36,465 nt of DNA from NCBI GenBank assembly GCA_023645945.1, contig JALAIB010000067.1, positions 1-36,465 on the forward strand, in the 5' to 3' direction. Positions 1 to 36,465 of the stretch are shown piece by piece. The DNA is from Diploschistes diacapsis. Lineage: Eukaryota. The translations under genes and the position numbers were made by a program. Each line of letters opens with the position of its first letter. Positions within the stretch are counted from its first letter, which is position 1. Below the pieces are notes generated by a model. The model saw nothing but the letters and a program-made list of their open reading frames with translations. It was not told the origin of the DNA and made no database searches.

Positions 1-262
1 TCTGATTCGAATGGTCATATTTGTTTTAAAGGAGCGTGGGTGTAAAAAAACTTATAATAAACATCACTTGAAAGACCCGCAAAAAGGGCGTAAAGGCTAA
101 TGGTAAAATATATATTTATTTCGGTCACAATAACTGCTCTGATAATATGCCGGTGAGTCAACTGGTAACCCGCTTCCGGATTCCAAATTACTTTCCATCT
201 ACAACGTTTCACTTCACCTTTACTGATTCCTTACCCACCTAATCTTCTTAATCTACATCACA

Positions 263-1474
263 ATGACTGAAGTGGTAAGATGCTCACAAACGTCTAGTTT
301 TATATGCTCATTCTACAGGAAATTCCAGAGCGTCCCAAACGCAAGTCGGTCGCATTTTCAGAAGATACCAAGGTTGTTGACTCCAACGGGGATGTCACGA
401 CCGAGATGAATGGGACTGCAGATAGATCTACGGCAGAGAGCCATTCAAGTATGCCAACTCTAGGTACCAGGTTTTTGTTACTCATCTAACGGAATCCAGC
501 ACCGCAAGATAATGCGGATAAGGATGTGGACGACGTCTTGGATTCATTCAAGGCCCCGGCCAAGAAAAGGAAATCGAAGAAGCCAAAGGACACCGAGGGC
601 GAAGCTACGGAGGAAGCAGTTACTGCAGAAGGAAATTTTGATCCCTCGGCCGCCAAGAAGAAGAAAAAGAAGAAGGCTTCAACTACCAACGAGGTCGATG
701 ACTTTGAGGCCAAGCTAGCAGAAGCCGGGGTGGGCGATGAGGCACATACAGCAACAACGGCTGAGGAGCAAGAAGGTGATATGGAGAAGGGTACTGGCAT
801 TTGGTCCCACGGAGCCTCTCAACCCATTAGCTATCCCCTCCTCCTTACGCGTTTCTTCACTATCCTGCAAAACAACCACCCTGCCCTGTTATCAAGCACG
901 AAGAGCTACAAGATTCCACCGCCAATGTGTCTTCGTGAAGGGAATAAGAAGACCATTTTCGCAAACATCGCGGATATTTGCAAGAGAATGAAGCGCAGTG
1001 ATGAGCACGTGACGCAGTTTCTATTCGGTAAGGCCCTCACAGATATTGAAGCTCATGTTTCGACTAATCACTCTTTGAGCTGAGCTGGGAACGAATGGCA
1101 GTGTAGATGGGAGCAGAAGGCTGGTCATCAAAGGGCGCTTTCTTCAAAAACAAATCGAGAATGTCTTGCGGCGCTACATTGGTCAGTCATACTTTCATGT
1201 TTCTCCGTTTGCGCTAGCTTACCACAACCAGTCGAGTACGTTACGTGTAAGACGTGCAGAAGCCCCGACACCGAGCTCTCGAAGGGAGAGAATCGCCTTA
1301 GCTTTGTGAGTTGCAACAGCTGCCAAAGGTACGTAACCTCGCCTTCCTCGACCTCTCAACGTCCTAGGTAGTAACTCCGGGTTATTGCTAACCTTCCAAA
1401 GTCGAAGGAGTGTCAGCGCAATCAAGAGCGGCTACAAAGCTCAAATTGGCAAACGAAAGCGCCAACAAGCCTGA
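263..1474 (+). CDS. SUI3: Translation initiation factor eIF2 beta subunit; exons 263-274, 319-448, 500-1027, 1080-1181, 1232-1328, 1402-1474
   Basis: Lys-rich boxes ([16 protein letters not shown]); after splicing, conserved [63 protein letters not shown]4 zinc finger EYVTCKTC...CNSC; all introns keep frame. Confidence 0.96.
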
Positions 1475-1908
1475 TCATGGCCAGGACTCAGTCAAGAGCG
1501 GAAAACATGTGATGCACTGTCTGCAATGGTACGATGCATGTTGCAAGCAAAAGAGACAACGAAGCCTAGGTGGTCACCCATTAAGCCTTCAGCAGGATTT
1601 TGTGGTGGGCTATATGATATGATTAAGCCCATGGACATCACAAGTGGCATGCCAATTGCAATTGTTGGTTGCACACTGTAACTCGCGATCAATTGCTTTC
1701 ATCTTGTTATAACACCGTGCTGGATTGCTGCTGACTGACTACTGCATTGCACCCTTCGCTGTAGAAAGACAAACACTCTCGTCCTTGATGATCGACCGCA
1801 CACCTTGGAAGTGCATATAGTCTTACCACCCGCAACGCTTCTCGACTGCTATGTCGAATATGACGAATGTAATACGGACGCATTTTCTAGCACACGTTGT
1901 CTAAAATC

Positions 1909-2030
1909 GCCCTTCAAAAAGCCAAAAGCCAGGTCTTGGCATGTCCTTTAACCGCACCTGCCCGAGGCCGTTCGTTAACCTTGCAAGCGAAAAGTAAAGG
2001 CGAAGTACGCCTCAACCAGGATTTGAAGGC
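1909..2030. other. Candidate structured element (possible ncRNA or very small inverted-repeat element)
   Basis: Terminal inverted repeat CCTTCAAA (1911-1918) / TTTGAAGG (2022-2029) enclosing three internal hairpins; no match to a family I recognise. Confidence 0.3.
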
Positions 2031-2114
2031 TGCAATAAAAGTGCTATTGCTTCGGAATTGACAGGTTCTGCTGCTTGATGAGAAGCAGAAGTCTAAAATA
2101 TTGAAGACAGCGAT

Positions 2115-2496
2115 ATGCCTAAAGCTGCAAGAGGTAAACTTCCCTCCACCCCCCCCAGCCATCCGTGGTCGTTTGTTCCTACTACCTTTGTCAGGCGTGT
2201 TGATTCAGTGCGACCCTTCCATCAAAGCGATTATTCTCAAGATCGATTCGCAAGAGAACAGCGCGTATGTTATCGAAGATCTGGACGATCAGACTCTGGT
2301 CATCAAGGAAGATAAACTGGCTGGCCTGAAATACCGGCTTGACGAGGGAAGTTCAATCATGCCAAACTATCATGGTCGTGCTAATAACATTCCAGGAGGT
2401 GAACTACGGCTCTGGCCATTTATTTGGGGAGAAACTAATATTTATCCATAGTTGGCGGATACACAGCAAATGTTCGAGAGCGAGGATGAAAAGTGA
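2115..2496 (+). CDS. TFB5: TFIIH subunit Tfb5/p8; exons 2115-2133, 2195-2346, 2396-2398 (3-nt microexon, inferred), 2452-2496
   Basis: Spliced product MPKAARGVLIQCDPSIKAIILKIDSQENSAYVIEDLDDQTLVIKEDKLAGLKYRLDEELADTQQMFESEDEK has the Tfb5 signature GVLI.CDPS.K.II...IEDLDD; the 3' exon structure is less certain. Confidence 0.93.
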
Positions 2497-2828
2497 GCAT
2501 CTGAAAGACCCGGTTGGCTCTGTTCTGGGACATGCAAGCCCCCGGTTCTTCCACCAACAGAAAAGGCTGCAGTTGCTTGCGAGAGTCTCTGACTACTGCA
2601 TCAACAAGTTATAAGCGAGGCCGGAAGCCACCATCAAAATAACATGAACTCGAAAACATTTTATGTTGATCTTTAAGCAAAGTACCTACCTTCGATCATA
2701 GCGCATGCTCCAAGTATCCAAACATCGAAACCTAGGATCTCTCTTGTGGATACTGGTTTATCGTACTGGTTTATCCACAGGGGCGGAGCATGCTGACATC
2801 TTGTATCTCAGGAGGTTCGAGCAGGTTA

Positions 2829-3778
2829 TCATAATTTCTCAAAAGTAGGCTTCCTCTTCGCCATTGTGGCCATCATTGCTGCACTAGTATCCATCGTCTG
2901 CAATGCAGCCGAATTCCAAGTTGCAGTGTAGTTGAGACCTGATAGGTATTAATGAAATTCATCACGCAACTGGCATGACCTACCATCTTCCACTGAGTGA
3001 TCCCTGGAGTAGTCTAGCAGATGCTTTGTCCCTTGAACTGCGACTGGGCTTTTCTCTGCAACCGAGCTTGCCCACTTCAGCGCAGCATTCAAGGCCTCCT
3101 CCTTGTTATTGTAGACGCCGCTCACGAATCCCACCTGTTTCGCTTCCTCGGCTCCAAATATCCTTGCAGACAAGCAGACATCTTTCACCCAGCTGTGGTT
3201 GCCCACTACTTTTGGCAACCTCGTCAGGGTCCCAACGTCCGCAGCCAGACCGATATCTACCTCTTTCACGGCGAACTCGGTGCCCCTAGCACAGACCCGA
3301 ACGTCGGCAGCGGTCGAGAGATCGATGGCCAAGCCAAGCGCGTGACCGTGCAAGGCACAGATCACGGGCTTCTCGCACCGTTCCACGGAGGTGATGCATT
3401 CTTGGAAATCCAGAATGTGCCGTCTGATGGCAGCTGCTCTTCGTGCGGTGTCTTGCGATGTGCTGCCGAACAGAACGGACGACTGCTGCGCTGCCTGCAC
3501 ATCGAGGCCCGTCGTGAAAGCCCTGTCGCCGGATCCGCTGAGCACGATGCTTCGAACGTCGGGGTCCACGGAGAGCGCGTCGAAAACCTTGCGCAGTTCG
3601 AGCCACATGCTTTTGAAAAGCTTTTTAGCGAAGCTAACCCCTTGATCTGGCTCGGGAATGCATACGGCTCAATAAAAGAGTTCAACCTGCTTGGGCGATT
3701 GATTTCGACATGTGCGACGAGGTCCGCTGGCTTGGTGACGCTGAAATACTCCCATAAAGGAGCTTTTGAGCTTGCCAT
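2829..3778 (-). CDS. Crotonase-family delta3,5-delta2,4-dienoyl-CoA isomerase (ECH1-like); introns 3610-3665, 2939-2983
   Basis: AFTTGLDV, KPVICALHG..LGLAIDL, VKEVDIGLAADVGTLTRLPK, KSPVAVQGTK motifs; spliced C-terminus ...KRKPTFEKL* (PTS1-like). Confidence 0.92.
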
Positions 3779-4197
3779 CCTTGTTGATTGTGTGAGATGT
3801 TTGCGGTGAAGTGATGAAGCCGCTGGGTAAGTTTGGTCTTACATGCTGCAATAGACACCCAGGAAATATAAGTGATAACTACCGTTTGTTGGAGAAGTTA
3901 AGGGTATTTTTTATGGAAATAAGTTTTACTATCCATCTCAAAAGCCTCGGTCCGAGGATTGGTTGAGGTTACATGGCAACACGCAGAAGCAAAAAGCTAC
4001 AGCCATCTCGATTGTCCTTGCCAATTGTTCATGTCCATGTTGAGAGTTTCATAAAGCCGGATTGTCATGGGAAAAGGCTTAAGTTGCTTCGAATACCAAA
4101 TTGACATGATTCAGGTTGATGCATATGCATTTCTGCAGTCACTGCCTACATCCTACCGCTTGCGAATGCATATTCGACAAAAGGGATTTCATTTGGT

Positions 4198-5613
4198 CTA
4201 GCTTGGTTGCGATCCTATTGCTAGGCCGTATCTTGAACTTATATCCACCCCCCTCTCCGTAATTGACATCTGAAAGTTGACCATCGCAAGCCGATCGAGC
4301 TCACCAGCGTCTATTGCTTGGAAGGAGCAAGCGCTGAGCCATTTCCGTGCGTCAACCCAGGCCTTCACAAGGTCTCTCTTCAGGGCACCCTCCGCTTTGG
4401 CTCTGGCCCGCTGAATCTGTAGTGCCTGCTCCAGAGTGGTGCCCTTTGGAATTCTTTCCCATTTTCTTTCTTTCTCAACGATAATCTCTATGTTTACATA
4501 ACGAGCCCAGGGTGAAGGGAGCGGTGACCGGAGCGTGGGATGCGGTACCGGCGAGGGTTCACCACTTGCCGTTTGAGCAGGTGCTATAGAGCTAAAAGTG
4601 AGTGTCGAAACGAGGAGCGGGCATAGGAAATCGGTCGCGATTCGAGATAACAATAATGCGAGGGATGCATGATGAGAGCGAACAGAAAATAGTACGGAAC
4701 GCTTATGTGTCGGGCTCTCCTGCGGCAGCGTAGAAGCTTCTCCAACCTTCGCTGCGTCTGCCGGTTTAAAATGGCGACTGTGGTAAGCCCCGGCCTTTTC
4801 CTCTTCTTCGTGCTGCCGGTCTTCCCAATAAAAGGATGTCAAATCACTAACGATAATTGCACCAACCCCAATATCGTCACCTGTTTGATCTTGCAAGTCA
4901 ATAATGTAGGACTCGAGCTTTCGGACCGTGGTTAGAAGCTGGCTGGAGGTTTGGGGCCGAAAGACGTGCAAACATTCCAAGGCACTACTCACAGCAGACT
5001 GCAAATTCTTGTAAGGCGGCACAGTCTCGGGGAGTGACTTTGAAGCCTCGTGAAGCATGACATCTCGCAGGCGGAGAATATCCAGGCGATATGAGCAATC
5101 AATCCATACGACGTGACCCCCAGGTCTGTCCAGCCGTGATTCCGTATACAATGGTGCATGGGTACTCGTGGCTCCGCTTTCGACGTCCTGGAGCGTAGTA
5201 TCACACGATTGGTGTAACAGAAGCTTTGCAGCGACACAATAGAGAAGTTGCGTTCGTCCCTCCGCGGGTCCGGCAGCCCTGATCTCTATTATTGGGGGAA
5301 CATACTTGAAGGAGAGCTCTTGGTAATCGTCCCTTCTCGGTAAACTTTCTCCTGATAAACGGTGAACAGCCTGATCGACTGCCGGTTCAGCTTGGGCTTC
5401 TGCGAAGCGAGCTGCTCTTGCTGCAGCTAGAATGTCATCAAGTACTTTTATGCCGGGCCTGGGCGGAAAGACCGATGATGTGGTGCGTAGGGTAGCTAGA
5501 AGCTGAAAATCTAGAGTCAGCAATAGAAATAATTAAAACGGGTGTAGACAAACTTCATCTAAACCTTCTTCGCGTACTTCTTGGAGTAGTCTTGCACCAA
5601 ATGTGTCCGCCAT
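4198..5613 (-). CDS. XRCC2-like Rad51 paralog (RecA fold, degenerate Walker motifs); intron 5503-5553
   Basis: N-terminus MADTFGARLLQEVREEGLDE|LL; IIEIRAAGPAEGRTQLLY (Walker A-like), VVWIDCSYRLDILRL, LHVFRPQTSSQLL, IIVSDLTSFYW (Walker B-like), as in XRCC2-type proteins. Confidence 0.75.
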
Positions 5614-5827
5614 GCCCTTTGCCGTTGTCACAGCAATTCATCATCATCAGCATTCATCTCTGAATCCTCCGGACTCACGTCAGTTCCAAGGGCTCAAAGA
5701 GTGTATTGTCCCGTGAGTTCGAACCCAGTAGCCCAACTCATTAACTTACTCGGTTCAGAGTTTTCCAGCCTGCATTAAGCGGGTGATTGGCATTCTCCAA
5801 AATTCTCGACCTCAACTCCAGAACTCG

Positions 5828-6213
5828 ATGGGTGTCCCTATAGAAGCCTTTCCCGCCAAGCACCTCCTCCCCCCTCACAGCAGGATCCACACTACGGCCG
5901 CGGGTCGAAGACGAAAAGAAGAAGTCGACCTCAGCAGATGCCAGCTGCAGGAACTGCTGCAGTATGGGTGCCAAGTGCAGCAGGACAAGCGTGGGAAGCT
6001 GGCCGAGCGGATTCGATGCGAGAGTGTGCAGAGGCTCTTCCGCCGGTAAGTTCATCGAGGTTTTCTCGTACAAGCCGCAATTCACAGGGGGGGGCGCTGA
6101 TGGCTGGTTTTAACGGCAGCTGTCAAGACGGACTGGTGGTTGAAACGACCGCCCTGGAGCCTTTATTGGAGACACCATTCGAGACACGTCACGAGCGGCC
6201 GAGAGAACCTTAA
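5828..6213 (+). CDS. SOM1: Mitochondrial inner membrane peptidase subunit Som1-like; intron 6046-6119
   Basis: Spliced product MGVPIEAFPA...GRRRKEEVDLSRCQLQELLQYGC...IRCESVQRLFRRCQDGLVVETTALE matches the Som1 pattern (C.L..L.QY.C...C....RLFRRC....VETT); GTAAGT donor, CAG acceptor. Confidence 0.8.
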
Positions 6214-6616
6214 GAATAGGAATTCAATCGCGAGTGCAGTGTCAAGCCAGCTTGGGGTTTTATGTTTGGTATTGAAGTTCTACTGTTTGATTTGGGCGCT
6301 ACATGCGTTTCAGAAATAATGCATCAAAAACTAAATATCATACACATGGCGTGGCGAATCCACGAAAGTGGGCTTCAAAACTCTTGATTCTTCTCCTGCA
6401 GGTGCAAGACCGGTCATTCCAATCCGAAACCATAGCGCTAGTCCGCTTGCCTCCTTTATCCAACGCGGCGTTCAGGCGATTAATTTCCTACTTACACTGC
6501 CATAATGGGAGAATTATCCAACGCGAGCGGTTTCAAAATAACCTTTTAGCCTTTTTTGCCGTCGTCTTATATCTCTAATAGCTGTGTCGTTGAGCATTGA
6601 ATCGTAACTACATGTC

Positions 6617-9600
6617 TTATGAGATTGGCGCGGATCTTTTGCGTCTGCTGAATATCCGGGCAAAGCCGCCCTCCTTTTCCGCGGGGATGGGAGGCAACGG
6701 TGCTTGGGCAGGTGGCGGCGATGTGTTTCGTAAGAAGTCAGCCAGCTCTCTCACGCTGTTTGTATTGTCCCTGCTATCTCTTGCTAACTTTCTAGCCGCT
6801 CGAACATTGTTGGTGCGACCTGCTGCGACACCTTTGGCGTTAGCACCAAGACTAGCGCCGCGGGGCCTGATCTGGGGATTATTGCTGTACACACTGGTGA
6901 TGCCGTTGCTTGGTTGAGGGCGAAGGTGAGGATCGTTCCCTGAATGAGCCGTGGTGTGGTACCCAGGGCTGGTGATTCCGCTTCGTGGAGCAGTGTTCGA
7001 AGAGGAAACGGCTCTCTTAATCGCGGCGGATTTCTGCCCACTCTTGGTAAAGCGAGATCGCACACTCGGACCGCTTGGTTTCCTTTGGAGCATTTTCGGT
7101 GGACCTCCTACATCTAGTGGCGGCGGCGTCGTATTTGCTCCCGGAGGTGGCTCACTCCTCAAGAAGTCAAGCAGGCTCTCCTCGTTGTCTTCCTTTCTAC
7201 CGCCCCTCGGCGTCGTGACCTCGTCCTCATTCTCTTCGTCACTGAAATCAATTGGATAGGGATCTAGATTCCGTCGTCGCGTCTTCACCGGAGCCATTGG
7301 CTCATCCGTCGGAGGCATCCGGGACTTCTCCCATGCAGATACTTTGCCAACATTTCTTGAAGAGTCAAGAAGCCCGACGCGAGAGTTGACAGACGATTGG
7401 ATCGACTTCCCGGTGATGAAGCTGTCTTGGGTGCTGACAATGGAATGAGTATCTTGCGGTCTTACCGTCGCGTCATCCGCGTCCGGAACGCGATGTGCGC
7501 CAGAAGGTCCGTCGCGGAAGAACTCTGCGAGCGAAGAGGTTTCGTTACCCTGCCTCGTAGGTTCACGGGGCTCGAATTTTCGCTTGGACTTCGAGCCGTT
7601 GCTGACGGTCGATAACCGAGGAGATGTTGAGAGAGGCACGGCGACTGGCGGAGGCTTTTTTACGGTTTTTGGGTTCTGTTGAGAGGGTTGCTGCACGACG
7701 CGCGCTGCTCTGGGATCAACAGGATCGGGCCCCGTTGAGCGGAAGAAATCCTTCAGGTCCGACGTGTTCGTTCTTTCCATACGAGCATCTTTCGCGACAA
7801 GTTGCAGTCCACGCTTCACAGTTGGGCCCGCGTGGATGACAAATTTTGCCGTGTCTTCAGCAGCTGAAGCGGTCACAGGATTCGACGTGAGGCCATTCAT
7901 TGCGGCTGGCAAGGTGCCGGCGGGTTTGGTCAGTCTCGGAGAGCGGTCTGCAACTGATGTGCCTCTAGAACCAACTGGCGCAGCAACAGACGCTGGGGAT
8001 TTTTGCTGTACCGGGCTCCCTCTTTCCTGCGCCTGGTTAGATAAGAATGGAGAAAATTTGGAGGGCATAGCATACCTCAATTTCCCTCATGTTCTGCGGA
8101 GTTAGAGTGTATTGGAGCGTCTCTCCACTGCTGAAAAGCTGCTCAAAATTCTTGTAGTGATCAGAATTCCTGGTGCTTGAACGACTGTGCCGGTCATCGA
8201 CAGCGCTCCTGTTCAAATCATTCGAAGTCGTTGAAGGAACAGAATCGCGAAACTCATCCTTAGCTGCGGATTCCACGCGGCCCCTGTTCTTGATGGGTAA
8301 CGCTGACTTCTCCGATAGCGCATCGGCGGATCCGGTTTCTGAGGTGCGAGCAGAGGTGGCGCTAAGCTCTCTCGGGGCGGCTGCAGTCCCTGATATGCGC
8401 GGCACCGGAGCTCTGTCAAGCCCTGCTGAGGCTGCAGAAGGCTGGCGCCGTTGCTCCAAGTCTGATGTCGGTGCATGTGGCCTGGCCGCGGAGCTGGGTG
8501 CGATAGGTGGAAGTTCCTTGCGTGAAAGTTGTGTTGGGGATGTCAGTAGTGTCGTGGACTTCTCCGGTACGTCCGATGCTTGTCCATTCTCAATCAACGG
8601 TAATTGACTTGCAGCAGCTGCAGCAGCAGCAGCAGCAGTCTCTGCGGGAACGTTGCGATGTTTCCTGTTTGGGCCACCATCTGGAGGGACTGGTCTGCGT
8701 GAAAGAGAAGAGCTATCCGGAAAGTGATTCCCAGCGGTGAAGTCGTCCGGTATGACAAAAGCTTCTCTATTCTCTTCCTTCGCATAGTCATTCTCGGTTG
8801 GGCCTGCCTTTGCGCGATGGCGCCCTTGCATCGGACGACCCGAGTAGCCAGGGATGGCGGTTTTCTGAGATCTCTGCCTCAAGCCTTCCGTAGGAAAGGA
8901 CGTCTGTGCCTTGAATTCCTGCGTGATTAGCTCCCCCGATGTTATCTCTTTGTGGGTCGTTTCTGCTTCAGGCACAACCTCTTCTGGAGCTACACCGTCT
9001 TGCTGGAGATGGTCATGGGCAAAGTCTTCCGGAGGCACAGACCCAATGCACATCTCACCCCCGTCGTCGCTCAGTTCGATAGGAGATACCTCACCCGATC
9101 GAATCGAAGCTTGCCCCACCGGAGAGACGCGTCCCGACCCTGGCGGAGCATGGCCAATAAGTGGGCTGACGGGTGGCTGTGAGGAAGCCTCAGGATTGTG
9201 GGAGGGATGAAGTCCTTTGGCTGGCTCATGGACAAGTGCTTGCTCCTTGAGCAGAGCGGAGTAGCGTTCACTATCTTTGATCTGATAATCCGCTCGATCG
9301 AACTGGAGAGCTCCTTCGGCCGGATCGTTTTCGGATTGGTAATCAATATACGAACCCCGGGGATGGGGTTCGTATTCATGTGCGATGTGGGAGGTTGCGT
9401 TAAAGTCGGAACCGAGAAAGGGACTTGTGGGAACCGAGCTGGGCTTTGGAATAGCATAGTCGCCGAGTACTGCAACACTATTTCCTGCCATGTCTATCAA
9501 AGATTTGTTATGGTCCCTTAGCTCTTGCGTTACTGGGAGCTCTTCCTCGGGCGTGACGAATGGGGGTTCCGGTTCGGGATACTCGGGGACAGCGAAGAAA

Positions 9601-10898
9601 GGGGTGTCTGGAGCCGGCAAAGATCGGGCTCGAGGACGCTTCGTCCTCTCTATCTGCTCCTCTCGAGGTGTGCTCTCTGCGTCGGACGCGACGATTTCGA
9701 GATGGTTCGACGGCTTTGCAGAGCGATTGATGTCCGTTCGGATCAGCATGCTAAGTGGTCGGCCACGCTCGTCCACGGCGCTTCTTTGTCGCTGCGCGAA
9801 ATTGGCAGAATATCCGGGGACCTCGATCTCCGCGACATCGTGATCTGTGAATGGGAGCGGGATCGTTGAAGGATCGTTGGTGTTGAGAACTTCAGCAACC
9901 GACGGTACACGATCCGCATCGTCTGGGAGATCTCTCTCGGATGTAGCAATGCTGCTCCGAGAGCCGACGGAGAAACCGCGAAAGCCTCTCGATCCCATGC
10001 CCGGAATTTTGGACAGCGAGCCTCGAGGAGAGCGGACAGACGCTCTCCAAGATCTCCAAAGACGGCCAAGGGTGGAGTTGAGGGCCACCCTTTCCATGTC
10101 CACCTCTTCCACGATCACCTTTTGCAGACCAGTTTCTTCGATCCGTGCGCGAGTCTCGTGCCTCTTGTACGCGGCTTGTGCAGCAATCATCAGCGCGTGC
10201 TCACCGACGAACTCGAGGACCGAAGTCAAGAATATGGCGACAGCGGGTGACACCATGCCGCCTTCCCTCTGCGAACTCCTGTTACCACGGTTCAAATGCC
10301 CCTGCTCCAAGTACATTTCCTCGTCCTCCTCTTCCATATCGCCCAGCCGAGTGTACAGCATGCACCGCAAACGCGTACGCTTCCAGACCAAATCCAAGTC
10401 CCAATCGCCGGACGGCTCCTCGCCCCCATGAAAGGTGTTGAGCTCCTCCATGTCTCCACCGAGGTATTCTTGGAGTTCCTCGTCTGCACCGCTGATTGCT
10501 TCCTTGGCGAGTCGCGGACGAAGCACATCTGTGACTGCGGGCCGAAGCGACGCCAGAGAGGTTGAATGGGCACACGAAAGGAAATTATAGAGGAGCCGAT
10601 CGAGGAAGGCATTGATGAGGCTCAACGAGCCGGCCGTCACCGAAGCGCCTTCGTGCTCTTGGTCTTGTGGGAAGGAGATGTGGTATTCGTTGATGATTTC
10701 GCTCGTTACTACATTCGCCGCGGCGGCAGCAGCAATGTAGGCCGCGTCTGGAGAGACGGCGGGCATGGAAAGCAGCGATATGGACGGCGACATGGACGCG
10801 CGCTCGGGATGCTGGCCAGCTCTCCCGGTGGTGTCCAGACGCAGTGCATCGGGGCGAGGGGAGCGGGTCATGCTTGATTCAAGCGCAGAAGACGGCAT
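6617..10898 (-). CDS. Large (~1400 aa) uncharacterised protein: N-terminal H2B/H2A-like histone-fold doublet, long low-complexity region, four LxDF(L/F)R repeats; intron 8033-8075
   Basis: Two long ORFs (953 and 487 aa) joined in frame by a 43-nt GTATGC...CTAACCAG intron; motif similarity to histones H2B and H2A in aa ~86-280. Confidence 0.88.
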
Positions 10899-11491
10899 TG
10901 TAAGTTAAAAGATGGCTCAGTTTGCCGGAGCCAGATACATGACCGAGCTGGTTCCGAAGGTGAGACGCTGTGCAAAAGACATGCACTTCTGTCGAGGTTC
11001 AAAGCAGTTGCATGAAGGCTGTAGCTCCGCAACCCAACACTGCGCGACGACGATACCGATACGCAGAACTGCGCAACGCTGCAAAGACCGGAAAAGGGAG
11101 ATGCCTCGCAGTAGTAGCAAGTTATCTACCGAAGATGCACCTTTGAACGTTACCAGGTACGTTGTGGATCAGTGGCAGCCCTAGTCCTGGCACGAAGTGA
11201 TCCAGGCCCTGTGGGTCGAGGTCGCCGTCCAGGAGGCCAGATAGTACAAGAAGAAGTGCCGTGGTTGTATGGGATGAACCGCCAGCGGAGTGGAGAATAC
11301 TTGCTAGTATACAGGAACTATTGAAAGCCCTTTCGAAAACCAATCTAGTAGTGCAGCAAGGAAATAGATGCTCTCGAAGAAGACCAAGGCTGAGCAGATG
11401 AGATGGGGATACAGGCGGCACGCTATTAATTATTATGCAGTTGGGCAGTTGGGGAAAAAGATTCTTCTTGTCCATTGCCATTGCGCAACCT

Positions 11492-11560
11492 GGGACTGGA
11501 CTGGACTGGACTGGACTGTTCGACGGCTTTGCGGTGCATAATAAGAATAAGAATAAGAAT
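11492..11560 (+). repeat. Microsatellites: (GGACT)n followed by (AAGAAT)n
   Basis: gggactggactggactggactggactg and aataagaataagaataagaat in the region upstream of the 6617-10898 gene. Confidence 0.85.
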
Positions 11561-12638
11561 GATGATGATATTGATGAAAGGTATGGGTTGTTCCCCTTGT
11601 GGATTGTGGATATGTGATATTTGATATTTGGAGTCTCTTCTTGACCCTACATCTATCTAGAATAAGAATACTTAATACTCTCTCTGTATCTATACTACTA
11701 CCAAATAACTTGACGTATCTCAGCCCATTGTTTCCAGCTTTCTTTATTCCAATTTTCCACCCGCTTTTCTCTGTACCCCAAATCTCATCTCTCGATCTCT
11801 CGACATGCATCTGTCGGGCATCGTATGATGATCCTGTTTCATAAAGCGCTACATACGCTCCTTGGCTTCCTTCGGCTTGCGTATTTCTGTTGAAATCCTC
11901 AGCCTTGGATGGCGGAGCACGGCATCAAGCCGCAGTAGCGATCTGATACTTGTCGCTCTAAACCAGATACTACTCTCTACTATGATCTCGAACAATCATT
12001 TCCCTCAAAACCTGCCTAGCCTCGCCCGTTGTGACTCGATGGTGGTTTTTTTCAAGCAAGTCCCCCCTTTTGCTACTACTCTGCCTAAAGCTGCTTCGCT
12101 TCGACTGAAGTCTGGCAGTCCTCCCAAATTTCCCCTCAGATGACCAGACGGCCTGGCAGCTTTGACAGCGTTGCATCGATCGTTACATCGTTGCATTGTT
12201 GCATCGCCTTGCGGAATCACCAACCGCTGCCTTCCCGCCCTCTTTGCTGAAATGACTTGACGTGTATGTATGTATGTATGTGGTAGGTAAATGGGTTACG
12301 AACAATGATGCTGAAGTACAGTACAGTACAGTACTGGGTGCTCTGGGGACTGCGACTCTTCCAATAATGTCAACTTGTTGTTTCTGCCATTTGCAGTTTC
12401 ATGCGCTCTGCTCATTGGCTTGTGCTGGGGGGGGGGGTTTTTTGGCGGCTAAACTAGAGCCCGCTCTTCCCGTACAAAGTACAAAAGTAGCTTGTTTTGG
12501 ACTTTCATTGGTATAGCCAGCAAGCAAAGTAGTTTATCCAGTGCTGGCGCACTCGAGACTCGCATTCGAAGCAGGAGTACCCGTCGCCTGCGCCACGAAA
12601 GGCGCACATGGCCAGTTTGGAGGAAAGTTATCGTCGCT

Positions 12639-15056
12639 TCACATCACCTCGCAGCTGGTCTTCTGCCGACATTGCTCGAGGTAACCGGGTACATCTTCCG
12701 GTTCCTCGCTGCCTACCGCAGCCCCGATCTTCCTTTTAAGACCCTTGACCGTAATCTTCTGCTCTCCTTCTCCGTGCCACCACCTCAACCTCTGGAGGAG
12801 ACCCAGGCCGTGATCCGCTTCGTCAACGGTAATGCTCCACTTGCCTGAAGTCACTTCCACCCTGGCACTTCCTTTTGGGAAGTGAAACTCTGGAAGAAAA
12901 ATCTCGGTGGGCGTCTCCTCCGACGGCGAGAAGTCGGTCTTGAGCACAAAGCTGAAGATGCCGTTTCGCAGATCAAAGCCATACGATTTGATAGTCCCCA
13001 CCGTGTATATTGGCGAAGGACGTACGTAAGCTTCGGCTGCCCGATATCCCGAAACCGCGACATCACCTCCCGTAGCGACGGATGTTGACCGGGAAATACT
13101 GGGAGTAGCTATTGTGTCTTTAATGTTGTTGGGTGAGATAGTGGTCTGCGAGCCCGTGGTCAATCGTGACTGCGAAAATGAAGGTCCTGAAGCATCATCA
13201 GACGTGCTAACGTCAGAAGAGGTACCCGGCTGCGATCTATGAGGGCTTATAGGTAAAGGCTTGTCGTCCAGCGAAAAGATGGAGAGGTCCTCGCCGTTCC
13301 AGTTATCCCCCCATTCGTGGTTATTCTAGCATAAATACTTAGTCATTAGACCCTAAGGTTTGAAGATGCACTCACAGTCGCAACGTAGGTCCAAAACGTG
13401 TACCCGGCTATTCCACTGCCTTCTAAAGCAAAGTGGTTGGCGTCCATGGCCAGCGATTGGCTAGTGTAATCGCCTGTTTTGTATGCGTATTTATCGTCCA
13501 TATCGTAAGGTATACCGATTTCAGAGAATACACACGGGTGATTTCCCATGTACTCAAGGCCTTCTTGCCTTATGGCTGTCAGTTGTTCCTTGAAGCAGTT
13601 TCGAATGGCCGTCTCGCCAATCTTGATCGCGAACGCAGGCGTCAGGTACTTTCCGCGCAAAATACCGAATACATCAACATTCCAGTAGCGGTTCCTATAT
13701 TCTGTCAGCACGGCCAAAATAGTGGAAGACTTCTGACCATTTCTTCGTGAGCAATGTTATGCCGTCATAGAAATGAGGTGTATATACCATGTCGGGCGCG
13801 TCATCCGGGGTTCCCTTCAAGGATGGAGGTATTTCAAGTACAGGGGGCTGTAGAAACATGATTGCCTGTTGATGTACGCTTTTGATAGAGTCTCGGTGTT
13901 TCCGATAATAGTCCATAAAGTAGCTGTTGGCAAAATACTCGTAGTCAATGGATTTGCCGCTCTTTGGATCTCTGGAAAAGTAATCTTTTTTCAAGAGTTG
14001 GTCATTCTTTGGGTCCCAGACCCCATGTTGGGCCCATATGCACTCCCCGAGTCTCCAACCCGGATCTCTTTTCCACCCGTATTTGGTATCGTCGTGATCG
14101 GAGGATAACCAGGCCGTTGCTCCTTTTGGATCTACCAAACGAGTTCCGGTTTTATACGGGCCGAGTCCACCAATGTCCCATGTGTCGACTTCGCAAGGTC
14201 TGCCGGATCCCAATAGCATCGCCTGCCACGCCGTTGGGGAAGTTCCTTTCTGCAATTTTTGCTCTGGTGGTATGACAGACACATCGACGTGGCCGACTAG
14301 CCCTTTGTTTGGTTCGTTTATGCTCTCCCACCCTATGACAACCTCATTTTCTATGTCTCCAGCCTCTTGTATGCGTTGCGCAAGGTGCTTGCATGCGCCC
14401 GTGAAATGATCTTGGAGATATTCTTGAATGTTCTTCCCATCGATAATTGCCTTGGGTGCGAAATCTTTGCCACCAAAGAAAAGGGTGAACATTACTTGAC
14501 AGACCATTCGCCAATAGTTAGTAGACCAGATCATCTTTGGGTAATTCTCGGGGCCCTCGGGCCAGGCATTGTGCACAAGAGCTGCCTCAGTAGGAAGGAA
14601 ATTCTGAGGGTCCAACCCAGCAGCGTAAAGCGTCCACATTGGCGCACCAGAGCCTCCTGAGAAGCGTGACCAGACGTCTTGATGCGGGTCCATGAAGATG
14701 AAGAAGCCATAGTCTTTCGCACATCTGAGAACCTCTATTGTATGCTTAATCCAATCTTCGTCGTATCTTCCTGGCCCTGCATGCTCAATCGCCTCCCAAG
14801 TAAAGATGTATCGTATAGTATTGTACCCATATCTCTTCAACCTGGCGAAATGCTTGTGTGCTTCGCCGACGCTGAACGGCCGGCCAACAAAAGAAACATC
14901 GTCGCCTTCGGAAAAATGCTCCTTTACGTGGGATGGAATGTCGGGCGAAGCTGGGAATTTTGCGTCACCAGCACAATTGATACCACGAAGAGTGACCTCT
15001 CTGTTGTGTCGATCTTTGAAGACTCGGCCTTCTACTCGCAACCGTAGAAAAGACAT
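12639..15056 (-). CDS. GH5 endoglycoceramidase-related glucosidase (steryl-beta-glucosidase/glucocerebrosidase, Egh1/EGCrP-like); introns 13695-13737, 13326-13375
   Basis: REVTLRGIN, FTWEAIEHAGPG, MDPHQDVWSRFSGGSGAP, acid/base WESINEP, nucleophile VFSEIG, WGDNWNGEDLSIFS; three exons join in frame; ends SCEVM*. Confidence 0.93.
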
Positions 15057-15518
15057 GAGAATGCGTCAGGGATATCAGCAATAATGCATTGAAAGGCCAA
15101 AGCAAGAAAAGAAAACAATTTAGGGCTTTATGAACTTGAGTCGAGTGATTTCAATTGTCATCGGCTCAATGCTTCCCGTGATTCCATCCATGACGTTGGG
15201 ATTGGGATGGAACTCAGATCTTCGGGAAGATCGCTGCAGAACCGCAACTTCAACTTCCAGATTTAAAACTTTAAACTTCAATGATAGCGCAAACCCAGTT
15301 AAGTTATTAGATAAGCACTTGGTATAGGCATGGAGAGTGTGATGGCAGCCCGTGCAGGGGCCTTGATGTTATTCAGAGTGGTTTGAAATGCGGTAAATAT
15401 TGTTTGTATTGAAGCTGGGATGTTATTTCAATGCGGCCAGCTTTGTACGTTTTACCTACTAGAATTTCATCCCAGATTTCTCGTCACTCTTCTGTATCTT
15501 CAATGATTCAACACAGGC

Positions 15519-18500
15519 ATGACGACGGCATCGAAAGGGGCCCTCAAGGCCGCAAAAGCTGCACTTGACTCTCATGACTACCCCGAAGCGGAGAGACAAG
15601 CCCGCCAAGTTCTTGAGCAAGATTCAAGACATTATAATGCGTCAGTCCAGCTGATCAATCATTTACGCCATTAACAGACTATCAGGACTGTCTTCCTTGG
15701 CCTCGCACTCGAGAAGCAGGGAAGAGATGAGGAGGCGGAACGGTTCTATGGCTACGCTAAAGACGCAAAGCCAAAGAATCCTTTAGCTTTGCAAGGTCTG
15801 GTCACTCTGTATGAGAAGCATGCCGCCAACAAAATCGATCAGTATGGCGTCGCTGCTCAAAAACTCGCCGAACTCCATATGGAGGCGTAAGTGCTACGTG
15901 CTTGTGCCGGTCGGAAGGTTCCATTGCTGAGGATGAATAGAGATGACAAGTATCGATGCCAGACTGTCGTGGACAAGTATGTCGACTTTGCAAAGCAACA
16001 TGGTTCACAAGCACAGTACAAGAATGCTTTGCAGCTAATGCTGCCCGACAGCAGTCTCTATGATTATCTTGATGGCCGCATACCGAATCCGGCCAACACA
16101 TACGCAAAGATCATCGAGATTACTGAAGGAGAGGAAAAGCAGCGTATCAACAAGCTTGTTGGGGAGCGAAGAACAAGAATTGGCGCTAGAGTTGGTCAAG
16201 TCACGAACGAAGTCAAAAGGGAAGTCTTCTTATCCAGCAGCTTGGAGGGATTGTATCATGCAGCCATCAACTGGACCCATGATGACGATACGCGTCGCAT
16301 GTACGAGGAACGATTGCTCCAGCGTGCTTATGATACTTTAGCCGTTTTGCCTCCAAATGATAAGACAGAGAAAAGATCCCAGGTTCAGCAGCTTTCGAGG
16401 GACATGGTCGTCCTGAAGCATCCATTTGCCTTAGCATGGAAGGTTGTGTTGGAGTGGCGAGACGTCGAGGACATTGGCGACCTTGAAGTTCACCTTTTAC
16501 GAGAGTATATAGAGCTCTTTCCAGATGATGGCCTTACCATGATCCTGCAGGGCTTTCTCGAGAGCGATGCATCACCTTTCCCAAAACCGAAAGTGGAAGT
16601 CAAAAAAGCAGATGAGCACGACAATGATATCGATGAGCCGGTGACTGCTCAGGAGCGCTTAATCACGATGACTGAAGGCCTTGAGCAAAGTTCGAGGGCT
16701 TTACTATCCCAGCGCATTATGGGAGCATATTTATTGCACTTGCAGGAGTACGCTAGCGCCGTCGAATGTTCTCAAAAAGCCCTCGATCTTCTTCAGATAG
16801 AAAGTAACATTTCCGGTCTGGGCTTTCAGGACACCTTTGATGCTATCAACATAGTCCTGGGGACGGCTTTAGTCCACCACCAGACGCCCCGAAATCATCC
16901 AAGAGCGCATCACATTTTCGAGAGCATTCTCAAGCGCAAACCAGCTAGTTCCTCGGCTTTGATTGGAACAGGATTGATTTTGGAAGAAGAGGGGGACTAT
17001 AGGGGCGCTCATGACTTTCTTACTCAAGCTTTGCGCCAGTCGCCCAACGTGAAGATCCGAAGTGAAGCCGCCTGGTGTCAGGCGCTAGCTGGGGATCTCG
17101 AGAATGGTCTTCAACAGCAGAAGAACTGTTTACAAGCACTCCAAGCTTCGGAATCTACGAGCAAAGACTTAACATCTGAAGTCCACTACCGTGTCGGAAA
17201 GTGCATATGGGATCTTGACACTTCCAAGACAGCGCGCAAAGATAGAAATGGCGCTTATGCTCATTTTCTCGCGTCTCTACAAGCGAATCTTAACTTTGCA
17301 CCGGCGTATACCTCTCTTGGAGTGTACTACGCCGATTATGCGAAGGACAAAGCTCGAGCCCGCAAGTGTTTCCAGAAAGCTTTCGAATTGTCACCCTCGG
17401 AGGTCGAAGCGGCGGAACGTCTGGCACGAGCCTTTGCAGAGCAAGGGGACTGGGAACTTGTTCAAGTGGTTGCTCAACGTGTTATTGGATCTGGAAAAGT
17501 GAGACCCCCACCCGGCTCTAGAAGACGAGGTCTTAGTTGGCCTTTTGCAGCGCTAGGAGTTTGCCATTTAAACAACCAAGAGTACCCGAATGGAATTGTC
17601 TCATTTCAAGCTGCCCTTAGAATATCTCCCAAAGACTTCCACTCTTGGATAGGTCTCGGGGAGAGCTATCATAATTCTGGGAGGTATGTGGCTGCAATCA
17701 AAGCATTTGAGGAGGCACAGAAGCTTCAGGAAGAGACAAACAGGACCGAAGACTCGTGGTTCTCAAAGTACATGTTAGCCAATGTGAAGCGTGAGCTAGG
17801 AAATTTTGAAGAGGCAATTGAAGGCTATGGGGAAGTTTTGGCCTGCAGAGCGAACGAATATGGCATCTCAATCGCTCTCCTTCACGGTCATGTAGAGCAT
17901 GCTTGGGCATGTATACAGCTTGGCCTCTTTGGCCGTGCGAAAGATAATTGTATCAAAGCTATCATGGTGGCTAAAGGCCTGGTTCTGTCAGGTTCATCAA
18001 CTTTCAATCTTTGGAAGACCCTCGGAGACTCATGCGCTATGTTTTCCTGGATGAAGCGTTACAGTACTGAGCTCCCAGTGCAGGAATTAAAGATCATATT
18101 GGAGGAGAAGGCGGAGCAAGGAATGTATCAGAGTGTTGCCGACATTGATGGCATTGGGCACGAAGCAATATCTTCACTTACTTCGTCATCTCGTTCAACT
18201 GCTTACACACATACCGCCATACTCGCGTACAAGCGAGGAATTTTCTGCTGTTCTAATGACGTGCATGCGCAGGCCGTTGCCTGGTATAACCTGGGTTGGG
18301 CCGAGTATCGGGCCAGTATTTCTCTTGCGAGCAGTATCAAGAAAGCCAACCCCCAGCTCAGGGCTGCAGTTCGATGTTTCAAACGCGCGATTGAGCTCGA
18401 AGCAGGCAATCCAGACTTTTGGAACTCACTTGGCATTGTTACGACTCAATTGAACCCAAAAGTCGCACAACATGCATTCGTCAGAAGCCTCCATCTAAAT

Positions 18501-19820
18501 GACAGATCGGCAGCAACATGGACCAATCTAGGCACCTTCTATCTCCTACAGAATGATGTTCGACTCGCCAACGAAGCATTCACACGAGGACAATCAACAG
18601 ATCCTGAGTACGCTCACGCCTGGCTTGGACAAGGCATCCTTGCTCTTACGCTGGGAGAAATTGAAGAAGCGCAAAGTTTGTTCACACAAGCTTTTGAGAT
18701 CTCTGATGCCTCATCACTTGTTTCCAAGAGGCTGTACTCTTTGTCGTCCTTTGACCGTGTTCTCTCAACAGATCGGTCATATCAAGTTGCTGATCTCCTT
18801 CAACCTCTCTTTTCTCTGCACCAGCTTAGAAGCCAGACGAGCGGCGATGCTGTGTTTCAGCATCTTTCTGCGCTTGTTGGTGAGAGAATCGGCGATCAAG
18901 ATGAGCCTATCAGAACCTTGACCGAAGTTTGCGCAAGTCTAGAAGCTGAGTACGAGGAATTTGAATCGCCGCTGTGTCTAGTTCGCTTTGCGCAGGCCAA
19001 GGCTGATCTTGCACGAGTCCAGCTTACTGCCTGTGATTTCGAAACAGCGATTGTAAATGCGGAGACTGCATTAGACCTTTCTGCTGATGAGAATTCCGGC
19101 AGGCCCGACCCGACTGCCCACATCAGATACAGGCTTTCAGCGCACCTCACATGCGGTTTAGCGCATAGTGCGAACGGCAACATGGATGGAGCAATAATGA
19201 TGTTTCGTGCTGCGCTTGAGGAATCTCACGAAAGTCCCGACATCGTCTGCCTTCTTGCGCAGGTGCTGTGGGCAAAGGGTGGTGATGAAGAACAGACCGT
19301 CGTTCGTGAACAGCTTTTTGATTGCGTTCAGAGACATCCTGAACATGCCAGCGCCATCTGTCTTCTTGCCGTCATTGCAATTCTGGACAATGATAGTGAA
19401 ACTTTGGAAGCTGTCGCAGCAGACCTGCACAACCTACGGACTAGAGAGGACCTCGAGGAGCAGCAGAAGCTCAAGATAGGCCACTTATTAACCGCTATTA
19501 CAAGGTTCTCACAATCAGCTACCAAAGAGACAGCGGATGACACTTCTAGAGATGCCGAACTTTCAGAGGCTACATCTTCAATTATGCTATCGCCCTGGGC
19601 AACCCATGGCTGGAGTCAAATGGCTGACTTAACCAGTGCGGAAGGTTTTGTGCCAGCCGAGATAGCTCTTCTAACGGCCAAAGGTACCGTTCCATCAAGA
19701 GGCAATCTAGATGCTGAATCCCTTGCAAGAGCCTATGCTGGAATTGACACGGTTGCAAATGGACAGAAAGCGATCATGATTGCTCCATGGCTGTCTGTTG
19801 GCTGGGACAGTCTGACATAA
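15519..19820 (+). CDS. SKI3: SKI complex TPR subunit Ski3 (TTC37); introns 15641-15685, 15887-15940
   Basis: N-terminus MTTASKGALKAAKAAL; many TPRs; LNFAPAYTSLGVYYADY...RARKCFQKAFEL, FQAALRISPKDFHSWIGLGESY, PKVAQHAFVRSL, AIMIAPW...GW C-terminus. Confidence 0.95.
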
Positions 19821-20251
19821 TGTTTCAACAAGGTCGTTGTATTTTCCCATGATTACCGCAATTATTAATACCACGTAAATGGTGAGAAAGTGACTAACAG
19901 GGCAATACCCGTATGGTGGCACAGCCGGTAATGTGACAGAGGGCACCCTAAATCGTCAGGTGTTCCTATGCCATATAGTCCTGCTCAAGCTACGCAGAGC
20001 CACGCAACCCGTTTCTTGGCAATGTCAGCAATATAGAAATCGGTTCGAGACTTGCTTGTGCCTATACCGGCGCCTCCTTAGTTTGTGGCGCTTAAGAGCG
20101 ACATGGGGGTTATATTGATAGCTGGGAAGCACAACCAAACATTGGTAGAAGCGGAGTGGACTTTTATAAGCGCCTGCAAGAGCCCGAAGAAGTGAAGTAT
20201 GACAGAGCATGCCTCAAGTACTTCAATACGAATTGAGCCGTTGAAAGTGCT

Positions 20252-21154
20252 TCACGACTCGACTTCCATTATAGTTCTGCATCTTTCCAAAAGCTCCAGA
20301 GCACCACCTACTCCTCTAGCTTGCCACTTCTGCAGCAGTAGCTTTACCTCTTGCCAATCCTCTTTGGCGGCCTCTTTCTTCCCCTCTTCATCCATACGTC
20401 TGAATCTTCCTGGTGCCCCTAAAACCCATTCGACAGTATTCATCTCTTGCGTCCTCCTTTGGACATCCGCATCTTCTCCGTCTCTTTCCCGATGTTCCAA
20501 TCGCTTTGCTCTGCTCGAGGGCAGATTTTCTCCGTTCTCCTCAATAGCGAGAATCGCTACTTTTTGCTTCATAGCAGCCGCCAGCGCCTCGGCTGTTCCC
20601 GCAATGTGCGATATTGCTGGAGCAAGTGTTGATGTATGAGGTGCTAAGGGATCCATGTTTGCTCTCATTCGCCGAATCGTATCAGTCGCCGTGATCAGCT
20701 TCGAATAATTATCGTATACGAGTGCCTTGCGGTCTCCGTCCAGAGATTTGATTTCCCCCACTAGCTCCCACTCTGACTTCAAAACTCCTTCCAACCCTTC
20801 ACGCTCCAACACGCCTTTAACGTATGCCTGGGCATCGAAGCCAGGTGTGTCGAGCTCGCTACTTGAGATTTGTGACCCATCGGGCGGGATTCCTTGACTA
20901 TGGCTATCTTCCTTAGCGCCATCTGGATGCTGCGTTGGAGGGTTCTTCAGGCCATAGAAATCTCTTAGAGCAGCACGGTTGCGGCGGGCTTGAGGTTGAG
21001 GGGCGGTGACAGGAGGGTTGCTAGGTTGTAGGGAAGGTGAGCTGACTGTTGAGGAGCGGGTGGTGGTGTCTAAAGAGGTGCGGCGAGAGGAAGAGGCAGA
21101 AGCCAGAGGAATCTGGAAAAGAGATGCTGAAGGTGGGTTGGGAATGGTCGGCAT
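20252..21154 (-). CDS. VPS51: GARP complex subunit Vps51 (short fungal form), single exon
   Basis: RRNRAALRDFYGL, SELDTPGFDAQAYV, EIKSLDGDRKALVYDNYSKLITATDTIRRMR; first in-frame ATG at 21154. Confidence 0.9.
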   Translation of the reverse strand: MPTIPNPPSASLFQIPLASASSSRRTSLDTTTRSSTVSSPSLQPSNPPVTAPQPQARRNRAALRDFYGLKNPPTQHPDGAKEDSHSQGIPPDGSQISSSELDTPGFDAQAYVKGVLEREGLEGVLKSEWELVGEIKSLDGDRKALVYDNYSKLITATDTIRRMRANMDPLAPHTSTLAPAISHIAGTAEALAAAMKQKVAILAIEENGENLPSSRAKRLEHRERDGEDADVQRRTQEMNTVEWVLGAPGRFRRMDEEGKKEAAKEDWQEVKLLLQKWQARGVGGALELLERCRTIMEVES

Positions 21155-21332
21155 TAGTTCTGGCGCAGCGATTGAAGAAACATGAAGGTCAACGAATTGA
21201 GAGCGGTAGTTAGCCACAGCGGCCGAACTTTCTTCCACAAACCTTTGCTAAGGTAACCCTAAATTCCGCTTCCATTCATCCTGAGCTGGAGCTCTCTTCC
21301 CGGATCTGGTGATATCGCCTCTGCCGCGCTCA

Positions 21333-22922
21333 ATGGATCTTTTGAGAAAACTCCGTGCTCCTTTACAGATCATTTCTATACTATGTATCTCCACAGCAGC
21401 ATTCTTCCTGCTCTATTCTTGCTTGGGTCCTCATGAAAGATCACGCTTACGTATAGACGAGGAGGTGCGCTGGGTTGGAACCTCACGCTCATGGTTAGAT
21501 CGTACAGCTTGCACATGGATAGGCATTTGTGGAGGTACGAACTGGCTCGGCCAGACGTGGTGGTTTAGGTCCCTAGCACAGACTCGGGAAGTGACAGAAG
21601 ACGCCGGAGTAGGTGGACCATTCTCCGATGACTGGATCGATATCTTGACGGATAGTAATTCCGGACTATCTGAATTGAGCGCTTCCGAATGGGACCTGCG
21701 TGAAATCCCGCAGTACGTATTGGATTACGCGCCACTAGTGTTTTTGCACTCAGATGAGCAATATTGGCCGTCGGACCCTGCTGAGCATCTCCAACATGTA
21801 TTGCCTAGGCTTCGGAAGTCTCAAAGTCCTGGTGACCAGATCCTATCCTTAACCAATCTGTCTACATTGAACAAATATGAGGGAGGCGAAGCTGTCTTCC
21901 TGAGCAGCAAGGACGATATCCAAGACCTACCCTTATGGATTCGATCGAGTCATAATATACCTGTACCCTACAAGCACAACATATATGACCTGGTCCGTCA
22001 AGGCAACCGCTCAAACGGTGACAACATAAACGAAGTCGCCGAACGGGAAGGGTGGCTGAGTGTTGGCTCGAAGCGTGCGGAAAAGAAGCGCCAGGAGCCC
22101 AAATGCGCAATGAACGAAGGTCCAATCATGGCTGTGGGAGGAGATTTTCAACAGAGCACTTCTGAGGGAGGTTATAGCCCAGCTTCAGCCGTGCTGGTCG
22201 TTATCGAGAAGGAGAACGACGTTCGTGACGCTTTTTGGTTCTATTTCAATAGTTACAATCAAGGGAACAAAGTATTGAACATTCGTTTCGGTAACCATGT
22301 AGGCGATTGGGAGCACTCCAGTATGCGTCACCTAACTGAAAGAACATCCCGTGATTCTGGACGCTAATTTACCAGTGGTTCGTTTTCAAGGCGGAAATCC
22401 TAAAGCCATCTTCACTAGCAGACATAGCTTCGGCTCCTCTGCTTATAGTTACGATGCGGTAGAGAAGATTGGCAAAAGGGTACGTAATTCGTCTAATGCT
22501 AAAGCCTCAAAATATTCCTAACGTCAATCTAGCCGGTCGTGTATGCGGCGAGTGGCTCTCATGCTATGTATGTTACAGCGGGTAGACAGTCATATAGGCT
22601 GCCTTTCAATCTATTGTACGACACGACAACTCGGGGTCCGCTCTGGGACCCTACAATTCTATCGCTCAAGTCCTACACCTACGATGTTACAACGGATATC
22701 CTGCGTGCTTCGAACTTGAGTCCCCAAGCGTCCACATCCTGGTTCTACTTCAGAGGTCGTTGGGGCGATAAACTCTATGACTTGAGTGATAAGCGGCAAT
22801 ACAGGTTTGCCGGTGAATACCACTACTCGACTGGACCGACTGGACCTAGATTTAAGAACCTGGGTCGACGGCTTGTCTGCCAGAATGAGAAGGCTTGCGC
22901 AATCCGAGATAGTATAAGGTAA
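21333..22922 (+). CDS. VPS62: Vps62-like protein with N-terminal membrane anchor; introns 22321-22375, 22480-22532
   Basis: IPQYVLDYAPLVFLHSDEQYWPSD, DAFWFYFNSYNQGN, RFGNHVGDWEH, PVVYAASGSHAMY, GRWGD, GPTGP motifs; hydrophobic N-terminus. Confidence 0.88.
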
Positions 22923-22936
22923 CTCGCATTACTCGA

Positions 22937-22968
22937 CTCCAGGACGCCAGGACTCCAGTACTCCAGCT
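22937..22968 (+). repeat. Short degenerate tandem repeat, ~4 x ACTCCAG(G/T)
   Basis: actccagg acgccagg actccagt actccagc just after the VPS62 stop. Confidence 0.7.
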
Positions 22969-25900
22969 ATACAAATGCTCCACATCGAAATTTGAGAGAC
23001 GTTGGTGACAGCAATGCTTTTCAGAAGTGCCAGAGTGTTACAGAAGCTTGTTGAAGATGACTTGGTGATCGTAATTCTCTTCGATATTATGAGTGCTTAC
23101 TCATTGATGGCTAATTCAGATGGTACCAGCATGATCCTAAAAGACACCCTTGATCGCTTGAATGGATACTAGTATGGTTCAAGCCTGATAACTTTATCTT
23201 AACACGATGCGTTAATCACCCATCTGCCAGCACCCAAGCTTCTAGCATGTTGCATAACTTCATCCCTGAGCAGTATAAATTCTGTCCATCAACGCACGAC
23301 GTCACTGGCACCGAATAACTTGAAGCGGGTCAACTTGACAGTACCCTAGATCTATACTGAGACAAGGCGTTGGTAGCGAGTGGAGGACAGTGTCATTGGC
23401 AATGTACCTCGTTAGCAGCTAAGCTTCGTCAGGCCCGGACAGACTTACTTGAAATGGGGCCTCCTTAGTCCGACAACTTAGAGGCGATCAATAGTTTGGT
23501 TTGCTCTCATTCTCAACTCTTTCCTGATCAAACTCACTCGCTGCGCTTTCTGTGCGAATGAGTGGCCTCCAGGGCTCATTCAAGAGACTTTGGTTCAGCC
23601 ACTTTATTATCGCAAAAGAATTCATACATTCCTGGACTCCAGTGGCCTCTTCTGGTATGTGTGCTGAAGCTGGGCTGCCTGTTTTTCCGACATGTGTTTC
23701 GTTTTGACAGTGAGACGACATGATTGTTACTTGGCCATGAAATGAGTTGCCCTCCAGCAGAGAAGACTGGGCCGGTTGATTCTTATATGAGCTTGATAGC
23801 GGGAAGCGACTACGAGGAGACGATTACGCCGACTATGTTTGAACTTCTTTTTTCCATGGATAAAGCCTTTCGAGGCAACTAGGCGATTCTAGCAGCTTGT
23901 TCCTTGTTCGCCATGGCTACGGTTCCTCCAAGGACAAGAAATATTCATGCGCAAAAGATGCAGATGGCTTTAGTCCTTCTTCAAAAAAGTTTGCCTAAGC
24001 ATAGACCCTCCAGAGATCTTCCTTCTGTCAATCCCTAATGGCCGGCGTAGTTCAGCTAGGAGTACATGTCAGCATCGGCAAGAAGTTCCACCGTCGGGCC
24101 AATCCCGTTGTGTCGGGTGCAGCGGTCACGACAAGCGCAACTTGCATTGTCAGTAAAGCTGGAGTGGACCCTACTTGCTATACCAAGAAGAACATTCTCT
24201 GCAGATACCACACTCCTTCTGACCTAGCGCGTGGCCTTGTTGAGGCCATCGCGCAATGCAGGAAACCAAAACGTTGTACGACTTGCTTGTGTTGATGCTC
24301 CGTGTCTGCAGAATTGCTTACAAATAACAGGACACGTTGGAACAAAATGTGTGTTCTCAAAGCCGCTTTATCCACACTGCTGCTACGATGCTCAATGTTG
24401 GAATGCTAGGGCTTGATCTCGGAGCCAAGGCGACATACACAACGATGGATTGTATATACTCTCGAGACTAACAGTCTAGCTTGGCTAAAATGATGAGAGG
24501 ATTGCATACAAGGCCCAAACTAGTGGGTCTCGGCCAGTTCAACGTCGGTATCGAGCGTTCTGGAGTTCATATCTGCGCCTCCCCTCTTGGAGCCTGATGG
24601 CAGTCCTTGGCTAAGAGAAGTTTGGGGTCTTCGCGAAGCCAGGATCGGAAGTCCTAGCCGCGTTGCTAGTCAATGTTTTCCTTCCGGGGATGCACTGGCT
24701 GTACAAGAGCGGCCGTAGTAGGAAGACCCATAGGTATGATAATTCTAATTGTGGAAATAGCAGGAGTCACAACAGACATTGAAATTCAACAGACTCTGTT
24801 CTTGCGTCTTTTGATGCCACTCGTTCAGATGTTTGTCTTGTGTTACAATGGACCTCGCGCCTGCTTTTCCGTCTGTGAGACGCTGCCCAAAAACCTCTAG
24901 CAAATCGAAAAAGGAGCGGACACACCAGAAGTTTGTTATACACGAGCTTCATGTTCTCTAAGATCGCTAAGTCCGAGACGCAATACGGCAAATGATGAGC
25001 AAGCACGCCTTTGTTGCCTCGTATGCTGCACTAAGCCCACTTCCACGAACGCCTACCCACTTACCGTGCCTAGCATGAAGCAGTACGAGACCAAGGTCGC
25101 ATTCTCGGGCTTCGAAAAAACCATCAGGGAGCATGGGATGAGACCTATTGTTCAACAGGAGAGCTTCCTTAAATCATAGGATGCTTCGGTGGAGTACATC
25201 TATTGAGTCTGCGGCTTGACGATTGACTCGGCACAAGATACAAGGCCTCAAAAAAGGATAAGCGATTGACCAACCGAGACTTTAGTGCTACCTCCTCTAA
25301 GTTGTTGCTACCAGTCGTACCTGTTGAGAACATGGAGCTCTTACACCATTACTTGGGAAGGATTAGAAGACCCGAATGGGAATGCCTCTTCCAGTGATTC
25401 CGGCTTCTTGGAATCTTATATTTTCTTCCACCTCGGAAGAGGAGATTAATCCATTACTCTTATTTCAATGATGCTCTATCTGCACCGAGGCGCCCGTGTA
25501 TCATGTCATAAGATAGTACATACGCGACTGAATTACTCCCATCCCTCTCAATGGCACTCGATTAATGATGCAAATGTTCCGCTATATCTGCCATCCCTTG
25601 TTTGACCCAACTGAAGCCTACACTGGTTATTGGCGGATTGCGTTTTCTGGGTGTAGATTGAGGCGACTGCAAAAATCTTGGTTGCGCAATAGTTTTCAGC
25701 GCCCAGCGATACTTCTTGCTATAATCCCTTGCGAATCTAGTGTGCGCCTGCTCTACGGTCTGCGAAATCAAACTTCAGATGAAGAGATGGCCCCGATCTC
25801 TTTCAGTAATGCCGAGTCGGCGCAAATCGCAGCTGCAATCCGGTTCAATAGATTGTCCGGAAAAGTCCTTGGACCCTACCTGAAAGAGGCATCCTGTTGC

Positions 25901-28417
25901 GCATCACCCCCCTTTCGACCGGACGAGGCAGGATGGTAAAAGATTGTCAGGCCGTTTTTCAAGCCAGTGCTCGCAAGAGTCTTCTGGATGCACGAAAGCC
26001 CCGAAGAAGTATGTTAAGTATATTAGTATATTCTGCAGCTGGCATCGACATGCACGGGATACGCAGGGGTATGTTTCTATTCTAGCAGGAACCAATCAAT
26101 CGGCCCGTTCATCCAACATGGGCTATTGATGCACGCCGCATAGCTTCGCTACGGCGGAGCCAATCCTGGCGCCTCTTCTCCTCGGCCTCCTGCAGCACCC
26201 GTCTGACCATCTTCTCCTCTTTCACGAGGAACGCCCTCGTGATTCGGTCCATCGCGCATCCGGAGCGTCGTGACCCTCCATATGCGTGTGAGACGCCTTT
26301 TCCCGGGACGTGAGATCCTTTTTTGCATATGTCGAGGTCGAAGAGCAGGAATCTGAAAGAGGCAGGAGCATGGTCCGCTAATCTAGTCCCGAGGTGGATT
26401 TAGACAGCAGATATGCTGCGGAGAGAGGAACGGGACGCCAGCAAGCATCATCCCACGATCACCACACTTCGGGGCCCTAGGCTTCTTGGCGGTATGGGGC
26501 TAGCTTGGCTCACCGCCAGGAGTCATGACGATGCGAGTTTTGTTGGATGCGGTGTTGTAGCTGGGGATGCATTCGTCAGGACTCGAAAAACGTGGTTTCT
26601 CCAGTAGAAGTGTGGAGGTTTCTTGGAGCCACGGAAAGTTGTACTTACGGATGCCGCCCGGCGCTGCGTAGAGAGGGTTGGGCCGTCCCAGAAGCAAGCA
26701 GTTTGCAAGGGACAATTACAAACGATAGCCTGTGAGATGCCATCTTTATTATACTTTTCTCGACGTGTGAGCGGGACGGACATTCAGAGCTGGAACCATA
26801 AACTTTTCTGGCACTGGCAGGTGGAAAAGCGGTCCTGGTTATCAAGCAGGACAGCTGGAAAGTGCTGTTCGTGCTCAATATACGAAGCCAGTTGATCTCA
26901 GAGGGAAAGGGACATCCTTATCGTAAAGCAGCCACCAAGCCATCCACTTTCGGAGGTCAGGGAGCTCTCGTGCATACAGCGAATCCGCATTTCTCCTCCC
27001 ACCACCGACCGACGCAGCACCGGAGGTCCTCTCTCTCTCGTCTCTCGCCGTCCACATCCAGCGATTGTGTCGGCTCCGGTCCTCAACCCTCTTCTGCCAT
27101 CCCTTCCTCCCGCCTCTTTTCGCTCCACGCGTTACCACATCATCCCACGTCACAGTCGTAACCCAGCCCTCCCTTCCTTCCTTCATCCTTGCACTATATG
27201 CCTCCCCCGACCCATCGTGCCCATCCCCCAACTCTTTCCGATCGGATGTCCTCTTCGCCCTGTCAAGTAGGAAGCGTGCATCACAGAAGCCACTTCAAAA
27301 AGCAACAGACGTACGAAGATCGATGGCACCAGCTCCGCCAACGACTCATCCGTGCACCAAATGGCGGACGCCACGACGCCCCGGCGCCGGCAAGGATGCT
27401 CGCTTCCTCGCCGAGTGTGGCACTAGAAACGATGCTTGACGCGGGGAGGAAGTCGAGGTCTTCGTATCTTGCCGGGTGCCCTGGGGAAAGCCGGATGCTG
27501 TAGAAGAAACTGTGGGCCGGAAACAGAGATGGGGAGGATGAGGAGGGATGTTGACAATCCGTGCGGTTGGCGCGCTGAACCACGGTGGTCGAGATTGAGC
27601 TGGTCGAGAAGAGGGTAGGAGGGCCGAATTTTGAGCATGTGATATTAGCCTGGCGGCTTGCGATGATGATGTCGTATAGCCGGAAGAGGGGTGCTTGCCG
27701 AGTGTGCGTTCGAGATGGCGTGACGGACGCGAATTGCCCTCAAAATAATGAGTAGAGGGCCGTCATGATGGGAATTGGTGTGAGAGGAGGCGAGGGGAGA
27801 GAACGGGCGGGAATAGGATATGACACATCACAATGTAGTTATATGGAGGAGATAGAACATCAGTGAAAGGCGGTGGCATGAGAGGGCGTGAAAAAAGATA
27901 GAGCGCGAAGTCTAGCCGTCGAGTCGTTCAGTTGACGCAGGGCAATGAAAAGGTATCATTAAGTGCTCTGCGAGGCCCTGCATGACCGTTCCCGCTATTT
28001 CATGAGAACTGTCAAGCTGTCCGGCATTACCTGATCAATGATCTTGTGCTTGTACACGCACGCTTCCTCCCAAGCCATGCAAGAATCGGAAAATCCTTCC
28101 CTGCATGCTTTGCATCTATGCCGAGACACTGAACTCAGTATTGAATACTGCGAAGAGGAACAACTATACCTAAAACAGATAGGCCAACCTACAAAATGTA
28201 GATGCTATGAAAGTAGCAACAGATACTGTTGTCCCGAGGTAGATGTCCGACTAAATTACAACATTTCCGTTACCGATCAGTTTTCGACCTTGGCCTCGAA
28301 GGAAATCGCTCAGTATTCACATAGCCTCAGAGCCGTTTCTCTGACTCCGAGATAGAGTTTTCTGTTGCGGAACCGGAGGGAGAGGTAGGTCCTCTAGACA
28401 CGTTCACCGCTGGGCTG

Positions 28418-29793
28418 TCAGGTTCGGACAACTTCTGCGACACGACGATGGGGAGATGAAGCCAAAGAAAAGTAGGGTGGAGGATGATCTGTGGAGCACT
28501 AGAGGGACGTCAATGATTAGCAGGATTATCATTTTGCTCAGGCCTATAATTTCCCTGTAGTGAACTGAGAAGAACATGTGGAGTGACTCCTCCACGCGGA
28601 AACCGTAATTGGGAAAAGCATCTACCTTTTTCCTGCTCCTTCGACAGCCACCACAAACTCCGCCGCGGTTCCTTATGGCCTGTGTTTCCTCTGGATTCGA
28701 AAGCTTGCGTGATTTCCTAGGGGAAGCATAATCATTCATATGGGTATCGAAGACACCAAACTTGGCTTCATCCTTGCGGTGCCGCTTCATTGCCGACTGC
28801 CTTCCCTGAGCATCGCCTGGGTGCGGAGATGCCTTAGGGCCGGAAGTCGTTATTGATCCAGGAACACCTTTGTCACTCCCGATTTCGGCATTCCTGCTGG
28901 CCTGAATCGATGGATATTGAGACTCGTTATGCGGGTAGATGTCGCAAGCGGCTTGCATAGATACTGTAGTACTTTAATCACAAGCGGTCCAGGTGCATGC
29001 AAATAACAACTTACCAAGCTTACCTGGAGAAGCTCGAGAATTCTGTTCGGTACCTGGCACCGAACCCTTACTAAGATTCGTCAAACACATGCGGGATTAG
29101 GAATGAGGGCCGGAATTACCACCAAAAAGGCGCAGGTATCGGGTGATTTCGCGTCTGCAACCCTGTACGACCTATGGCCTGTGGAAAATCTCTTGGGTTG
29201 TCAGGTTCTGGGCTGTCCTCCGTACCCTGGGTCACCGGATCCTCAGTGGCAGTTCCGTTAACATTGTGGTTTGCCATTTCAGAGCCTTCCTTGGTTCCCA
29301 TGGATTGGTCTTTAGTATACGTATCAATTCCTATTGTTCCACGCACCATCCAATCGGGAAGATCAAATCCCTCGTCGGTAGCAGCACCGCCAGGCATAGA
29401 TGGAGTGAATTCTGGGCGCCTTGGATTATGAGGATTCCAATGGTCCGCCCATTCTGAGTGTGAGCTTTGCATGACTTGAGCCCATTGGCCTTTTGCAGCG
29501 GAATCATCTTCACAAAGGTGGCCGTCCCAAGATAATTCATCCACTCCAGCATCATGGGTATTTGGTACCTCTGGTACTGGCGTCAACGGTCGCCTTAGTG
29601 CATTCCCCGCTGCTGGCAGAAACGGTGGATCCATGTTGCTGGGTATTCCCTGCAGAGTGCCGAGATGGTATGTATAGGCCAAGGCATCATGGGGCTCCGT
29701 GAACCTTTCCGTAGTGTCATTGCCCTCCCTTGATCTTTGAAAAGGTTGAGAATAAGGGTTTCCGCAGTATATGGTAAAATTGAACGTAGCCAT
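28418..29793 (-). CDS. Orphan low-complexity protein with C-terminal CxxC-x6-C-x3-H motif; introns 29071-29119, 28964-29023 (or -29014), 28499-28625
   Basis: Four exons join in frame through GT-AG introns; spliced motif ETQAIRNRGGVCGGCRRSRKK|CSTDH; last intron has a GCTAAT branch and TAG acceptor; start ATG inferred (MATFNF). Confidence 0.65.
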
Positions 29794-31390
29794 GGTCGTG
29801 GAACTTCTCTGCGGAAGATCGTCAAGCAAATGGAGGAGTGGAACGCTCCCTAGGCTTGGCCTGATAAATATGGCAGTGCTGCGAAAAACGGCCTTCGTAA
29901 CAGATAGACCCCTAAGATAGGGAAAACGCTGGAAAACCAAACACAAGGCCTTGTTCAGAATCACTCCTTTGCTTTCTTAGTGACAGAAGTAGCCTCGGGA
30001 TTGTACGTATAAGGTAATATGACAGAAGGAGGATCAAAGCTCTTTCCTTGCTTTTGGACAAGCAGAACAAAAACAGTATGCAAGCTCAATCGCGACGGTC
30101 TTCAGAAGATAAGAGGTTGAAGTGTGCGAGAAACAGAGAATAGGAGGTTCCAGGGCTGCCAGTACGGGAACAACGATTGGACAGCGACAACCAGGAACCT
30201 GATCCAGACAGATACAGGCCGTGTTCTATCCGTATATAGTCCCCAAGAATCAAGGATGTGGACTGGGATGGAATCTTCGCTAGCTGAAGGAGGCAATGTG
30301 TGTACAAGTAATAGATCAATGAAGCATTGGAGTAAGGTAAGCAAAAGCAAGAGTGGTGTTTAAAGGTAGCTCATCTGCACAGACTTGACAACAATGGATC
30401 CGGGAAAGAGAGAAAGGCAGGAGAAATCGAGGATGAGGTGGGAAGCACCACAGAGATATACTAGACTACCACAAAGATAGAAGAGATGTGGGAGATCGCC
30501 ACCCCGCAACATCTGTAGGAGAGAGAAAAGCGGCAAATGAGATGGCTTCAAAAATGAGGCTCTTCTCACCGATGCTCGATTGAGCCTCCCGGAAATTCTG
30601 GGGGTGTTGTGGCCAGCGATCCCATGCAGATATTGCTGCCCAACACGCGGTAGAAGTTCCCCAAGAGCTTCGACATGGAAAACATGGAAACTTGTGCAGT
30701 GGTTGATTTGTCGCACGGTCGATGTTTGACTCGCCATTGTTACTGATTACTGTGAGCATTGTTACATAGGCCCTAGTGCGTCAGGGGGAGTACCTTGGTG
30801 CTGGATTTGTCGGAAAGCCTGCAGTCGAGCTCTCACGAAAGAGCAGAGATGATCGAGATCGAAGTCAAGAAGTCCCTCTTCTTCGATCAATTGGAGCCAC
30901 GAACTGAAGCAGCCTGCGAGAGGGCGTGGCGAAAGGTTGTGTACTTTTTTTAATTTTTTTGTATTCCGGGAGCCAGATGAGGTTACCGACTTCTCGTCTC
31001 GCCAGGGATGACGTATGCGACCTTGAGATAGTGACAGAGGCCCGGGTCCAAGAGTAAATAGTAACAGAACATAGCGAGCAGCAATACACACAGCATCCAT
31101 GATACGGAGTACAGACCTAAGAGAGTCCTGGCTTCATAAAATTATTCTCATTGGTTGGTTGGTCATATCCGGTGTCTGATTGCTTTACAGGCGTTATCAA
31201 TGTATTATTACAAAAAAGAGTATATTCCACGCGCATTCCACAAACGTGTGCTTTCCGCAGCCAATGCTAAGCCACTCAAACTCCGTGCCGTACAGCCCCT
31301 GTTCGTAAGCAGCCGATGCAATGCTTTTTCCAAGATCCAATCCATGACGATACCGAGATCCAGCCGGTAGGCTTTGTTGAATATGGCACA

Positions 31391-32027
31391 TTAGACTTGC
31401 GACATGCTGGGGCCCCCACCGCGACGGATGCCGCCCAAGCCGCCTCTCAGGTTCACCGTTGACCCACTCGCGCCGGCTGCGGAGAAAATCAGGGAGACTG
31501 CATAGGTAGCAAACGCGAACCATAAGAAAGCAGTGACGGCCTGCGCTTCCTGACACCGGCGGACGTTGTTGTAGGATCCTGAGGTTACGATATTGCTGTT
31601 GATATAATCCTGCAAGGTGAAGTTAGACTGGCCACTCAAGGACTATAAACTAGAAAGCATTACGTTGTTGTAGCAGCTCCCCACGTGCAAATATCCTGCC
31701 ATGGCAATCCCGCCGACAAGAGTGAAGAGCGTGTTCAAAGCGTCCATTGCGACGGGAAGCACAGAATGTATCTGGAAGCTATCGCTGTGTGTTTGGATGA
31801 TTTGGTAGAACAGGCTGAGCATGGAGAAGACAGCCACGAACATGACGTAGTTGACGATTGATGGGTTGCCACCGAGGGACAAGGAGATCATGTTGCCGAC
31901 CAGGGCCATGATCAGGAGCGTCCAGAAGAACTAGGAAAGGTCAGTCGCAGAAGAGCGCAATTATGTTTCGGATAAATACCTGAAGTCCTCGCAGGAGAAA
32001 GTGGGGGAGCCTGTCCATCAAGGCCAT
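31391..32027 (-). CDS. NCE102: Nce102 MARVEL-domain tetraspan (eisosome/MCC) protein; introns 31931-31979, 31610-31663
   Basis: LRGLQ|FFWTLLIMALVGNMI, NPSIVNYVMFVAVFSML, RCQEAQAVTAFLWFAF, C-terminus GGPSMSQV*. Confidence 0.93.
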
Positions 32028-32863
32028 TGCGCTTATGATGTCCTGAATCCAAGTTTGAATAAAGAGAGAGAGAGATAGGTAGCCTAGAGCTTCTTCGATG
32101 ATAGAGAGCTTGTCCGACTTTGTTTTTTGTTGTTGTTGTGAGATTCAGGACTGAGAGTTTAGAGAGTGAAAGCAAATATGGAAATGTGGGAAGTTAGGGA
32201 AGTAAAGAGGAGACAAAGAGAGAGATGTAGATCGGGATTATTTTGTCAAGAAAACGTCATTCCAGCGTTGTTGCTACGGGCGCCTCACAAAACAAGCTCG
32301 TGGCAACTCAACTCCAACTCCGTAGTCCGGCCTGTAAAAACACTGTAAAAACACGCCAAACTTACTCCAGAGCTTAACTGGGGGAAACAGGAAACAGTGG
32401 CGCTTCGGGGACAGAATTAGGTGTATAGTGTATCAGTATGTATATCTCAAACACTTCTGCGACTGGCTCTCACCATTCGAACTCCCATCTGTTTCATCGT
32501 TTCAAGCGTTTATAGAAACCACCACGAGCCAGCCATAGACGCAGTCTGGCCCCTAGTACTTGAGAATTGGATTGCACAAGACCAGCAGTAAAGGTTAACA
32601 AAATGCATTCATCTACCACCAGCATGCTCAGGCTGTTAGGCCTTGCAGAATCTAGGCGAGGCAAGCCACTCCGATTACTATCAATTAGGATCCCCTTATC
32701 CTGCTTGAAATCATCGCATCCCTGGAACTAATGGTTCAAATCTGTCCAAATTTATTAGCCTGACAGGACCTGGTGTTTTTATACCCTCCCTACCTGGCTC
32801 TTCATGTAGGTCCCTTGGAAATGGCGTCGGCCCTTTTCCATCTGGCATCCAGTCCCTCGCACT

Positions 32864-32889
32864 ACTGCCCTACTGCCCTACTGCCCTAC
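32864..32889 (+). repeat. Tandem repeat (TACTGCCC)x3
   Basis: tactgccctactgccctactgcccta. Confidence 0.85.
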
Positions 32890-32977
32890 CTGTTGTGTTG
32901 TAGTTTTGCCAATACTTGAAAATGATGCTCTGCGCTATAAAGTCATAGCAGCATTTTCCAAGCCAACGCGTGATATC

Positions 32978-33382
32978 CTAAGACGAAACGAGATCGTCGA
33001 ATGTCTTTGCTCGTCCTTTCCTCTTCTTCTGCGGACCCTCGATCAGCGTGCTCTGAGCCTTGTGCGGCATAGTCATTTCGTTGGACGAGTACATTGGCTT
33101 CACGTAGCCAAGGCGTCTTCTTTTCGCCAAAACTTCTTGGACTTCCTCGTCCGCCTCGTAGGCCTCACGGTCAAATGTTCCATCTTCCCGAGTCCATCGG
33201 CCGTGGATGTATTCCTCTGACTCACTGCGCATCTCGTGGAACGATGCATGGTGTCCGCACCCGTCGCAGGCAAAACTGTTCGTAGCTGTAGCTGGGTGGA
33301 TCATGAAGCGAAGGCAAGGACACCGGGACGAGAGGATGGTCGAGGTCTGCCTGCAAGGTCCACGTGGAAGTCTGTAGGACAT
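32978..33382 (-). CDS. Small hypothetical protein (134 aa) with Cys/His cluster and basic C-terminal patches
   Basis: Single ORF; GPC...RCPCLRF...FACDGCGHHASFH; acidic segment, then KRRR and KKRKGRAK. Confidence 0.8.
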   Translation of the reverse strand: MSYRLPRGPCRQTSTILSSRCPCLRFMIHPATATNSFACDGCGHHASFHEMRSESEEYIHGRWTREDGTFDREAYEADEEVQEVLAKRRRLGYVKPMYSSNEMTMPHKAQSTLIEGPQKKRKGRAKTFDDLVSS

Positions 33383-33834
33383 CTGCGGACTTTATGAGAT
33401 ACACGCAGATTGCCCAATTAGCAGATCAAGGTACCTGACTCCAAATGCTGCCTGGTGTACCACTGGGGAATTGTTGACCATTCGAAAATCTCTCTGAAAG
33501 ACTCATTTTGAAATGGAGGCTTGCAATACTTGAACGGTTACATAAAGGACAGGAGAGCGAGTCATAAGACTTTTGACTCTAGTGATAGTCTTGAAAGCGA
33601 ATTATGCTACACATTCTGACCTTCATACTCCAAACACAGCATGGTCCCTGTGACGGTTAATTCTCTCCAAGAAACCTGCATGGTCCATGCGTTGAGGAAG
33701 TGTCTGATCGGTGAAATCGTTTGTCCGCGCACCATTGGCAAGGGGGATCTCGATGTGCTACATTTTGCCTGCTCTCAAAATTCTACTTTTCCGACCCAAG
33801 CACTCCGGCGTTCCGCCATCCAAACGTTAGGATC

Positions 33835-34652
33835 ATGTCTCTTGGATTCATATGGCGGCATGCTCTCCTTCTTCCACTCTTGATTGCTCTTCTTCCGCTC
33901 TCGTGGGCGCTGAAATTCGACATAGCCGCACACACTGGCCATAGCAATAGATACGAGCGATGCATACGGAATCATGCCTCGAGAGATACCCTGGTGGTCG
34001 TCACCGCAACAGTTGACGGCACAAAAGGCGATGGACAGGTTGTCAACATGAGCGTGCGAAACGAGTCCCCCGTCAACCGAGTTGCTACTGATGCAGCGAC
34101 TTCTAGATCAAGGACACCGAGGGCAATGAGTACGGCAAAGCCAAAGACATAGTCGGCGAGAGAAGTCTCGCGTTTACTTCGCACGCTGATGCCCCCTTCG
34201 ACGTGTGCTTCGAGAACCAATTGAACACCAAGGGTACAACTACCGTCCTTGAGCGTTGAAGCACATACTCATTGAACCCAGGATCCGTCATGAACCCATC
34301 GAGGCATATTGAATTAGATATTGACATTGGCGCCGACGCGAAAGACTGGTCTGCCATTCAGGCGATGGAGCAACTGAAGCCTGTCGAAACAGAGCTACGT
34401 CGCATCGAAGAGATGGTACAGGAGATTGTCGGCGAGATGGACTATCTACGAGGGCGGGAGCAAAAGCTCAGAGACACCAATGAGAGCACCAATGAGAGGG
34501 TAAAGTGGTTCGCGTTCGGCACAATGGGTATGCTTGTTGGTCTGGGCGTGTGGCAGGTCATATACTTGCGGGCATATTTCCGGTCAGTCCACCAGCCGTA
34601 TTACTATCGTTCCATACTAACATATCTTTCCAGGTCAAAGCACTTGATCTAG
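33835..34652 (+). CDS. ERV25: p24 family cargo receptor Erv25 (p24-delta); introns 34054-34106, 34234-34281, 34583-34633
   Basis: Signal peptide, [74 protein letters not shown]. Confidence 0.96.
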
Positions 34653-35184
34653 ATCAATCCCATTGTGTATTATATAGCAGAGTGCGAAGCACGGATGGTT
34701 TCAGTCGGTGTTCTTCATGACATGATCAAGATCGGATTCTCACCGCCGCTACTTACGCGACGCAATTTTCCAAAAGCCTTGCCCTATCTGTATCTCCATC
34801 ACACTTGCACGGAAGTGATGTTGCCTTGGGCGCTCATGTCCCAGCTGCAACAATCTTTCCTGGACGGTGCAGAGCTCCCTTCCACCAGAACGAGGTTCAC
34901 CTGCGTTATCCGCCATATACCCTGCGTTCAGGTCCCCCTGAGCATTTATATGCTCAGCTGCATTGAGTTTGCTACGGCCATCTTGCCATATCTCATTCCT
35001 AAAGGTTGCATGCGAAGCAATGCATGCTTCACCAGGGGTAGCACAGAATTCTTTACCTCTCAATATAATTTCTAAAACATCTTGGCGTTTCTGAGCACGG
35101 ACCGTTGACCCTGACAACGTGCATCAGACTTTTCTAAAGCTTTCAAGTGCCGCAGATCTTCATGCACGTAATTTTCAATGCCTG

Positions 35185-36465
35185 ATGATATTGCGCAGCG
35201 TCTTGCGGCGCTCCTTCGCGCCATTCTTGCCTCTTGCTAAACAACATGTAAGGCTCCAAAGTAACGGTGAGCTCTCGCGTCCTCCCCTCTGAAGGTCCCA
35301 CAGCAGCCTGACGTTTCCCGTAGCTGCTACAACGGACAGCGATGTCACCGACAGCATGCTCTCGCGCGCTCGTGCAATAGCCCACAAACACGTTGAGCTA
35401 CAGAAGCAGCTCTCCGCCAATTACGATAGCTCCATAGCCAAGAAAATAGGAGAGCTGAGCACGACAACCGGCATCCTCCACGAGTGGGAAAAAGCGCGCA
35501 ACGTCAGTCTTCCAACCCTATACAAGCCATTACCAACGCTGATCAAGCCCCAGTCCCTCGCCGAGCTCCACCAACTCCTAACCGACAAAACCACGGACTC
35601 GGAACTCCGCTCCCTGGCGGCCGAAGAAGTCGAGACGTCCACCAGCACGCTCCGCTCCCTCTCGCAAAAGCTCCGCGCCTCCCTCGTCCCACAACACCCC
35701 TTCGCTAAGCTCCCCTGCCTCATCGAGCTGCATCCCGGTGCGGGCGGCGACGAAGCGGCGCTTTTCGCCGGCGACCTGCTGCGCATGTACCAAGCCTTCT
35801 GCAAACGACGTCGGCTGCCCGTCAGCATCCTGAGTCTCGAAAGCGCGTCGCCCGGCCACTCGGACCAGATCCAGGAGGCGATCCTCGAAGTCTCGGCGGA
35901 GGGCGCGTACGAGCTCCTGCGTGGCGAGGCCGGGGTGCACCGCGTGCAGCGCGTGCCGGCGACGGAGAGACAGGGCCGCACGCACACGAGCGCGGCGTCG
36001 GTGCTGGTGCTGCCCAGTTTCCCCGAAAACGCCGCGGACGCGCTGCAGGGCGAGGAGAGCTGGAACGACCCGGAGAGCGACTACTACGTGCAGCCGTGCG
36101 AGGTGCGCACGGACGTGATGCGCGCGCGCGGCGCGGGCGGGCAGCACGTCAACACGACGGACTCGGCCGTGCGGCTGACGCACGTGCCGACGGGCACGGT
36201 GGTCGCGATCCAGGAGAGCCGCAGCCAGCACAAGAACCGGCAGAAGGCGTGGCAGATCTTGCGGTCCCGGCTGGCGCAGGCGCGGCGGGAGGCGAGGGAG
36301 GAGGAGCTGGCGAGGCTGAGGCTGAGCGTCGTCGGCGTGGCGAGGATGGGGAGGGGGGACAAAATCCGGACGTACAATTGGGCGCAGCAGCGGGTTACGG
36401 ATCATAGGAGCGGGTTGACGCTGAGGACGCTGGACGAGATCGTGGCCGGGGGGGAGGGTTTGGAT
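35185..36465 (+). CDS. MRF1: Mitochondrial class I peptide chain release factor (RF1-type), 3' end beyond the window; introns 35267-35323, 35503-35553
   Basis: Arg-rich presequence MILRSVLRRSFAPF; IELHPGAGGDEAALF, GEAGVHRVQRVPATE.QGRTHTS (PxT), RARGAGGQHVNTTDSAVRLTH (GGQ at 36136-36144), RSQHKNR, KIRTYN..Q.RVTDHR. Confidence 0.95.

Follow-up and report, generated by a model that had tools for sequence, protein, structure and literature searches.

The locus analysed here raises the question of whether a large fungal protein carries a genuine fused pair of histone folds at its N-terminus, and what such a pair would do there. It lies on a 36,465-nucleotide stretch of Diploschistes diacapsis DNA (contig JALAIB010000067.1), referred to below as the window. 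A preliminary description, made from the letters of the window, had read an H2B-like segment followed by an H2A-like segment (aa 86-146 and aa 215-280, window positions 10059..10643), and both quoted peptides do lie within a minus-strand ORF at 8037..10898. The protein extends beyond that single-ORF reading: the product of the exon-1 ORF is 953 aa, and with a 49-nt intron removed two exons encode 1410 aa (Table 1), with full-length homologues (1317-1494 aa) conserving the exon 2 motifs in the same frame. The sequencing runs containing this stretch were all made from DNA and bear the labels lichen metagenome and rock metagenome, with no RNA run listed.

Table 1. Features of the gene and its product; window positions, all on the minus strand.
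Feature	Protein (aa)	Window	Strand	Basis or remark
Whole gene		6617..10898	-	two exons; product of 1410 aa
Exon 1		10898..8076	-	
Intron		8075..8027	-	49 nt; GTATGC...CTAAC...CAG
Exon 2		8026..6617	-	stop codon included
Double histone fold domain	44-292	10023..10769	-	conserved block, AF2 model, fold matches, profile match
H2B-like fold	57-145	10464..10730	-	AF2 helices; in register with H2B part of 7dlx/4m6b
Connector	146-185	10344..10463	-	AF2 model: extra helices aa 151-157 and aa 168-182
H2A-like fold	186-292	10023..10343	-	AF2 model
Acidic run GDMEEEDEE	186-194	10317..10343	-	conserved in family alignments
Short motif IPLP...DV-x-EIEVP	346-361	9816..9863	-	family conservation
Basic-Ser-Leu-Pro motif RPRARSLP	421-428	9615..9638	-	family consensus RxRSxSLP
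Conserved block NFEQL...QYTLTPQNMREIE	917-941	8076..8150	-	stops at exon 1 boundary
Tail motif copy 1, DLKDFFRSTGP	1031-1041	7727..7759	-	short helix in homologue, block pLDDT 73
Tail motif copy 2, SLAEFFRDGP	1106-1115	7505..7534	-	helix in homologue, block pLDDT 57
Basic-DPY motif TRRRNLDPYPIDFS	1190-1203	7241..7282	-	family conservation
Tail motif copy 3, ESLLDFLRSEPPP	1224-1236	7142..7180	-	helix in homologue, block pLDDT 63
Tail motif copy 4, VRELADFLRNTSPPP	1366-1380	6710..6754	-	helix in homologue, block pLDDT 61
Basic-hydrophobic C-terminal tail GGFARIFSRRKRSAPIS	1394-1410	6620..6670	-	family conservation

A likeness to histones is detectable in the sequence, mainly in its H2A-like half. 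A phmmer search with aa 1-300 against all PDB sequences returned as its top match 7dlx_A, a single-chain H2B-H2A chimera (E 0.024), in a colinear alignment that places aa 79-145 on the H2B part and aa 203-276 on the H2A part. Such a single-sequence match is marginal, and the Pfam histone families were matched by none of 40 family members at E<=10, both of which would fit a chance resemblance of helices. A profile of 18 family sequences (A4) gave clearer values, with 7dlx_A at E 6.6e-5, 4m6b_A at 1.3e-4, 2jss_A at 1.5e-4 and H2A.Z alone (8qz0_L) at 4.1e-4, and each of the 60 matches listed, from a total of 195, was an H2A or H2B-H2A chain. The full-length profile (A1) reached histones at E 0.05-0.2 together with one spurious tail match; its signal was weak because the long disordered tails diluted the profile, and A4 was used instead. 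The significant part of the sequence signal comes from alpha2 of the H2A-like fold, aligned with alpha2 of H2A and H2A.Z. In the H2B half, alpha2, alpha3 and alphaC are in register with H2B, yet they contribute only ~2-4 bits to the sequence score. No SOS chain appeared at E<=10 in the complete phmmer and A1 lists, nor among the 60 of 195 A4 matches listed.

Predicted structure supports the same assignment. An AlphaFold2 model of aa 30-300, computed without templates, reached a pLDDT of 86.3 and a pTM of 0.85, and a second, independent model, that of a 51%-identical full-length homologue, repeats its helix pattern. When the model was compared by Foldseek with the PDB, H2A/H2B and SOS being the comparison that the preliminary description had proposed, ranks 1-46 were all H2A-H2B or H2A.Z-H2B chains, SOS (1q9c, 3ksy) or Melbournevirus 7n8n, each with a probability of 1.00 and a TM score (target) mostly of 0.57-0.66, lower for long fusion and multidomain chains; at rank 47 the probability falls to 0.09. 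The best structural match was 1q9c_F (VIA Z 13.6, rmsd 2.8 A over 157 residues, model 12-260 on chain 6-182), and the VIA Z values were 12.0-13.5 for H2B-H2A chimeras (identity 16-22%) and 12.3 for Melbournevirus 7n8n_B. Lower values were obtained for Spt3 (7.7), the M. kandleri histone (6.7-6.9) and the first unrelated chain (5.6). Superposition of the whole domain on the chimeras and SOS aligned 142-166 residues at Z 12-13.6, and H2B chains alone align to model residues 20-120 at Z 4.4-4.8. Furthermore, a wide search that did not use Foldseek found Z>=8 in only 4 of 48,161 representative PDB chains, all of them H2B-H2A-type double folds, with 1q9c, the SOS histone domain, at Z 12.6; in a library of viral structures (BFVD), giant-virus H2B/H2A doublets rank top, at E 5.8e-4 and below.

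It could still be argued that the region is not a histone fold, the predictor having imposed a familiar fold, and mostly helical models can reach Z of about 13-14 through arrangement alone. This explanation is hardly credible in view of a template-free prediction with which an independent model concurs, of matches colinear across both folds, of A4 values of E 6.6e-5 to 4.1e-4 that fall on H2A-containing chains only (among the matches listed), and of the few chains, all of one double-fold type, that pass Z 8 in the wide search. The likeness to H2B and then H2A is thus beyond chance by the A4 profile and by superposition of the model, and the order of the two halves is colinear with the chimeras by both sequence and structure. 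In the model, which is a predicted and not a solved structure, two consecutive histone folds (helix-loop-long helix-loop-helix) are present in one chain, and together with the profile similarity it shows an H2B-like fold followed by an H2A-like fold, packed as an H2A-H2B-type pseudodimer.

The core of the domain was placed correctly in the preliminary description; its extent was too narrow, since the domain spans aa ~44-292 and an H2B-like alpha1 lies upstream of the start given there. In the AlphaFold2 model the H2B-like fold consists of alpha1 (aa 57-72), alpha2 (aa 89-110), alpha3 (aa 115-126) and alphaC (aa 128-145), which in model numbering (protein aa = model + 29) are residues 28-43, 60-81 and 86-97, with 99-116. 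The H2A-like fold has an acidic alpha1 (aa 190-199), a long variable L1, alpha2 (aa 218-254), a beta bridge (aa 262-263), alpha3 (aa 265-273) and alphaC (aa 278-289), its helices being 161-170, 189-225 and 236-244, with 249-260, in model numbering; beta bridges precede model residues 60 and 236. From the order of the helices and the anchor provided by the phmmer alignment, aa 190-199 would be alpha1 of this second fold. The loops of the domain are long and variable, and in the model nothing is structured after alphaC. Conservation is concentrated at several points: the second connector helix (aa 168-182) bears an invariant basic R-L-R-C-M stretch (in alignment numbering R147, L148 and M151 are invariant, as is R149 in alignment A1), and R-L-W-R-x-W is invariant in alphaC of the H2A-like fold. 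Likewise, in the acidic run G157 and E160 are invariant and D158, E161, D163 and E164 are kept at >=90%. The preliminary description had taken this run for a linker; the run itself is there, and in the model it is no plain linker, as it runs into the first H2A-like helix. After alpha2 the phmmer alignment and the model differ in register: the former places aa 264-267 opposite the H2A residues that close alpha3 and open alphaC, and in the latter aa 265-273 form alpha3 itself. Therefore no statements on an H2A 'acidic patch' are possible at the level of residues.

The double histone fold domain is the sole folded part of the 1410-aa protein. The layout, a histone-like head followed by ~1100 disordered residues, is constant across the family and conserved across Pezizomycotina, and the disordered scaffold proposed earlier is borne out by the full-length model of the 51%-identical homologue, in which 855 of 1198 residues have a pLDDT <50. 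The short helices of that model coincide exactly with four tail motifs. Nor did a recognisable GEF domain appear, again as first described: Pfam gave no GEF or other domain for the 953-aa exon-1 product at E<=10, no family for the exon-2 ORF (window 6617-8080) at E<=0.001 and none for 8 full-length homologues at E<=1, so that the DH-PH, REM and Cdc25 Ras-GEF domains were not found after the head in any of these. Ankyrin repeats and a BTB/POZ domain were likewise not found by Pfam in the exon-1 product or the 8 full-length homologues.

Histones are basic proteins. The head of this protein has a net charge of -15 and a pI of 4.9, and across 40 family members its net charge ranges from -28 to -11. 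This strengthens the argument against DNA wrapping that had been drawn from the acidic run. Basic DNA-contact helices and loops on a basic protein were not what we found, the charge being negative in 40 of 40 members. The region of the first H2A-like helix has a net charge of -6, this helix and its surroundings consisting of Asp/Glu runs; judged by their position in the sequence, these would form an acidic face of the head. Because the head is acidic, with Asp/Glu runs, long variable loops and nothing structured after alphaC, it is probably not a DNA-wrapping histone, and DNA wrapping by it appears unlikely from its composition. The C-terminal part of the protein, by its charge, is the opposite (aa 917-1410, net +22, pI 10.3).

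A connection with chromatin would not require wrapping. The head might be a nuclear look-alike of H2A-H2B that competes for, or presents to, readers of H2A-H2B or of the nucleosome face, or that binds basic histone tails, with the disordered tail supplying import and chromatin contacts. We regard this as unlikely, even though its sequence is nearer to real H2A/H2B than to SOS (16-22% identity to chimeras versus 11-13% to 1q9c), sequence searches return histone chains and no SOS (for A4, among the matches listed), and the Glu of the H2A alpha2 'LEY' is invariant in the family as 'LEF'; the basic tail (+22) could also bind nucleic acid, and the basic motif before DPY, present in 83/90 homologues, presumably resembles a nuclear import signal. 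A net charge of -11 to -28 removes the basic surfaces that H2A-H2B uses for DNA and for most chaperones, however, and no structured docking segment follows alphaC. Furthermore, on the H2A numbering that we assume, the column of the arginine-anchor Glu of H2A is occupied by His, Gln or other residues, the invariant Glu standing one residue earlier. A retained H2A arginine-anchor pocket (E61/D90/E92; PMC10606924, used here in part) was considered and rejected, since the invariant Glu precedes the E61 column by one and the model contradicts the alignment after alpha2.

The tail contains conserved elements that may be relevant to function. In its basic C-terminal third, a short amphipathic helix motif (hydrophobic-x-D/E-F-hydrophobic-R/K-x-x-x-P) occurs in four copies; 4 copies are found in 53/90 homologues, and shuffled tails had 0 copies in 88/90. 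Other short motifs are conserved besides. At the position equivalent to IPLP...DV-x-EIEVP, the pLDDT of the full-length homologue model rises slightly (block mean 62), and an RxRSxSLP-type regex matched 56/90 full-length homologues, RPRARSLP being a putative kinase or 14-3-3 type site. Y[TS]LTP is present in 74/90 homologues and [RK][RK]x[RK]DPY in 83/90, and the K/R-rich stretch before DPY is our putative import signal; the C-terminal tail, under a strict regex, was matched in 32/90.

We favour the explanation that the domain is a true pseudodimer that does not wrap DNA and that probably acts as a head for docking proteins, mounted on a disordered, multivalent scaffold, perhaps with gating between head and tail. 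The four tail helix motifs and the other short conserved motifs would recruit partners multivalently, and the acidic head would bind basic segments, whether on partners or in the basic tail of the same protein; binding of the tail by the head could then gate the motifs, as the SOS histone domain gates SOS. Co-folding of the head (aa 41-300) with aa 1012-1049, which contain tail motif 1, gave scores of 0.02 and 0.01, the mark being 0.34, in a run that used neither alignments nor controls and has no bearing on binding. A bolder version, to which we give only a minor chance, is that the head is a fused, charge-reversed 'anti-histone' that binds basic or arginine-rich segments and serves, Pezizomycotina-wide, as the regulatory head of a four-motif, basic-tailed disordered scaffold. 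If so, the family would, with SOS and ABTB2, point to repeated eukaryotic recruitment of acidic H2B-H2A pseudodimers as N-terminal, non-chromatin control modules.

Histone folds are also modules of dimerisation and oligomerisation, and the pseudodimer might instead join a second copy of itself, or other proteins with this fold, in a larger histone-like particle, as Spt3 and TAFs do in SAGA and TFIID. Other double histone folds, Spt3 and the M. kandleri histone, do occur lower in the structure lists, and double histone fold proteins are found inside SAGA according to a 2026 review (PMC13088155, drawn on here in part). This assembly role seems quite improbable to us, given that the like charge of the heads disfavours self-association and that, in the parts of the review drawn on here, homodimerisation through this motif is not known for any tandem histone fold (PMC13088155).

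A docking head of the favoured kind would be shared by a large family. The survey of homologues across fungi that had been suggested at the outset yielded 1269 proteins at E<=1e-3, forming 565 clusters at 50% identity, of which 88 fall between E 1e-10 and 1e-3. All named members among the matches listed are from Pezizomycotina fungi; they include Podospora, a genetic model in which the P. anserina orthologue is PODANS_2_170, together with Zymoseptoria, Fusarium and Colletotrichum, which are plant pathogens. All are annotated as 'hypothetical' or mislabelled 'Flo11'. The ESM Atlas returned only Ascomycota clusters (scores 0.81-0.83) and no usable named match. Only 21 shorter forms were found, all with >=45% identity, most on short contigs and several marked partial, and the 5 longer forms have no shared extra domain. 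Domain fusion was discarded as a clue to function, the lone Pfam-bearing longer form (a 2262-aa Fusarium protein with PF12770 and PF13374) being a probable merged gene model.

No description of a fungal family with an H2B-H2A head was found in the literature searched, and PMC13520046 does not mention fungi. In Table 1 of the review the only entry for fungi is Spt3, with no family of the present kind, and the eukaryotic double histone folds named in the parts drawn on here are SOS, the ABTB2 type, Spt3 and 'high-identity' animal doublets (PMC13088155). Cellular non-chromatin double histone folds are few, and the present family adds hundreds of fungal members to them, as a natural example of a histone pair re-used with its charge reversed. 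Its folded head of ~250 aa is also a tractable handle on a disordered protein of ~1400 aa whose conservation extends over the largest group of filamentous fungi.

Compared with known systems, the head has the fold of canonical H2A-H2B and H2A.Z-H2B dimers and their single-chain chimeras (7DLX, 4M6B, 6K09, 6W4L), and shares its order with the chimeras. It differs from these basic histones in its net charge of -15, its acidic first H2A-like helix, its two extra connector helices and long variable loops, the lack of a docking segment after alphaC and its fusion to ~1100 disordered residues. The giant-virus doublets (Melbournevirus 7N8N and the mini variant 9CVT; in BFVD also those of Pithovirus, Clandestinovirus and Marseillevirus) are likewise natural single chains in the order H2B-H2A, with Z values of 12.3 and 9.8-9.9 across the VIA comparison and the wide search; these, by their entry titles, are short DNA-wrapping proteins of virions or nucleosomes, whereas the fungal protein is cellular and acidic and has a long disordered tail. 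ABTB2/Cca3-type proteins and Cca3S, compared here by description, are cellular proteins in which an H2B-like and an H2A-like fold are joined, at 25-30% identity to histones (PMC13088155, in part). In the ABTB2/Cca3 type this double fold sits in a multidomain protein that, like the fungal one, is not a histone; unlike the fungal protein, these proteins combine the fold with ankyrin and BTB domains or have it stand-alone, and are animal only, and Table 1 of the review gives no solved structure for the ABTB2-type fold (PMC13088155). The likeness to SOS and giant-virus doublets that had first been suggested is matched in structure (Z 13.6 to 1q9c_F and 12.3 to 7n8n_B), and the SOS H domain (1Q9C/3KSY) offers the nearest parallel in layout, being a single-chain H2B-like then H2A-like fold, N-terminal in a large protein of non-chromatin type and not a DNA wrapper; in the parts of the review drawn on here, SOS ranges over animals plus Capsaspora only (PMC13088155). 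The two differ in that DH, PH, REM and Cdc25 domains follow in SOS and none in the fungal protein, that identity in structural alignments is only 11-13%, and that the fungal head is strongly acidic. The family is a Pezizomycotina-wide cousin of the SOS histone-like domain, undescribed in the literature searched.

The preliminary description had placed a fused H2B-H2A histone-fold doublet at 10059..10643, at the N-terminus of a large uncharacterised protein. Both peptides that it quoted were recovered in a minus-strand ORF of 953 aa (aa 86-146 and aa 215-280), as was its acidic run GDMEEEDEE (aa 186-194). The ORF is closed by a canonical fungal intron, across which the frame is kept, giving a protein of 1410 aa. 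This splice is supported by annotated full-length relatives (1317-1494 aa), since they share both the N-terminal domain and the C-terminal motifs encoded by exon 2. Most metagenome-derived members of the family (entries of ~870-1000 aa) end right after '...MREIE', the exact exon 1 boundary, and are thus exon-1-only products of intron-blind gene calling rather than short isoforms. The window DNA is eukaryotic, its nearest named relatives being lichen-forming ascomycetes, and the public sequencing runs that contain it are DNA runs only, labelled lichen or rock metagenome.

Coordinates of the histone-like protein, its parts and the other genes of the window (helices from the AlphaFold2 model; fractions are of 90 full-length homologues)
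Feature	Residues (aa)	Window position, strand	Remarks
Exon 1 ORF		8037..10898, minus	contains the head
Intron		8075..8027, minus	49 nt; GTATGC...CTAAC...CAG
Exon 2		8026..6617, minus	
Head (double histone fold)	44-292	10023..10769, minus	net charge -15; pI 4.9
H2B-like fold	alpha1 57-72, alpha2 89-110, alpha3 115-126, alphaC 128-145		
Connector	151-157, 168-182		two extra helices
H2A-like fold	alpha1 190-199, alpha2 218-254, beta bridge 262-263, alpha3 265-273, alphaC 278-289		alpha1/L1 insert, net charge -6
IPLP...EIEVP block	346-361		conserved
RxRSxSLP block	421-428		56/90
Nine-alanine run	754-763	~8610-8640, minus	disordered middle region; absent as a conserved feature from homologues
C-terminal third	917-1410		net charge +22; pI 10.3
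NFEQL...QYTLTPQNMREIE block	917-941		74/90
Tail motif, four copies	1031-1041, 1106-1115, 1224-1236, 1366-1380		
Basic run before DPY	1190-1203		83/90
Basic-hydrophobic C-terminus			32/90, strict pattern
Glycoside hydrolase family 5 gene		12639-15056, minus	intron-split
ORF, Pfam Cellulase/GH5		13695-15056, minus	E 1.2e-8
ORF, Glyco_hydro_5_C		12639-13163, minus	E 2.2e-24
TPR-rich ORF, 1309 aa		15891-19820, plus	uninterrupted; N-terminal TPR_22, E 4.9e-28
ORF, Vps51/Exo84/COG1 N-terminal domain		20252-21238, minus	E 2.5e-21
Peptide chain release factor (PCRF + RF-1)		35356-36465, plus	probably mitochondrial; extends past window end

An AlphaFold2 model of aa 30-300, built without templates on a 40-sequence full-length family alignment, reached a pTM of 0.85 and a mean pLDDT of 86.3, and the same helices appear in an independent model of a 1198-aa Diaporthe homologue that is 51% identical in the domain. 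Foldseek ranks 1-46 in the PDB (prob 1.00) were all H2A-H2B or H2A.Z-H2B chains, SOS (1q9c, 3ksy) or the Melbournevirus doublet, with rank 47 at prob 0.09; giant-virus H2B/H2A doublets headed the viral library. A second look with VIA-align gave 1q9c_F (Z 13.6, with an rmsd of 2.8 A over 157 aligned residues), 6k09_D (Z 13.5), 7dlx_A (Z 12.9, 22% identity) and 7n8n_B (Z 12.3), followed by Spt3 (Z 7.7), the M. kandleri histone (6.9), bacterial 1wwi (6.2) and the first unrelated chain (5.6). When VIA-align was run widely without Foldseek, four of 48,161 chains had Z>=8; two were Melbournevirus doublets, one was SOS and one an H2A-H2B fusion. The structural matches are colinear across both folds, the H2B-like preceding the H2A-like.

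At the sequence level, the top phmmer match of aa 1-300 among all PDB chains was a single-chain H2B-H2A chimera (E 0.024), with both halves in order. Pfam found no domain in the window protein or in 8 full-length homologues, and at E<=10 no match in any of the 40 aligned members; the full-length profile reached PDB histones at E 0.05-0.2 only, owing to dilution by the long tails. A profile of the window domain and 17 short family fragments matched 7dlx_A (E 6.6e-5), 4m6b_A (1.3e-4), 2jss_A (1.5e-4) and H2A.Z (4.1e-4) in the PDB, and each of its best 60 rows was an H2A or H2B-H2A chain. The score comes from H2A alpha2, while the H2B-like half, aligned in register, contributes only 2-4 bits. This profile, the model confidence and the structural searches uphold the proposed doublet: as far as prediction allows, the head very probably contains a double histone fold, and a false assignment of the histone fold is extremely improbable.

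The second connector helix contains an invariant basic R-L-R-C-M stretch, and the last helix of the head carries an invariant R-L-W-R-x-W, with no structured segment after it in the model. L1 of the H2A-like fold is long, variable and of lower confidence. From the helix order and an anchor just downstream in the phmmer alignment, aa 190-199, in the region of the acidic run, would form alpha1 of this fold. The H2A 'LEY' corresponds to 'LEF' in the family, and its Glu is invariant. On the residue numbering that we assume for the aligned H2A chain, the column that faces the arginine-anchor Glu is non-acidic in the family by the phmmer alignment, whose register past alpha2 disagrees with the model; we therefore make no residue-level claim on the H2A acidic patch. 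That the head is a nuclear mimic of H2A-H2B seems unlikely. Residue names for the arginine anchor and acidic patch follow PMC10606924.

Across the 40 members, the net charge of the head ranges from -28 to -11 (median -17). The helix and loops that face DNA in histone pairs are here acidic or variable and the docking segment is absent, so the head probably does not wrap DNA. The middle disordered region is also acidic (net charge -24). As the preliminary description had proposed, the rest of the protein is largely a disordered scaffold, with pLDDT <50 at 855 of the 1198 residues of the homologue model. Beyond the head, this model contains only short helices in four places (block pLDDT 73, 57, 63 and 61), all copies of one motif, hydrophobic-x-D/E-F-hydrophobic-R/K-x-x-x-P. 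A regex count in 90 full-length homologues gave one copy in 2, two in 10, three in 16, four in 53, five in 8 and six in 1, and zero copies in 88 of 90 shuffled tails. These data show a conserved H2B-H2A-type pseudodimer, acidic across the family, as the only part of the protein that folds as a domain; the long remainder is disordered, and its C-terminal third is basic and bears the motifs.

The head most likely serves as a protein-docking module, and the four helical motifs and other short blocks would provide multivalent recruitment of partners. The acidic head could also bind basic segments, including those of its own tail, which would allow SOS-like intramolecular control. We put this head-tail scaffold forward tentatively, as a possible mechanism; that the head is instead a histone-fold assembly module is very unlikely.

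A domain search returned 1269 proteins at E<=1e-3, among proteins of 524-1668 aa; the best 120 of these show 51-100% identity, with no Pfam domain recorded for any of them. Exhaustive HMMER over 1.84 billion cluster representatives gave 565 at E<=1e-3, 426 of them at <=1e-30. Only five longer proteins carry the domain, four without an extra domain. The 21 shorter ones (identity at least 45%) we read as truncated gene models, since most come from short contigs and several carry a 'partial' mark. Named members include Stictis, Xylographa, Trapelia, Lecanora, Candelaria, Vezdaea, Diaporthe, Podospora, Fusarium, Ilyonectria, Colletotrichum, Cordyceps, Chlorociboria, Marssonina, Zymoseptoria, Cryomyces, Phaeomoniella, Cirrosporium and others, which we take to be all Pezizomycotina, of several classes; relatives beyond this group may exist among the weakest matches. 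All are called 'hypothetical' or 'uncharacterized' except the Podospora 'Flo11' and P0280. The Podospora orthologues (P0166, P0283-P0286; ~1400 aa) are 'Flo11' in UniRef and hypothetical in NCBI; given that Pfam found no flocculin domain in 8 other full-length members, the name looks like an automatic misnomer of no weight. P0280, a 2262-aa entry from Fusarium oxysporum f. sp. cubense named 'putative 30S ribosomal protein S17-like', is the fifth of the longer proteins and alone in the family in having recorded Pfam domains (CHAT PF12770, TPR PF13374); we read it as a probable merged gene model rather than a real fusion.

Literature searches found no description of this family. Structure databases may already flag a histone-fold superfamily on its entries. 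In Table 1 and section 3.4 of a 2026 review on double histone folds, Spt3 is the only fungal entry (PMC13088155), and a term search of a later paper by these authors' group gave no mention of fungi (PMC13520046). The family bears on histone-fold evolution and on fungal biology. In SOS and in ABTB2-type proteins, too, an H2B-like fold precedes an H2A-like one in the N-terminal part of a protein that is not a histone; the fungal head resembles these double folds in build and may do so in its mode of action. SOS, however, has GEF domains, and Pfam found none in the window protein or the 8 full-length homologues, as anticipated; ABTB2-type proteins have ankyrin and BTB domains, whereas the fungal protein has neither by Pfam. 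The fungal family is a member of neither. No sequence link to SOS was detectable by phmmer, the full-length profile or the best 60 of 195 rows of the domain profile, all against the PDB. In structural alignments the head is 20-22% identical to true H2A/H2B and 11-13% to SOS, and this closer sequence suggests that a histone pair may have been recruited here separately from the animal families.
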